Below, piece after piece: positions 1 through 64,000 of a stretch of DNA of 64,000 bases (position 1 is its first letter; every line of letters starts with the position of its first letter). The DNA lies in assembly GCA_964612145.1 (NCBI GenBank), contig CAZTBP010000005.1:71749-135748 (forward strand). The letters are read 5' to 3'. Under the pieces are notes generated by a model. The model saw only the letters and a list, made by a program, of their open reading frames with translations, searched no databases and was not told the DNA's origin. A program made the translations under genes and the position numbers. Source of the stretch: an uncultured Ignavibacteriales bacterium. Its GTDB lineage: Bacteria; Zixibacteria; MSB-5A5; GN15; FEB-12.

Positions 1-1295
1 TGATTGATCAGGGGGCTGTTGAGAGCGACATCCTGCTGCTGAGTCGCGATGAGGCACACGTGATTGAGGAAGAGCATGTTAATAGAGCCTTCAGTCGGAT
101 CGAAAAAGACCGGGGGGCTATTCGACGCGTCTACTATATGGACCGCATTGTGCGAAACTGGGAATGGTCAGAAGCACGTCAGTATTTCGGTTATGTCCTC
201 TGCCGTGTCAGTGACTTCGTTGGGAGCCGTGGAATCGATGCCATATTTGGTGAAGGGACAATGGCGCACGAGATCCTGACAGCGATGTATTGCAAATTTC
301 ATAGCGCAGCGTATCTGTGTCCTCATACAACCAGAATCCCGGGCGACAGATTCTGTTTTTTCGAGGGCCATCTCCAGAACAGGGTAGTTCCTATGGAGTG
401 GGATTTGAGTGAGAGAGAATGTGAAAATCTTGCGATACAGGCTCGTGACGATGTAGTTTTGCGGAATGCCAAGCCGGCTTACTGGCACTGGGCGAATCGG
501 AAGCCAGTGGTTAACGCTCGTTTTGTCGGCCGTGCGCTTGAAAAAGTGCGCGAAGCTCTCGTTGAATCGGTGCGGGATGCCACCGTGAAGCCGCTGCGAT
601 ATCACCTGAATGTCCAGCCGCAGTATCTCAAGCCCTGGTGGTATCGCAAGGCGGTCAAGTTCAAGTTGTTCGAAAAGCCTCGCGATAACGAAGAGTTCGT
701 GCTTTACACGCTCCACAAGCAGCCGGAAGCCTCCGTCGATGTTATCGGATCAGACTACTCAAACCAGTTTGAAGTCATCAGGGGTATCGCACGAAATCTC
801 CCGGACCATATCCGGCTGTATGTAAAAGAGCATGCCAACAGCCTGGGCGATCGTTCACCCGAGGAGTTGAAAGAGATTAAGAACATCCCTGGTGTGCGGC
901 TTATCCATCCGGCCACGGACATCCACTCGCTGATACGGACGGCTGCACTGGTAACGACCATCTCCGGTACGGTCGCTTTTGAGGCGGGCCTGCATGGTGT
1001 GCCGGCTGTGACGTTTGCCGACATGTATTTCGGACAACTCAGCCGTGTGACCCGGATACATTCGCCGCAGCAGATCTCAGATATATTGAGACGGGAGTGG
1101 GCACCCTACGACTTTGAGCAAGAAGATCTCGGGTTCATGAGTAAACTGATCTCAAATTCGACTGAAGGTCTGATCGGAGATCCCAATGTTGCACCGGCTT
1201 CGGTGACCGAGGAGAATATAGAGAAGGTCATTGGCGGGTTTAAACGTGTGCTTGCCGCTTTGTCAAAGCCGGAACCTCTTGAGGTGGCAATGTGA
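1..1295 (+). CDS. Capsular-polysaccharide biosynthesis-like protein (KpsS/LpsZ-type), probably 5'-partial at window edge
   Basis: ORF track gives 60..1295 (GTG at 60), but the same frame (codons from nt 3) has no stop back to the window edge, so the start may lie upstream. The C-terminal half (LHKQPEASVDV, YVKEHANS, TISGTVAFEAGLHGVPAV) resembles capsule-synthesis transferases. The stop overlaps the next start (GTGA at 1292). Confidence 0.45.
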   Translation, partial: IDQGAVESDILLLSRDEAHVIEEEHVNRAFSRIEKDRGAIRRVYYMDRIVRNWEWSEARQYFGYVLCRVSDFVGSRGIDAIFGEGTMAHEILTAMYCKFHSAAYLCPHTTRIPGDRFCFFEGHLQNRVVPMEWDLSERECENLAIQARDDVVLRNAKPAYWHWANRKPVVNARFVGRALEKVREALVESVRDATVKPLRYHLNVQPQYLKPWWYRKAVKFKLFEKPRDNEEFVLYTLHKQPEASVDVIGSDYSNQFEVIRGIARNLPDHIRLYVKEHANSLGDRSPEELKEIKNIPGVRLIHPATDIHSLIRTAALVTTISGTVAFEAGLHGVPAVTFADMYFGQLSRVTRIHSPQQISDILRREWAPYDFEQEDLGFMSKLISNSTEGLIGDPNVAPASVTEENIEKVIGGFKRVLAALSKPEPLEVAM

Positions 1296-2656
1296 AAGCA
1301 ATCTCTCCGCGAAGATTGATGGCCTATTCACTGGGCGTATGGCTGCTGCTGTTTATTGTCGCACCGATGAGCTACGATGTCCCGGTGCCGCTTGCCGGCT
1401 TGATATTTCTGCTCGGCAACATTGTTGCATTTGTCATCGGAACGGGCACGCATGATTTATCGCGGAAAATAGCCGGGCGAAATCCTGATGTGATCCCGGA
1501 GTCAAATATCGTGCCGGAGAATCGGTCCCGAACGCACCTGATCATAACTCTGTTTATCGTCCTCGGAATAGGCGGTGCATTGCTAAGATATTACGATCTC
1601 TTCGTCATCAAATCATATTTTGCATACGGATCCTATGCTGATTTTCGATTGAACTATGATGCTGCCGCTATTGATTTTGGCCCGGTTTCGGTGTTGTCAT
1701 CAGTTCTATTCCCGTTCTCCGTGCTACCGATGCTGTTGGTTATTTATTACCGGGATATTTCGACCAATATCCAGCGGATTACAGCCTATGCGCTGTCCGG
1801 AGGATTTGTCGTCTATTTTGCTCTGCGTGGCGGTCGGACCGGCATAACGCTGGTGGCGGTGATGGCAGTCATTGCGCTGGTTCTGTCGGGCCGACTGGGA
1901 GCGGTGGTGAGAAGCCGTCGGTTTATCCGGCTGGCTTCAGTGGGCGCAATTGCGTTTGTTGCATTTTTTGTATACTCGGCTACGATTTTAGGTGACCGGC
2001 TGGAGGCGATGGGTTTCACGTTTGTGTCCGGGCTGGAGTATCTTGAGACCGCCCACCACATCACAATGGCCGGGTGGGTGATGGATATTGCTGAGCAAAG
2101 CGAACTGGCCGAGGCTGTGGTCTACACGATCACTAGTCTAGTTCATTATTTCCTTCACGGGTTCTACCAGTTTTCTCTGGAGTTCTCAGCGTTTGAACCC
2201 CAGGGCGTTTTTTATGGTGCATTCCAGTATTACCCGGTAGCAAAATTCTTCAATGTTCTCGGTCTTGAGACCGTGACAGCCGCTCAGCTGTCGGCAGCGA
2301 TGGTCGAGCCGGGTAAATATACAACGTTCTACGGCCCCGTCCTGCAGGACTTCGGATATTTCGGATTTGTCTACTGTGCAGTACTGGGCTTCATCTCGCA
2401 GATATCGTATCGACGAGCCGTAGCCGGCGACAGGCTGCATCGTGTCCTGTATCCGTTTGCTGCGGCTGTCATTCTGCACTCGTCATTCTTGAATATGATC
2501 CAGTCCGGTACCGGCGTGTATTTTCTGACGGCGTTTCTTGCCGGGGGCGTTTTGCTTCGGATCATGGGAGGCGAATCCACGGGATATGCGACCGGTGCTA
2601 TAGAGCTATCACAAGAAGGGGGCAGCCATGAAGCTGCGATTGAACGCCAGAGATGA
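1292..2656 (+). CDS. Polytopic membrane protein, O-antigen/EPS polymerase (Wzy)-like
   Basis: 454-aa ORF with many hydrophobic segments and a larger loop near the C-terminal third. It lies between a capsule-type gene and a GT4 gene. Function is inferred from context only. Confidence 0.5.
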   Translation: MKAISPRRLMAYSLGVWLLLFIVAPMSYDVPVPLAGLIFLLGNIVAFVIGTGTHDLSRKIAGRNPDVIPESNIVPENRSRTHLIITLFIVLGIGGALLRYYDLFVIKSYFAYGSYADFRLNYDAAAIDFGPVSVLSSVLFPFSVLPMLLVIYYRDISTNIQRITAYALSGGFVVYFALRGGRTGITLVAVMAVIALVLSGRLGAVVRSRRFIRLASVGAIAFVAFFVYSATILGDRLEAMGFTFVSGLEYLETAHHITMAGWVMDIAEQSELAEAVVYTITSLVHYFLHGFYQFSLEFSAFEPQGVFYGAFQYYPVAKFFNVLGLETVTAAQLSAAMVEPGKYTTFYGPVLQDFGYFGFVYCAVLGFISQISYRRAVAGDRLHRVLYPFAAAVILHSSFLNMIQSGTGVYFLTAFLAGGVLLRIMGGESTGYATGAIELSQEGGSHEAAIERQR

Positions 2657-3857
2657 TATGACCCGATCTACTGCTTTCCGGGATTTGCGCGTGGCCATCG
2701 TCCACGACTGGCTGGTTACCTACGGCGGTGCCGAGCGGGTGCTGGAACAACTGCTGGTACTTTTTCCGCAGGCCGATCTGTTTTCACTCTATGATTTCAT
2801 CCCGGAGGGGAAACGCGGCTTCATCAGGGACAAAGATGTGACCACTTCGTTTCTCAAAAAACTTCCGATGGCTCGCAAGAGATATCGTGACTATCTCCCC
2901 CTGATGCCGCTGGCGATCGAGCAGTTTGATCTGTCAACCTACGATCTCGTTGTGTCCAGCTCGTATGCGGTGGCAAAGGGTGTGATTACTGGTCCGGATC
3001 AGGTGCATGTCTCTTATGTCCATTCGCCCATTCGCTATGCCTGGGACCTTACTCACGAGTACCTCCAGAGGACCGGGCTCAATAGGGGACTCAAGAGCGT
3101 GATTGTCAGAGCTATCCTGCATTACATCCGACAGTGGGATGTGCGCACGGCCAACGGTGTCGATGCGTTCAGTGCGAATTCACATTTTATCGCCCGCCGA
3201 ATTGAGAAGGTGTACCGTCGAGAGGCAGAAGTGATCCCGCCGCCGGTCGCGGTGGAGCAATTTAAGCTCAAAGAGAAGAAAGAAGACTTTTACCTGACGG
3301 CTTCGCGGCTGGTGCCGTACAAACGGATTGATTTGATCGTTCAGGCATTCTCGCAAATGCCGGACAAGAAACTCGTGGTTATTGGAGAGGGTCCGGAATT
3401 TGAGAAGATCCGGGCGCTGGGTGGCGATAACGTCCAGATGCTTGGTTACCAGCCGTTTGACGTCCTGCATGAGGTGATGCGTAAGGCACGGGGATTTGTG
3501 TTTGCGGCAGAGGAAGATTTTGGCATCATTCCGGTCGAGGCCCAGGCCTGTGGCACACCGGTTATCGCATACGGCAAGGGCGGGGCGCTCGAGACCGTCG
3601 TTGCCGATCAAACCGGTCAGTTCTTTGAATCGCAGACGGTCGAGTCGTTGTGCGACGCAATCGCTCGATTCGATTCCGAGCACTCACATTTTGATCCGGT
3701 GAGAATACGAGCTCATGCTGAGTCGTTTGCGACAGAAAAGTTCCTGGATCGATTCGCTGATTTTGCGTTGAAGTCAATGAATGAATTCTCATCATACCGC
3801 TCTGAAATGCCGATATCACACAGTAGAGAACGGACTTGCGGAGAAATACATGTCTAA
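2628..3857 (+). CDS. Glycosyltransferase family 4 (GT-B, group 1)
   Basis: N-terminus RVAIVHDWLVTYGGAERV and C-terminal EDFGIIPVEAQACGTPVIA are typical GT4 signatures. An AAGGGGG SD lies about 6 nt upstream of ATG 2628. Alternative start ATG 2658. Confidence 0.85.
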   Translation: MKLRLNARDDMTRSTAFRDLRVAIVHDWLVTYGGAERVLEQLLVLFPQADLFSLYDFIPEGKRGFIRDKDVTTSFLKKLPMARKRYRDYLPLMPLAIEQFDLSTYDLVVSSSYAVAKGVITGPDQVHVSYVHSPIRYAWDLTHEYLQRTGLNRGLKSVIVRAILHYIRQWDVRTANGVDAFSANSHFIARRIEKVYRREAEVIPPPVAVEQFKLKEKKEDFYLTASRLVPYKRIDLIVQAFSQMPDKKLVVIGEGPEFEKIRALGGDNVQMLGYQPFDVLHEVMRKARGFVFAAEEDFGIIPVEAQACGTPVIAYGKGGALETVVADQTGQFFESQTVESLCDAIARFDSEHSHFDPVRIRAHAESFATEKFLDRFADFALKSMNEFSSYRSEMPISHSRERTCGEIHV

Positions 3858-4920
3858 TCGCATGACAATACGACGGCCCGGTGACCAGCCGGAAACTGGT
3901 TCGAAAATAAACGTGTTTGAGCTCGCTCGAGTGCTGCTGCACCGGAAGCGAATAATAGTCGGTACCGTGGCTGCCTCCATGCTGATTACGGCGACGATAA
4001 TGCTGATTATCTCCAACAAGTATACCTCGACAGCGACCATTCTACCATCGGGCCAGCAGGACAAAATGGCAGACCTCAAATCACTGGCGGGATTGGCCGG
4101 TGCGGGGGCCACCGGTGAAAACAGTTCGGAGCTGTTTCCGGTTATTCTGGAATCCCAGACTGTGCGGAACGCTGTTTTGGCCGGCGAGTATGAGTTTGAG
4201 CACGATAGCCGGTCGCGGTCGATTCGGCTTAAAGACTACTTTGGGCTGGACAACCCGGATGAACTCATGTCCGCCCTGGCGGAAATCACGTCGGTCTCAC
4301 AGGACAGGAACACCGGCGTCATTCGGATCGGGATAGAGACAGAATTTCCTGGTCTTTCGCAGGCTGTGCTGAGAGAATACATTCACGAATTGGAGTCGTT
4401 CAATCTCCACAAACGCCGCTCGCAGGCGAGTGAACGGGCCGACTATCTCAAGCGGGAACTGGCGCAGCACAAAGAAGCGCTGGCTTCGATCGAAGATTCC
4501 CTGGCGGCGTTTCAGTCGTCAAATCGGGACTGGATGAGTTCCACTGACCCGAGCCTTGCCATAGAGATTGCTCGACTTGAGCGCGAGGTACAGGCTCGCA
4601 CCCAGACTTACATGTATCTAATGAAAGAATACGAAGTCGCCAAGCTGGACGCGCGCAAGGACGTGCCTATTGTCCAGATTTTGGATAAGCCGTCATTGCC
4701 GGCAACGAAGTCCGCCCCGAAACGTAGTATGATTGTTTTACTGGTCGGCTCGATGGCATTTATCCTGGTAATTTTCAGTATTCTGGTCGTTGAAGCCCTC
4801 ACCCGGACGGGTCAGACAGCTGAGCAGGAGTCGTTTCACAGCCTCAAGCAGGAATTTACGCAGGAATTTCCGCGGATCAATCGCCTTGTTAAACGGGTAA
4901 GCGAGAAATCCAAAGGGTAG
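3850..4920 (+). CDS. Wzz/GumC-like polysaccharide chain-length determinant protein
   Basis: N-terminal TM (IIVGTVAASMLITATIMLII) followed by YTSTATILP, a long coiled-coil-like periplasmic region and a C-terminal TM (MIVLLVGSMAFILVIFSILVV). ATG 3850 has a GGAGA SD and overlaps the GT4 stop. The ORF track starts at 3781. Confidence 0.7.
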   Translation: MSNRMTIRRPGDQPETGSKINVFELARVLLHRKRIIVGTVAASMLITATIMLIISNKYTSTATILPSGQQDKMADLKSLAGLAGAGATGENSSELFPVILESQTVRNAVLAGEYEFEHDSRSRSIRLKDYFGLDNPDELMSALAEITSVSQDRNTGVIRIGIETEFPGLSQAVLREYIHELESFNLHKRRSQASERADYLKRELAQHKEALASIEDSLAAFQSSNRDWMSSTDPSLAIEIARLEREVQARTQTYMYLMKEYEVAKLDARKDVPIVQILDKPSLPATKSAPKRSMIVLLVGSMAFILVIFSILVVEALTRTGQTAEQESFHSLKQEFTQEFPRINRLVKRVSEKSKG

Positions 4921-5058
4921 GGGGAGAAGGCCTGAGTTTTGGGTTGCATTTTCTCACGGGCGGTCGTATTATCGGTGTTCTCTCGGCCCAAAAGGCTGCA
5001 ACCGTTCGGTTTGCCCTTGACGACCGAGTAGCGATAGTATAGCTTAGCACAACAATTT

Positions 5059-5140
5059 GGTGGGGTTCCCGAGCGGCCAAAGGGAACAGACTGTAAATCT
5101 GTCGGCGAAGCCTTCGGAGGTTCGAATCCTCCCCCCACCA
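5059..5140 (+). tRNA. tRNA-Tyr (anticodon GTA), class II long variable arm
   Basis: GGTGGGGTTCCCGAGCGGCCAAAGGGAACAGACTGTAAATCTGTC...GGAGGTTCGAATCCTCCCCCCACCA is nearly identical to the E. coli tRNA-Tyr framework. Acceptor GGTGGGG/CCCCACC, anticodon loop CTGTAAA. CCA is not encoded. A T-run follows. Confidence 0.93.
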
Positions 5141-5260
5141 CTTTTTTGTTGCCGCTCATTTCCGGCCGTAGACGGTCAGCACTCACTTTACTGCGTATAC
5201 GCTTGGGACACTCGCCTGAACCCTCACCGGAGATGAAGAATCAAGTCTAATCAGTCAACT

Positions 5261-7906
5261 ATGAATTCTCCCGACCCTCACAAGCCGCTCCGTCAGAATA
5301 TCAGAATGTTGGGGAATATTCTGGGGGATGTCATTACAGGTCTGGAGGGAAAGCCGGTCCTGGATAAAGTGGCGCAGATCAGGGCGTTATCACAAAAAGC
5401 GAGAACCGGCGATACAGAAGCTCGAGCGCAATTAGTGGATGTCGTCAGCAATCTCGATAATCGAGCCCTCCGCCTGATTGCCAAGTCCTTCAACCAGTTT
5501 ATGAACCTGTCCAACATCGCCGAGCAACATCACCGGGTACGCCGGCGTCGGGCCTACCGAAGGCTTTCCGATCCCCGTCCGCAGGCCGGGTCTTTGGAAG
5601 AGTTGGTCCCTCGACTGATGGTGGAGGGTATTAGCAAGCAGCAGATCTTTGATCACCTTCAGGGACTGAATATCGATTTCGTGCTGACAGCTCACCCGAC
5701 TGAAACCCAGCGGCGGACAATGATCCAGAAGTACGATGCCATCGCCGAACATCTCGGACAACTGGACCGCGACGATCTGACGATCGACGAGCGGCACTGG
5801 AGCGAGCAGCAGTTGTATCGCCTTCTACTCTCAGCGTGGGAGACCGATGAATTGCGCCTGACGAAGCCGACACCGGTACAAGAGGCACGATGGGGCTTTG
5901 CGGTGGTTGAACAGACGCTGTGGCATACGGTACCGCACTTCTTGCGGCACCTTGATCTCGTTCTCGAAGAACACACCGGGCAGACACTGCCGGTCGATTT
6001 CAGCCCGATTCACTTTTCCTCCTGGATGGGCGGTGACCGCGATGGCAACCCGAATGTAACAGCCGAAGTTACGCGCGAGGTGCTCCTGCTTGGTCAATGG
6101 GAGGCCGCAGAACTTCTCCGAAAAGACCTGGGGAGACTTCGTTCTGAGCTATCAATGACCTCCTGCTCGGATGAACTTCGAGCCTTTGTTGGCGACGGAC
6201 GGGAGCCGTACAGGATCCTGCTGCGCCGGGTAATCGACAATCTCATTACCGATCAGGAGCACATAAAGCAGGTGCTCGACGGAGCGCGCGAGAAGTTTAG
6301 CCCATCGTATCGCAGCCTTCAGGAGCTCAAAGAGCCGCTGCTGATCTGTTACCGTTCACTGGTCGAGACCGGGATGGAGCCTCTGGCAAACGGTCTCATC
6401 AGAGACATACTCCGCAAACTGGCCTGTTTCGGGCAATCGCTGCTCAGGCTGGATATTCGTCAGGATTCAGGACGGCATACGAGGTTTCTGGATGGCCTCA
6501 CCAAATGTCTGGGCCTGTCCGGCTACGGCTCAATGGGCGAAGAGGACCGCCAAAGCTTCCTCGTGGATGCCTTAACATTCGGGGAGTTCACTCTTCCGGA
6601 CTCATTTCCCGATGATGCTGAAGATATCGAGGTTCTGGAGACATTTCGGCTCATCGCTGCGCAGGATTCCGCCCTGTTTGGTGCCTATGTCATTTCTATG
6701 GCGACAGCGCCATCGGATGTGCTGGCGGTGTATTATCTTCAGCGGTTAGCGGGTGTAGAGGACATGCTGCGTGTCGTGCCCCTGTTTGAGACACTGGCCG
6801 ACCTCGAAAATGCCGCGGAAACAGTGGATAGGCTCCTGCAGATAGAGTGGTTCACCAAGCAGCTCAGTTATTTGGAAGTGATGATCGGCTATTCGGATTC
6901 CACCAAAGACGCCGGGTTCCTTGCCGCATCCTGGGCGCAATACCGAGCACAGGAAGCGCTCATAGCAGTATGCGAAAAGCACGGAGTGCCGTTGAAATTG
7001 TTCCATGGTCGAGGGGGTACTATCAGCCGCGGCGGAGCACCTACCCATCAGGCATTACTGTCACAGCCGCCGGGCGCCGCTCAACAAGGGCTGCGGGTTA
7101 CTGAGCAGGGGGAAGTGATCAGGTTTAAGTTCGGACTTCCGGGAGTGGCTCTTCGGTCACTGGAAGTCTATATGTCGGCGGCGCTGGAGGCCGGTTTGCT
7201 GCCCCCCGCCAAACCGAAAGACAAATGGCGCTCTTTGATACAGGCTTTGGCCGATGAATCAGCGGGGGAATACCGGAGCATCGTCAAGAGTGACAAGCGG
7301 CTTGTCGAATACTTCCTCCAGACAACGCCGATTGAGGAGCTTCAGGAGATTGCGATCGGGAGCCGTCCCACGCGGCGAAAAACGGGTGGGGCTGTCGACA
7401 GTCTCCGGGCTATCCCGTGGGTCTTCGGCTGGACCCAGGTACGTCTGATGCTTCCGGCCTGGCTCGGAACTCAAGTCGTATTCGAAAATCGAGGGATCGA
7501 TCAAGAGACCATATGCGAAATGCTTTCGGACTGGGTCTATTTCCGCAATGTAATCGGAATGCAGGAAATGGTGCTGGCAAAGACATTACCGGACATTACG
7601 GAACTCTATGAACAGACGCTGACTGATGAGCGCCTGCACCCGTTTGGCCGTAAGCTGCGCGAGTACTTACAGGAAGTCACTGAAGGCTGGCTCAAGTTGA
7701 CGGGAAAAAAGGAACTGCTGAGCGATTCACCGGTGATCCGGAGATCTATCGCAGTCCGGAATCCATATACCGATGTGCTGAATATCCTTCAGGTTGAGGC
7801 CCTCAAAAGATACCGAGCGGCTGGGGAAGATCACGATTCGGACCTGCGTGGTGCCCTGCTGCTGACAATAGTAGGCATTGCAGCCGGGATGAGAAACACA
7901 GGGTAG
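5261..7906 (+). CDS. ppc: Phosphoenolpyruvate carboxylase
   Basis: 881 aa with VLTAHPTE, GGDRDGNP, IGYSDSTKDAG, FHGRGGTISRGG and the C-terminal MRNTG signature of PEPC. Confidence 0.95.
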   Translation: MNSPDPHKPLRQNIRMLGNILGDVITGLEGKPVLDKVAQIRALSQKARTGDTEARAQLVDVVSNLDNRALRLIAKSFNQFMNLSNIAEQHHRVRRRRAYRRLSDPRPQAGSLEELVPRLMVEGISKQQIFDHLQGLNIDFVLTAHPTETQRRTMIQKYDAIAEHLGQLDRDDLTIDERHWSEQQLYRLLLSAWETDELRLTKPTPVQEARWGFAVVEQTLWHTVPHFLRHLDLVLEEHTGQTLPVDFSPIHFSSWMGGDRDGNPNVTAEVTREVLLLGQWEAAELLRKDLGRLRSELSMTSCSDELRAFVGDGREPYRILLRRVIDNLITDQEHIKQVLDGAREKFSPSYRSLQELKEPLLICYRSLVETGMEPLANGLIRDILRKLACFGQSLLRLDIRQDSGRHTRFLDGLTKCLGLSGYGSMGEEDRQSFLVDALTFGEFTLPDSFPDDAEDIEVLETFRLIAAQDSALFGAYVISMATAPSDVLAVYYLQRLAGVEDMLRVVPLFETLADLENAAETVDRLLQIEWFTKQLSYLEVMIGYSDSTKDAGFLAASWAQYRAQEALIAVCEKHGVPLKLFHGRGGTISRGGAPTHQALLSQPPGAAQQGLRVTEQGEVIRFKFGLPGVALRSLEVYMSAALEAGLLPPAKPKDKWRSLIQALADESAGEYRSIVKSDKRLVEYFLQTTPIEELQEIAIGSRPTRRKTGGAVDSLRAIPWVFGWTQVRLMLPAWLGTQVVFENRGIDQETICEMLSDWVYFRNVIGMQEMVLAKTLPDITELYEQTLTDERLHPFGRKLREYLQEVTEGWLKLTGKKELLSDSPVIRRSIAVRNPYTDVLNILQVEALKRYRAAGEDHDSDLRGALLLTIVGIAAGMRNTG

Positions 7907-8068
7907 AGATGTTCCAGTCAGACGGCACAGGCTACGTTGGCACGAAGTAGGGCCGTGCGGTGGCATCCCACATGATGATAGTACTAACACTCCCGTATAT
8001 ACCCCACCACATTTTCATCTTTTATTTCGAATGACGCCGCCCACAAGCCGTAGATGGACATTATTGCT

Positions 8069-8084
8069 TGCCAGGCGCTTGGCA
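8069..8084. promoter_or_regulatory. Near-perfect 16-bp palindrome TGCCAGGCGCTTGGCA, candidate operator upstream of the MATE gene
   Basis: 14 of 16 positions are self-complementary. It lies about 50 nt upstream of the preferred MATE start (8135). Inference only; it would be inside the CDS if ATG 8054 is used. Confidence 0.2.
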
Positions 8085-8134
8085 GAAAGTATCTTGGCTC
8101 GACATTGAAGAAGACGGATGAAACGATCGGCGGC

Positions 8135-9508
8135 ATGGATCAACGACCCAACAGAAAGCGTGCTGACTACACTGAGGGACCCATTCTCGGGTCAATCCTT
8201 CGCATGGGTTTGCCGTCGATGTTCGGCTTCCTGAGCCAGAATATATACACGCTCGCCGACACCTTCTGGGTATCGAGACTGCCCGAAAAGGAAGCCGGGG
8301 TCGCAGCGATCACGTTTTTCGCGAATCTGCTTTGGGTTGTTTTTTCCTTCAATCATCTAGTTGGACCAGGATCGGTTGCCGTGATTTCACGACGCTATGG
8401 TCAGAAAGACTTCGCCGCGGCCGAGCGAGCGATCAAAGAAACCGTGCTGCTCAAGCTGATATTCGGTCTCATTATAGGCGTTATCGGATTCTTGTTTATC
8501 CGTCCGCTCATGCAGCTCGTGGGCGCCGAGGGGTTGTCACTTGAACTGGGAATCAGCTACGGCTCGGTTATGTTTTTGGGGCTTCCGATCCTCTTCGCTA
8601 CATATTCTATTTTTACGGCGATGAGAAGCGTGGCTAACCCGCAGCTTGCTATGGGGCTGATGATTGGATCCAATCTGCTGAACCTCGGGCTCGACCCGCT
8701 ATTCATCTTTGGCTGGTTTGGGCTTCCTGAGTGGGGACTGGTTGGGGTGGCCTATGCCTCTGTTACCAGCTTTTCTCTCACGTTTCTTCTTGGGATAGTG
8801 TTGTTCCAATTCGATATAACCAATGTGCGTGTCCGGTTGAACTGGGCCCGCAAGCCGACAATTAAGACCATGTGGCAAATCGTGCGTATCGGTATCCCCG
8901 CCTGGCTGGGAGAACTATCGTTTTCTTCGTCCCGCATGGTGATCACTCCCATAGTGGCCATGTTCGGGACGGCCGTGGTGGCTGCCTACGGAGTCGGCAT
9001 GCAAATATTTGGTTTTGGTATCATGCTTCTGGTGGGAATAGGTTTGGGGCTGTCGTCACTCATTGGACACACTGTCGGCAGCGGAAAAATCGAGCGTGCG
9101 AAAAAGACGGCCGATCAGTCGGTATTGCTGTCGATAGCGATCATGGCGGCCTATGGAGTGGCTGTTTATTTCGGCGCCAGATTCATCATGGACTTGTTCT
9201 TCGAGTCGCCTGAAACGATTGATGCTGGTGTGACACTGTTGCGGATTTTCGCGGTTGGCTTTCCGTTTTACGGAGCGTTCATTATGCTTGAAAACGTTCA
9301 CAGCGGCGTTGGCCTCAATACGCCCGTCATGGTTGTGAACATCATCCAGTCATGGCTGCTTCAGGCGCTGCCGATTCTCGTCGCGGTTAAATTCTTCAAT
9401 ATGCCCGCGACGGTTATCTGGTGGCTGTTTACAATCGCTGGCATGGCTTCGACGCTAGGCATGTATTGGTATTACCGGAAGGGTCGATGGTTGACGGCTG
9501 AGGTGTAG
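8135..9508 (+). CDS. MATE family efflux transporter
   Basis: Typical MATE N-terminus (GPILGSILRMGLPSMFGFLSQNIYTLADTFWVSRL), 12 hydrophobic segments and two-fold internal symmetry. The ORF track starts at 8054; ATG 8135 is preferred. Confidence 0.85.
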   Translation: MDQRPNRKRADYTEGPILGSILRMGLPSMFGFLSQNIYTLADTFWVSRLPEKEAGVAAITFFANLLWVVFSFNHLVGPGSVAVISRRYGQKDFAAAERAIKETVLLKLIFGLIIGVIGFLFIRPLMQLVGAEGLSLELGISYGSVMFLGLPILFATYSIFTAMRSVANPQLAMGLMIGSNLLNLGLDPLFIFGWFGLPEWGLVGVAYASVTSFSLTFLLGIVLFQFDITNVRVRLNWARKPTIKTMWQIVRIGIPAWLGELSFSSSRMVITPIVAMFGTAVVAAYGVGMQIFGFGIMLLVGIGLGLSSLIGHTVGSGKIERAKKTADQSVLLSIAIMAAYGVAVYFGARFIMDLFFESPETIDAGVTLLRIFAVGFPFYGAFIMLENVHSGVGLNTPVMVVNIIQSWLLQALPILVAVKFFNMPATVIWWLFTIAGMASTLGMYWYYRKGRWLTAEV

Positions 9509-9518
9509 GGGTAACGTG

Positions 9519-10295
9519 ATGGAATGGTATCATTATGCGTTGACTGTGGCAGCAGGTTTTGCTGCCGGATTTATCAATACGCTGGCCGGAAGCGGCTCGC
9601 TTATCACATTGCCGCTGTTGATATTCCTCGGCCTACCTGCCAACGTAGCCAATGGCACCAACCGTGTCGCAATTCTCCTGCAAACAGCTGTGGCCGTGGG
9701 AAGATTCAAACAGGGAAAGGCAATCACGTTCCGGCGTGGCCTGCTTCTTTCGGCACCGGCGATAATTGGCGCCGTGATTGGGGCCCAGATTGCCGTCGAC
9801 CTCAATGAGCAAGCGATGCGAACGGTAATCGGCATTTTGATGATCGTGATGCTCCTTGTCATTCTAATCCGACCAAAACGATGGCTCAAGGCACAATCGG
9901 AGGCTCTGGCGCAGCGCCCCGGGTGGCTGCAGGTAGGCGTGTTCTTCCTGATCGGACTCTACGGCGGCTTCATTCAGGCCGGTGTAGGGATTTTTCTCCT
10001 GGCCGGACTGGTGCTTGCCGCCGGTTACGAACTGGTTGGTGCGAATGCTGTGAAGAATTTCATTGTTCTCTGTTTTACCGCGTTTGCGCTGGTCGTTTTC
10101 ATACTGAACGATCAGGTCCAATGGGCTATAGGCTTGGTCCTGGCGGCAGGAAGCATGCTGGGAGCGTGGGTAGCGGCACGGATGGCGCTGGAGCGTGGGG
10201 CGCCTTTTGTCCGATGGATATTGATCGCCGTGATCATCGTCTCAGCAGTGGCACTGTTGGGCATTGACGACGCTGTTCGTAACATTTTCCACTGA
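9519..10295 (+). CDS. TauE/SafE family sulfite/anion exporter-like permease
   Basis: 259-aa polytopic protein with GFINTLAGSGSLITLPLL and GTNRVAILLQ motifs typical of TauE/SafE (DUF81). GTG 9516 or ATG 9519. Confidence 0.8.
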   Translation: MEWYHYALTVAAGFAAGFINTLAGSGSLITLPLLIFLGLPANVANGTNRVAILLQTAVAVGRFKQGKAITFRRGLLLSAPAIIGAVIGAQIAVDLNEQAMRTVIGILMIVMLLVILIRPKRWLKAQSEALAQRPGWLQVGVFFLIGLYGGFIQAGVGIFLLAGLVLAAGYELVGANAVKNFIVLCFTAFALVVFILNDQVQWAIGLVLAAGSMLGAWVAARMALERGAPFVRWILIAVIIVSAVALLGIDDAVRNIFH

Positions 10296-10417
10296 CTTTT
10301 GGCTTCAACCGTCAACCGAATACATTATTCAGCAGGCGGATTAAGTACGTATATTACTCAAACAGTATAGCGCACAAGTTATCGACCGCGTTGGTCGAAC
10401 AAACAGGAGACGCTGCC

Positions 10418-10858
10418 GTGCCATTTTGTCCTAAATGCAGGTATGAATATGAATCGCGTGTGTCGCGGTGTCCGGACTGCGACGAAACCCTTGTCTCGCA
10501 TCTGCCGCCGGAGGAGCCGGTAGAGCAGGACCTGCCCGAAGATTTCAGGGACTGGGTGCAGGTTGCCCGGCTGACCTCGAATCAATATGCTCAAATGCTT
10601 GTAGGGGCTTTTCGCTCAAGTGGAATTCCTGTCGTTGTGCGAGGTGAAACCGGCCATTTCGGTATGACAGGCCAGGACGGTATCTCGTCGTTTCTCCCGT
10701 CAGGCGGTGGATACTCGGTCTATGTCCCAGAAGGCCACGTAGTGGCGGCTGATATCGAGGGCGAAGCGATATTGGGCGATGTCTGGGAATCCTCGAAGCT
10801 AATCGATATTGACAATGCCGAGGAAGTGGATGACGACGACTATCCCGAAGACCGTTAG
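10418..10858 (+). CDS. Zinc-ribbon protein with DUF2007-like (PII-like putative signalling) domain
   Basis: CPKCRYEY-x8-CPDCDE zinc ribbon, then a small alpha/beta-looking domain and an acidic tail. GTG 10418 is preceded by an AGGAGA SD. The ORF track starts at TTG 10391. Confidence 0.55.
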   Translation: MPFCPKCRYEYESRVSRCPDCDETLVSHLPPEEPVEQDLPEDFRDWVQVARLTSNQYAQMLVGAFRSSGIPVVVRGETGHFGMTGQDGISSFLPSGGGYSVYVPEGHVVAADIEGEAILGDVWESSKLIDIDNAEEVDDDDYPEDR

Positions 10859-11175
10859 CTAACTGAACGTGGTTTCCACTGGAAACGCCTGAGGTCTATT
10901 CTGTCGTTTCGGTCCAGCTGCACTCCCTCGTCGGCAAGCATGGCGCGCTGTTGTTCGAAGCCTCGACCGGAAGGAAGCGAAATCTGCCCGTTGGAGTTGA
11001 TCACACGGTGCCATGGCAGCCCTTCTTTGTCAGAGAGACTGTAAAGCAGACGTACGACCTGCCGCGCCCCCTGCGGATTTCCGGCAAGGGCGGCAATTTG
11101 ACCATAGGTAGCGACACGGCCGCGTGGAATCCGCTTGATGAGAGCCAAGGCATGTTTTACAAATTCGGATGTCAT
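10855..11175 (-). CDS. Alkyltransferase-like (ATL) protein, MGMT-family DNA-binding domain without the Cys acceptor
   Basis: VATYGQIAALAGNPQGARQVV helix-turn-helix followed by LPWHRVINSNGQISL. The canonical PCHRV active site reads PWHRV. Start at internal ATG 11175 (MTSEFVK) avoids overlap with the divergent gene. The ORF track extends to 11343. Confidence 0.75.
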   Translation of the reverse strand: MTSEFVKHALALIKRIPRGRVATYGQIAALAGNPQGARQVVRLLYSLSDKEGLPWHRVINSNGQISLPSGRGFEQQRAMLADEGVQLDRNDRIDLRRFQWKPRSVS

Positions 11176-11254
11176 CGTGTTGATAGTCTTTCCTTTCGAA
11201 ACGAGAATACACCCGGGAAGAGATAACCACAATGCTAAATGAGGAGCACTGTCG

Positions 11255-11701
11255 ATGAGCAAGAAATCACTGGTGTTTTCGATCGAAGTTCCGGCCGCCA
11301 AAGAGACGGTCTGGAAAATCCTGCTTGACAAAGAGTCCTTCAAAGAATGGACGTCGGTTTTTCATCCGGATTCCTATATGGAAGGCAACTGGGAGGAGGG
11401 AACGGAGGTTCGCTTTTTGACGCCGGAAGGCGACGGCATGATCAGTCACGTTACCATTCACAAGCCGCAGGAGATCATCACGATGAAGCACGAAGCGGTC
11501 ATCTCGGACGGGAAACGTGACACTGAGGGAGAGGAAGCCCGACGCTGGATCGGCCTGACTGAGACATACAAGGTTGCGCGAAAGGGAGAGGCCACACAGG
11601 TGACAATTGAGAGTGAGATTTCTGACAAATATGCCGAGTGGTTCGAGCAGAAGTGGATCGAGGCACTGGATAAAATCAGGGCATTGGCAGAATCGAAATA
11701 G
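11255..11701 (+). CDS. SRPBCC (AHSA1/START-like) domain protein
   Basis: 148 aa. The N-terminus LVFSIEVPAAKETVWKILLDKESFKEWTSVF is typical of SRPBCC/Aha1-like small proteins. AGGAG SD upstream. Confidence 0.7.
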   Translation: MSKKSLVFSIEVPAAKETVWKILLDKESFKEWTSVFHPDSYMEGNWEEGTEVRFLTPEGDGMISHVTIHKPQEIITMKHEAVISDGKRDTEGEEARRWIGLTETYKVARKGEATQVTIESEISDKYAEWFEQKWIEALDKIRALAESK

Positions 11702-11912
11702 CCTTTCGATTGGTCCGAAAATGGTGAACCTGTCGACCGAGTTCGAGTTGCAAAGTAAATGCCGCCGTATACCTGTTGGGTACGGTGATTACCGAATCCG
11801 GAAAAAACGTCAGCGCCGGACAAGTCACAGTCTGCCCGGTCAAAACTCGCTTGCGCCCGACGATGCGATACGCTAACTTGTGGCCGCTCAATCACCTGTC
11901 GCCAAACCAATT

Positions 11913-12001
11913 GCCGGAGTGGTGGAATTGGTAGACACCAGGGACTTAAAATCCCTTGGTTCGAAAGGACCGTGCCGGTTCGAGTCCGGCCTCCGGCACC
12001 A
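11913..12001 (+). tRNA. tRNA-Leu (anticodon TAA), class II, CCA encoded
   Basis: GCCGGAG...AGGGA-CTTAAAA-TCCCT...long variable arm...GCCGGTTCGAGTCCGGC-CTCCGGC-A-CCA. The cloverleaf was checked by hand. The end is 11998 without CCA. Confidence 0.92.
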
Positions 12002-12107
12002 TTTTTTGCCCCCCGTTGAACAGTGATTAAACTTGCGCTCGCCGTACCCTCTCCCGACCTTTTTGCTTGGATGTACGGAGGCACACCAATATGAATGGAG
12101 ATGCGTC

Positions 12108-12863
12108 ATGCTCAAGAAAATCATTCTCGTTGTCGTAATTCTGATAGTCGTCGGGCTGGGGGCGGTCTATTTCGCACGCAATGTGATTGCTGAAAGCGCG
12201 GTCGAGGAAGGAAGTAAATATGCTCTTGGTGTCCAGACCGACCTTGGCTCGGCATCGGTGGACATCGGCGGCGGAAGCCTCGGACTGGCGGAGTTCACAA
12301 TCAGCAACCCGGAAGGGTTCTCCTCGGACAAACTTATGACAATGAACCATGGTTTTCTCGATGTCGAGACCGGATCAGTTTTTGATGATGAGGTCGTGGT
12401 CGATTCGCTGGTGCTCGAGAGTTTTCGACTGAGGCTGGAACAGCAGAACACCAAAAGCAACGTGATGGAAGTGCTCAATCACATCAAACAGGTGGACTTC
12501 GGGTCAGAACAACAGCAGTCGCAGCAGAAATTCCGTATCAAGAAACTGATGCTGCGCGATATTGGGGTCGATGCTTCCCTGACTGTAGAGGGTAACGAGC
12601 AGTACCAGAAATCCTACACAGTCAGCGACATTACACTCACCGACGTCGGTTCCGATGGTGGGGCGTCGATCGGGCAGATCACGGCACAAGTCGTGCGGGC
12701 TGTACTGCAGAAATCTGCAGCCAGCGGTCGCGGCGTTTTGCCCGAGGAGTTCAATGCCCCCCTCAACCGCATTGCTGATCAGAGCAAAGAATCAATTAAA
12801 GAGAAGGTAACGGACAAAATAGAGGACGTTGGCAAGTCGTTACTTGGCGACGATGGCGACTAA
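12108..12863 (+). CDS. Hypothetical N-terminally membrane-anchored protein
   Basis: ATG 12108 gives MLKKIILVVVILIVVGLGAVYF (signal-anchor). The rest is hydrophilic and Gln/Asp/Ser-rich, with no motif I recognise. The ORF track starts at 12033. Confidence 0.6.
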   Translation: MLKKIILVVVILIVVGLGAVYFARNVIAESAVEEGSKYALGVQTDLGSASVDIGGGSLGLAEFTISNPEGFSSDKLMTMNHGFLDVETGSVFDDEVVVDSLVLESFRLRLEQQNTKSNVMEVLNHIKQVDFGSEQQQSQQKFRIKKLMLRDIGVDASLTVEGNEQYQKSYTVSDITLTDVGSDGGASIGQITAQVVRAVLQKSAASGRGVLPEEFNAPLNRIADQSKESIKEKVTDKIEDVGKSLLGDDGD

Positions 12864-12883
12864 GGAGAAAGAGAGATAGGCCA

Positions 12884-13120
12884 ATGAATATTCTCTTATT
12901 TCTATTGATCGGCCTGCTGGCCGGTTGGATTGCGGGAAAGCTGTTTAAAGGGAAGGGTTTTGGGCTGGTCGGCAACCTCGTTGTCGGTGTCATTGGAGCC
13001 GTTGTGGGCGGTTTCCTGTTCGGGCTTGTGGGGCTTCAAGCAACCGGACTTCTGGGTGAGTTGATCGCAGCCGTAGTTGGCGCTCTTGTCCTGCTCTGGT
13101 TGATAAGTTTGATTAAGTGA
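12884..13120 (+). CDS. GlsB/YeaQ/YmgE family stress-response membrane protein
   Basis: 78 aa. LLIGLLAGWIAGKLFKGKGFGLVGNLVVGVIGAVVGGFLF is the classic transglycosylase-associated/YeaQ pattern. Confidence 0.85.
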   Translation: MNILLFLLIGLLAGWIAGKLFKGKGFGLVGNLVVGVIGAVVGGFLFGLVGLQATGLLGELIAAVVGALVLLWLISLIK

Positions 13121-13320
13121 TTTAATTAAAGCATTGCCCGCCAAGGCGTAACAAGTCGCGCGGCTCGGTCCCGGGTTGTTTTCCACAACCCGTACATCTA
13201 TATCCCCTCAGTACCTGCGAGGTCTGCTCTCTTATTGCAGGCACCGATTTTCGGCTGAGCCCCGGGGCCGTGTGAACGGGTTGGAACGGATGTGAGCCGA
13301 CAAGTGTTTATCAAGTATAC

Positions 13321-14091
13321 ATGCGTTACTTACTCGCCGCTCTTGTGTTCATAAGTCTGTCACTATTGTCAGCATCGATCGGATCAATCGAATCGGTCTA
13401 TCCGTCGGGGTATGCGATTCAGGCCGGTTATGCAATCCCGAGAACTCAAATCCCGGTGGGGGAGACGCTCGTCATCGAGCGCTGGCTGGTAAATAACGAA
13501 GCATTCACCATTAGCGGTCTCTACTTTTCCGACCACCTTCCGCTGGCTTTTGATACGATCAGTGTACTGATACAGCTTAACGGCAATCCGGTATCGCACG
13601 CCAGCTACGCCACCACTTCCGTTTTTCCGAACAACGAAGCCCTGCATACGATTATCGACGCACCGGATACCATCGGGCAGCCGTCGACCCTGATCCGGCC
13701 GGGTGACAGTCTTCACATGATGCTTTTTGTCCTTGGAACCCAGGCGGGGGACTTCCAGCTTAATCTGCACAGCTCCGCTTTTGTTGCCGGCAGTCTCCCA
13801 TTCTTCACACTCAGTAACACCGTTACGACAATCACGTTTACTTCCGGCTCCTGCTGCGAGTATCGGGGCGACGTAAACGGTGATTCAGGAGACGAGTCCC
13901 AGATTGATGTCTCGGACTTGACGTATCTGGTTGGCTTTTTGTTTACGGGAGGGCCGTCTCCGGCTTGTTTCGAGGAGGCGAATATCAACGGGTCAACCGC
14001 TGAAGAGGGTGACCTTGTAAATATCGGCGATCTAACATTCCTGGTCGACTTCCTGTTCCGAGGCGGAGCATCCCCACCACCGTGCTTCTGA
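13321..14091 (+). CDS. Secreted protein with C-terminal tandem dockerin-like (EF-hand type) repeats
   Basis: Signal peptide MRYLLAALVFISLSLLSASIG. The C-terminus reads CCEYRGDVNGDSGDESQIDVSDLTYLVGFLFTGGPSPACFEEANINGSTAEEGDLVNIGDLTFLVDFLFRGGASPPPC, which is two D-x-N-G-D...D-L-x-x-L-V-x-F-L-F modules. Confidence 0.7.
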   Translation: MRYLLAALVFISLSLLSASIGSIESVYPSGYAIQAGYAIPRTQIPVGETLVIERWLVNNEAFTISGLYFSDHLPLAFDTISVLIQLNGNPVSHASYATTSVFPNNEALHTIIDAPDTIGQPSTLIRPGDSLHMMLFVLGTQAGDFQLNLHSSAFVAGSLPFFTLSNTVTTITFTSGSCCEYRGDVNGDSGDESQIDVSDLTYLVGFLFTGGPSPACFEEANINGSTAEEGDLVNIGDLTFLVDFLFRGGASPPPCF

Positions 14092-14109
14092 GAGAATGGG
14101 CTGCGGGCA

Positions 14110-15573
14110 TCAGGTCTTGCTGCTTACCTCCTGCCGATCAGGATGCGTCACTGGTTGATTCTCAGCTCCCAAAAACCACTTGACCCAGCTGTGCACATCC
14201 TGTCGCCGAACTACCCGGCGAAGAACTTTCATATGACGCTGGCGCTCCTCATGACTCATGATATAAGCTCGGTAGATAGCATCGGCGGTTCCCTCGATAT
14301 CGTACGGATTGACTACGAGAGCACCCTTGCCAAGTTGATCCACCGCACCGGCAAATTCCGACAGAATGAGAACGCCGTTGTTATCAATCGAGGCAGCACA
14401 ATACTCTTTGGACACCAGGTTCATGCCGTCGCGTAATGGCGTAACCAGGGCAATTTCGCACGCCCGGTAATGTCCGAGAAGCTGAACGCGGTCGAGACTT
14501 CGGAACATGTAGTGAATCGGCACCCAGCCATGGCTCGCAAACCGGCCGTTAATACGACCGGACAGTGTATCAAGCTGATCTTTGAGCTCCTGATATTCCT
14601 TGACCTTCACGCGGCTGGGGATTACGACCTGTACCAGAGATATCTTGCCGTGGATATCCGGGTATTTCTCAAGCAGTCGTTCGAAAGCGAGGAATCGCTC
14701 AGGTATGCCCTTGGTGTAGTCGAGTCGATCCAATCCCAGGACCAGCTTGATGCTGCCGTAGTTTTCGTGAACGAACCACGCCGAGTCATCGACCTCCTTT
14801 GTCGCGGCACTCTCGGCAAATTCGTTGTAGTCAATACTGATCGGGTAGAACCCCAGGCGAATGGATCGTCCCCGGTGGATCATACTTGACTCTCGACGTC
14901 GGGCTTTGATTTTAGAGTCCGGGACTAACCACCGGACAGTAGAGATGAAATTTCGCCGGTCATGGGAAGTCTGGAAGCCGATGTGATCATAATCGAGCAG
15001 TCCGTGCACAATCTCCGATCCCCAGGGGAGGCGGCGTATAAGATCGAATGACGGGAAAGGGATATGCAGGAAGAAACTAATGTGCTGGGTGATGCCAAAC
15101 TCGCGAAGAAAATGGCCGACCAGCATCAACTGATAGTCATGAATCCAGACGAATGAGTCCGGCTCGATATGCTTCGCGACGACCTCAGCGAACCGTCGAT
15201 TGATCTGCATATACGCCTCCCAATGATCCGGATCAAACGAGCAGTGACCGAGTAAGTCGTGAAATAAGGGCCAGATAGTTTGATTCGAAAAGCCTCGATA
15301 GTACCTCTGCACTTCCTCCTCGGTGAGAGGAACGGGAAAAACTTCATAGTCGTGGTTCTTGCTGAATTCGTGCAGTATCTCGTCAGCCGGAGCTTCCTCT
15401 CCGCAGCCGGGCCAGCCAATCCACTTGCCCTGGTTTTTTCTCATAAGCGGAGTCAGGGCGGTGACAAGCCCGCCGGCACCGGGGGAAACGGTCCAGACAT
15501 CATTTTCGGTCTTGTCAATGGTTACCGGGAGTCGGTTGGATACGATTAGGAATTTCTTATCGTCAAAGGCCAT
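14110..15573 (-). CDS. otsA: Alpha,alpha-trehalose-phosphate synthase (GT20)
   Basis: [35 protein letters not shown] and the NPYD motif are typical of OtsA. GAGGAG SD upstream of ATG 15573. Confidence 0.9.
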
Positions 15574-15661
15574 TGCAGCTCCTCAGAGTGTTCATGAAGC
15601 TGGTGCGCAAGGTGTGGTTCACAATGTTTGGTTGCAGCCGTCACACAGCACTCAAACACAC

Positions 15662-15690
15662 AATATAGGCAGACCGTCGATCAAATGCAA
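15662..15690 (-). promoter_or_regulatory. Candidate sigma70-type promoter for otsA (TTGCAT-17 nt-TATATT)
   Basis: Read on the minus strand inside the 145-nt otsB-otsA gap: -35 TTGCAT (15690-15685), 17-nt spacer, -10 TATATT (15667-15662). About 80-nt leader to ATG 15573. Confidence 0.35.
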
Positions 15691-15718
15691 TCACGCCGGT
15701 GTTCAGTATATGCAACGC

Positions 15719-16507
15719 CTATAAACGAGTGTTAGTTCGCCAATTGTCAAGGAAGGTATAGAGTTCGTCGGGCGGTTTAATCCAGAGCTTTGCTTGTGTT
15801 TCACGGAACTCTTTTCGGACCAGAACCGGCAGTCCCCGATCCTTCAGGATGCGAAAACCGTCCTCATCAGTGTGATCGTCGCCAAGAAAAGCAATCGGAT
15901 TGACCTCGTCCGTTTCGTCCAAAATGGTGCTGACAGCATCTGCTTTGGAAATGCCGCTGACACGGATCTCCAGGCCGCCGTCGAAAGCGTGCCATTCCAA
16001 ATTGAAATCGTCGATCTTGTCAAAGAACTGAACGTGGATCCTTGCACGTAAAGCTTCTGCCTCAGTCTCAGGCAGTCCGCGCCAGTGAAACGCAATACCA
16101 GCCGGTTTGTGTTCTGCAAAAGACTGGAGTTGCTCATCGGCTATCCAATTCCTGACCTGCGAGAATCCTGACAGGTTTTTGTCGCTCAGTTCTCTGATGC
16201 CCCGGGTCCCGTCGGGTCGCAGAAACTCCATACCATGCGAACCCCAGATTTCCGGTGGCGAGTTAAGCCCCAGCAGCGGAAGAAGATGATCAATGGCCCG
16301 TCCGCTGATAATGACAATGCGAGTCGAGCAATTCTCCATCATCTCCACAAACCGTTCCCGAATTCCGGCGTAGGGGATCGCTCGATCACGTTTCTTGCGA
16401 AACGGTGCCAGGGTGCCGTCGTAGTCCAGCAGCAACACAGGCTCGGGTGCAGTTGCAACCCGCGGCCAGAATTCGTCCAAATTGAGGGCGTCGTCAAGAA
16501 CCTTCAT
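15719..16507 (-). CDS. otsB: Trehalose-6-phosphate phosphatase (HAD family)
   Basis: LLLDYDGTLAPF (HAD motif I), IISGR and GDDHTDEDGF motifs. It starts 9 nt after the treT stop. Confidence 0.85.
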   Translation of the reverse strand: MKVLDDALNLDEFWPRVATAPEPVLLLDYDGTLAPFRKKRDRAIPYAGIRERFVEMMENCSTRIVIISGRAIDHLLPLLGLNSPPEIWGSHGMEFLRPDGTRGIRELSDKNLSGFSQVRNWIADEQLQSFAEHKPAGIAFHWRGLPETEAEALRARIHVQFFDKIDDFNLEWHAFDGGLEIRVSGISKADAVSTILDETDEVNPIAFLGDDHTDEDGFRILKDRGLPVLVRKEFRETQAKLWIKPPDELYTFLDNWRTNTRL

Positions 16508-16516
16508 GCGGCCAAG

Positions 16517-17758
16517 TTAATCAGCCATCAGGTGATTGCCAAGTCCTTGTTTGACACCGAGCATAAGGGTAAGATATTCGCGGAGATGCCGTGTGAGGAG
16601 GAAGTTGTGTTTGACGAACTTGTGGGCTGTATCACCCATCTCTTTCATCCGGTCGGGGCGCCGGAGCAGTTCACGCATTCGCAATGCGGCTCCTTCCGGT
16701 GTGTCCACAAGAAAACCGGTATGGTAATTGTGAACCTGAAGAACAATGCCGCCGATATTACCGCCGATCACCGGTTTGCGTTTCCACATTGCCTCGGTCA
16801 CTGTCAGCCCAAACCCCTCCTGCAATGATTTCTGCAAAACAATAGTAGAGGCACGCTGGAGGGCATTGATAATTCGGTGAGCATCGGGCGGCAACAGCAG
16901 CACGTTAATCCGCGGATCGTCCTGAGCCGCTTCTTTTACTTCTTCAAGTACTGCCGCACCCTCGGGATCATCGGTGGCGCCGCCGCCGGCCAAAACCAGT
17001 TGTGCATCGACCGAGCCGTTAAGCATCTGGAAGGCATCAATTACACCAAGGGGATCCTTAAAGCGGTCGAAGCGCGAAATCTGGGTCAGGATGGGCCGTT
17101 TTGGATCAAGGCTGAAGCGTGTCAGCACCTGGTCAATCTCGGCCCGCTCGAGTTCACGATTCTTTTCGCTGAGCGGGTCAATCGATGGGGCGATGATGAA
17201 TTGCGGATGATTCATGCGCTGGGCGAAATGGGGCATAGAGAAGATGCTTGCATCGTAGGCAACCGCCAGACTCTTGATGTATCGCCAGACCTTCCGATTC
17301 GGTCGGCTGGCGTCGATATGACATCGCCAGATCCATTTACCGCGCCGTTCGGGGCACAGGTTCCGCAGGAAAGCCGGCTGCGGATCATGAATAAAGACAA
17401 AGTCGGCTTCCTCGAGAATGGGGCGAAGCCGCTGTGCATTATCGGCCACGGTCTCTTGATACGTTTCGATCATAGATTGAGTTAACGGTACGTGCTGCCC
17501 CTGAAGACCATTGTGAAAAGACTTCGTGACATTGAAATAGTCCGGGTGGCCCTCGACCACCTCCCATGAGGCTTCCAACCCAAGTTCATTCATGAGCGGA
17601 ATGAGCCAGCCGAGAATTTCGGCCACACCGCCGCCTTCGCGAGTGGAATTGACATGCACTACCCGCGCCCCCTGAAGCTCCCGGGCGAGCTGGGCCAGCT
17701 GGCTTATCGGAACCGGCCCAACTACTTTCTCATATGCCGCTAATGATCCGCCACCCAT
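16517..17758 (-). CDS. treT: Trehalose glycosyltransferring synthase (TreT-type GT4)
   Basis: VHVNSTREGGGVAEIL, WEVVEGHPDYFNVTKSFHNGLQG, WRCHIDASRPN, IAPSIDPLSEKN, ILTQISRFDRFKDP and LQKSLQEGFGLTVTEAMWKRKPVIGG closely track archaeal TreT (Pyrococcus/Thermococcus) as I remember it. Confidence 0.8.
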   Translation of the reverse strand: MGGGSLAAYEKVVGPVPISQLAQLARELQGARVVHVNSTREGGGVAEILGWLIPLMNELGLEASWEVVEGHPDYFNVTKSFHNGLQGQHVPLTQSMIETYQETVADNAQRLRPILEEADFVFIHDPQPAFLRNLCPERRGKWIWRCHIDASRPNRKVWRYIKSLAVAYDASIFSMPHFAQRMNHPQFIIAPSIDPLSEKNRELERAEIDQVLTRFSLDPKRPILTQISRFDRFKDPLGVIDAFQMLNGSVDAQLVLAGGGATDDPEGAAVLEEVKEAAQDDPRINVLLLPPDAHRIINALQRASTIVLQKSLQEGFGLTVTEAMWKRKPVIGGNIGGIVLQVHNYHTGFLVDTPEGAALRMRELLRRPDRMKEMGDTAHKFVKHNFLLTRHLREYLTLMLGVKQGLGNHLMAD

Positions 17759-17765
17759 AGCTGCC

Positions 17766-18437
17766 TCAATTCTCCTGGTCGGTCAGGGCTGTCACCAACC
17801 GCTTCTTGAGTTCGGGAAGGGCAAGATAGTAGAAATCGATATTCTGAAGACGATGGACAATGTCTTCCGTTCCCGAACCAAAGCCCTCGAGCCAGGCCGT
17901 GAAGTCATCTGTATGACTATCGGTGCGTCGTCTCGCCTCAATGAAGTGATAGTAAATGGAGCTAAACGACATGTTCGACACTTGCTCGATTAAATCGTCT
18001 GCCTTTTCGAGCACAATTCCGGTGTCGAACACAACCGTGACGGCCCGCATAAAGCGGAATTCCTCGCCGCGCTGAACGAACGGGAGGTATGGTACTTCCG
18101 ACAGCCGCTCATCGATCACTTCGCCTACGATATCCCGAAGATCCTCCATGGAGGGAAGGGAATACGGGTTAATCACGCCCAGCCGTTCGGCAAGAGCCCG
18201 GTCTCGAAGCGATCGGGCCGACCAGACAGCCAGGTCGTTGCGAAACTCCGGATCGTCGAAAGTCGGTCGAACGACCGTTTCACAGAAATGATGAAACAGG
18301 CATTCTACCGGACAATGGGTCACTCGTTCGTGTAGTTCACGAAGGTTGACTGCGGTTTCGACGCCGCCCATTCGTGTGATGATAGTGCAGTCTTTAACCT
18401 CAAATGGCATATTCTGTTTTTCGGTTGCCAGAGCCAT
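17766..18437 (-). CDS. Conserved-looking hypothetical protein with internal two-fold repeat, first gene of the trehalose operon
   Basis: 223 aa. Residues ~11-108 and ~126-217 align to each other (L-F-H-H-F-C-E vs I-Y-Y-H-F-I-E; D-L-A-V-W vs D-F-T-A-W). A Cys/His cluster HCPVECLFHHFC occurs only in repeat 1. The stop lies 7 nt before the treT start. Confidence 0.65.
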   Translation of the reverse strand: MALATEKQNMPFEVKDCTIITRMGGVETAVNLRELHERVTHCPVECLFHHFCETVVRPTFDDPEFRNDLAVWSARSLRDRALAERLGVINPYSLPSMEDLRDIVGEVIDERLSEVPYLPFVQRGEEFRFMRAVTVVFDTGIVLEKADDLIEQVSNMSFSSIYYHFIEARRRTDSHTDDFTAWLEGFGSGTEDIVHRLQNIDFYYLALPELKKRLVTALTDQEN

Positions 18438-18496
18438 AAATTTACCTTCAACAACAGCTTATGACGGATTTCGACAATGAGCCGTCCTGCAGCCCC

Positions 18497-18524
18497 AATC
18501 TACAGAGTTTAAACCGTGAATCAA
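18497..18524 (-). promoter_or_regulatory. Candidate promoter of the unknown-treT-otsB operon (TTGATT-16 nt-TAGATT)
   Basis: Minus-strand reading: -35 TTGATT (18524-18519), 16-nt spacer, -10 TAGATT (18502-18497). About 60-nt leader, GAAGG SD before ATG 18437. Confidence 0.25.
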
Positions 18525-18602
18525 GGGGGCAGTTCGCTGAGATTAGGCGTTTTGTGAATCGGACTGCATTTTTGGAGAAGATTGATTTTTCCCAGAAAGT
18601 TC

Positions 18603-18632
18603 TTGAAATCAACTGGTCCGTACTTTTATATT
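18603..18632 (+). promoter_or_regulatory. Candidate promoter of tRNA-Thr (TTGAAA-18 nt-TATATT)
   Basis: -35 TTGAAA 18603-18608 and -10 TATATT 18627-18632, about 45 nt upstream of the tRNA 5' end. Confidence 0.3.
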
Positions 18633-18681
18633 TGCCGATCAGAACAGGGCGGCCGGCAGTGGCCGCCGTTAATGTCTGCAA

Positions 18682-18754
<73 letters not shown>

Positions 18755-18878
18755 TTTTTCTTTTATCGCTGCGGCTGAGACAGCCTGATTCACGTTACGC
18801 TTACTTCTCAATTTCCTTTCTTTCACACACCGGCTTTGACGAAAGAACTTTGACAGACCAGGCCTCTGTTGTTACGTT

Positions 18879-20541
18879 ATGGCGGCAATAGTCAAACACG
18901 GCCTTTTGACCTATCTGTCTTCACTCGCAGTTTCTCTCCTCGCGTTTGACAGAGTCACCGAAATTCTCTCGGGGGAAAAATCATACGTTTTCTCAATGTC
19001 ACACTAGCAGGCCGTCCTCAATGACTCAACCGGCTCGCCGGTTGCCAACGGGGGCTGTGATATCGTATTCCGTACTTACACCGACTCAATTGGCGGAGCG
19101 TTACTTTGGAGTGAGGCCCATGCGGGAGTGCAGATTACCGGGGGCCGATTCAGTGTCAATCTCGGTAACACCACACCCTTGTCGGACTCAATCTGGGCTG
19201 AAAATAGCCGGTTCCTTGAGATCGAGGTCGAGGGCCAGCCCCTTGCGCCCCGGACTCAACTCACCTCGCATCCCTACAGCTTCCGAGTAGAAACCGTGGA
19301 CGGGTCTTACGGCGGGACCATTGAGGGTGGCATAGCCATTGAGCGCACTACTCGTTTGAAGTCGGCTGAAGAGACCGTGATTTCGATTCAAGATACTTCC
19401 GGCACGACGCAAATGGACGCTAACGCGAGCGCTGTTGATGCCTCTTGGTCTTTTTATGATCCGGTCGACTCAAAAAGGATGGGTTTGCCCAGGCGGGTGA
19501 GGAAGTTACCCGGGTCGGGACCAACGGGCTGTTGATTAAAGACACGCTCGGAGACACGATTTTCAATGCGCCCTCGGATGTTTTCCTGCCGTTACTTTAC
19601 AATGCCTCCGGTCCCAAAGCTCTTTTTGTTAGAAGCGATTTTGACGGCGTAGACACCGTTCCCACCTATGGTATCATCAACACAGAACTGGACGGCACAA
19701 ATTCCGCCTCCGAGCATGTTGTTGCTGTTCGAGGAGAGGCCGTACAGAGTCTTTCAGTTCCTCTCAAGGGCAAGGGAGGACTCTTTGAAGGAGGAGCTGT
19801 CGGAGCGCATGGCATCTCACACAATATAGGTGTTCAGGGACAGAGTTTGTCTTATGCTTATGGCAGTGGAATTGGTGTATACGGCGTGGCCAGTCCAGCC
19901 GATACGGGAGGGACAGGCACAGGGGTATATGGCCACGTGCTCCTGGACGGAGATGGGAGTGGAATTGCCGTAATGGCGAAATAGCCGGAGCCAGCACGGG
20001 GATTAATTACGCAGGGCCATTCGAAGGCGATGTCTCGGTGTTGGGAACCCTGACTAAATCAAGCGGAGCATTCAAGATCGATCATCCGCTCGATCCTGAG
20101 AACAAGTATCTCTATCATTCATTCGTCGAATCCCCAGATATGATGAACGTCTATAATGGCAATGTGACGCTGAATGCGGCCGGGGAGGCGACCGTGTGGC
20201 TCCCTGACTACTTTGAAGTGCTTAACCGTGACTTCCGGTACCAACTAATGCCCATCGGTGCAGCTATGCCGAAACTGCATGTGGCCGAAGAAGTCAGCGA
20301 AAATAGATTTCGGATCAGTGGCGGTATGCCGGGTCAGAAGGTCTCGTGGCAGATAACCGGGATCCGGCAGGATGCATTTGAGAATCAGAATCGCATCCCC
20401 GTTGAGCAAGACAAGCGGACTATGCATCGCGGCAGGTACTTGAATCCGAGGGCATTTGGTTACGGGCCAGAGAAGTCTATTCACTATGATCCGCAATTAG
20501 CTGGCAGTGACCCATATGAGGACCAGCCTGGAGTGAGATGA
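18879..20541 (+). pseudogene. Decayed gene for a secreted tail-fibre/adhesin-like surface protein (one in-frame TAG plus two -1 frameshifts)
   Basis: ATG 18879 gives a signal-like MAAIVKHGLLTYLSSLAVSLLAF. An in-frame TAG at 19005-19007 interrupts ...FSMSH*QAVLNDSTGSPVANG.... Frame 0 switches to frame 2 at the A5 run 19472-19476 (DSK|KDGFAQAGEE). Frame 2 switches to frame 1 near 19972 (GSGIAV|NGEIAGASTG). The last piece carries the conserved GAFKIDHPLDPENKYLYHSFVESPDMMNVYNG C-terminal domain. The track ORFs 19128..19535, 19532..19984 and 20038..20541 are the fragments. Confidence 0.6.
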
Positions 20542-20751
20542 TATCTGGGAAAGTGTGGGATGATCCGAAAGCAGCCTTTGCTGCGTAAGAGGACTTGATC
20601 GCACCAGACACTCCCCGGAGCTTCCTCGTGACCACTCTCACAAATTGAGTTGAAATTGGACTTGTTATTCCGTATCATGACGGAAGAGGCTGCCGCCGTA
20701 GAACGGCGCAGTTGACGAAAACGCAGATTGTGTCAGATCACGAGGTGTTAT

Positions 20752-21960
20752 ATGTTAGCCGAGATGAATGCCAAAGTCCATACCGAACAATGGAAGATAG
20801 CCCGGCACGTCACAAATCTCGAGGCCTCGATCATTCGAGAAATTCTCAAGATCTCCTCGCGGCCCGGTGTTATTAACTTCGCCGGCGGCCTGCCCGCGCC
20901 GGAACTGTTTCCGATCGACGATATCAAGGAAGCGCTCGACACCGCCCTGACAAATTTCGGTGTCAACGCCGTGCAATACTCGCTCACCCGGGGGATAGCG
21001 CCGCTTCGTGAGCTTATTGCCGAACGGGCCACCGGGCGCGGTACCAAAACCGAGGTTGACAACATACAGATTACGGCCGGCGCCCAGCAGGGGATCGAGC
21101 TGATCGCCCGTGCCTTTATCGAACCGGGGGACTTTGTCCTGACCGAGAACCCCACCTATCTGGGCGCGCTGCAGGCCTTCAACTACTATCGTGCCCGGTA
21201 TACGACAGTTGAGATGGACCGCGAAGGGATGATTATCGATGAGGTCCGCAAAAAAATCGAGAAGCGCCGCCCGAAACTGATTTACACCGTCAGCAATTTC
21301 CAGAACCCGACCGGGATCACGATGACCGAGCAGCGCCGACGTGAGCTGGTCGATCTGGCCATCGAATACGACATTCCGATTATCGATGACAATCCGTATG
21401 GCGACATCCGTTTTGCCGGTGAGCAAGTCCCGACTCTTAAATCGTATGGCGGCGATGAGGTGGTCGCCCTTCGAACCTTCTCCAAGATTCTGGCTCCCGG
21501 TCTCCGTGTCGGCTGGATGAACGGCCCGGCTGACATCATGGTGCACTTTGAAAAGGTCAAGCAGTGCACCGACCTCCACACCAACACGCTTGCGCAGGCG
21601 ATGATTTACGAGTTCGTCAAGGCCGGTAAACTCGAGCCGCACATCGAGAAAGTCAAAGCCAGCTATCGCAAGAAACGTGATGTCATGCTGGAAACGATGC
21701 GCCAGACCTTCCCCGAGGGTATCTCGTGGACGGAACCGGAAGGCGGTCTGTTCCTCTGGGTGGAGTTGCCGGATACGATGTCGGCCAAGGATTTGTTCCA
21801 AAAAGCGGTCGACAACAATGTGGCCTATGTCTGGGGCGAACCATTCTTCCCGAACGGTGGCGGCGAGAACACCATGCGCCTGAATTTTGCAACGGCCAGT
21901 CACGAAGAACTAAAGCAGGGTACGGAACGATTGGCCGAAGTGCTGAAGCAGAATATTTAG
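20752..21960 (+). CDS. PLP-dependent aminotransferase, ARO8/LysN (2-aminoadipate/aromatic) type
   Basis: INFAGGLPAPELFP, QYSLTRG, NPTG, SFSKILAPGLRVGW (PLP lysine) and PFFPNGGGENTMRLNFA closely follow Thermus LysN as I recall it. GAGGTG SD before ATG 20752. The ORF track starts at 20728. Confidence 0.85.
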   Translation: MLAEMNAKVHTEQWKIARHVTNLEASIIREILKISSRPGVINFAGGLPAPELFPIDDIKEALDTALTNFGVNAVQYSLTRGIAPLRELIAERATGRGTKTEVDNIQITAGAQQGIELIARAFIEPGDFVLTENPTYLGALQAFNYYRARYTTVEMDREGMIIDEVRKKIEKRRPKLIYTVSNFQNPTGITMTEQRRRELVDLAIEYDIPIIDDNPYGDIRFAGEQVPTLKSYGGDEVVALRTFSKILAPGLRVGWMNGPADIMVHFEKVKQCTDLHTNTLAQAMIYEFVKAGKLEPHIEKVKASYRKKRDVMLETMRQTFPEGISWTEPEGGLFLWVELPDTMSAKDLFQKAVDNNVAYVWGEPFFPNGGGENTMRLNFATASHEELKQGTERLAEVLKQNI

Positions 21961-21988
21961 CCTACACAGGAAGATGACAGACGTTGTG

Positions 21989-22015
21989 GGCCGCCGGATT
22001 ACCGGCGGCCTTTTT
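21989..22015 (+). terminator. Rho-independent terminator after the aminotransferase gene
   Basis: GGCCGCCGG-ATTA-CCGGCGGCC, a perfect 9-bp GC stem, followed by TTTTT. Confidence 0.65.
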
Positions 22016-22083
22016 CACGGGCTGTCGAGCCGACCGGGACAAAAACGTTGCAACCATCGGCTAATTCGGTTACATACACTGCT

Positions 22084-22926
22084 ATGGAAATCCCGTTTGC
22101 CAAATACCATGCCCTTCGCAACGATTTCCTCGTAGTTGAGGCCGGATCCCGTCGAATGGCGACCCGGCGGGTCGAACGTCTGGCTGCGGCCCTTTGTGAC
22201 CGTCGGACGGGCGTGGGAGCCGACGGCATCTTGTATCTCGGGGCGAGCAAGAAGGCCGAACTTCGGGCGGACGTATACAATGCCGACGGGTCCTGGGCCG
22301 AGAAATCGGGCAACGGCTTGCGTATTATCGGCTTGCATGAATTCCTCAAGAGTCGGACGCGGAAGAGATTCACTATTGAAATGGGGGGAGAGGTCTCAGA
22401 GGTCAGAATCGGTCGTCGGTCGGGCAAGGGCTACGTGATTTCCACTGACCTCGGTAAACCGTCGTTTGAGGCGGCTTCGGTGCCGGTCAATTCAAAACAG
22501 CGGTACATGATTCAGGCCCCGTTGAAAATCGGCAATGTGGAACTGCCGGTCACCTGCCTCTCTGTAGGCAATCCACACACTATCCTCTATGTCGACAATT
22601 TCGATTTTGACTGGCAGACACTGGGCGGCGACATCGAGATACACGACGCATTCCCGGAAAGAACCAACGTTGAGTTCGTGAAAATCCTGAGCCCAAAGAA
22701 ACTACAGGTCGCCGAGTGGGAACGCGGCGCCGGACCTACCGGTTCTTCGGGTACCGGCGCCGCTGCTGCCGTTGTGGCTTCGGTCATGTCCGGGTTTGTC
22801 GACCGGGACTGCGAGGTGCAGTTTGAACCGGGGTCGATCCAGGTTACCTGGCACGAAAAGACCGACATCATTGAGCTGGCCGGTCCGGTAGAACCGGTCT
22901 GCACCGGATCGCTGGAGTTTTCATGA
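22084..22926 (+). CDS. dapF: Diaminopimelate epimerase
   Basis: FAKYHALRNDFLVVE, SGNGLR, SVGNPH and ERGAGPTGSSGTGAAAA (two catalytic-Cys-region motifs of DapF). The ORF track starts at 22048. Confidence 0.9.
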   Translation: MEIPFAKYHALRNDFLVVEAGSRRMATRRVERLAAALCDRRTGVGADGILYLGASKKAELRADVYNADGSWAEKSGNGLRIIGLHEFLKSRTRKRFTIEMGGEVSEVRIGRRSGKGYVISTDLGKPSFEAASVPVNSKQRYMIQAPLKIGNVELPVTCLSVGNPHTILYVDNFDFDWQTLGGDIEIHDAFPERTNVEFVKILSPKKLQVAEWERGAGPTGSSGTGAAAAVVASVMSGFVDRDCEVQFEPGSIQVTWHEKTDIIELAGPVEPVCTGSLEFS

Positions 22927-24386
22927 TTCCGTTCTCAAAAGTGCAAATACTCAATCGGCAGGGCAACGTCATCCCTGTCTTCGAGCGGATCCCCGCCGAC
23001 CTCGATACGCCCGTATCGGCCTACATCAAGCTGGCGCTCGGCAAGCGCGAGTCCTTCCTGCTGGAGTCCATTGAGGGTGGCGAGAAATTGGCCCGCTACT
23101 CATTTCTCGGGTTCGATCCCTTCCTGGTCATTGAGGGCGAGGCAGACCGCGTGGTCCTTCGACAGGGGCGTAAAAAACGCACTGTCAAAAGTGATCCGCT
23201 GGCCTTTGTCAAAGAGATGTTCTCCTACTATAAGCCGGTAAAAGTGGGAGGGCTGCCTCGGTTTACCGGTGGTGCGGTTGGTTACTTTGCCTACGATATC
23301 ATTCGTTGGATCGAGAACGTCCCGGATGACAACCCCGATGAAATCGGACTGCCGGCTATGCATCTCGGCATGTACCGCAATTTGGTCGTCTTTGATCATC
23401 TCAAACAGGAGATGCTGCTGATCTGCAATATCCTTCACGAAAAGGGCGATTCAGGCCTCAAGGACAAGTACGATGAAGCGGTCGAAACAATTAACCGATT
23501 CAAAAAGCAGTTGGCCGGCTCACGCCGCAAAGCTCCTGCTGATCCGTCGAAGAAAGCCTGCGCAAGCGCCCACTGCTCCGAATCCGAATTCACGAAGATG
23601 GTTACGCGAGCCAAAAAATATATCAGAGAGGGCGACATCTTCCAGGTTGTACTCTCCCAGCGGTGGCATGTGAACACCGATCTGGCGCCTCTGACGGTCT
23701 ACCGGCGACTGCGTCGGATCAACCCCTCGCCGTACATGTTCCTGTTGGACTTTGGGAAGGCGTCGGTGGTCGGCGCCTCTCCCGAGATGCTCGTTCGAGT
23801 AGAAAAAGGCACGATTGAAACACGCCCGATCGCCGGTACCCGTCCGCGCGGGAAAGACGAAGCGCACGATGACAAACTGGCTGCGGAACTCCTGGGGGAT
23901 CCCAAAGAACTGGCCGAACACACGATGCTGGTCGATCTTGGGCGTAACGACGTGGGCCGCGTGAGTGCTCCGGGGACAGTCGAAGTCCGGGACAAAATGA
24001 TTATCGAAAAATACTCCCATGTCATGCATATTGTAAGTTCGGTGGTCGGCGAGCTCGCGCGCGGCATGAGCCCGATCGAAGGACTGGCTACCTGTTTTCC
24101 GGCCGGAACGGTTTCCGGTGCGCCTAAAATACGCGCCATGGAAATTATCGATGATCTTGAAGGCGAGCGGCGTGGGGTGTATGCCGGAGCGGTGGCTTAT
24201 CTGGATTTCTGGGGCAACCTGGATTCGTGTATTGCGATTCGTACTGTTGTCAGAAAAGGCAAACGATACTACGTCCAGGCCGGGGCCGGAATAGTGGCCG
24301 ATTCCCGGCCGGCCAGGGAGTTCCGCGAGACTCGAGCCAAAGCCGGCGCCCTGCTGGCAGCCCTGGGAGTTGAGTCCGATAAATAA
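22923..24386 (+). CDS. trpE: Anthranilate synthase component I
   Basis: LESIEGGEKLARYSF, GDIFQVVLSQR, SPYMF, RPIAGT and GAVAYLDFWGNLDSCIAIRT motifs. ATGA overlap with the dapF stop. Confidence 0.95.
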   Translation: MIPFSKVQILNRQGNVIPVFERIPADLDTPVSAYIKLALGKRESFLLESIEGGEKLARYSFLGFDPFLVIEGEADRVVLRQGRKKRTVKSDPLAFVKEMFSYYKPVKVGGLPRFTGGAVGYFAYDIIRWIENVPDDNPDEIGLPAMHLGMYRNLVVFDHLKQEMLLICNILHEKGDSGLKDKYDEAVETINRFKKQLAGSRRKAPADPSKKACASAHCSESEFTKMVTRAKKYIREGDIFQVVLSQRWHVNTDLAPLTVYRRLRRINPSPYMFLLDFGKASVVGASPEMLVRVEKGTIETRPIAGTRPRGKDEAHDDKLAAELLGDPKELAEHTMLVDLGRNDVGRVSAPGTVEVRDKMIIEKYSHVMHIVSSVVGELARGMSPIEGLATCFPAGTVSGAPKIRAMEIIDDLEGERRGVYAGAVAYLDFWGNLDSCIAIRTVVRKGKRYYVQAGAGIVADSRPAREFRETRAKAGALLAALGVESDK

Positions 24387-24452
24387 GAAACACACTGCCG
24401 AATCGAGCGGCACGTATAGTCTTTGGTAGCCCCGATAACAGGAAGAAAGGCA

Positions 24453-25019
24453 ATGATCATACTCCTGGACAACTACGATTCGTTCACCTACAACCTGTAC
24501 CAGTACCTGGCCGAGTTGGGCGCCGAGCTCGAAGTACATCGAAACGACGCTCTTTCTGTCGATCAAATACAAAACGCCAAACCTCGCGGGATCGTGCTGT
24601 CGCCTGGTCCGGGCCGCCCGGAAAACGCGGGCATTATGAACGACCTTATCCGCACCTTTGCCGGAGAAGTTCCGATACTCGGCGTCTGTCTTGGGCACCA
24701 GGGAATTGCGCAGGTTCATGGGGCAACGATCACCTATGCCCCCATCCTGATGCATGGCAAGACATCTCAGGTGATGCACGACGGCTCAACCTTGTTTGAG
24801 AACATTGACACTCCGTTCATCGCGACCCGGTATCATTCGCTGACTGTGGAGCCGGGAACGCTTCCGAGGGAGTTCAAGGTGACGGCTCGGACCGCCGACG
24901 ATGTAATCATGGGACTGCAGCATAAAGAACTGCCACTCTACGGTGTACAGTTTCATCCGGAATCGATCATGACCCCGGATGGAAAGACGTTGTTGAAGAA
25001 CTTTTTAGAGACTCTCTGA
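24453..25019 (+). CDS. trpG: Anthranilate synthase component II (glutamine amidotransferase, TrpG/PabA type)
   Basis: MIILLDNYDSFTYNLYQYL, GVCLGHQ (catalytic Cys) and VQFHPES. SD GGAAGAAAGG. The ORF track starts at 24423. Confidence 0.93.
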   Translation: MIILLDNYDSFTYNLYQYLAELGAELEVHRNDALSVDQIQNAKPRGIVLSPGPGRPENAGIMNDLIRTFAGEVPILGVCLGHQGIAQVHGATITYAPILMHGKTSQVMHDGSTLFENIDTPFIATRYHSLTVEPGTLPREFKVTARTADDVIMGLQHKELPLYGVQFHPESIMTPDGKTLLKNFLETL

Positions 25020-26035
25020 TGCTGACCGAGTATATGACAAAAGTGCTCGACGGCGACCACTTGACGACCGAAGAGGCCAAGGAGGCGATGAGCCTAATTA
25101 TGTCCGGCGACGCCAGCCCGGCACAAATAGCAGGATTTGCTATCGCACTCAAGCAAAAAGGGGAAACGCCGGAAGAGGTGGCCGGCTTTGTTGAGGCAAT
25201 GCGCAGTCATTCGGTCCAGCTTGACCTCGGTGAATATGCCGATGAGGCGGTCGACGGCTGCGGGACCGGTGGTGACGGCGCCAATACCTTTAATATCTCA
25301 ACCGCGGCGTCAATAGTCGTAGCGGCTACCGGCATCCCGGTCGCCAAGCACGGCAACCGCTCGGTCAGCTCCAAGTGCGGATCAGCTGACTTGTTGGCCG
25401 GTTTGGGTGCGAATATTGATCCCGGCCCTGAAACGGTGCATAGAAATATCACCGAGGTGAAATTCGGGTTCATGTTCGCTCCTCGTTTTCACCCCGCCAT
25501 GAAACATGCCGCCGTGCCGCGACGGGATCTGGCTATTCGAACCGTGTTCAATATTCTCGGTCCCATGACCAACCCGGCTGGGGTCAAGCGCCAGGTGATC
25601 GGGGTTTTCAATCGCGAGGTCATGTACCTGATTGCCGAAGTCCTCGCGTTGCTTGGCGCCCACCATGTCCTCGTCGCCCATTCGCGCGACGGGCTGGATG
25701 AATTCTCTATCACCGCACCAACTGACTATATCGAAGTAAAGAGCGGCTGGATTGCCAAAGGCACCCTCTCCTGCGAGGATGTCGGGCTGCCGGAACGATA
25801 TCCCGGAGTGCTGGAAGGGGGCGATGTCGAGTTTAATAAGAAGCTGCTGATGGATATTCTCAATGGCAGGGAATCGGCCTACCGCGATGCCGTCCTGTTG
25901 AACGCCGGAGCGATGATTTACGTGGCCGCTAAGGCCAAATCAATCGCTGACGGAGTTGTCAAAGCCGCCGGGGCAATAGATTCCGGGGCGGCAAAAGAAC
26001 TGCTTGACCGCTGGGCCTCAGCAACGCACCCTTAG
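25019..26035 (+). CDS. trpD: Anthranilate phosphoribosyltransferase
   Basis: CGTGGDGANTFNISTA, KHGNRSVSSKCGSADLL and NILGPMTNPA. The start overlaps the trpG stop (TGATG). Confidence 0.95.
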   Translation: MLTEYMTKVLDGDHLTTEEAKEAMSLIMSGDASPAQIAGFAIALKQKGETPEEVAGFVEAMRSHSVQLDLGEYADEAVDGCGTGGDGANTFNISTAASIVVAATGIPVAKHGNRSVSSKCGSADLLAGLGANIDPGPETVHRNITEVKFGFMFAPRFHPAMKHAAVPRRDLAIRTVFNILGPMTNPAGVKRQVIGVFNREVMYLIAEVLALLGAHHVLVAHSRDGLDEFSITAPTDYIEVKSGWIAKGTLSCEDVGLPERYPGVLEGGDVEFNKKLLMDILNGRESAYRDAVLLNAGAMIYVAAKAKSIADGVVKAAGAIDSGAAKELLDRWASATHP

Positions 26036-26038
26036 AGG

Positions 26039-27361
26039 GTGAATAACAACGATCCGCATCTCGATACGCAAATTAGCCCAGCCCGTCCGACTGGCTTTAT
26101 AGGCGGAGTCCAAGATTATATAGAAAGTCTGCGCAGATTCACCCGCAACGCCCGGCTGTATTTATTCGGTTCATTCCTAATGGGAATCAATTTCCAGGTC
26201 TTTAATCTCCTGCTTAACCTGTATCTCAAGGAACTTGGATTTCCGGAAGGCGATATCGGCATGGTCATCTCGGGCCGCGCAATCGGCATGACCATGATGG
26301 CGATACCAGTGGCTGTCATACTATCTAAAGTGCGCCTGAAACCGATTTTGATGGCAACCGTGACAGTCTTTGCCGTGTTTAGCTACTTCATTGTGAATGT
26401 CGACCAACTGGAATTCCTCATCCTGTTCTCGATTCTTTCGGGGACAGCCTTCGCTTTCTACCGAGTTGCGGGCGGACCGTTTTATATGCGCAACTCCACT
26501 CCCAAAGAGCGGACGCACCTTTTTTCACTTTCCTTTGGAGTCATGATTCTCGCCGGAACCGTCGGCTCAGTCGTGGCCGGGAAGGTGGCTTCAGTGTTGG
26601 GTGACGTAACGGGTGAAATGATTACCGGTTACCGCTACACACTGTATGGTGGGATCGGTGTTTCCCTGCTGGCCCTGATACCGTTTGCACTGATCAACGC
26701 CTCGCCTCCATCGGCGGAAGAAAATCGGGTCGTCTTCTCGCGTGAGCGGTTCAGGAAACGGGGCAAATTCTATGGCAAAGTCATGCTGGCAAATTTGCTG
26801 ATAGGCACCGGGGCAGGCCTGGTTATCCCGTTCCTGAATCTTTATTTCAAGACCCGTTTTGATCAACCGCCCGATTCAATCGGTTACTTTTTCTCACTCG
26901 TACATTTCTCAATGGTGGTTGGGACGATTGTCGGCCCGGTCCTGGCGAAAAAATTCGGCCTGGTTCGGACTGTCGTTTTTACGCAGTTAGCGTCGATTCC
27001 TTTTATGTTCGTACTGTCTTACAGTTGGATACTCTGGATGTCGGTCGTGGCATTTGTCGCCCGTGGCGGGCTGATGAATCTGGGCGTCCCGATAACGACT
27101 AATCTGGCGATGGAACTGTCCGACAAGGATGAGCAAGGGCTGGTGAATTCGCTGCTGATGGTCTCCTGGACCGGTTCCTGGATGGTCTCATCCGCCCTGG
27201 GCGGCCAGCTCATTGAAGCCTACGGTTTCACTGTCGCAATGAACATTACTATCGCCCTGTATGTTCTGTCGTCTATAGTGTTCTTCGCCTTTTTCCGTAA
27301 GGCCGAAACGAAACCAACCGAGTCATCCGGATGGGTTCTCAGACGAAGCGAAATAACGTGA
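26039..27361 (+). CDS. MFS transporter embedded in the trp gene block
   Basis: 440 aa with about 12 hydrophobic helices in a 6+6 pattern and a central loop (PPSAEENRVVFSRERFRKRGKF). GTG 26039 lies 3 nt after the trpD stop. Its stop overlaps the trpC start. Confidence 0.8.
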   Translation: MNNNDPHLDTQISPARPTGFIGGVQDYIESLRRFTRNARLYLFGSFLMGINFQVFNLLLNLYLKELGFPEGDIGMVISGRAIGMTMMAIPVAVILSKVRLKPILMATVTVFAVFSYFIVNVDQLEFLILFSILSGTAFAFYRVAGGPFYMRNSTPKERTHLFSLSFGVMILAGTVGSVVAGKVASVLGDVTGEMITGYRYTLYGGIGVSLLALIPFALINASPPSAEENRVVFSRERFRKRGKFYGKVMLANLLIGTGAGLVIPFLNLYFKTRFDQPPDSIGYFFSLVHFSMVVGTIVGPVLAKKFGLVRTVVFTQLASIPFMFVLSYSWILWMSVVAFVARGGLMNLGVPITTNLAMELSDKDEQGLVNSLLMVSWTGSWMVSSALGGQLIEAYGFTVAMNITIALYVLSSIVFFAFFRKAETKPTESSGWVLRRSEIT

Positions 27362-28137
27362 GTGGAATTCTACAGGAAATTGTCGCCAACAAACGCTCCG
27401 AGGTTCAGATACTGAAGACTCAGGAGCCGCTGGAGACTTTTGTCGATAATCTTGATCCCGGGTCGGGACTCGATTTCAAAGCGGCGATTACTGCGTCGGA
27501 TAACACGAACGTCATTGCAGAACTCAAACGCGGCTCACCCTCAAAAGGTGTACTGGCCGAAGACTTTAATCCGGTCGTGCTGGCTGATCAATATCGGGCA
27601 GGGGGAGCCGCGGCGCTGTCGGTTCTGACGGAGCGTCAGTATTTTCACGGCCACTACGAATTCCTGGGCCTGACTAAAAAGCGTTCCGGGCTCCCGGTGC
27701 TCTGCAAGGACTTCATTATCGACCGGTACCAGATTTACCACGCCAAAAAAGAGCAGGCCGATGCTATCCTGTTGATCGTGCGATTACTGCCCCAACGAAC
27801 CCTGATGACTTTCCTCAAGATAGCCAAAGAGCTCGGCATGGATTGCCTGGTAGAAACCCACGGCAGGGAAGAGGTGCGAATCGCTCTTGAGGCCGGGGCT
27901 GAGATAATTGGCGTGAACAATCGGGACTTGGCCACTTTCGATGTGAGCCTCGAAACCTGCGAGGAACTGGCTGAGCTGATCCCGACGGATAGAGTCAAAG
28001 TTGCCGAATCGGGCATATTCAACCGGGAGCATATCGAGCGGCTGCAAAAGAGTGGCTACCACACCTTCCTTATTGGTGAAGCTCTGGTCACGGCTGAAAA
28101 TCCGACTGAACTGCTAAAGTCACTTCGAGGCGTATAG
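27331..28137 (+). CDS. trpC: Indole-3-glycerol-phosphate synthase
   Basis: ILQEIVANKRSEV, IAELKRGSPSKG, LSVLTE, FIIDRYQIYHA and VGVNNRDL. The start is ATG 27331 or, perhaps more likely, GTG 27358 (GTGA overlap with the MFS stop). Confidence 0.93.
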   Translation: MGSQTKRNNVSGILQEIVANKRSEVQILKTQEPLETFVDNLDPGSGLDFKAAITASDNTNVIAELKRGSPSKGVLAEDFNPVVLADQYRAGGAAALSVLTERQYFHGHYEFLGLTKKRSGLPVLCKDFIIDRYQIYHAKKEQADAILLIVRLLPQRTLMTFLKIAKELGMDCLVETHGREEVRIALEAGAEIIGVNNRDLATFDVSLETCEELAELIPTDRVKVAESGIFNREHIERLQKSGYHTFLIGEALVTAENPTELLKSLRGV

Positions 28138-28775
28138 TGCATTTCAAGATCAAAGTGTGTGGTATGACTCGCGAGCGAGATGCCCTGCTGGCGGCCAAAC
28201 TTGGCACCGATCTGATCGGGATGATCTTCTATAGCAAATCGCCGCGATCGATCACGATGAAAGAAGCCCGATCTATCACACGCGCCCTGCCCGCAACGGT
28301 CCAGAAGGTCGGCGTATTTGTCGATGAGCAGGTCGACCGCATTTTGGAAATAGGCAGCCGGCTGTTGCTGGACTATATTCAGTTGCACGGTCCGTATACA
28401 TCGGCTCAAATTCGCGCGATACAAAAAGCGGGGGGGCGTGTAATCAACGTGTATCACGTAACCAGCAAGAAAGACTACTCCCGTGTGCTCCTCGATCCTG
28501 CCGATCTGGTTATGCTGGACAATAGATCGGACGATGCCGTCGGAGGAACCGGCCAGACTTTTGACTGGGGGATCAGGCCGCCTCGGAATATCCCGAATCT
28601 GGTGCTGGCCGGGGGGATTTCAACAGATAATTTGGCCGAAGGTATCCGTCGGTTTACACCGCTGGTCGTGGATGTGAATTCAGGAGTCGAGAGCAGACCG
28701 GGCGTGAAATCACCTGAAAAGCTAAAGCAATTTTTTGCAATGTGTAATTCAATCCGTTATGGCAAAAACAGTTAA
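28137..28775 (+). CDS. trpF: Phosphoribosylanthranilate isomerase
   Basis: [27 protein letters not shown] and LAGGIS. GTG 28137 overlaps the trpC TAG by 1 nt. Confidence 0.9.
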
Positions 28776-29964
28776 AAAGACCCCGGACAAACGGGGACGA
28801 TTCGGCGACTACGGCGGACGTTATGTACCGGAAACGGTGGTCTTCGCCCTGACCGAACTCGAGCGGGAATATGCACGAATTCGTCGCGACGCCAAGTTCC
28901 GCCGTGAACTCCAGCGCCACCTGAAGGACTTCGTCGGTCGGCCATCGCCGTTGTATTTCGCCGAACGCCTGACCGAGTATTTCGGTGGCCCACAGATCTG
29001 GTTCAAGCGCGAAGACCTTAACCATACCGGCGCGCATAAGATTAACAACGTTCTCGGTCAGATCTTGCTGGCTCGGTACATGAAAAAGGAACGGATCATT
29101 GCCGAGACCGGAGCCGGTCAGCATGGGCTGGCGACAGCGACCGTCTGCGCCCGGTTTGGTATGGGTTGTATAGTTTACATGGGTGCCGAGGATATCCGTC
29201 GCCAGAAACCGAATGTCGAGAAGATGGAACTGCTCGGCGCCGAAGTCATCCCGGTCGAAAGCGGCTCAAAAACGCTCAAAGATGCAACCAGTGAAGCCTT
29301 GCGTGACTGGGTGACCAACATTCAGGATACGTTCTACATCATCGGCTCGGTAGTCGGGCCGCATCCGTATCCGATGATAGTGCGCAATTTTCAGACCGTG
29401 ATCGGAACCGAAACCAAGCAGCAGGCGCGTCGAATTTGGGGCGGCCCGCCGGATGCGATCGTGGCCTGTGTCGGTGGCGGATCAAACGCAATTGGCATCT
29501 TTACGCCCTTTGTTAAGAACCGGCAGGTGCAGCTCATCGGTGTTGAGGCCTCAGGGCACGGTTTGAATTCAAAACAGCATGCCGCCACTCTCACCAAGGG
29601 CAAACCGGGTGTACTGCACGGATCCTTCAGCTATCTATTGTACGATCATGACGGTCAGGTAACGCTGCCTCATTCAGTATCAGCCGGCCTGGACTATCCC
29701 GGCGTCGGCCCCGAACATTCATATCTCAAAGATATTGGTAGGGTCGAATACGTTTCAGTAACCGACAAACAGGCGCTCGACGCCTTCCAGCTCACCAGTC
29801 GACTGGAGGGAATAATCCCGGCGCTGGAGACCGCGCACGCACTCGCGTATTTGGCCAAGGCAAAAAAACGCTTCCGCAGGAAAGACCGGGTCGTCGTCTG
29901 CCTGTCCGGTCGCGGCGATAAAGACATGTCGATCATAAGCGAACAGGTGGGAGGGTTCAAATGA
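28759..29964 (+). CDS. trpB: Tryptophan synthase beta chain
   Basis: [24 protein letters not shown] (PLP lysine), [14 protein letters not shown] and [13 protein letters not shown]. The ORF track starts at 28735. Confidence 0.96.
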
Positions 29965-30749
29965 ACCGCCTGCGCTCGCTCCTCCATAACACGGACCGTC
30001 GTAAAATGCTCGTGCCCTTCTTTACGGCCGGTTATCCAAGCAAAAAGGGCACAGTCGACCTGGTGAAATCGGCGGTAGATGCCGGAGCCGACATGGTCGA
30101 GATCGGGATGCCTTTTTCTGATCCGCTGGCTGATGGCCCGGCGATACAGCATTCGTCATTTGAGTCACTGAAGAGAGGTACGACGCTCAAAGAAATTCTC
30201 GGCAGCGTCGAAACGCTAAGGGAATCTATTGATGTCCCGCTGGTCCTGATGGGATACTACAACCCGTTGCTGGTTTACGGTCAGGACAGATTCCTGCGCG
30301 ATGCTGCTTCGGCCGGAGTAGATGGTCTCATCATCCCGGATTTGCCAGTTGAGGAGGGGACGGAATATACTCGTCTGATTCGAAAGCACGACCTTTCGGC
30401 CGTCTTCCTGGTGTCGCCAACTTCCACCGAACAGCGAGCGAAACTGATTGACAAAACATCGACTGATTTAGTATATGCTGTAACCGTGACCGGGGTCACG
30501 GGCACCGGCAAAGTTTTTGGGTCAAAAACCGATACTTATCTAAAGTGGCTGAAATCTGTCCTGAAAAAGCCGTTCGTCGCCGGATTCGGTGTCAGTTCAC
30601 CCGAATCGGCCCGTCGAATGGCCAGGTACAGCGACGGTGTCGTGATCGGCTCGGCCCTGGTTGAAATCATCCGGAAGTCCGGATCAAACGAACAGGCGCG
30701 TAAGCGCACGCATCGGTTCCTGAAAGACATCAGGAAGGCATTAGTATGA
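29961..30749 (+). CDS. trpA: Tryptophan synthase alpha chain
   Basis: [41 protein letters not shown] and [12 protein letters not shown] overlap with trpB. Confidence 0.95.
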
Positions 30750-31036
30750 CCGAAAAACAAATCGACGAAATTCGCAAGCAGATCGACGACATTGATGGCC
30801 GTCTGCTGGATTTGCTCAATTCCCGCGCAGGGCTGGTGCTCCAGTTGGCCGAGGTGAAAATCGCTTACGGTCTGAAGCTCTTTGATCCGGAGCGAGAGAA
30901 ATTCATCTTCGAACGAGTTACCGGTGAGAATCCGGGACCGCTGTCCAAAGAAGCCGTAACCCGCTTGTTCGAACGGGTGATCGATGAATCACGGCGACTG
31001 GAGCGGACCGAAGTCTACGACAAGAAGCAGGAATAG
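30746..31036 (+). CDS. Chorismate mutase, free-standing AroQ class (CM_2)
   Basis: 96 aa. IRKQIDDIDGRLLDLLNSRAGLVLQLAEVK...DPEREKFIFERV is the helical AroQ-type CM pattern. ATGA overlap with trpA, and 8 nt before the DAH7PS gene. Confidence 0.85.
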   Translation: MTEKQIDEIRKQIDDIDGRLLDLLNSRAGLVLQLAEVKIAYGLKLFDPEREKFIFERVTGENPGPLSKEAVTRLFERVIDESRRLERTEVYDKKQE

Positions 31037-31044
31037 GCACAACC

Positions 31045-32058
31045 ATGATCGTCATAATGAAAGAAAACGCCACGGACGAACAGATCCAAAATGTGGTCGG
31101 CCGTCTCCTTGACCAGGGCTTTGACATTCACCGGTCCACCGGCGCTACACAGACCGTTCTCGGTGTAGTCGGCGACACCCATACGGTCGACACCCGCACC
31201 TTTGAGATAATCGAAGGCGTTCAGGAAGTAGTCCGGATCACCGAACCATATAAGCTGGTTGGACGGACGTTCAAGCCGAATAATACCGTTATCAAGATGA
31301 AGGACGCGGAAATCGGGGGAGATAAAGTCACCCTGATGGCCGGCCCGTGCTCCATCGAGAGTCGCGACCAGATCAAGCAGATTGCCAAATTCGTAAGATC
31401 CACCGGCACTACTATACTTCGCGGCGGCGCCTACAAACCGCGCTCTTCGCCATATTCGTTCCAGGGGCTGGGTGAGGAAGGCCTGAAATACATGCGCGAG
31501 GCGGGCGACCAGTACGGACTTGCTATCGTTTCCGAAGTAATGGACCGCATGGATATCATCCCGGCCCTGAAGTATGTCGACATAATTCAGGTCGGTGCTC
31601 GTAACATGCAAAATTTCGCCCTGCTGAAAGAACTCGGAAAAGTCGATAAACCGATCTTGCTAAAGCGGGGGATGTCGGCTACCTTAAAAGAGTTGCTGAT
31701 GGCCGCCGAGTATATTATGGCCGGTGGCAACCACGAAGTGATTCTGTGTGAACGCGGTATCCGGACGTTTGAGAACTATACCCGCAACACGCTTGATATC
31801 TCGGCTATTCCGGTGCTCAAGAAGCTGACGCACCTGCCGGTTATCGCGGACCCGTCGCACGGCACCGGTATTCGCAACAAAGTTGCCCCGATGGCTAGGG
31901 CGTCCGTTGCCGCCGGGGCGGACGGACTGATTATTGAGGTTCATTACGATCCTGATAAGGCGATGTCCGACGGCGCCCAGACACTTTATTTCGAGCAGTA
32001 CGAACAGCTTGTCAAAGAGTGTGCGATTATTGCCACGGCGGTCAACCGCTCGATCTGA
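31045..32058 (+). CDS. 3-deoxy-7-phosphoheptulonate (DAH7P) synthase, type I-beta with N-terminal ferredoxin-like regulatory domain (copy 1)
   Basis: 337 aa, colinear with T. maritima DAH7PS. N-terminus [31 protein letters not shown]...VLGVVGD, then [50 protein letters not shown] and ADPSHGTG. Confidence 0.92.
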
Positions 32059-32122
32059 TTGCCGGCACGGTCCGCATTGACGCGGCCGAAACATTGGATG
32101 TAAGAAAACCGAATAGGATTCC

Positions 32123-33955
32123 ATGGCTACCGATAAGTATAAGGCGCAGTTTGCGAAAGCTGTTGCCCTCGCCTTTCAAAAAGTCTACCCCGAAAAGTAC
32201 AATGAAGCCGGCGACGAACAGGTTTTCAGCCCCGATTTCATTCTGTCCCATTTGGAGAAACCAAAAGATCCCCGGATGGGGCGGTTTGCATTACCGGTCT
32301 TTCGATTCGGAAAACTCCTGCAGGACAAGCCACCTTCAATCTCACGGAAAGTTGCCGAAGCGACCGGCAGCAACGGAGGAGACGTCGTGATGGTCAAAAT
32401 TGAGGCCGCCGGTGGTTTTTTAAACGCCCGCATCGACAGCACCGCTCTGTCGCAGGAGACGGTCAGCAACATCCTGAGCGACCAACAGAGCTACGGAAGG
32501 TCTTTGGTCGGCGAAGGCAAAACTGAATTGGTGGAATACTCCTCGGTCAATATCGCCAAACCGTTTGGAATCGGGCACCTTCGCACGACAATCCTCGGAA
32601 ACTCCCTTAGACGGATATTTCTCAAGCTCGGCTACGATACAGTCGGGGTCAATTACCTCGGCGACTGGGGTACGCAGTTCGGCAAGATGATCGTGGCCTA
32701 TCGGCTGTGGGGCCGGGATCTTGACCTGACGGAAAACCCGGTCGAAAAACTGGTCAAGCTGTATGTCCGGTTCCACCAGGAGGCTGAGGACAACCCCGAA
32801 CTCGATGATCTCGCACGAAAGGCCTTCCGCAACCTGGAAACAGGTGAGGCCGATGAAACTGCACTGTGGGAACGATTCAAGGAACTGTCTCTTCAGGAGT
32901 TCATGCGCGTCTACCGACGGCTCGGGGTTGAATTCGATCTCATCAGCGGCGAGGCGTTTTTCAACGACAAGATGGAGGCTGTGATCGAGCGGTTCGAAAA
33001 GGCGGGACTCGTATCGCAGTCACAGGGCGCGACGATAATTGATTTGCAGGATGATCAGCTTCCGCCACTGCTGTTGAAGAAAGCCGACGGCGCCACTCTC
33101 TACGCCACCCGCGACCTCGCCAACGCCCTTTGGCGCTGGGAGAACTACCGGTTCGAAGAGTGCCTCTATGTGGTGGCCACCCAGCAGGCCGATCATTTCA
33201 AGCAGGTCTTCAAGGCCATTGCCATGCTGGAGGAAGCCGAAGGACTGCGCGCAGAGGATCGAGTTGCCAGTCGTTTGAAACATGTTGATTTCGGCTGGGT
33301 TACCTTTATCGAACCCGCCGGGGACGGCGGCGAAAAGGCGAAAAAGAAAATGTCCACTCGGGCCGGCAATGTCATCTGGCTTGAGGATGTTATTACCAAA
33401 GCCGTCGCGCTCGCACGAGAGAAGATACTTGAAAAGAATCCCGAATTGGAGGCACTCGACAGGACGGCCGAGATGATTGGCATCGGTGCGGTAATGTTCG
33501 CACAGATGTCGCTCCGCCGGCACAAGGACGTGAATTTCGACTGGGACGAAGTCCTCAATTTCGAAGGCGAAACCGGTCCGTACCTGCAGTACACCCACGC
33601 CCGCCTCTGTTCGCTTCTGCGCAACTACGGCGGGGAGCCGTCGCCGTCGTTTGATCCCACTCTTCTTGACCGCGAGGAGGAGCAGCGAGTCGTTGAACTG
33701 CTCGCCGATTTCCCGTCCGCGATCGAGGATGCCGCGCGCAATTATGATCCGGTGTATATTGCCCAGCATCTGCTTCGGCTGGGGGCTGCATTCAACAAGT
33801 TTTACCAGCGCAAGACTGAGGACGGACGAATCGAAAAGATTATATCTGAGGACACGGCGCTGACCGAGGCCCGGATCGCCCTGGTGAAGTCGGTCCAGAT
33901 AGTCATCAACGAAGGACTCCGCCTGCTTGGCATTCAAGCGCCGGAAGAGATGTAA
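32123..33955 (+). CDS. argS: Arginine--tRNA ligase
   Basis: 610 aa. SSVNIAKPFGIGHLRTTILGNSL (HIGH-region equivalent), DGATLYATRDLA, MSTRAGNVI (KMSK equivalent), the C-terminal anticodon-binding region and a terminal ...EEM. Confidence 0.93.
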   Translation: MATDKYKAQFAKAVALAFQKVYPEKYNEAGDEQVFSPDFILSHLEKPKDPRMGRFALPVFRFGKLLQDKPPSISRKVAEATGSNGGDVVMVKIEAAGGFLNARIDSTALSQETVSNILSDQQSYGRSLVGEGKTELVEYSSVNIAKPFGIGHLRTTILGNSLRRIFLKLGYDTVGVNYLGDWGTQFGKMIVAYRLWGRDLDLTENPVEKLVKLYVRFHQEAEDNPELDDLARKAFRNLETGEADETALWERFKELSLQEFMRVYRRLGVEFDLISGEAFFNDKMEAVIERFEKAGLVSQSQGATIIDLQDDQLPPLLLKKADGATLYATRDLANALWRWENYRFEECLYVVATQQADHFKQVFKAIAMLEEAEGLRAEDRVASRLKHVDFGWVTFIEPAGDGGEKAKKKMSTRAGNVIWLEDVITKAVALAREKILEKNPELEALDRTAEMIGIGAVMFAQMSLRRHKDVNFDWDEVLNFEGETGPYLQYTHARLCSLLRNYGGEPSPSFDPTLLDREEEQRVVELLADFPSAIEDAARNYDPVYIAQHLLRLGAAFNKFYQRKTEDGRIEKIISEDTALTEARIALVKSVQIVINEGLRLLGIQAPEEM

Positions 33956-33958
33956 GCC

Positions 33959-34816
33959 ATGGCCGGATCGACTCCCCGAATCAAAAAGGTTACTGTCTGC
34001 GGCTTCGGGCTGATCGGCGGAAGTATCGCACTTGATCTTCAGAAATACGGCAGCAAGAAAATTGAAGTCGTGGCCTACGACCGCAAACCGGTGCTGGCAA
34101 AAATCCGCCGCGACGACCGTTTTCGCGGTTCCACCAGCTCGATCCTCCGAAAAGCAGTCGCCGGTGCCGATATCGTCGTTCTCTCAGCAACTCATATAGG
34201 CAACGAAGGCTTACTTCGAGAACTCGCCGGCTTCGATGAACTGACCGACTGCCTGATTGTCGACACCGGGGCAGTTAAACTGCCGATTGCCGAGCTCGCC
34301 GAGTCGCTGAAATTCCCGAAGGGAACAGAGTTCCTGCCCAGCCATCCGATGGCTGGTAAGGAAAAGGCCGGCTTCACAAATTCAGAGACCGGCATTTTCA
34401 AGAATCATACCTGGTTTGTGGATGAACTGGCGAACCTAAGCCAGACCGGTCGGGCGAAACGAGACTGGCTGCTAAAAAAGACAGGGTCCTCGCCGGTGTA
34501 TATCAGCAGCAGCCTCCACGATGAGCTGGTTTCAGAGATTTCTCACCTTCCCCAGTTGATTTCGACTATATTGGGTGCCCAGGTTAAACCGGAGATGATC
34601 CAGCTTTCCGGCCCGGGACTAAAGTCGATGCTTCGACTGGCGGGATCGCCATACAGCGTGTGGCAGGAAATTATTGACCAGAACCGAGAAAAGATTGTTG
34701 AAGCGCTCGAACTTTATCAGGATAATATAGGCCTGATTGTTGACTTGATTCGGAAAAGAAAATCGCTTGAGGAAGTGTTTACCTCGGCGGCCAGGAGTTA
34801 TAAATGCTTGTCGTAA
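33959..34816 (+). CDS. tyrA: Prephenate (or arogenate) dehydrogenase
   Basis: [17 protein letters not shown] Rossmann motif, SHPMAGKE, and [14 protein letters not shown] in the C-terminal dimerisation domain. It starts 3 nt after the argS stop. Confidence 0.85.
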
Positions 34817-35820
34817 TGGAAACCGCCGCCCCCAAAGAGGCGATCGATCATGTCTGCAAACTGATCGAGGAAATGGGGCTCACCGCGCACCCGATGCCCG
34901 GCGCCCAGCGCACCGCGATCGGGGTCACCGGCAACAAATCGCAAGTCGATGCCGACCGGATACTCACCCAGACCGGAGTCAAAGAGATCATCCATGTTAC
35001 CAAACCGTACAAACTGGTCAGCAGGGAGTTTTTTCCCGAGGACTCGGTCATAGACATTGGTGGGGTCAAAGTCGGTGGGGATGCGTTTGTCATCATGGCC
35101 GGTCCCTGCTCGGTCGAGAGCCGAGACCAGACTCTGACGGTGGCCGAAGCGGTGGCTAAAAGTGGAGCTCATATTCTCCGAGGCGGCGCCTATAAGCCGA
35201 GAACCTCGCCGTACTCTTTTCAAGGACTCAAGGAAGAGGGGCTGAAGATCCTGGCCGAAGCGCGCGAGAAATTTGGTCTTAAGATTGTTACTGAAGCCCT
35301 CGATACCGAAACGATAGATCTCGTGGTGGATTATGCCGACATCATCCAGATCGGCGCCCGCAATATGCAGAATTACACGCTGTTGCGCAGAGCAGGCCGC
35401 GCCAAAAAGCCCGTATTGCTAAAACGGGGACTCTCTGCGACGGTTGACGAACTGCTTATGGCAGCGGAATATGTTATGTCCGAGGGAAACCGAAATGTCA
35501 TCCTGTGCGAACGCGGGGTCCGGACCTTTGCCGATCACACCCGCAATACGCTGGATCTCTCCGCAATACCGTATGTCCAACGGGCCAGCCATCTCCCGAT
35601 AATCGCCGACCCGAGTCACGGCACCGGCCGCAAAGACAAAGTCCTCCCGCTCTCGCGTGCCTCCCTGGCGGTCGGAGCGAACGGGCTGCTGATTGAAGTG
35701 CACAACGACCCGGCCAAGGCGCTCTCCGACGGCCCCCAGTCGTTAACGCCAGAGATGTTCGAACAACTCATGAAAGAACTGCGGGAGCTGGCTCCCGTGA
35801 TTGGCAGGACTATTGCATGA
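34804..35820 (+). CDS. DAH7P synthase, type I-beta with N-terminal ferredoxin-like regulatory domain (copy 2)
   Basis: 338 aa. [31 protein letters not shown]...AIGVTGN, then [49 protein letters not shown] and ADPSHGTG. By eye it is closer to the T. maritima enzyme than copy 1. Confidence 0.92.
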
Positions 35821-37160
35821 GGGAGCTGCAGCCCCGTCGAGTCAAGGACACGACGCTGCGAGTCCCGGGCGATAAGTCTATCGCACACCGGGCGGCCCTG
35901 CTGTCTATTCTGTCCGCCGGACCGGTGAGTATCCAGAATTTTCCTGACAACGCCGACTGTCGTTCCTCGCTTGAAGCAGCTAAATCCCTTGGCGTAACCG
36001 TGCAGCAGCAAGGTGCCGCCCTCAGGCTCGCACCGCCTGAGACTTTGTCGGTCGATCCCGATACCACAATCGATTGCGCCAATTCCGGTACGACGGCCCG
36101 GCTGCTGTCCGGTATTCTCGCCGGATCGAGTGTTGAAGTGACGCTCACCGGCGACGACTCGCTTCGATCAAGACCGATGAAACGAATCATAGGTCCGCTG
36201 ACCGAGATGGGTGCCGGTATCGCCGCTGAGGATGACCGCCTGCCGATGCGAATCAGAGGCGCCAAACTGCTCCCGTTCGAATACCGCCTGCCGGTCGCCT
36301 CGGCGCAGGTCAAATCGGCCATCTTGCTGGCCGGACTTGCTTCACGGTGCTCTGTGACGGTCCGCGAAGATGCAATCACCCGCGACCACACGGAAATCAT
36401 GATTGACCATCTCGGCGACGGTATCGAGAGCCGCGAGATCAAACCAATTCTCATGCAGGATCCGATAGACCCGCGCAAGAAGAAGATGCAGATGCCGGAG
36501 CCGTTTAAAAAGGAAGTTAAGCTGCTGTCTCGAGCGACTATTCACGGCGGCGAGGTTGACATTCCCGGTGACATTTCCACCGCGGCGTTTTTCTTTGCAG
36601 CCGCAGCTATATCCGGCAAATCTATCACAGTAGAACACGTCGGCCTGAACGCAACCCGTACCGCCTTTCTCGACCACTTGAGGTCCATTGGAGCTAAAGT
36701 GGAAATTACTGAGAAGAAAATCGTTTCGGGCGAACCGCGAGGCAGAGTGAGTGTCACCGGCGGTAAATTAAAGAATCGACGCATCGGCGGCGAAACAACT
36801 GTGGGACTTATCGACGAGATACCGATTGTTGCAGTCATGGCCGCATTTGCCGAGGGAACAACGGTCGTTCGCGATGCCGCGGAACTTCGAGTCAAAGAAT
36901 CGGATCGACTGACTGCGACGGTTGAGAATCTCAAACGCATGAATGTAAAGTGCGGTTTGTTGGAGGATGGTATTGCAGTCGAGGGCGGGGGACAGGAGTT
37001 TGAGGGAGCCCATTTTGAAACCTTCGGGGACCACCGTATCGCGATGGCGTTTGCAATCGCATCGCTGTTTGTCAGCACTCGCTCAACGCTGGACAACCCG
37101 GATGTAGTGGGCGTCTCCTGCCCGATCTTTTTTGATCTCTTGCACTCAATCGGATCATGA
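35817..37160 (+). CDS. aroA: 3-phosphoshikimate 1-carboxyvinyltransferase (EPSP synthase)
   Basis: [38 protein letters not shown] and GDHRIAM motifs. ATGA overlap upstream. Confidence 0.95.
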
Positions 37161-38023
37161 GTAATCCAATTTATGCATTTGGCCTGATCGGCCATAATAT
37201 CGGCTATTCCCGTTCGCCGGAGGTATTTGACGCTATCTTTGCGGCTGATGACGTAGAAGGCTCCTTTGAACTGTTCGACATCGAGCCGGAGAGCTTTGAC
37301 AAGAGATTTAATGAGATTCTTGATTCTCATACTCAGGCCGTCTCGGTCACCATTCCGTACAAGCAGCGAGTAATCGAGTATTTGAACGAGCTTGATGATG
37401 CCGCGAGGACTCTTGGTGCAGTGAATTCAATTGCTCTGGGTCGGAAGCGACATGGATTCAACACCGATATTACCGGTTTTGCCTACCCGCTTGAGAACCA
37501 CAAAGCGCGCCTGTCAAACGGTCGGGCCCTGGTCCTCGGCGCCGGAGGAGCGGCCCGGGCTGCGACCTACGGACTACGCTCCCGATTTGATATCCGTCGG
37601 ATCAATATCATGTCTCGTACCGAAGCGACGATCGTTGCCGCGCGCGAGACTCTTTGCTCGCGCCTGCCGGATCTCGTACTACAGAACATTACACCGCAGC
37701 AGCTTGCTGACAACAAGTCCGAGCGCTGGGATATAGCAGTCAATGCCACTCCACTAGCCGGACCGAATCATCCTGAAGAATCACCGCTGCCCGACAACTT
37801 TGACTGGAACAAAACCGGCATCTACTACGACCTGAATTACAATCAGGATAATCATCTGCTGTCAATGGCGCGCGACGGTGGATGTCTCGTTTTTGACGGC
37901 ACCCCCATGCTTATCGCTCAGGCAATCGAGTCGTATCGCCTCTGGACCGGCCGGGAAGTTGCCTTCGATTCCGTCTTCCAGAAGGTCTTCCCCGATCAAA
38001 GCAAGAAACCGCAAGCACGATGA
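37157..38023 (+). CDS. aroE: Shikimate dehydrogenase
   Basis: FGLIGHNIGYSRSP, SVTIPYK, GAVNS, NTD and LGAGGAARA motifs. ATGA overlaps at both ends. Confidence 0.9.
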   Translation: MSNPIYAFGLIGHNIGYSRSPEVFDAIFAADDVEGSFELFDIEPESFDKRFNEILDSHTQAVSVTIPYKQRVIEYLNELDDAARTLGAVNSIALGRKRHGFNTDITGFAYPLENHKARLSNGRALVLGAGGAARAATYGLRSRFDIRRINIMSRTEATIVAARETLCSRLPDLVLQNITPQQLADNKSERWDIAVNATPLAGPNHPEESPLPDNFDWNKTGIYYDLNYNQDNHLLSMARDGGCLVFDGTPMLIAQAIESYRLWTGREVAFDSVFQKVFPDQSKKPQAR

Positions 38024-38583
38024 CGATCACCGGCCACATATTCCTGATCGGCCTGCCCGGCAGCGGGAAATCTACACTCGGAGAGAAATTGGCCCAAAGC
38101 CTGGGACTTGATTCCGTCGACACCGATAACCTGATGGAGCAACGAACAGGAAAATCGATTACGCAGATCTTCGATGAGGATGGAGAAGAGCAGTTCCGCC
38201 GTCTCGAATCAGAGATCATCTCTGAACTGGCTTCGCAGGAGTTAACACCATCGGTCGTCGCATTGGGCGGCGGAGCTTTTCAAAGACCGGAAAACAAGGC
38301 AGCTATCAAGGCGGCAGGTGTAACGATTTACTTGCAGAATAATCCCAGGCGTCTGGTACCGTTTCTGCTGGCAAAAAGCAACCGTCCCATGCTGAGGCCG
38401 GAACCGGTTGACAGCCGTACCCAGACCGAACAACTTGAGGCGAAACTGGCGTCGCTGCTGAGAGAGCGAAAAGAAAACTACGAAACGGCTGACTTTGTGG
38501 TACCATGCGATTTGCTGACAAACCAGACTGAACAGGTAGAGGCAATAGTCAAGTTCCTGCAGAACAGATATGGCACAGATTAG
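38020..38583 (+). CDS. aroK: Shikimate kinase
   Basis: IFLIGLPGSGKSTLG Walker A, FRRLE and ALGGGA motifs. Confidence 0.9.
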   Translation: MTITGHIFLIGLPGSGKSTLGEKLAQSLGLDSVDTDNLMEQRTGKSITQIFDEDGEEQFRRLESEIISELASQELTPSVVALGGGAFQRPENKAAIKAAGVTIYLQNNPRRLVPFLLAKSNRPMLRPEPVDSRTQTEQLEAKLASLLRERKENYETADFVVPCDLLTNQTEQVEAIVKFLQNRYGTD

Positions 38584-39715
38584 AGTCAATCTCGGCGACC
38601 GAAGCTACCCTATTAGTGTCGGTAGCGGTAAGTGGGAAAACGAATTGAGCCGCAGGGTCAAAGCGGTCGTGCGTTCCGAAGCGAAGGTTTTTGTCCTATC
38701 AGATGCCAACGTCTATTCTTTGTTTGGATCACCCATCGCAGCGGCAGTTCATCGATCAGAACGAACAGCGATTGAATTGACATTGCCCGCCGGGGAAAAG
38801 ACTAAGAGCGTCCGATACCTCAACGACATTCATACGTTTCTTCTCGATCACAAAGTCACCCGATATGACCTGATTGTCGCTGCGGGCGGTGGCGTTCTGA
38901 CCGACCTGGCCGGATATGCAGCAGCAACCGTGCTTCGGGGCATCCGATGGGGAGCCGTTTCCACCACGCTGCTGGGCATGGCCGACGCTGCCATCGGCGG
39001 CAAAACCGGTATCAACCACCCGCTCGGCAAAAACCTCATCGGCGCTTTCTGGCAGCCGTCGTTCGTGATCTGTGACACCGACTTCCTCCAGACATTGCCC
39101 GTGCGACAACTGATCGCCGGGCTCGGTGAAGTCGTCAAATACGCCGGCCTTGCCGGTGACGATTTTTTAGCCGAAATCAAGCGTTATCTTTCCGCCGGCG
39201 ATCTGCTCGATGAACGTCGTCTCCGAAAGCTGATAAGCCTCTCCGCTGCATACAAAGCCGACATCGTTTCGCGCGACGAACGAGAGGGGAAACTTCGGAT
39301 GCTGCTCAACCTCGGTCACACCTTCGGTCATGGAATCGAACAGTCGCTCGGTTTCGTGCGGTTGTTACATGGCGAGGCGGTGCTGATCGGCCTGCTTGGA
39401 GCAATCGAATTGAGCTGTCTGCTCAAACCGTCTCGCACAGGCCGCCTGCACGCCTATCGTGAACTTGTGTTCCACCTGGTATCGTCACTGCCGAAACGAA
39501 AGATTTCTGCCGATAAAGTTATTGATGCCATGGCCCGAGACAAAAAACGTCGTGAGAAGGCACAGAGATTTGTCTTGATTGACCGTCCCGGTCAACCGTT
39601 TATTACGCACGATGTATCGCAGCAAGCCGTGCGGGAGGCCGTGACGGCAATGCTGGAGCACTATAAAGCCAAAGGAGTTCGGCATGCCAAAGGTCCTGAT
39701 CGTAAACGGACCTAA
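38570..39715 (+). CDS. aroB: 3-dehydroquinate synthase
   Basis: AAGGGVLTDLAGYAAAT, GGKTGIN, LNLGHTFGH and HGEAV metal/NAD motifs. Confidence 0.92.
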   Translation: MAQIRVNLGDRSYPISVGSGKWENELSRRVKAVVRSEAKVFVLSDANVYSLFGSPIAAAVHRSERTAIELTLPAGEKTKSVRYLNDIHTFLLDHKVTRYDLIVAAGGGVLTDLAGYAAATVLRGIRWGAVSTTLLGMADAAIGGKTGINHPLGKNLIGAFWQPSFVICDTDFLQTLPVRQLIAGLGEVVKYAGLAGDDFLAEIKRYLSAGDLLDERRLRKLISLSAAYKADIVSRDEREGKLRMLLNLGHTFGHGIEQSLGFVRLLHGEAVLIGLLGAIELSCLLKPSRTGRLHAYRELVFHLVSSLPKRKISADKVIDAMARDKKRREKAQRFVLIDRPGQPFITHDVSQQAVREAVTAMLEHYKAKGVRHAKGPDRKRT

Positions 39716-40121
39716 CCTGAATTTGCTCGGTAAGCGCCAGCCGGAAATTTACGGCTCAGCCACATTGGACGAGCTCAACCATCGACTCAACGAGTTTGCA
39801 ACGGAACTCAAACTCGATCTTGAGTTTTTCCAATCGAATTCAGAAGCCGAGATTATAGACTTTATCCATGCCAACGGCCCGGACGCCGACGGCATGGTAA
39901 TCAATCCGGGCGCCCTGACGCACTACAGCTATGCGATACGCGATGCGATCACATCGGTGGATATTGAGACGGTCGAGGTACACCTGTCCAATATCTATGC
40001 CCGCGAGGAATTCCGGCATAAGTCAGTAATCGCTCCGGTTGCACGCGGCCATGTCGTTGGCTTTGGGTACTACGGATACGCTATGGCACTGTCGTATTTT
40101 GCCGATACTGTTAATGAATAG
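39684..40121 (+). CDS. aroQ: 3-dehydroquinate dehydratase, type II
   Basis: [31 protein letters not shown] and [20 protein letters not shown] SD. 32-nt overlap with aroB. Confidence 0.93.
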   Translation: [145 protein letters not shown]

Positions 40122-40144
40122 AGATTTTGCATCAGGAAGATACT

Positions 40145-41740
40145 ATGAAACGGATTTCGATAGCGATTGCGATCGTCCTGGCATTGGGCCTGGGCGCGTG
40201 TGAGAAAGAAGAACGAATCTCCGAGGACCTGGTATTTCGCACGCTGGATTCCCTCGAATTCAAACTCAACTGGCTGGACTATCGGCTGGCGCAGGAGTCT
40301 TGGGAGCAATACACCTCCGGCCGCTCCGATTCGCTCCGGTTTTACCAGGGCCTGTTCGAGTACGTGGTTGGCGATCCGGAAATCCTCAGGATTCTCCTGC
40401 AGGGCAAACCGTATATCTCCAACGATATCGATGAGCGCCGACTGGAACTGATCGAAGCCAGTGTGATGCGAGGGCAGATCGAAGCCAGTGAAGACGTCAG
40501 TGAACTTCGCGATTCATTACGGGATATCCATCTGTCATTCGTTGCCACTTTCGACGGACGCGAAATACGGCAGGACGAACTTTATCGGATGTACCGCAGC
40601 GACGCCAATCGTCAGCGTCGTGAAGCGGCCTACCGCGCATATCATCAATTGGGGACCGAAGTTGCCGACGGGCTTTCCGAACTCATAGCACGCCGGAATG
40701 AAGAAGTTCGGGATCTCGGCCAGACTGATTTCTTCGCACTAATGCTTGCCCAGCAGGGCTACGATGTCAATGAGTTCCTGATCCTTTTGGACCGGCTTGA
40801 TTCGCTGAGCCAGGAGCCTTATCGAGATGTGCTTGAGCGCTGGCAGCAGCAGCTCGGCTATAATGAACTGGAGATTTGGGATTTGGGGTATGCGAATGCT
40901 GCCGCCAACCGAGCCGTGGATCAATATTTCCCGGCCGACGGTCAGATGTATTTGGCCGAAGTGCTCCTCAAAGGTATCGGCTACAATCTCAACAAACTTC
41001 CCATTTACTTTGATATCGAGCCTCGCGAAAATAAATCGCAGGTTGCCTACGCCTTCCCCATCAAACCTCCGTCAGACGTGCGTGTCCTGGCCAACCTTAC
41101 CAACGGTATTCACGGCATGCGAACTCTCATGCATGAGATCGGCCATGCCCTGCACTACACCCACATCCAGCAGGACCGTGAACTGTTCAACAACAATATA
41201 GCTGCCAGCTGGACCGAAGGTATGTCGCAGCTTGTGGCGTCACTGATTGATGAGCCGGACTTTCTACTCAAGTATGCCGGCATGCCGCAGTCCGTGGTCG
41301 AACGATACCAACTGGGCCGTCGGGACCAGGAGATAGTCGGCCTGCGCATGCGCCTGGTTGAATTGCAATGGGAATATGAAGCCTACTTGAATCCGGAGCA
41401 GGATATTAACCAGCTCTACTGGGATATCTTCGGGCGGATAATGATGTTGCCGAGGCACGACGACCTGTATCCCTGGGCGTCTATCGTACATTACACGACC
41501 CACCCGGTTTACCTGCACAATTATCTCTACGCGGATATTATCGCCGCCCAGACTATCAAGACGCTGGAGGATATGTACGGCCGGATAATCGATAATCGTC
41601 AGGTGAGCGCCTTTCTCAATCAGAACTACTTCCGGTTTGGCGCCCGGTATGAGTGGCGCGACCTGCTGGAACGGGGGACCGGAGAGCGGTTCAATCCGAA
41701 TTTCCTGATTTCGTATCTGGACATGGGCGCGACCGAATAA
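40145..41740 (+). CDS. Zinc metallopeptidase lipoprotein (HExxH; M3/oligoendopeptidase-like)
   Basis: Lipobox MKRISIAIAIVLALGLGAC. TLMHEIGHALH is the zincin motif. The mostly helical 530-aa body resembles the M3/M2 fold, but the family assignment is uncertain. Confidence 0.6.
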   Translation: MKRISIAIAIVLALGLGACEKEERISEDLVFRTLDSLEFKLNWLDYRLAQESWEQYTSGRSDSLRFYQGLFEYVVGDPEILRILLQGKPYISNDIDERRLELIEASVMRGQIEASEDVSELRDSLRDIHLSFVATFDGREIRQDELYRMYRSDANRQRREAAYRAYHQLGTEVADGLSELIARRNEEVRDLGQTDFFALMLAQQGYDVNEFLILLDRLDSLSQEPYRDVLERWQQQLGYNELEIWDLGYANAAANRAVDQYFPADGQMYLAEVLLKGIGYNLNKLPIYFDIEPRENKSQVAYAFPIKPPSDVRVLANLTNGIHGMRTLMHEIGHALHYTHIQQDRELFNNNIAASWTEGMSQLVASLIDEPDFLLKYAGMPQSVVERYQLGRRDQEIVGLRMRLVELQWEYEAYLNPEQDINQLYWDIFGRIMMLPRHDDLYPWASIVHYTTHPVYLHNYLYADIIAAQTIKTLEDMYGRIIDNRQVSAFLNQNYFRFGARYEWRDLLERGTGERFNPNFLISYLDMGATE

Positions 41741-41748
41741 TCGCGCCC
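41725..41748. terminator. Hairpin between convergent gene ends (possible bidirectional terminator)
   Basis: GGGCGCGA-CCGAATAA-TCGCGCCC, an 8-bp stem spanning the peptidase stop codon. The U tract is weak (TAAATTT). Confidence 0.3.
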
Positions 41749-42391
41749 TAAATTTCCAACCCAAGACTTATCGAGATATCCGCCCCGAACTGCCGGACAT
41801 TAAACGGTATTGGCGAGGTCACGAATGGGAAGTCATTGTCGTATCCACTTGTAAAAATCACTCGGTAATAGAATTCAATCTGGGTCGCGACTGTGGGCGC
41901 GTTATAGAACATTTGCCCGAGGCCCAGGCGCAGATAAGGATGCGTCCCACCATCGCCATTGCTGACTTCGAGCGCATCGATAGTGGCAAACCCGGCATGC
42001 AGGCGCAAAACGCTGAGCTCTGGCTCGAGGGCTTGAGCATCAGCATAGTGTTGGCACCATAAAACAGTGACTGCATAACCCCATTGTTGTCGGATACATT
42101 GGCCCACATGAATTCTCCGTGGATTCCGGTTCGAAAATACCGCGATAGCCGGTATTGGGTTGACACACCCACACCATAGAGCGCCCGCTTCGTAGTCTCT
42201 TCTATACGATCTGCAGCGCCGCCCACGATAAACCCGCCCGATAAATGCAACCCGAGGGTGACATCGCGTTCCTCAACCGCGACCTTTTTCACTTCCTGTT
42301 CACCCGAAGAATTTCTGGTTGGCTGTGCAAAACCAACCTGACGCCCGGTTAAAAAGACCAGCGCAATCAACAGCAATTTCACATATAGCAT
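41748..42391 (-). pseudogene. Small outer-membrane beta-barrel protein gene interrupted by a frameshift
   Basis: GGGAGG SD plus ATG 42391 gives signal peptide MLYVKLLLIALVFLTGRQVGFA and beta-strand-like repeats up to ...SLFYGANT (track ORF 41858..42433). The beta-barrel-like C-terminal half (ALEPELSVLRLHAGF...FGADISISLGLEI) continues in another frame (track ORF 41748..42107). The switch lies somewhere in 42040-42107, which contains a C4/G4 run. Confidence 0.5.
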
Positions 42392-42552
42392 GAACGCCTC
42401 CCGTGATTTTATTTGTATTCCGTATTCAGGCAAAAATAGGTAATGGTGGCGACAATCGCAAGTCCGAAGCTATTCTTGTTGTGCCCAGGACGGGGTAAGT
42501 GTACCTTGCAGCCCTAAATTGTTGAATCACCCGAACCCAGAATCCGGCACCT

Positions 42553-43902
42553 ATGGCGCGTACCGATAACATCACATCCGGCCCGATTGCCCGAACCGTC
42601 TTTTCCCTTGCGATGCCGGTGGTCCTGATGATGTTCATGGAATTCGCGTTGTCGTCGACCGACTATTTTTGGGTCGGAAAACTGGGCGCACTGGCCCAAG
42701 ATGCCGTGACGACGTCGATGGTAATGGTCTGGACGATGTTTGCGGTCATTTCTGTTATCGCAATCGGCGTGACAGCCCTCGTCTCCCGTCACATCGGAGG
42801 GGGACGGCCCCAAAAAGCAGCTTTCTACACGCGCCAGGGTCTGGTCATGGCGTTGTGTATCGGAACCGTAATCACGATCGGGGGATGGCTGCTGTCACCC
42901 GCCCTGTTGAAGTTTATGGGCACGGGGGAGGAGACCATTCCACTGGCCCTGCCGTATATGCGAATCAACTTCCTGTTTGCCGTGCCGTTCTTCTTCATGG
43001 AAACGCCTTATGCCGTCTTCCGGGCCGCAGGCGACACGCGAACACCAACGATCATTGGTATCTCGACGGTTGCATTAAATCTACTGCTTGATCCGCTCCT
43101 CATTTTCGGCTGGGGCCCGATCCCCGCCATGGGAGTTGCAGGGGCTGCGATCGCGACGGGGATTTCTGTCGTAAGCGCGGTAATCTGGGTGCTGACCAAG
43201 CTCTTCCGGGGCGATGCCGGTTTCTTGGTAACTCGCGCCGACGGATTTCGCCCAAACGTTCGCGAGATGCTCCGGATAGGCAAAATCGGCCTGCCGATTG
43301 CCAGCCAACAGTTCGTCTTTGTGGCCGTCTACTGGTTCCTCATAAAAATCGTGCACGAGTACGGCCCCACGGCCGCTGCCGCCATGGGTATCGGGAACCG
43401 GATGGAGTCGTTTTCCTACCTGGTATGCATGGGCTTTTCCGTGGCGGCCTCAACAATGGTTGGGCAAAACCTTGGTGCTGGAAAACCTGACCGAGCCGCG
43501 AAATGCGCCTGGGCCTCGGTTGGATCTGCTATCGGAGTGACTTTTGTGGTCTCGGTCCTCTTTCTCACCATACCGCGCCAGATATCTGGCGTCTTCACCG
43601 AAAATCCCGAAGCGCTCGGAATCGCCACCGACTACCTGATCATACTCGGGCTGTCACAGATGACGATGGCTATCGAAATCGTGCTCGAAGGAGCGTTTGG
43701 CGGAGCAGGGGATACGATCCCTCCTATGCTCGTATCCGTGCCCGGTTCCATCGCACGGATACCGTTGGCCTACCTGCTGGCCTTCACTTTTGACTGGGGT
43801 ATCAACGGCGTGTGGTGGACACTGACAATCACGACGACAATCAAAGCAGCGGTGCTGGCCTACTGGTTTAGCCGGGGTCGATGGAAATCGAAAGAAATCT
43901 GA
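42553..43902 (+). CDS. MATE family efflux transporter (second copy)
   Basis: GPIARTVFSLAMPVVLMMFMEFALSSTDYFWVGKLG N-terminus, 12 helices, and RAAGDTRTP / GAGDTIPP paired motifs. Confidence 0.85.
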   Translation: MARTDNITSGPIARTVFSLAMPVVLMMFMEFALSSTDYFWVGKLGALAQDAVTTSMVMVWTMFAVISVIAIGVTALVSRHIGGGRPQKAAFYTRQGLVMALCIGTVITIGGWLLSPALLKFMGTGEETIPLALPYMRINFLFAVPFFFMETPYAVFRAAGDTRTPTIIGISTVALNLLLDPLLIFGWGPIPAMGVAGAAIATGISVVSAVIWVLTKLFRGDAGFLVTRADGFRPNVREMLRIGKIGLPIASQQFVFVAVYWFLIKIVHEYGPTAAAAMGIGNRMESFSYLVCMGFSVAASTMVGQNLGAGKPDRAAKCAWASVGSAIGVTFVVSVLFLTIPRQISGVFTENPEALGIATDYLIILGLSQMTMAIEIVLEGAFGGAGDTIPPMLVSVPGSIARIPLAYLLAFTFDWGINGVWWTLTITTTIKAAVLAYWFSRGRWKSKEI

Positions 43903-43981
43903 TTCTAATTGACCCTCGCCGAATGCCTTCCTTTATTCCCTGCGTTGGCTGTACCTGATTCTGTAAATTTGGAGATCATTC

Positions 43982-44749
43982 ATGAGCCGAACTTTTGTCC
44001 GTGCGCAGCTGCCCAACGAAAAGGCGTTCTATGCCATACGCGAAGATGGCAGCCTGAAAGTACTTCAACAGGCTCCCTGGTTTGGAGTCGAGGAAACCGG
44101 CAAAACAATCGACACCGACATAGCCCGTCTCTTGGCTCCGGTTGAGCCGAGCAAGATTGTGTGTATCGGGCTGAACTACCACGAGCATGTCAAAGCCAGC
44201 TACTCTGCCGATGAAGCGCCGGAGCGACCGTTGATATTCCTCAAGCCGCCATCCTCCATAATCGGGCCGGGGGAGAAGATTGTCCATCCCACCGTGTCCG
44301 ACCGCGTCGACTACGAGGCCGAACTGGGCGTTGTCATCGGATCGAAAGCCAAGAACATTTCCGAGCAGCAGGCGCCCGATTACATTTTCGGGCTGACGTG
44401 CGTCAACGACGTCACCGCGCGCGACCTACAGAAACCGGACGGCCAGTGGTCTCGCGCCAAAGGATTTGACACGTTCTGCCCGGCCGGACCGTGGATAGTA
44501 CAGGGTGTTGATTATTCAGACCTGCTGGTGGAAGGTGTGCTCAACGATGAGATCAAGCAGTCCGGGCGTACGATTCAAATGATTTTCAATATCCCGTTCC
44601 TGATAAGTTACATTTCCTCGATCATGACACTCCTGCCGGGCGACATCATTTCAACCGGTACGCCGTCGGGCATCTCACCCATGAAATCCGGAGACAAGAT
44701 AGAGGTACGGGTACAGGATGTGGGTACGCTGACAAATTACGTGGCGTAA
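43982..44749 (+). CDS. Fumarylacetoacetate hydrolase (FAH) family protein
   Basis: KIVCIGLNY, DYEAELGVVIG, NDVTARDLQ, KGFDTFCP and PGDIISTGTPSG motifs. Confidence 0.85.
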   Translation: MSRTFVRAQLPNEKAFYAIREDGSLKVLQQAPWFGVEETGKTIDTDIARLLAPVEPSKIVCIGLNYHEHVKASYSADEAPERPLIFLKPPSSIIGPGEKIVHPTVSDRVDYEAELGVVIGSKAKNISEQQAPDYIFGLTCVNDVTARDLQKPDGQWSRAKGFDTFCPAGPWIVQGVDYSDLLVEGVLNDEIKQSGRTIQMIFNIPFLISYISSIMTLLPGDIISTGTPSGISPMKSGDKIEVRVQDVGTLTNYVA

Positions 44750-44795
44750 TATCTCACTTTCGGGGTAGAAGAGGTAAAGCAGCAAGCACAGGCCC

Positions 44796-45986
44796 ATGAC
44801 GGAACGATTGTACTATAACGATCCCGGACGCCTCGAATTCGAAGGCACCATCACCGAAATCGGTGAGGCCGACGGACGGTTCTTTACTGTTTTAGACAGG
44901 TCCGCATTCTATCCGACCTCCGGTGGCCAGCTGTTCGATACGGGGCTGCTCAATCAGACGAAAGTTGTCGATGTAGTTGAAACAGACGACGGTACGGTCC
45001 GGCATATTACGGAAGAACCAGTCGGTAAACCTGGCGAGACGGTCACCGGCGTGGTCGATGTCGACCGTCGACGCATGCACCGGCAACAGCACACCGCCCA
45101 GCATGTGATTAGTCAGGCGTTCATTGAACTGTATAGTTTCGAATCGGTCTCCGTTCATCTCGGTGAGGATTACGGAGCGATCGAGTTATCTGCCGTGTCG
45201 GTTTCACAGGAGCAGCTTGACCGAGCGGAGAAACGCGCCAACGAGATCATCTTCGCTGACCACCCGGTCGAGATACTTTTCGTTGACGCAACCGAGGCCG
45301 CGCAACTCCCCTTGCGCAAGATTCCCGAAAGAGAAGGCACTATCCGGGTTATTAAGATCGATGCTTTCGATTACTCCGCCTGCGGCGGCACACACTGTGA
45401 TTCGACCGCACAGGTCGGGCTCCTAAAGATTGTCGGGATGCAGAAAATCCGTGGGCACATGCTCGTGAATTTCCTCGCCGGTGATCAACTGCTGACCGAT
45501 TTCAGCAATCGTCTTGAGATCACCAACACTCTGGCCGACAGGCTGACGTGCCACATTAACGATCTGGTCGAAAAGATGCAGGCCCTCGATGATGAAAACA
45601 AATCGACTCGTCGGGAATTGGCTCGACTGCGGAAAGAACTATTGCCATCGCAGGCCGCCCGCCTTGCAACCAACTCCTGGCGGGCCGGCAGTCACACCCT
45701 GGTCGTGGCCCGCCTTGATGACATGGATGCAAAACTGGCCGGGCAGTTGGGCACCGCAATTGTGGAACAGACAGGAGGGGCCGCTGCGCTGCTTGTCGAA
45801 GGCCGGTTAATCCTCGCTGTTGCGCCGGACAAGGGGCTTCACGCCGGCAACATTATCAAAGTCTTTGCGGCCCAAACAGGCTTGCGGGGCGGCGGTGGAC
45901 CGTCACAGGCCCAGGTCGGTGGCGCCAACCCCGAACAGCTTGCGAATTACCGCGAGATTCTGGAAGGGCTGCTTCGTGAAATGTAG
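44796..45986 (+). CDS. alaX: Alanyl-tRNA editing protein AlaX-L type
   Basis: HTAQHVIS and CGGTHC zinc/editing motifs plus a C-terminal DHHA1-like GGGGPSQAQVGG. Confidence 0.8.
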   Translation: MTERLYYNDPGRLEFEGTITEIGEADGRFFTVLDRSAFYPTSGGQLFDTGLLNQTKVVDVVETDDGTVRHITEEPVGKPGETVTGVVDVDRRRMHRQQHTAQHVISQAFIELYSFESVSVHLGEDYGAIELSAVSVSQEQLDRAEKRANEIIFADHPVEILFVDATEAAQLPLRKIPEREGTIRVIKIDAFDYSACGGTHCDSTAQVGLLKIVGMQKIRGHMLVNFLAGDQLLTDFSNRLEITNTLADRLTCHINDLVEKMQALDDENKSTRRELARLRKELLPSQAARLATNSWRAGSHTLVVARLDDMDAKLAGQLGTAIVEQTGGAAALLVEGRLILAVAPDKGLHAGNIIKVFAAQTGLRGGGGPSQAQVGGANPEQLANYREILEGLLREM

Positions 45987-48900
45987 GTGGCCGACCATAG
46001 TCCTGGTCCTGCTGATGCTGGCATCATCAGCGCTCACGCAGCGCAGCCAGAAACTGATTCTAAACCACACCGATGAGCTTGAAGTCGTGTTCGAAGAAGG
46101 CCGCTACAAAACCTATGTCAACGGCAATGTCGAATTCCAGACCGAAACCGGACGGATCTTCTGTGACTCCGCCGTCTTTGTTCGCAATAACTTCGCCAAC
46201 CTTCGTGGAAATGTATTCATCGATGACCAGGAATACATGCTGCGAGCTGATTCCGTGTTTTACGATCTCCTCAAGGAACAGGCTGTCGCCCGCGGCCGAA
46301 ACGTCCAGCTCTGGTCGTACGATGACTCCCTTTACGGCGCTGGGACCCATGCCTTTTATGACCGCACCAACGAGAACTTCTACATGGAGAACCGCCCGAC
46401 CATTTACCTGGGCTACCCGGATTCAGTCAGCATGGTCGAAATCATTGCCGACTTTGTGGAGTACAGAAAAGAGACCGAGCAGGCCGAGGCAATCGGCGAT
46501 GTCATTATCACGTCCGAGGATTTGGCCGCCCGGTCACGATGTGCGGTGATGAATCTCAAGACAAACGTCCTTGATCTCTATGATGCTCCCTCCGCCCAGC
46601 GCGCCCGCTCCACAATCGAGGGAGGCTTTATATCGCTGGTGTTTGGAGAGGAGCAACTGGAGCGTATTCTGGTCATAGACTCCGCTTACGGAGAATTCAT
46701 CGAGCCGGTCGACACCACCGCAACCGAATTCGACCGCTCAATCCTCGCCGGTGAACGTCTCACCATGTATTTCACCGAGGGTGAGCTGTCGCAGGTAAAA
46801 GCGGTGAGCCAGGCCTATTCGTGGTACTACCCCTCGCAGCGGGGAACGACCGAATTTCACGAAAACGAAGTCTCCGGTGATACGATCCGGTTTGCAGTCA
46901 AAGAGCAGAGCCTCCAGCGAGTCACTGTCATAGGGGGTGCCCGGGGGACGTATGTAACAGGCAAAGTACCATACGGCTGGTCGCCCGAGGATTCGGTCGA
47001 GGTCCCGACAGCGGACACTTTGATCCCTTTGGTCGAAACGCCAGCCGACACCGCAGCAGTCGAAGCTGACACGACCATGGGCGAAAACGCCCCGCGGCCG
47101 CGGCTGGACACCATTAACTATCGCGCTCACTATATTGAATACAGCCTTGTCGATTCGATCATCAGCCTGCGGGCCCGGGCCGAGGTCGGTTCCGGCACAA
47201 TGGGATTGCGGGCCCACGATGTGGAGTTTGACACGCAGCGACGCACGGTAGAGGCTTTTTCCGCCGAAATCAACCCGGACTCGCTCGATGTCGACTACTA
47301 CAATCTGGCTGACCGATTGCAGCCCGCTACAATACCTGTCACACTCAAAGACGGCTCCGACGAATTGTACGGCGATTATCTCGAGTATTCGATTGACACC
47401 GAAAAAGGGCGCATTATAACCTCGAAATCCGAATTTGAGCAGGGCTACTATTACGGCAACAAGCTGTTCCGGGAGAAGAAAGACGTTTACTATGTCGAGG
47501 ACGGCTACTACACGACCTGCGACGCCGAGGAGCCCCATTTCCATTTCCACTCCAAGCGAATGAAGCTGATTGAAAACAACAAGCTAATCGCACGCCCGGT
47601 CGTGTTTTCCATCGGCCGGATCCCGCTACTGGCCCTGCCGTACTATGTCTTCCCGCTGAAGAAAGGCCGTCACTCCGGTATTCTGGAGTTCCGATTCGGA
47701 CGTTTCGAGCGAGGGGAGAGATACCTTGAGAATCTCGGCTACTACTGGGCGGCCTCGGAGTACTGGGACTGGCGCGGATGGGTTGATTATCACGAACAGC
47801 GACGGACTCTCACTTTTGGTTCACGAGTGAATTTCGTTAAGCGCTACATACTGAATGGCTACCTTGATCTCGAGTATCGTCGTCAGACCAACTACAACCG
47901 CTTCGTCGGCCGCGAGAGTACTCCCAACAGCTACAAAATCAACGCGCAGTATGACCACAAATTTACGCCATCCTTCGAGGTCCGGTCGTTTGCGAGTTAT
48001 CAGTCAACGGCCAATTATGAAACGGATTTTTCAAACAACCTGAGCGAGCGACTTAACCGCGAACTGTTATCCCGCGCCAGTTTCTCAAAACGGTTCGGTG
48101 AGCAAATCTCGTTATCCGGTAGTGTCGAGCATCGCGAGAATCTGGACCTCGAAACCAGAACCAACCAACTCCCGACCGCGTCGCTCTCGCTGCCCTCTAT
48201 TTATCCGTTCGGCAGCAGTTCTACCAACGAGGATGGTGACAAAGTCTCGCGATGGTACAACCAGTTTATCCTGCGATATAATCCAAGCCTGCAGAACTTC
48301 TCGTCGCGGGCCACTAAGACTGATACGGTCCTGACCGTTCTTGCCGACACGACCATTATAGTCGATACCCTTGCCAACGATGCGGACACGACAATTCAAA
48401 TTATCGAGGCCGACACCCTCAGATCCCGTACTCGCAGACATTGGGCCAAGATCGAGCACAACCCCAGTATCAGCCTGCCGTCGATTCGCTTACAGCCGTA
48501 CATCACTATTTCGCCGAGAATCTCTTATCGCGAGACCTGGTTCAAGATCTGGGAAACTGATCAATCGCGGGCGGCCGGGATCGATGCTTCTGAGACTTAT
48601 CGCACTTATTCATACAACGCCGGCGCCGAGGCCAGCACCAAACTGTATGGCACGATCTATCCTAATTTTGCAGGTGTCATTGGCGTCCGACACGTTTTCG
48701 AGCCGCGAGTAGGCTACTCCTGGTCGCCTGAAATTCAGCGGCACCCCTCGATCAGAGCGTTCGCCGGTGGGGGAGCGGCCAGTTCAAAGAGTCAGAGACT
48801 GACTTTTCGGTTCAATCAACTGTTTCAGGCTAAGGTAGGCAACGAGGAAGCGGCCCGTAATCTCGATCTGTTATCGATTAACTCCAACTTCTCTTACGAT

Positions 48901-49530
48901 TTAGAGCAGGACGAGAGGCCTCTGTCGGACATGAGAACGAATTTTTCGACCTCGACGATACCCCGGATCAACCTCAATGGCTCCATGACCCACACATTTT
49001 ATAGCCCGATTGATGGCCATGAGGATTTCATTTCTCCGTGGCTGACTGATATCAATTTCGACGTGACTTTTTCAATCGCCGGCTCGAAATTTCTCTTCTC
49101 CGACGCTACCCGGGAGATTCCGCGCGGCGTGGACTCCGCCAACCAGCTTGATGAACGCCAACCGACCAGGACCGGTCGGTCCGGCAATACCGGCTGGAAT
49201 CTCTCGGTCAAATACTCGTTCAGCGAGAGTAACCGACACACCAACTACCAAAAAAGCTCGTTTGTCTCCACAACCCTTAGTTTTAGTCTAACCCCCTCGA
49301 CGTCTGTTACTTACAGCCAGCATTACGACATCGGGCGGAACCTCACCACCTATTCCAGCGTGAGCATCCGTCGCAACCTGCACTGCTGGGAGGGGTCGAT
49401 TTTCTGGGTCCCGAACGGAGCGAATCGAGGCTTTGGATTCCGTCTCAATGTAATTGACATTCCGTCGATCAAACTTGACTCCAACCACGACTCATTTCTG
49501 TCATCCGATCTGGTCCGACAGCAGTATTAA
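45976..49530 (+). CDS. lptD: LPS-assembly protein LptD/OstA-like outer-membrane protein (unusually long)
   Basis: GTG 45976 gives signal peptide (M)KCRWPTIVLVLLMLASSALTQ. N-terminal OstA-like beta-jellyroll repeats (YVNGNVEFQTETGRIFCDSAVF...LRADSVFYD), then a long beta-barrel-like region rich in alternating aromatic residues. The track ORF start 45820 would overlap alaX by 167 nt. Confidence 0.7.
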   Translation: MKCRWPTIVLVLLMLASSALTQRSQKLILNHTDELEVVFEEGRYKTYVNGNVEFQTETGRIFCDSAVFVRNNFANLRGNVFIDDQEYMLRADSVFYDLLKEQAVARGRNVQLWSYDDSLYGAGTHAFYDRTNENFYMENRPTIYLGYPDSVSMVEIIADFVEYRKETEQAEAIGDVIITSEDLAARSRCAVMNLKTNVLDLYDAPSAQRARSTIEGGFISLVFGEEQLERILVIDSAYGEFIEPVDTTATEFDRSILAGERLTMYFTEGELSQVKAVSQAYSWYYPSQRGTTEFHENEVSGDTIRFAVKEQSLQRVTVIGGARGTYVTGKVPYGWSPEDSVEVPTADTLIPLVETPADTAAVEADTTMGENAPRPRLDTINYRAHYIEYSLVDSIISLRARAEVGSGTMGLRAHDVEFDTQRRTVEAFSAEINPDSLDVDYYNLADRLQPATIPVTLKDGSDELYGDYLEYSIDTEKGRIITSKSEFEQGYYYGNKLFREKKDVYYVEDGYYTTCDAEEPHFHFHSKRMKLIENNKLIARPVVFSIGRIPLLALPYYVFPLKKGRHSGILEFRFGRFERGERYLENLGYYWAASEYWDWRGWVDYHEQRRTLTFGSRVNFVKRYILNGYLDLEYRRQTNYNRFVGRESTPNSYKINAQYDHKFTPSFEVRSFASYQSTANYETDFSNNLSERLNRELLSRASFSKRFGEQISLSGSVEHRENLDLETRTNQLPTASLSLPSIYPFGSSSTNEDGDKVSRWYNQFILRYNPSLQNFSSRATKTDTVLTVLADTTIIVDTLANDADTTIQIIEADTLRSRTRRHWAKIEHNPSISLPSIRLQPYITISPRISYRETWFKIWETDQSRAAGIDASETYRTYSYNAGAEASTKLYGTIYPNFAGVIGVRHVFEPRVGYSWSPEIQRHPSIRAFAGGGAASSKSQRLTFRFNQLFQAKVGNEEAARNLDLLSINSNFSYDLEQDERPLSDMRTNFSTSTIPRINLNGSMTHTFYSPIDGHEDFISPWLTDINFDVTFSIAGSKFLFSDATREIPRGVDSANQLDERQPTRTGRSGNTGWNLSVKYSFSESNRHTNYQKSSFVSTTLSFSLTPSTSVTYSQHYDIGRNLTTYSSVSIRRNLHCWEGSIFWVPNGANRGFGFRLNVIDIPSIKLDSNHDSFLSSDLVRQQY

Positions 49531-49658
49531 TCCCGGAAAAACCTTGAGTTTACGGGATTTTCACCGTAGTTTTTGTTGACAGCATTACTCAAGATTTTTT
49601 GATTTTCGCGTATACTGAGACCACCCAAACCTTTTGAAAACCCAAGGAGGGTTTCGCA

Positions 49659-49937
49659 ATGACTAAAGAAGAGATGATCAATCACATGGCCGAAACAGCA
49701 GGGATATCGAAACGTCAGGCCGGTGACGCGCTGGATGCCTTCATGGGCGGCGTGACCAAACAGCTGAAAAAGGACGAAAAAATCAGCTTTGCCGGTTTCG
49801 GCACATTTAGCGTATCGCAGCGCAAGGCTCGTACCGGTCGCAATCCGCAGACCGGCGAAGCCATTAAAATCCCGGCTACCAAGGTTCCGGTTTTCAAGGC
49901 CGGCAAGAACCTCAAGGATGCCATCAAGAAGAAATAA
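49659..49937 (+). CDS. hup: HU family DNA-binding protein
   Basis: 92 aa. FAGFGTFSVSQRKARTGRNPQTGEAIKIPATKVPVFKAGK is the HU/IHF arm. AAGGAGGG SD. Confidence 0.95.
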   Translation: MTKEEMINHMAETAGISKRQAGDALDAFMGGVTKQLKKDEKISFAGFGTFSVSQRKARTGRNPQTGEAIKIPATKVPVFKAGKNLKDAIKKK

Positions 49938-49959
49938 GCTGATCTGCGCTGGCTTGCGA

Positions 49960-49989
49960 GGGCAGGGAATGTCTCCCTGCCCTTTTTTT
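49960..49989 (+). terminator. Rho-independent terminator after hup
   Basis: GGGCAGGGA-ATGTC-TCCCTGCCC, a 9-bp stem, followed by TTTTTTT. Confidence 0.8.
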
Positions 49990-50041
49990 GCCGTTTTTTG
50001 TAGTTGAAAAATCATACGCGAATTCCGAGCTTGATTGGATA

Positions 50042-52438
50042 ATGGCAACCAAACGAAAAAAACGACCGACCACGAACAAGAAACAATCTTCCACCGGATT
50101 TTCCGAACGGGTCCGGCAGGCAGTAGCGGTCTTCCTGACCCTGGTCGGCCTGCTGTTCCTGATCGCCCTGATCTCCCACAGCAACCTTGACGACCGACGG
50201 ATTACCGGCGAGGTCGACAGCCATCTCCCGCTGCTCGATATGCAGTATCGCAACCAGGGCGGAATGGTCGGGGCCTATGTGTCGTTTTTCTTCCTGCTTC
50301 TATTTGGCTGGCTGTCGTACTTTCTCCCGATCGCGCTGGGGCTTGCCGCGCTGCGGACATTTGCCAAAGACAAGGCTGACAGGCTTCGGTTCAACGCCCT
50401 GTTGCTCGGGGCGATCTCCCTGCTCGGCACCATGATATATAATGTCCATCTGGTGGCCGAGCGAACCCTCGACAACGACAGCGGTGCCGCCGGCGGCTAC
50501 CTCGGCGAAAACCTGACGGCGTTGTCGATCAAGCTGGTCGGATCACTGGGATCATATGTCCTGCTTGGTGGGATTATCCTTATGTTGCTGATACTGTACA
50601 CATCCGTTACGCCAGTGCTCAGCAGCCATCTTCGCCTCCCCGGTGCCGATACCCTGCGCCGAGGCTACCATGCTCTCGGGCGTAGCCTTGGCAGCTTCTT
50701 CTCGTTTGACTGGCTGCCCCGTTCGTCGCAAAGCGATACCGACGACGAGAGTGAAGAAGATGAGTGGCCAGGCAGGAGCCATCGTAAAAGAGACAGCTCC
50801 GAGAAATTCGATGAAATGCTCAGTGAACAACTCGAGACAGACTTGGACGACACCGATGACCGGGATGACGCGGGCGAAAAAGAAGCCGGAAAGAAAAACA
50901 AAACCAGGAAAGAGGTAAAATCCGGTCGCAATGCAACGCTTCATCGCGGCGGAGAACCGGTTTCTCTGGGCTCGATAGAGTACACGTTTCCACCGATGTC
51001 CTGTTTGACTCAGAACCCTAATCCGGGCCCGACTGTCAGTGATGACGAGCTCAAATTCACCTCCCAGATGCTAAAAAAAACACTTGAGACATTTGGTGTA
51101 AGTGTTTCAGGTGAAATCGAATATTACCCCGGCCCAGTCATTACCCGCTACGAATTGAAACCGGCTGCCGGCGTGAAAGTAAACCAGATTCTGAATCTGT
51201 CGGATGATCTTGCACTGGCGCTAAAGGCCAAGCGTATTCGGATTGTGGCGCCTATTCCCGGAAAAGCTGCAGTCGGGATCGAGATCCCCAACCGCAAAGC
51301 CCAGATTGTTCATTTGCGGGATGTGCTGGAAAGCGACGCCTATAACAGGAAGGAGATGCGGCTCCCGCTGGCTCTTGGCAAGTCGATCTCCGGTCAGCCG
51401 TATGTGGTTGATCTCGCCAAACTGCCGCACCTGTTAATTGCCGGGGCCACCGGATCCGGAAAATCGGTCTGCATGAACGTGTTAGTCACGTCGTTGCTGT
51501 TCAAGCGCCATCCGCACCAGATCCGCTTCATAATGGTAGACCCCAAGATGCTCGAACTGACCGTCTATTCCGGCATCCCGCATCTCGGCAGACCGGTTGT
51601 CACCAACCCCAAACGGGCGGAAAAGGTGCTGTCTGATGCCGTTGTCGAGATGGAGCATCGCTACCGCAAGCTGGCCAATGTGTCGGTGCGTAATATCGAA
51701 GATTATAATAAGAAGATGACCTGCGATGACAAGAAACTCCCGTATATCGTCATCATGGTCGACGAGCTGGCTGACCTGCTCATGTCGGCCAGTTCGTCCA
51801 AAACAGAGATGTTGATCACCCGTCTGGCGCAGATGGCCCGCGCGGTCGGTATACACCTCGTTCTGGCGACACAGAGGCCCTCGGTCGATGTTATCACGGG
51901 ATTGATCAAGGCCAATTTCCCGGCCCGGATTGGGTTTCAGGTGTCGTCTAAAGTCGACTCGCGGACAATTCTCGATGCCAACGGGGCCGAAAAACTCCTC
52001 GGCTCGGGCGACATGCTGTTCCTGCACCCGGGACAGCCGGAAGCTACCCGGGTCCACGGCGCCTACATTACCGGCGAGGAAACCGAGCAGATTGTCGGCT
52101 TCATCAAAGACCAGGATCTCCCGATGCTGACCTTGGAGAACATCTCTCAGGCGACCGGTGAAACCACCGAAATCGAGCAGATTGACTTCGGCGACCCCCT
52201 GTTCAAAGAAGCCTGCGAGGTCTGTGTCAGGCACAAACAGGGCTCGGTTTCGCTGCTGCAACGCCGACTGGGGATAGGGTATCAACGGGCAGCTCGTCTT
52301 ATCGATAAGCTGGAGCAGGCCGGAGTGGTGTCGCCGTTCGACGGCTCTAAGGCGCGAGAAGTAATGGTTGATAAGTCATTCCTTGAAACGCTGTTCTCCG
52401 GCCAGGGTGTTGGGGCCGGCGAGAGCGAGTCAAACTAA
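50042..52438 (+). CDS. ftsK: DNA translocase FtsK
   Basis: N-terminal TM helices, an acidic linker, the motor domain with GATGSGKS Walker A and MVDELADL Walker B, and a gamma domain LLQRRLGIGYQRAARLIDKLEQAGVV. The ORF track starts at 49988. Confidence 0.95.
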   Translation: MATKRKKRPTTNKKQSSTGFSERVRQAVAVFLTLVGLLFLIALISHSNLDDRRITGEVDSHLPLLDMQYRNQGGMVGAYVSFFFLLLFGWLSYFLPIALGLAALRTFAKDKADRLRFNALLLGAISLLGTMIYNVHLVAERTLDNDSGAAGGYLGENLTALSIKLVGSLGSYVLLGGIILMLLILYTSVTPVLSSHLRLPGADTLRRGYHALGRSLGSFFSFDWLPRSSQSDTDDESEEDEWPGRSHRKRDSSEKFDEMLSEQLETDLDDTDDRDDAGEKEAGKKNKTRKEVKSGRNATLHRGGEPVSLGSIEYTFPPMSCLTQNPNPGPTVSDDELKFTSQMLKKTLETFGVSVSGEIEYYPGPVITRYELKPAAGVKVNQILNLSDDLALALKAKRIRIVAPIPGKAAVGIEIPNRKAQIVHLRDVLESDAYNRKEMRLPLALGKSISGQPYVVDLAKLPHLLIAGATGSGKSVCMNVLVTSLLFKRHPHQIRFIMVDPKMLELTVYSGIPHLGRPVVTNPKRAEKVLSDAVVEMEHRYRKLANVSVRNIEDYNKKMTCDDKKLPYIVIMVDELADLLMSASSSKTEMLITRLAQMARAVGIHLVLATQRPSVDVITGLIKANFPARIGFQVSSKVDSRTILDANGAEKLLGSGDMLFLHPGQPEATRVHGAYITGEETEQIVGFIKDQDLPMLTLENISQATGETTEIEQIDFGDPLFKEACEVCVRHKQGSVSLLQRRLGIGYQRAARLIDKLEQAGVVSPFDGSKAREVMVDKSFLETLFSGQGVGAGESESN

Positions 52439-52464
52439 TCCTCCGAAAAAGCGTATAACTGGCG

Positions 52465-53073
52465 ATGAGAAAACTGGTTACATGGCCGTTAACGGTTCTG
52501 GGGCTGATGGCCGCGACTGCAATCGCCGCCGACAGTTTCGAAAAAGTCAAGTCGCAGTTCGCCAACGCAACCTGTGTGCATATCGAGTTCATCTCCATAA
52601 TCGATTCAGATATTTTCAACACGGTCGACTCGATATACGGTGTGGCCGACATTGCGCAGGACGGGCGCTTCTATGTCCGGATCGGCGCTGAGGAATACCT
52701 GTACGACAACCAGAACCTGTATACTTACTCCGTTCACACCAATCAGGTCATAATCGACCAACCGTTGAACAACCTGTTTGCCGGCAGCGAGATAGCTATG
52801 ATTACCCGCATGAACGAGTACTACGACACCGAAACAATCCAGACAGACGCCAGCTACCGGCTCTACAAGAAGCGAGCGGAAGATACCGGCCTGCCCGATA
52901 CGGTAACCGTGCAGTTGCAGGAAGATACCGGCCAGATAGCCTGGCTTCGCTATCTCGACATAAACCGCGATCCCAATACTATCCTTATGCGCCACCAGCG
53001 CGTATCTGACGACTGCGACAGCAGCCTGTTCATTCCGTCCTTTCCCGACTCCGCCGAACGTGTTAGATTGTAG
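52465..53073 (+). CDS. lolA: LolA-like outer-membrane lipoprotein carrier protein
   Basis: Signal peptide MRKLVTWPLTVLGLMAATAIA. Size (202 aa), beta-rich composition and the classic ftsK-lolA synteny support the call, but sequence motifs are weak. Confidence 0.55.
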   Translation: MRKLVTWPLTVLGLMAATAIAADSFEKVKSQFANATCVHIEFISIIDSDIFNTVDSIYGVADIAQDGRFYVRIGAEEYLYDNQNLYTYSVHTNQVIIDQPLNNLFAGSEIAMITRMNEYYDTETIQTDASYRLYKKRAEDTGLPDTVTVQLQEDTGQIAWLRYLDINRDPNTILMRHQRVSDDCDSSLFIPSFPDSAERVRL

Positions 53074-53082
53074 CCCCTGATT

Positions 53083-54414
53083 ATGAAATTTTATATTCAC
53101 AAACTCGGCTGCCCGAAAAACGACGTCGACGCCGACTACATTGCCGCCCGACTGATCGATGCCGGCCACCAACCGGTGACACAGCCGGATCAGGCCGAGT
53201 CCATAGTTGTCAATACCTGCGGGTTTATTCTTCCGGCCAAGGAAGAGTCGATCAACGAACTGATCCGGCTGGGTGAGTTGAAGAAAGACGGACGGCTCAA
53301 GAGCCTCTATGCCACCGGCTGCTTATCGCAGCGCTACGGCGACGACATGCTGAAGGAAATTTCGGAGCTCGACGGCGCTTTTGGGCACGGTGCATTAGAG
53401 TCTATTGCAACCGCTGTCGGGGCGGCCTCCCATGCCGACAAAGCGGTGCGGCTTGAGCCGCGCAAACTGGCGTACTTGAGTTGGAAGCATCGCTTTATAT
53501 CCGACCCCTATCCCTGGACATACCTTAAAGTTTCCGACGGCTGTGATCGCGGCTGCACCTACTGTGCGATTCCCGGCATGCGTGGCCGCTTTCGCTCACG
53601 CCCACTGGACTCGATTCTCAACGAGGCTCAATTCCTGGCCGACAACGGCAAGCGGGAACTGATCCTCGTTTCTCAGGAGGCGACCTTGTGGGGATATGAC
53701 ATGAAGGGCCAACCGGGCGTCCTGGACCTGCTTCGCGAATTGGACAGGATCGACGGTATCGAATGGATCCGCCTGATGTATCTCTATCCCGCCGCCTTGA
53801 AGCGAGAGCATATTGAGTATATCGCGGATGACACCAACAAGACAGTCAACTATTTCGATCTTCCTCTTCAGCATATCAATTCCGACATCCTGACGGGCAT
53901 GCGCCGCAACGTGAATCGTCCTGAGATCGAACAGGAACTCAATACCATCCGTGAAGTAAGCGATGACTCCGTTATTCGCACGACCTTCATTGTCGGTTTC
54001 CCCGGTGAGACCGAAGGACGCTATGAAGAATTGCGCACGTTCGTGGAAGACTTCGAATTCGACCGGATGGGTGTGTTTACATACTCGCCGGAGGAGGGCA
54101 CGCCGGCGGAGCAATATGACAATCAGGTTGAAGAGGAAGTTAAACAGGAGCGGCTGGATGAACTGATGTCCATTCAGCGTGAAATAGCTTTTGACAAAAA
54201 TCTTGCCCTGGTGGGTAAAACTCTCGACGTTATGATTGATACGGTTTCCCAAGGCGATATGTCGGTCGGACGAACTGCCGGCGACTGCCCGGAAATCGAT
54301 CAGGAAGTGTATGTGAGTGGAGACAAATTCGAGGTCGGTCAAATCTGCCGAGTCCGGATTGACTCTGCCGACGGGTACGATCTTCGAGGCAACAAAGTCG
54401 GAGTTCGAAAATGA
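53083..54414 (+). CDS. rimO: Ribosomal protein S12 methylthiotransferase RimO
   Basis: KLGCPKNDVDAD N-terminal UPF0004 domain, radical-SAM CDRGCTYCAIP and a C-terminal TRAM domain. Confidence 0.85.
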   Translation: MKFYIHKLGCPKNDVDADYIAARLIDAGHQPVTQPDQAESIVVNTCGFILPAKEESINELIRLGELKKDGRLKSLYATGCLSQRYGDDMLKEISELDGAFGHGALESIATAVGAASHADKAVRLEPRKLAYLSWKHRFISDPYPWTYLKVSDGCDRGCTYCAIPGMRGRFRSRPLDSILNEAQFLADNGKRELILVSQEATLWGYDMKGQPGVLDLLRELDRIDGIEWIRLMYLYPAALKREHIEYIADDTNKTVNYFDLPLQHINSDILTGMRRNVNRPEIEQELNTIREVSDDSVIRTTFIVGFPGETEGRYEELRTFVEDFEFDRMGVFTYSPEEGTPAEQYDNQVEEEVKQERLDELMSIQREIAFDKNLALVGKTLDVMIDTVSQGDMSVGRTAGDCPEIDQEVYVSGDKFEVGQICRVRIDSADGYDLRGNKVGVRK

Positions 54415-55055
54415 TTCAGTTTGAGAAGCTGGGAATCTTCCTCGCCAAACCGGTCGCTTTTATCCTGGTCGTTATTTACTTACTCCAATCCGGCCTTCTG
54501 GTCTACCTGGTGAAAGAAAAATATGACCTGGAGAAACAGCTCTCGTTCCAGCAGAGCCGCATCGATGCGCTCGAAGAAAAACTGCAGATATTCAAAGCAA
54601 TCGAGGATTTCCAAATTGGTTTCAACACCGAGGAAACCATGCAGCTCACCGAAGTAATTTACAGTGAGAGTGAAAGATACGACTACGATCCGCTTTTTGT
54701 GCTGGCCATCATCCTGACAGAATCGTCGCTGAAAAAAGGCCAGACCTCCTGGTTCGGGGCCAGGGGCTTGATGCAAGTCGTCCCGTTTGTCGGCGAGGAC
54801 CTGGCCAATAGATCAGGGGTTGACTGGGAAGGCGTCGAGACATTATTTGAGCCGGACAAGAACATCAAACTGGGAACACTCCACCTGTTTGAACAAATAC
54901 TCGCTTTCGGCAATGTCAAGGAAGCGCTCGTAGCATACAACGTCGGCCCAACTCGGCTCAGGGGCCTGCAGCGCGAGGACAAACCGATGCCGAAACGATA
55001 CCTGAATAAGGTCGTGGCGAATTACAAAATGTTGAAGGAGGCGTACCGGGCTTGA
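54411..55055 (+). CDS. Lytic transglycosylase (SLT domain), membrane-anchored
   Basis: N-terminal TM and a coiled segment, then AIILTESSL (catalytic Glu), GLMQV and AYNVGP motifs. ATGA overlap with rimO. Confidence 0.85.
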   Translation: MIQFEKLGIFLAKPVAFILVVIYLLQSGLLVYLVKEKYDLEKQLSFQQSRIDALEEKLQIFKAIEDFQIGFNTEETMQLTEVIYSESERYDYDPLFVLAIILTESSLKKGQTSWFGARGLMQVVPFVGEDLANRSGVDWEGVETLFEPDKNIKLGTLHLFEQILAFGNVKEALVAYNVGPTRLRGLQREDKPMPKRYLNKVVANYKMLKEAYRA

Positions 55056-55984
55056 CCAACCGCCGTTTCAAAACTCCAGTTGTCGCCGTTCTGGCTTTGA
55101 CCGTGCTACTCGCTTCCTGCGGAGGACCGCCCAAAGTAGCCGACCTGGGACCCCGCGAACTATATGAGGTCGGCAAGCAGCAGTATGACAAAGAGAAGTA
55201 CCGCCGCGCTGTCGACTACTTCCAGAGCATCGTCTTCAATTTCCCCGGCAATTCGGTAGTGGACACCGCCCAGTATTATCTCGGGCTGTCTTATTTCGGG
55301 AGCGAAGAGTATGAACTGGCGGCAATCGAATTCAACCGCCTGGCGCTAAACTATCCGTCCTCGGAGTTTTTTGAGAACGCCGTCTTCATGCGCGCCGTTT
55401 CCGTCTATGAATCTACACCAAAACACCACGGTCTCGACCAGACCGAACTCGAACAGGCGATCATCCAGCTTGAGGACTTTCTCATAGATTTCCCGGAATC
55501 CGAACTCGTTCCGGATGCCAAGAAATACCTGAACGCCGCGCTCACGCGAATGGCTCACAAGTACTACGACGCTGGGCTGGTCTACGAACGGATCGGCGCC
55601 CCGAAAGCAGCCAGGATATACTTTCAGAAAGTCATCGACGACTACACCGACACCGAGTACGCTGCTGACGCCACCTATCACTATGCGCTCATGGAACTCC
55701 GCCTGAAAAACTACGATGACGCTCGGCGACAGTTCGAGAATTTCGCTGCCGTCTTTGATCAGCATGAACTGGTCGATGAAGCCAGAGAGAAGGCTGCCGA
55801 GGCCGCCTTCAAGCATTGCCGCAAATCATTTGAGGAGGGTGATCTCTCTGCTGCCCGGGAGTGCCTGGTCCAGTTCAAATCAAATTATCCCGATAATGGC
55901 AAAATCGATGACGCCGATGACATTATCGAGAAGATTGACGCCGGACCGAACGAAGAGAACACGAAGGAACATGCCGGCACCTGA
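55052..55984 (+). CDS. bamD: Outer-membrane protein assembly factor BamD (TPR lipoprotein)
   Basis: The TTG start overlaps the SLT stop. Lipobox LTVLLASCGG. TPR-like repeats (YEVGKQQYDKEKYRRAVDYFQSIV...). Confidence 0.7.
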   Translation: MTNRRFKTPVVAVLALTVLLASCGGPPKVADLGPRELYEVGKQQYDKEKYRRAVDYFQSIVFNFPGNSVVDTAQYYLGLSYFGSEEYELAAIEFNRLALNYPSSEFFENAVFMRAVSVYESTPKHHGLDQTELEQAIIQLEDFLIDFPESELVPDAKKYLNAALTRMAHKYYDAGLVYERIGAPKAARIYFQKVIDDYTDTEYAADATYHYALMELRLKNYDDARRQFENFAAVFDQHELVDEAREKAAEAAFKHCRKSFEEGDLSAARECLVQFKSNYPDNGKIDDADDIIEKIDAGPNEENTKEHAGT

Positions 55985-56579
55985 CGATGGCGGAATCTGG
56001 GGGGTTCTTGGTGGCGCGTACGATCCCTTCCACTACGGTCACCTGATGCTGGCTGAAGAAATCCGGGATGCTAAGAGACTGACCGGCGTCCTCTTTGTCC
56101 CCGCCTACAATCACCCTTTCAAGAATGACACGGCCCGTGCTACCTATACCCAGCGGGTGGCCATGACCCGTTTGGGCCTGCAAACGTCGCCAAACCTGTT
56201 GGTCAATGAAATTGAAGCCGAGGAAAACCTGCCGGGATACACAATCGACACCATCAAAGCGCTCAAAAAGCGATTTCCCCGGTCTGTTTTTCGCTTTATC
56301 ATTGGAGCAGATAATCTCGAACAAATCAAGGACTGGCACCGCCCGCAGGAGCTTTTGCAGGAAGTCAATATCCTGGCCGGAGCGCGGCCAGGATATGAGC
56401 TGAAACCGCTTAAGGGCCCACCGTCCAGTAGTATCGAACTTGTCGAGGTTAACACGCCGGATATTTCCTCAACCCGGTTGCGACGAGAGTTGAGAGAGGG
56501 AACTCCGTGTGAGAAGTTACTCGAGTTCATCCCTCAAGCGGTGTGCGACTATATTCGGAAGGAAAAGCTGTACCAATGA
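55971..56579 (+). CDS. nadD: Nicotinate-nucleotide adenylyltransferase
   Basis: GGAYDPFHYGHL (HxGH) and ISSTRLR motifs. ATG 55971 overlaps the bamD end by 14 nt. The track ORF start 55716 is an upstream extension. Confidence 0.9.
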   Translation: MPAPDDGGIWGVLGGAYDPFHYGHLMLAEEIRDAKRLTGVLFVPAYNHPFKNDTARATYTQRVAMTRLGLQTSPNLLVNEIEAEENLPGYTIDTIKALKKRFPRSVFRFIIGADNLEQIKDWHRPQELLQEVNILAGARPGYELKPLKGPPSSSIELVEVNTPDISSTRLRRELREGTPCEKLLEFIPQAVCDYIRKEKLYQ

Positions 56580-59299
56580 GTCCGAAGAAAAAGACCCTGT
56601 TTCTTATCGATGGCTCGGCGATATTCTATCGAGCTCACTTTGCCTTTATCCGCAACCCGTTGATTAATTCCAGGGGAGAGAACACATCGGCTGTCTTTGG
56701 CTTTGTCAATTCGCTGGTTAAGATTATTAAAGACGAATCTCCGGACTATATAGCGGTTGCCTGGGATACGGCGGCCCCAACCTTCCGCCACAAGCAATAC
56801 GAGGAATACAAATCCACCCGGGCCAAGATGCCGGAAGAACTGGTCGACCAGATCCCGGCCATTCGTGAGGCCGTGGAGGCCCTAAACATCGCTCACTTCG
56901 AGTTGGAAGGATATGAAGCCGATGATGTCATCGGTACTCTCGCCAAGAAGGCCGAAGAAGAGGGGCTCGAAGTCTGGTGTGTCACCGGTGACAAGGACTT
57001 CTACCAACTGGTAAATGACAATATCAGGATCTACAGCCCCAAACCCGGCTCGGAGCAGGCCGCCAAAATGGGTAGGGAAGAGGTCAAAGAGAAATTCGGC
57101 GTGTATCCCGAACGGATTATCGACAAACTTGCCATGATGGGCGACAGCTCCGACAACGTGCCGGGCATACCCGGTATCGGCGCCAAAACTGCCGACAAGC
57201 TGCTCGATCAGTTCGAGACCCTGGACAATGTACTTGAGCGCCACCAAGAGATCAAAGCCAAAGGCCTTCGTACGAAAGTCTCCGAGAACATTGAACAGGC
57301 TAAGCTCTCTCGGGAACTTGTTACGATCAAGACCGACGTTCCCATTGAGTGTGATTTCCCAAACCTCAAGCTCGGCGATCCTGACTACGAAAAACTCAAA
57401 GACCTCTTTTTGCGGCTCGAGTTTTACAACCTGCTAAAGGAACTGCTGCCGGAGAGCGTGGCCGGCGGCGTGACAAACGAAGCACCCAATGCCACCAAAG
57501 CCTCCTATCATACGGTCACATCGTTGGGTGATCTGAAGACGCTGCTAAAGAAATTCGCCGACCGTGATGAGATAGCAATTGATACCGAAACGACCTCGCT
57601 TGACCCGCTGGCTGCTGAACTGGTCGGCGTCTCACTGTCCGACCGGGCCAACGAAGGCTATTACTTGCCACTGGCTCATACCGTCGATGACGCCGTGAAT
57701 TTGCCAATGGATGAAGCCCTCAAGGAACTCAAGAAGCTCCTTGAGAACAAAAAAGTTCAGAAGATCGGCCAGAACATAAAATATGACCTGCACGTTCTCC
57801 GGCGCTACAGGATCGAGATTGAACCGGTTGGCTTTGATACCATGCTCGCATCGTACGTAGTCGACCCGTCATCACGGTCACATTCTCTCGACGCCCTTGC
57901 CCTTCAGTACTGCCAATACCAGATGCAGCCTATTTCCGAACTCATCGGCTCCGGAAAAAGACAGAAGTCGTTTGCCACTGTCCCGATCGATCTCGCTACG
58001 CACTACGCCGCTGAGGACGCCGATCTTACCTACCGCCTTCGCGGTGAACTGGCGCCGATCCTCGAACAGCATGAGATGCACAATGTGTATTACCAGATCG
58101 AACTGCCGCTTATCAAGGTGCTGGCCGATATGGAAACCGAAGGTGTGCGGGTCGATGCTGACTTCCTGGGTGAATTGTCCGGCGAAATGGAAGGTAAACT
58201 AAAAGATATCCAGACGGAAATCCATAAAATTGCCGGAATGGAGTTTAACATCAATTCTACCCAGCAGCTTTCTCACGTACTATTCGAAAAACTGAGCCTG
58301 CCGACCAAGGGTCGTACGAAGAAAAAGACCGGCTACTCGACCGACGTGCGGGTGCTTGAAGAACTCGCGGGCCTGCATGAACTACCGGCGATGATTCTTG
58401 ACTACCGTCAGTTGAACAAGCTAAAGAACACCTACATCGATGCGCTCCCGAAACTGATCCGCGACACCACCGGTCGCGTACATACATCATTCAACCAGAC
58501 TATTGCCGCTACCGGCAGACTCTCCTCGACCGATCCCAATCTCCAGAACATTCCGGTCCGCACTGAAGAGGGACGACAGATCAGGAAGGCTTTCGTGGCC
58601 CGCGATAACGATCATGTCCTCCTTGTCGCCGATTACTCCCAGATAGAGTTGCGCATTCTGGCCCACATGAGTGAAGACGATACGCTGATAGATGCATTCA
58701 AAAAAGGAGAGGACATTCACGCTCGCACCGCCGCCGAAGTGTACGGAGTTGACATTAAAGAAGTCACGCGTGAACAGCGCGGTGCAGCCAAGACGGCCAA
58801 TTTTGCCGTTATCTATGGCGTCACTGCCTACGGGTTGTCACAACAGTCCGAGCTCGATGTCGGCGAGGCAAGGGACTTCATCGACGCCTATTTCGAACGC
58901 TACCCGGGTGTCCGCGATTACCTGGAAAAGACCAAAGAGTTCGCCCGGGAGCACGGTTATGTATGCACCATGTTCAACCGTCGCCGCTATGTTCGGGAAA
59001 TCAACGACACGAAGAACCAGGTGCGTCAATTTGCCGAACGGGTTGCGATCAACAGCCCAATCCAGGGCACCGCAGCAGACATGATCAAGAAAGCGATGCT
59101 GCGCGTCCACAAGAATCTCGATGGTATGAGATCCAAGATGATCCTCCAGGTGCACGACGAACTGATTGTTGATGCACACAAAGACGAGCTCGACGACGCG
59201 CGCGAGATTGTCCAGGTTGGCATGGAAAAAGCCGTCAAGCTCAAAGTCCCGGTCGTAGTTGACATCGGGGCCGGTGATAACTGGCTCGACGCCAAGTAA
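56576..59299 (+). CDS. polA: DNA polymerase I (5'-3' exo, 3'-5' exo and polymerase domains)
   Basis: LIDGSAIFYRAHFA, GIPGIGAKTA, IAIDTETTSLD, YAAEDAD, RRAAKTANFAVIYG-like (RGAAKTANFAVIYG) and QVHDEL motifs. ATGA overlap with nadD. Confidence 0.96.
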   Translation: MSPKKKTLFLIDGSAIFYRAHFAFIRNPLINSRGENTSAVFGFVNSLVKIIKDESPDYIAVAWDTAAPTFRHKQYEEYKSTRAKMPEELVDQIPAIREAVEALNIAHFELEGYEADDVIGTLAKKAEEEGLEVWCVTGDKDFYQLVNDNIRIYSPKPGSEQAAKMGREEVKEKFGVYPERIIDKLAMMGDSSDNVPGIPGIGAKTADKLLDQFETLDNVLERHQEIKAKGLRTKVSENIEQAKLSRELVTIKTDVPIECDFPNLKLGDPDYEKLKDLFLRLEFYNLLKELLPESVAGGVTNEAPNATKASYHTVTSLGDLKTLLKKFADRDEIAIDTETTSLDPLAAELVGVSLSDRANEGYYLPLAHTVDDAVNLPMDEALKELKKLLENKKVQKIGQNIKYDLHVLRRYRIEIEPVGFDTMLASYVVDPSSRSHSLDALALQYCQYQMQPISELIGSGKRQKSFATVPIDLATHYAAEDADLTYRLRGELAPILEQHEMHNVYYQIELPLIKVLADMETEGVRVDADFLGELSGEMEGKLKDIQTEIHKIAGMEFNINSTQQLSHVLFEKLSLPTKGRTKKKTGYSTDVRVLEELAGLHELPAMILDYRQLNKLKNTYIDALPKLIRDTTGRVHTSFNQTIAATGRLSSTDPNLQNIPVRTEEGRQIRKAFVARDNDHVLLVADYSQIELRILAHMSEDDTLIDAFKKGEDIHARTAAEVYGVDIKEVTREQRGAAKTANFAVIYGVTAYGLSQQSELDVGEARDFIDAYFERYPGVRDYLEKTKEFAREHGYVCTMFNRRRYVREINDTKNQVRQFAERVAINSPIQGTAADMIKKAMLRVHKNLDGMRSKMILQVHDELIVDAHKDELDDAREIVQVGMEKAVKLKVPVVVDIGAGDNWLDAK

Positions 59300-59336
59300 T
59301 TCCCGTACAACGATACTTGCCCGCAGGCAATTCCCG

Positions 59337-59960
59337 ATGTTAATTACCGGCATGTACGTCGGGTTAACCGGACAGATTGGTGCGGGGAAGTCCACCGCAG
59401 CCGAGATACTTGAATCTTTGGGCGCCGTCGTGATTGATGCCGATCGACTGGGACGGCTTGTGGTCGACAGGTCGGCCCCGCTTCGGCGCAAGCTGGCGAG
59501 GGCATTTGGAGCCGACGTTATCACCCCGGGCGGCACGCTGGACCGTCGAAAAGTGGCCGAGCGCGCTTTTGTCGATCCCCAGGCCCGGCGCATCCTCAAT
59601 TCACTGGTCCATCCCTATCTGCTCAAAGAACTCGGCCGTGAAATGCGGCGGCTCGCGAAACACCATGACATGGTCGTTATCGATGCCGCTCTCTTGCTTG
59701 AGTGGGGGCTCGATTCAGACATGGATGCCACAATTGTAATTGAGGCATCCCAGCAGAAGCGTTTCGAACGTCTGGCCAAGCGCGGCCTTTCACCGGAGGA
59801 CGCAAAGGCACGCCAAAAGACGCAGGCTTCGGCGTCAGAATTCGGATCGCGGGCGACCTTTGTTGTTGAAAATAACGACAGCATAGATCAACTAGGAAGT
59901 CGCTTGAAAGCGGTATGGGAGAAACTCACCGCTCAAAATACATCCGAGGGGAAGGAATGA
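59337..59960 (+). CDS. coaE: Dephospho-CoA kinase
   Basis: VGLTGQIGAGKST P-loop and IDAALLLE. The start is ATG 59337 or ATG 59352 (MYVGLTG). Confidence 0.85.
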   Translation: MLITGMYVGLTGQIGAGKSTAAEILESLGAVVIDADRLGRLVVDRSAPLRRKLARAFGADVITPGGTLDRRKVAERAFVDPQARRILNSLVHPYLLKELGREMRRLAKHHDMVVIDAALLLEWGLDSDMDATIVIEASQQKRFERLAKRGLSPEDAKARQKTQASASEFGSRATFVVENNDSIDQLGSRLKAVWEKLTAQNTSEGKE

Positions 59961-61960
59961 AGCAGTCAACGAAAGACAACTCTCAAGAGAGCTCAATAGA
60001 TGAACTGGTAGAAAAAGCCCGCTACATGCGCGGACTAAATGAAATCTCTCTCTGCTCGGCAAAGTCCGGCCACTCCGGCGGCACGCTGGGGATCATGGAT
60101 ATATGTTCTGCCCTCTATTTACGTGTGGCGCGCCATAATCCCGATGACCCGTTGTGGAGTGACCGTGATCGCATAATCTGGTCGGCCGGGCACAAAGCTC
60201 CGGCGCTGTATACCTCGCTGGCTGTGGCCGGTTACTTTCCCGAAGACGAATTGATGAAACTACGTATGCTGGGCTCGCGACTTCAGGGACACCCGCACCG
60301 TCTCGACCTGCCGGGTGTGGAGATCTCCTCCGGCTCGCTCGGGCAGGGGTTCTCGGTTGGCGTTGGCGTGGCTTTGGCGGCAAAACAGGACGGCAGAGAC
60401 TTCCGCGTCTGGATTATCTCATCCGATGGCGAACAGCAGGAGGGCTCCATCTGGGAGGCGGCTATGGCAGCCGGCGTGTACAAGCTGGACAATATGATTC
60501 TGATCCTCGATAAGAACCGCCTCCAAATCGATGGCCCGACCAAAGAAGTACTTGATATCGAGCCGATCGATGAGAAGTACCGGGCCTTTGGTTGGGAAGT
60601 GATCGAAGTCGACGGCCACGACATGGCTGACATTGTCAAGAAGTTCGAGTGGGCGCGCAATAGCAACGATACCGGCCAACCGGTTGCGCTGGTTTGCCAC
60701 ACCAACAAAGGACGCGGCGTCTCGTTTATGGAGAACATCGTCGGATGGCACGGCAAGCCGCCGAACCGGGAAGAGCTGGACAAGGCGCTGGCCGAACTGG
60801 GCCTGAGTGATACGTTCGACGTTGACGCGCTCCTTGAAATCGGTCGCACACACCAGCAGAAGGTCGAGACTGAGCTGACCGATCAGATGCCGAAGTTCTC
60901 GCGCGACTTCTGGTGGAACAGCGCCGACACGATGCAGGTCGAGATGGACCCTACCCGCAAAGGCTTCGGGCGGGCTTTGGGCAAGCACGGCGACGACGAA
61001 CGGATCATCTGCATTGGCGCCGACATCTCTGACTCGATTACAATCTCTGACTTCTACAAGGGTCATCCGGAGCGGAAGGACCGCTTTATTTCGGTCGGGG
61101 TGGCGGAGCAGAATGCAACCACGATTGCGGCCGGGCTGGCCAAGGAGGGGAAGCTCCCGGTGTTCGGCACGTACGGCGTGTTTGCTTCGGCCCGCAATCT
61201 CGACCAGCTTCGGGTGTCGGTCTGCTACGGCAACTTCAACGTCTTTGTGGCCGGAGCGCACGGCGGCATTTCGGTCGGGCCGGACGGCGCGACTCATCAG
61301 GAGCTGGAATCGCTGTTCCAGATGTGCGGTCTGCCCAATATGCATGTGGCGGTACCATGCGACGCTCTCGAAACCGAGAAGATGACCAGGCTGCTGTTGT
61401 TCGATGTGGTCGGCCCGAAGTACCTTCGGTTTGCCCGCGAGGCTACGCCGGTGATTACGAAACCGGACTCGCCGCTTCGGTTCGGCCAAGCCAACGTGTT
61501 CCGGTTCCGGCAAGAGGCGGAGCGGCTGGTCGATGGGTTCGAGATTATCCCGGCCTCTGAGTATGAGAGCGAGGGAGAGGACCTTACCATTATCTCCTGC
61601 GGGCCGGAGACAGCCGAGGCGGTGCGGGCGGCGTATATCCTGAAGACCGAGTTCGAAATCGAGACGCGGGTGATCAACATGCATACGGTCAAGCCGCTGG
61701 ACAGAGCGGCGATCGTCCGGGCGGCCAGGGAGACCAGGGCGATTCTGACGGCCGAGGAACACCAGGTTGGCGGTCTTGGAAACCTCGTGGCGGCAACGCT
61801 TTGCACGGATTTGGGTTTGTTTGGTAAAGTGCCTCCGCTGGCTATGATCGGGGTGCAGGATCGGTTCGGGGAGTCGGGGAAGCCGTGGCAGCTGATTCGC
61901 AAGTTTGGTCTTGCGGCGGAGCATATTGCGGTGCGGGGGCGTGAGCTGGTGCGGGGGTGA
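59957..61960 (+). CDS. tkt: Transketolase, single-chain fusion of split-type N-terminal (TPP/PP) and C-terminal (Pyr + C) modules
   Basis: The N-terminal half (SGHSGGTLGIMDICSALY, GSLGQGFSVGVGVALA, SDGEQQEGSIWEAAMAAGVYKLDNMILILDKNRLQIDG) matches the two-subunit transketolase type. The C-terminal half has FISVGVAEQN and GPDGATHQ. ATGA overlap with coaE. Confidence 0.85.
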   Translation: MKQSTKDNSQESSIDELVEKARYMRGLNEISLCSAKSGHSGGTLGIMDICSALYLRVARHNPDDPLWSDRDRIIWSAGHKAPALYTSLAVAGYFPEDELMKLRMLGSRLQGHPHRLDLPGVEISSGSLGQGFSVGVGVALAAKQDGRDFRVWIISSDGEQQEGSIWEAAMAAGVYKLDNMILILDKNRLQIDGPTKEVLDIEPIDEKYRAFGWEVIEVDGHDMADIVKKFEWARNSNDTGQPVALVCHTNKGRGVSFMENIVGWHGKPPNREELDKALAELGLSDTFDVDALLEIGRTHQQKVETELTDQMPKFSRDFWWNSADTMQVEMDPTRKGFGRALGKHGDDERIICIGADISDSITISDFYKGHPERKDRFISVGVAEQNATTIAAGLAKEGKLPVFGTYGVFASARNLDQLRVSVCYGNFNVFVAGAHGGISVGPDGATHQELESLFQMCGLPNMHVAVPCDALETEKMTRLLLFDVVGPKYLRFAREATPVITKPDSPLRFGQANVFRFRQEAERLVDGFEIIPASEYESEGEDLTIISCGPETAEAVRAAYILKTEFEIETRVINMHTVKPLDRAAIVRAARETRAILTAEEHQVGGLGNLVAATLCTDLGLFGKVPPLAMIGVQDRFGESGKPWQLIRKFGLAAEHIAVRGRELVRG

Positions 61961-61961
61961 T

Positions 61962-62275
61962 TGGGTTTGTTTGGCTTTTTCGCCCGGCGCTGTCAGCCGT
62001 CGGCTCCGCTGAGGCTGACCTGGGGGTTGCCGTTGGATCATGGGATCCCACAGCAAGTCGTGAGGTGCCTGTTTCATCAGCCTTCGACTCCGCTCAGGCT
62101 GACTCGGGGGGATGCGGGACCTTCGCCTGTTAGTCATATTGTTGTCACCTATCGCGTAATATGGGTTTGTTTGGCTCAAGCGGGCGTAAAGCGGCTCCAA
62201 TCGATAGTGTTCTCTTCGAGAGCCCGGGATTTTGATCGGGGCGCACCGGCGAGGGTGGATGGGTTTGTTACATCG
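61962..62275. repeat. Degenerate tandem repeat tract (about 90-100 nt period) with two related hairpins, derived from or shared with the tkt 3' end
   Basis: TGGGTTTGTTTGG occurs at 61812 (inside tkt), 61962 and 62162 (exactly 200 nt apart); truncated TGGGTTTGTT occurs at 62260. Hairpins GTCAGCC-N14-GGCTGAC (61992-62019) and TCAGCC-N14-GGCTGA (62077-62102) have near-identical loops (..C[GT]TCG[GA]CTCCGCT[GC]A..). A cognate CTCCGCTGGCT lies at 61833 in tkt. Confidence 0.6.
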
Positions 62276-62482
62276 CATGGGCAATTCTCTCAGACATACT
62301 TCTTCTCACCCTAAGGCGCGTTGTCGCAATCGGCATCGGTTCGCTGCCGATTTTGCGGCAGTTAGTGGGCCGGTTCGGCAGGTATATCTCCTTGCCAACG
62401 AGGGCGAAATCGGCTAAGTTTTGAGTACACGCCGTGTTAGTGCGACGAAAATGAGAATTGATATAGCATAAGGAAAAGTCTC

Positions 62483-63655
62483 ATGCAATACACCGAACGG
62501 GTTACGAAGCTCGAATCCGAGGGCGCCTTTGTCGTACTGGCAAAGGCCAAAGAACTGGAGCGGCAGGGGAAAGACATCATTCACCTCCAGATCGGTGAGC
62601 CGGATTTTGACACGCCCGAGAATATCACCGAGGCCGGAATCAAGGCGATGCGTGACGGCCACACGCACTACGCCCCATCGGGCGGGATTCCCGAAGCGCG
62701 CGAGGTGTGTGCCGAGTATCTGGCCAAGACGCGCGGGATCGATATCACCTGGGAAAACACGATCATCATGCCGGGAGCCAAACCGTTTTTGTTCTGTGCG
62801 CTAATCGCGCTGATCAACGATCAGGATGAAGTCATTGTGCCGAATCCCGGCTACCCGACGTATCGCTCGATCGTGAAGTTTGTCGGGGCGACGCCGGTGC
62901 CGGTGCAGCTTCGGGAGGAGAACGATTTCCGTTTCTCTATCGATGAATTCAAGAAGCTGGTTACCGATCGGACGAGGATGATCATTCTCAACTCGCCGTG
63001 CAACCCGACCGGCGGGGTGCTGACGATGGAGGATCTCGAGGCGATTTATGAAGTTGCGGACAAGCACGACCTGTGGATTTTGTCGGATGAGATTTACTCG
63101 CGCATGGTGTACGACGGTGAGTTTAAGTCAATTGCGATGGTGCCGGGGGCGATGGAGCGGTCGATTATTATCGACGGGATGTCCAAGACGTATGCGATGA
63201 CCGGATGGCGGCTGGGTTTTGCAGCGATGCCGAAGGAACTGGCGGGATATTTCTTTACGCTGGCGATCAATAATTTCTCGTCGACCTGTACCTTTGCGCA
63301 GCATGCGATGATCGAGGCGCTGACGGGGCCGCAGGACTCGGTTGATACGATGGTGGCGGAGTTCCGTCGTCGTCGCGAAGTCATTGTCAACGGGCTGAAT
63401 GATATCGAGGGGATCAGTTGCAAGAATCCGGAGGGGGCGTTTTATGTGTTCCCGAATATCACCGGTACCGGGCTGACGTCGGATCAGTTTGCCAATATGA
63501 TGCTGGATGAAGCGGGTGTGGCCTGTCTGGCCGGCACGGCGTTCGGTGAGTACGGCGAGGGATACGTGCGGTTCTCGTATGCGAATTCGGTGGAGAATAT
63601 CGAGGAGGCGCTGCGCCGGATCAAAAACGTGCTGGCGGGGGTGGGGAAGGTGTAG
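62483..63655 (+). CDS. Aspartate (possibly aspartate/prephenate) aminotransferase, class I
   Basis: LQIGEPDFDTP, NPGYPTY, NSPCNPTG, SDEIYS, SKTYAMTGWRLG (PLP lysine) and RFSYA motifs. AAGGAAAAG SD. Confidence 0.9.
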   Translation: MQYTERVTKLESEGAFVVLAKAKELERQGKDIIHLQIGEPDFDTPENITEAGIKAMRDGHTHYAPSGGIPEAREVCAEYLAKTRGIDITWENTIIMPGAKPFLFCALIALINDQDEVIVPNPGYPTYRSIVKFVGATPVPVQLREENDFRFSIDEFKKLVTDRTRMIILNSPCNPTGGVLTMEDLEAIYEVADKHDLWILSDEIYSRMVYDGEFKSIAMVPGAMERSIIIDGMSKTYAMTGWRLGFAAMPKELAGYFFTLAINNFSSTCTFAQHAMIEALTGPQDSVDTMVAEFRRRREVIVNGLNDIEGISCKNPEGAFYVFPNITGTGLTSDQFANMMLDEAGVACLAGTAFGEYGEGYVRFSYANSVENIEEALRRIKNVLAGVGKV

Positions 63656-63685
63656 GGGGGCAGAGTTTAGGAGGAGGGAGATCAG

Positions 63686-64000
63686 ATGTCCTTACTCGGA
63701 TCGATCGCCGGATCCTTTAAGGCCCGGAAGGTAGCTAAAGCGGCAGCGCGTCTTTGGCAGGAGACTGTTAACTACTGCCTTCTGGCGGGACACGATGTCA
63801 GGTGGCCCGAGTCTGCCAAAATGCTGACGAATGCCTACACACTGGCAGTCTTGAAATACTCCTGCTCAAATGTCCATAAGTCGGACGATCACATAGGGGC
63901 TGTTATCGTCCTGGGAGCACAGTTCACCAAGGACGTGCTCACCGAGATTTGGGGCAGGCAGGTGGCCAAGGAAACTGTAGAAAAAACGTTGGCGGATTTC
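63686..64000 (+). CDS. Hypothetical protein, 3'-partial (runs off the window)
   Basis: ATG 63686 is preceded by GGAGGAGGGAG. The frame is open to nt 64000 (MSLLGSIAGSFKARKVAKAAARLWQETVNY...). It is not in the ORF track because no stop is reached, and I recognise no motif. Confidence 0.45.
   Translation, partial: MSLLGSIAGSFKARKVAKAAARLWQETVNYCLLAGHDVRWPESAKMLTNAYTLAVLKYSCSNVHKSDDHIGAVIVLGAQFTKDVLTEIWGRQVAKETVEKTLADF

Follow-up and report, generated by a model that had tools for sequence, protein, structure and literature searches.

The gene at positions 17766–18437 lies on the minus strand of the window, the stretch of 64,000 nt of DNA that was analyzed, and is the first gene of a same-strand cluster in the order DUF5752-treT-otsB-otsA. 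A preliminary description had already placed an ORF of 223 aa here, at the head of a trehalose gene cluster. This is confirmed; the strand was not given there. The cluster and the region ahead of it are as follows.

18681–18755, plus strand: divergent tRNA-Thr(CGT), the upstream boundary of the intergenic region
18438–18680, minus strand: intergenic region of 243 nt, presumed operon promoter and 5' UTR (no sigma-70-like site on the minus, coding strand; no Rfam element besides the tRNA)
17766–18437, minus strand: DUF5752/OrfY-family gene, 223 aa plus stop, ATG start (ORF list, sequence, PF19027 and 4CSO matches)
16517–17758, minus strand: TreT-type trehalose synthase (GT4), 413 aa (PF21269 TreT_GT1, PF00534 and PDB matches)
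15719–16507, minus strand: trehalose-6-phosphate phosphatase (OtsB-like), 262 aa (PF02358, E 1e-20; TIGR00685, 87.3 bits, cutoff 68.05)
14110–15573, minus strand: trehalose-6-phosphate synthase (OtsA-like, GT20), 487 aa (PF00982, E 3.6e-144; TIGR02400, 535.8 bits, slightly below the cutoff of 564.85)

The gene downstream of the DUF5752 gene is a TreT-type synthase, judging from its domains and its homology to characterized TreTs. Its product has the N-terminal domain PF21269 (E 2e-56) and the GT4 C-terminal domain PF00534 (E 4e-22). The best PDB matches are 6ZJ4, a 'trehalose phosphorylase/synthase' (E 4.8e-118), and the P. horikoshii TreT 2X6Q (E 2.5e-104). The score with the NCBIfam model of Thermococcales TreT is 388 bits, which is under the equivalog cutoff of 775 bits.

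The 223 aa protein matches Pfam family DUF5752 (PF19027) with 209.9 bits (cutoff 23; E 3.4e-62). The match is full length, with residues 10–218 aligned to profile positions 2–207 of 208. Membership in a DUF family seen beside glycosyltransferases had been suggested earlier, and that family is DUF5752. The protein had also been termed unknown, which is not borne out, as the family is catalogued and a homologue has been solved, OrfY from T. tenax (PDB 4CSO, released in 2014). The orfY gene is reportedly located upstream of treT in T. tenax. A phmmer search with the single sequence finds OrfY with E 9.2e-15, and a profile of 78 family members matches residues 6–213 of the 216 in OrfY with E 8.7e-49. 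The identity between the two proteins is ~25%. The PDB profile search shows no relative besides 4CSO; matches to ATP-synthase b and other PDB entries (E >= 0.02) were rejected as coiled-helix noise. The NCBIfam search yielded no family model for the window protein.

Structure prediction is in agreement. The AF2 model has a pLDDT of 76.3 and a pTM of 0.63, which represents moderate confidence. Foldseek aligns the model to the 4CSO chains with TM scores of 0.76–0.80 (E ~1e-10), and no other PDB entry matches the whole-protein model below E 1. The two proteins have a common two-repeat build, fold and size (~216–223 aa), as well as HH/YH-F, NDF-x-x-W and R-x-R features. They differ in that the window member is bacterial and its operon also has otsB and otsA. 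The family is large, with 649 clusters at 50% identity from hundreds of lineages of bacteria and archaea; the relatives of the window protein are Zixibacteria-type bacteria. The window gene is thus a bacterial member of the known OrfY/DUF5752 family and does not represent a new kind of system.

The protein consists of two repeats, delimited by hhalign, AF2 secondary structure and repeat-on-repeat alignment.

18090–18416, minus strand: repeat 1, residues 8–116
17775–18077, minus strand: repeat 2, residues 121–221

An alignment of the N-half against the C-half with hhalign, based on the 78-sequence alignment, has a probability of 99.8% and an E value of 8.6e-28 over 102 aligned columns. The AF2 model displays a beta-hairpin followed by five helices, and this order of elements occurs twice. 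The internal duplication proposed from the sequence is therefore upheld. It is visible by family profiles and not by single-sequence halves: pairwise BLASTP between the two halves of the window protein is not significant (best E 6.8). The two homologous half-domains are predicted to pack as one pseudo-dimeric body that is soluble, acidic and ~220 aa in size. All of the motif pairs in the preliminary description were found, i.e., PFEV at 11–14 and FRF at 127–129, LFHHFCE at 47–53 and IYYHFIE at 161–167, DLAVW at 68–72 and DFTAW at 178–182, and MEDLR at 97–101 and LPELK at 207–211. One detail of the terminal L-x-[DE]-L-[RK] motif does not stand, as its first residue in repeat 1 is M and not L. 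A ribbon-helix-helix fold for the single repeat was considered and is unsupported; when repeat 1 was modeled alone, its N-terminal strand region became a low-confidence helix, and a Foldseek search with this model matched only 4CSO.

The conserved residues of repeat 1 are H50, E53, R57, N67-D68, W72, E84, Y92 and L100-R101, and those of repeat 2 are H164, E167, R171, D177-D178, W182, Y203 and L210. These form the twin pairs H50/H164, E53/E167, R57/R171, D68/D178, W72/W182 and Y92/Y203. H50 and its twin H164 are invariant among the 78 diverse members, and the other invariant or nearly invariant polar residues include E84, D68, D178 and R101. Residues of this type might be catalytic, and OrfY might then be a trehalose/glucan enzyme of a new fold (a hydrolase, phosphatase or isomerase) that supplies TreT with glucose or processes its product via His, Glu, Asp or Arg. 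The constant position of the gene among genes for sugar-metabolizing enzymes and the kinase fusion present in some lineages (see below) fit such a role. An enzyme is nevertheless highly improbable. The conserved residues are symmetric across both repeats, a pattern that typifies binding or interface surfaces more than it does a lone active site. E84 is not kept in the crystallized OrfY, where this column holds Ile and a Glu follows in the next position. The protein has a small, largely helical body that lacks a cofactor motif, and neither its sequence nor its fold matches any enzyme family, in keeping with the earlier remark that no catalytic motif is recognizable.

The string THCPVECLFHHFCE represents residues 40–53 of the window protein and contains most of the Cys/His cluster that had been noted as a plausible metal or redox site.

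18279–18317, minus strand: clade-specific Cys/His patch HCPVECLFHHFCE, residues 41–53 (sequence and conservation counts)

The cysteines of the protein are at positions 17 (codon 18387–18389), 42, 46 and 52, all in repeat 1. With C17, C42, C46, C52, H49 and H50 as ligands, repeat 1 could hold a Zn or Fe site or a redox site, and the protein would then sense redox state or metal on behalf of TreT. The four Cys and both His are indeed present, and C42, C46 and H50 follow each other at i, i+4 and i+8 on a single predicted helix (residues 44–55) or beside it. Among the 120 closest relatives, C17 is found in all 118 that have a residue at this position, C42 in 98, C46 in 100 and C52 in 107; at least three of the four Cys are present in 115. 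The lineage is apparently known mostly from sediment-type metagenomes, where Cys chemistry would be plausible. Other comparisons make a metal or redox site very unlikely. C42, C46 and C52 are each substituted in 11–18% of this close clade, mostly by Ser or Ala, all four Cys are kept in only 68 of the 120 sequences, and a structural metal site rarely tolerates such substitution. The 78 diverse members have C17 in 53 cases, H49 in 25, C46 in 12, C42 in 8, H41 in 7 and C52 in 6. The family-wide residues are V/I at 42, S/V at 46 and W/H/Y at 52, a pattern that marks buried or packing positions and not ligands. T. tenax OrfY has none of the four Cys of the window protein, and no Cys at all in 208 aligned residues. 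The spacing is also unlike that of classical Zn or Fe-S sites, and CxxC pairs are absent. The cluster is thus not a family trait, H50 being its only residue that is invariant among the 78 members. By these counts the four Cys are an addition specific to the Zixibacteria-type clade and appear to lie outside the core mechanism.

The DUF5752 stop codon (17766–17768) and the treT ATG (17758–17756) are separated by 7 nt, as first described.

17759–17776, minus strand: treT junction with the 7-nt spacer and candidate Shine-Dalgarno sites (read from the sequence)

The candidate treT Shine-Dalgarno sites are GAGG at 17764–17767, which overlaps the TGA stop, and AGGAG at 17772–17776, within the last codons of the DUF5752 gene. 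The short spacer and these sites are consistent with translational coupling to treT. Related loci show the same arrangement. Of 80 GTDB species loci, 79 have TreT as the next gene downstream in the same orientation, and the 80th locus runs off its contig. In a distant metagenome clade, TreT is directly downstream in 63 of 75 loci, and in 6 further loci a TreS-like gene is inserted before TreT. TreT adjacency is also found in single distant representatives with 25–28% identity. The stop-to-start gap, as estimated for 135 related loci, has a median of about -4 nt and a maximum of 31 nt, with overlaps in 113. Conserved linkage to treT had been named as the check on the original proposal, and the linkage holds in both sets of loci. 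The proposed co-expression with treT is likewise counted as right. From the sequence comparisons, the position of DUF5752 upstream of treT is near-obligate and looks translationally coupled.

A few loci depart from this pattern. One has the order TreY-DUF5752-GlgC with no adjacent TreT (locus L144), and another shows no TreT within 1.7 kb of downstream contig (locus L134). Three proteins (P0245, P0252 and P0197) are maltokinase-DUF5752 fusions and are then followed by TreT; in P0245, the N-terminal part is similar to maltokinases of the PDB (E 5e-50). No DUF5752-TreT fusion is found among the 150 representatives listed, and none of the natural DUF5752 fusions found is to an HTH or other DNA-binding domain. 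An apparent MscS-DUF5752 fusion (P0251) was set aside as a weak Pfam hit. The remaining neighbors all represent trehalose/alpha-glucan metabolism or osmotic-release genes, i.e., TreY, GlgC and MscS-like channels.

These departures bear on the possibility that OrfY is a dedicated folding or solubility chaperone, which would serve the assembly of TreT and not its regulation. The same linkage and coupling evidence applies to a chaperone as to a partner of TreT, and sequence data hardly separate the two. The maltokinase fusion and the linkage to TreS or TreY without TreT in some loci stand against it. They point to a role that belongs to the pathway or a metabolite and is not confined to a single client protein, and a chaperone function is therefore considered very doubtful.

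A further explanation comes from the PDB, where the molecule name of 4CSO is 'ORFY PROTEIN, TRANSCRIPTION FACTOR'. An analogy to TrmB probably lies behind this label. TrmB is a sugar-sensing regulator that is encoded beside treT in Thermococcales and consists of a winged-helix DNA-binding domain and a sugar-binding domain. OrfY is likewise small and encoded next to treT, and could link sugar status to trehalose metabolism. It might then be a transcription factor that responds to sugar and controls its own operon, orfY-treT(-otsBA). The DUF5752 gene is first in the operon, a frequent place for an autoregulator, and the pseudo-dimeric shape of the protein could suit recognition of a pseudo-palindromic site. 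The upstream regions provide one more point in favor. A basic k-mer enrichment among 58 upstream regions, in which degenerate sites may go undetected, yielded only the tRNA gene and the start-proximal sequence TCTAAAG. TCTAAAG is just ahead of the start codon, is conserved in many relatives and is gene-specific in 16 of 19 occurrences. It was considered as a lineage-specific ribosome-binding site, and this was dropped since the sequence is tied to the DUF5752 gene and the window treT has ordinary GAGG/AGGAG sites. A gene-specific conserved sequence implies that some control of the DUF5752 gene at the nucleic acid level exists.

Several observations count against a transcription factor. Neither a winged-helix nor a sugar-binding domain is detected in the window protein by Pfam and Foldseek, unlike in TrmB. 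There is no match to HTH, wHTH, RHH or other DNA-binding models of Pfam or NCBIfam, and Foldseek finds no DNA-binding match at E < 1 with the whole protein or a single repeat. The protein is acidic, with a pI of 4.86; the family median is 5.5, the OrfY fragment has 5.7, and only 9 of 78 members have a pI > 7. There are no inverted repeats of at least 8 nt at positions 18430–18690, which span the 243-nt upstream region, and the basic k-mer search, with its limits for degenerate sites, shows no conserved palindrome among the 58 upstream regions. The overlap of stop and start codons in 113 of 135 loci implies co-translation with the enzyme, an uncommon arrangement for a regulator; TrmB genes are not known to have translational coupling to treT. 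The natural fusions, as described above, are to maltokinase and not to HTH domains. The present analysis finds no support for the label of 4CSO, and a transcription factor is rather unlikely.

The reading favored here, with a probability somewhat short of even, is that OrfY/DUF5752 has no catalytic role of its own and works at the post-translational level as a partner or regulator of TreT. The preliminary description had listed a regulatory/sensor subunit and a chaperone of TreT as candidate roles, and these have kept some plausibility. Natural fusions to an enzyme, the maltokinase, and not to a DNA-binding domain support a partner role. OrfY would be made in step with TreT and would probably be bound to it; its binding partner in other lineages may instead be the neighboring maltokinase, TreS or TreY. 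Against this reading stand the loci with no adjacent TreT and the lack of a DUF5752-TreT fusion among the 150 representatives listed. A further counterpoint is that recombinant TreTs from three species (T. tenax, P. horikoshii and T. litoralis) show activity in the absence of OrfY, which is hence dispensable for catalysis. The function of OrfY would be to tune trehalose synthesis or turnover under osmotic or desiccation stress. The presence of otsA, otsB and treT in one operon means that synthesis by OtsAB and the reaction of TreT cannot be uncoupled at the level of transcription. That reaction is reversible in some TreTs, and a gate at the protein level would avert a futile cycle with OtsAB. 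The twin conserved residues would make up a pseudo-symmetric site, or two such sites, for a ligand or an interface. It is speculated that a candidate ligand could be a nucleotide-sugar or a glucoside, for example trehalose.

A stronger form of the partner role is that OrfY represents an unrecognized class of pseudo-symmetric sensor subunit. The occupancy of its ligand sites would switch the bound TreT (or maltokinase, TreS or TreY) or set the direction of the reaction, and in the Zixibacteria-type clade the Cys patch would add redox control. The probability of this form is low. If it is true, cells could have OtsAB and TreT encoded together in a single operon and still avoid a futile cycle.

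Trehalose ranks among the major protectants against stress, and TreT finds use in biocatalysis. OrfY/DUF5752 is a widespread protein, almost always encoded directly upstream of treT, with a structure available since 2014, and the literature on DUF5752/PF19027, T. tenax OrfY and 4CSO yielded no published or demonstrated function for OrfY or the window protein. A regulatory or stabilizing subunit would explain post-translational control of trehalose synthesis in many bacteria and archaea, and could improve TreT production. What the window adds is a bacterial member, in which the Cys cluster is a side issue, together with comparative data (the coupling, the maltokinase fusions, the TreS/TreY/GlgC/MscS links and the twin residues) that sharpen the hypotheses.

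Complex formation of this kind has a precedent in T. tenax, where a non-catalytic GT (TTX_1305) activates TPSP via complex formation (Zaparty et al. 2013, PMC3634074). In that study, regulation by complex formation is put forward as a general property of trehalose-synthesizing enzymes (PMC3634074). The GT-TPSP complex serves as a working analogy for the mechanism proposed here. The likeness is functional and hypothetical only, and there is no sequence or fold relation between the two proteins: the T. tenax activator has a GT4 fold, is 387 aa in length and has TPSP as its partner, whereas OrfY is an orphan two-repeat fold encoded beside TreT. The T. tenax activator is co-transcribed, in an operon that includes an MscS-type channel (PMC3634074). 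Some DUF5752 loci share these kinds of neighbors with the TPSP-GT operon, i.e., an MS channel and an extra GT.

The gene directly upstream of treT encodes a 223-aa protein that is covered end to end by the Pfam family DUF5752 (PF19027), with 209.9 bits against a cutoff of 23; NCBIfam has no model for it. The sole entry matched in a PDB sequence search is 4CSO, "OrfY protein, transcription factor", from Thermoproteus tenax, with an E-value of 9e-15 for the single sequence and 8.7e-49 for a family profile (residues 6–213 of 216). A Foldseek search of PDB with the model of the window protein finds the 4CSO chains at TM 0.76–0.80 (E about 1e-10), and the whole model has no other match there below E = 1. 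A model of repeat 1 alone (residues 8–116) again has 4CSO as its only match, with an rmsd of 2.3 Å over 83 residues. Because of the full-length PF19027 match and the sequence and fold matches to 4CSO, the protein is assigned to the OrfY/DUF5752 family, and the guess in the preliminary description that it belongs to a DUF family was correct. With this gene, a known family whose structure is solved and whose function is unassigned gains a new bacterial member; the gene does not represent a new kind of system. Judging from the models, the fold is without a detectable relative among solved structures; an enzyme of new fold is an improbable reading of the family. In the literature library searched, DUF5752, OrfY and 4CSO were not the subject of any paper. 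The name orfY was reportedly given by Kouril et al. 2008 to the gene before treT in T. tenax.

The protein had been described as an internal duplication. BLASTP of one half against the other gives no significant match, and the evidence comes from the family. A library of 1.84 billion proteins has 649 clusters matching at E ≤ 1e-3, from which 150 representatives were sampled and 78 full-length members aligned. An hhalign comparison of the N-terminal and C-terminal halves of this alignment has a probability of 99.8% and an E-value of 8.6e-28 over 102 columns. The AlphaFold2 model (pLDDT 76, pTM 0.63) shows a beta-hairpin followed by five helices, and this order of elements is seen twice. When segments of repeat 1 and repeat 2 (residues 121–221) are aligned together, seven positions are invariant across both: H50/H164, E53/E167, R57/R171, D68/D178, W72/W182, Y92/Y203 and L100/L210. 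These three results confirm the duplication. The paired motifs first proposed are also present, except that the "L-x-[DE]-L-[RK]" of repeat 1 begins with Met. The conserved residues form stripes in each repeat: the second helix carries His-Glu-Arg and the third Asp-Trp, and a Tyr is added to these. Speculatively, such twin stripes in the sequence are what a site for sugar or nucleotide-sugar, or a symmetric interface, would be expected to show.

The four Cys residues at 17, 42, 46 and 52 and the string HCPVECLFHHFC, on which a metal or redox site in repeat 1 had been proposed, are present in the sequence. Their occurrence in the family alignment is as follows.

Cys/His cluster residues among 78 diverse members
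H50: 78/78, invariant
H164, the repeat-2 twin of H50: 77/78
C17: 53/78
H49: 25/78, with Tyr in 34
C46: 12/78
C42: 8/78
H41: 7/78
C52: 6/78

The commonest residues are V/I at 42, S/V at 46 and W/H/Y at 52, and over 208 aligned residues the OrfY of the crystal structure lacks cysteine. Thus a metal site is unsupported as a family feature. Among the 120 nearest sequences (58–78% identity, from Zixibacteria-type metagenome bins), C42 is found in 98, C46 in 100 and C52 in 107. The full set of four Cys residues is kept in 68 of the 120, and Ser and Ala are the most frequent replacements. The cysteines are common in the close clade and each one is dispensable, a sequence pattern that appears unlike that of an obligatory metal site. 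The Cys patch is lineage-restricted, and redox sensitivity, if any, would be specific to the clade and not what the family is about. Metal or redox sensing as a clade-specific add-on is accordingly given little probability, and as the family function it is much less likely still.

The gene is the first of an apparent trehalose operon, which is followed by three plus-strand genes just past otsA.

17766–18437, minus strand, DUF5752/OrfY-family gene, 223-codon ORF with ATG start
16517–17758, minus strand, TreT-type trehalose synthase, 413-aa glycosyltransferase (Pfam PF21269, E = 2e-56)
15719–16507, minus strand, trehalose-phosphatase (OtsB), 262-aa HAD phosphatase, scoring above the TIGR00685 cutoff
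14110–15573, minus strand, OtsA-type trehalose-6-phosphate synthase, 487-aa GT20 (PF00982, E = 3.6e-144)
13321–14091, plus strand, 256-aa protein with no Pfam match
12884–13120, plus strand, 78-aa "transglycosylase-associated" (GlsB/YmgE-type) small membrane protein (PF04226, E = 1e-10)
12033–12863, plus strand, DUF748-like protein, match under the Pfam cutoff

The best PDB match of the window TreT is 6ZJ4, "trehalose phosphorylase/synthase" (E = 4.8e-118), and the second is Pyrococcus horikoshii TreT (E = 2.5e-104). A gap of 145 nt separates the trehalose-phosphatase gene from otsA. The OtsA/OtsB and TreT routes are thus both present at 14110–17758, an arrangement found again in most of 80 related species loci, and their presence in one operon implies either redundancy or opposing flux directions. 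Together with the three genes past otsA, the trehalose genes look like a stress-protection neighbourhood.

The ATG of treT is 7 nt from the TGA of the DUF5752 gene; direct reading of this junction shows GAGG overlapping the stop codon and AGGAG within the last codons. When GTDB was scanned with one genome for each species, 80 loci of 50–75% identity were obtained, with record titles that include Zixibacteria, Calditrichota, Sumerlaeota, Thermodesulfobacteriota, Acidobacteriota, Ignavibacteria and others. A TreT homologue is directly downstream on the same strand in 79 of them, and in the remaining one the sequence stops 61 nt past the DUF5752 gene. OtsB and OtsA come after TreT in most of these loci. 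A metagenome scan with a distant subfamily added 80 loci, which were pooled with 7 loci of individual distant and fusion representatives. TreT is directly downstream in 63 of the 75 pooled loci with at least 400 nt of downstream sequence, and about 1.7–1.8 kb downstream in six. In the one inspected of these six (L139, 5983–9578), a 557-aa TreS-like gene of the alpha-amylase family lies between DUF5752 and TreT. Another locus (L144, 2507–8973) has the order TreY (1033 aa), DUF5752, a stretch of about 1.3 kb that lacks any long ORF, and GlgC; TreT is absent within 6 kb. Very distant single representatives (25–28% identity) are also upstream of TreT, with overlapping stop and start. The stop-to-start distance in 135 adjacent pairs has a median of -4 nt, is negative in 113 and is 31 nt at most; these values are approximate because the treT start was taken as the codon nearest the aligned TreT N-terminus. 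The link to treT suggested at the outset is borne out, and placement before TreT is shown to be near-obligate and translationally coupled.

Three of the 150 representatives listed (P0245, P0252 and P0197; 526–745 aa) have an N-terminal maltokinase (Mak)-like kinase and a C-terminal DUF5752. In P0245, the first 513 residues match maltokinases in PDB at E = 5e-50. Two fusion genes were examined in their contigs.

L085, 3354–5591, fusion gene of P0245
L086, 1528–3669, fusion gene of P0252

TreT follows the fusion gene in both, and MscS-type channel genes are nearby. L085 also has a second, free-standing DUF5752 copy at 8846–9499, past an MS-channel-like gene, and P0251 is a possible MscS-DUF5752 fusion, with a weak match only. 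No fusion with a DNA-binding domain was seen among the representatives examined. Neighbours of DUF5752 are exclusively of trehalose/alpha-glucan metabolism or osmotic release. The coupling strength, the maltokinase fusions and the TreS, TreY, GlgC and MscS links may go beyond the family record, as may the symmetric conserved residues and the Cys patch.

The molecule name of 4CSO labels OrfY a transcription factor, but neither Pfam nor Foldseek reveals a DNA-binding domain in the window protein, which is acidic, with a pI of 4.86 (family median 5.5; OrfY fragment 5.7). There is also no inverted repeat upstream of the gene in the window and no conserved palindrome among 58 upstream regions, and DUF5752 is co-translated with an enzyme and also occurs fused to one. 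These points do not settle the matter, and regulation of transcription is considered unlikely. The results show a protein built as a pseudo-dimer of two repeats, with an orphan fold, which also occurs as a domain of a sugar kinase. Tentatively, we favour OrfY as a non-catalytic partner of TreT with a ligand or interface site, which would be produced in fixed proportion to TreT and would act at the protein level. The window offers a rationale for such a partner: since otsA, otsB and treT share one operon, their relative activities could not be set by transcription. Reversibility is known for some TreTs, and synthesis by OtsAB beside a TreT running in reverse would amount to futile hydrolysis of G6P. 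A precedent for an OrfY-TreT partnership comes from T. tenax, where TPSP acts as a synthase only when complexed with a non-catalytic GT that is co-transcribed with it; the authors of that study suggest that regulation through complexes may apply to trehalose synthesis in general (PMC3634074). That OrfY is a folding helper dedicated to TreT has a low probability; a weak hint of it is that a Thermoproteus TreT was made using a solubility tag, according to a review (PMC6861944). Overall, the observations of the preliminary description are confirmed and its interpretation is supported in part.

Upstream of the DUF5752 gene is a 243-nt spacer and then a divergent tRNA gene.

18681–18755, plus strand, tRNA-Thr(CGT)

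At least 10 related loci show an enrichment of 9-mers from this tRNA ahead of their DUF5752 gene, and the synteny of tRNA and operon is therefore conserved. Mechanically called ORFs of 66–86 aa lie around the tRNA gene (18448–18826, both strands); those at 18448–18708 and 18626–18826 (both minus) overlap the tRNA and are almost certainly not genes. A conserved TCTAAAG, often with AGGA just before it, is found 2–3 nt ahead of the DUF5752 start codon in 17–23 of 58 non-redundant relatives (L003–L058); the window has only a degenerate form, GAAGGTAAATTTATG (18438–18452, minus strand). TCTAAAG-N2-3-[AG]TG occurs 19 times in about 0.8 Mb of loci and window, 16 times at a DUF5752 start and never at another ORF of at least 100 aa. 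It is specific to this gene and not a general ribosome-binding site, and may represent a translational operator.
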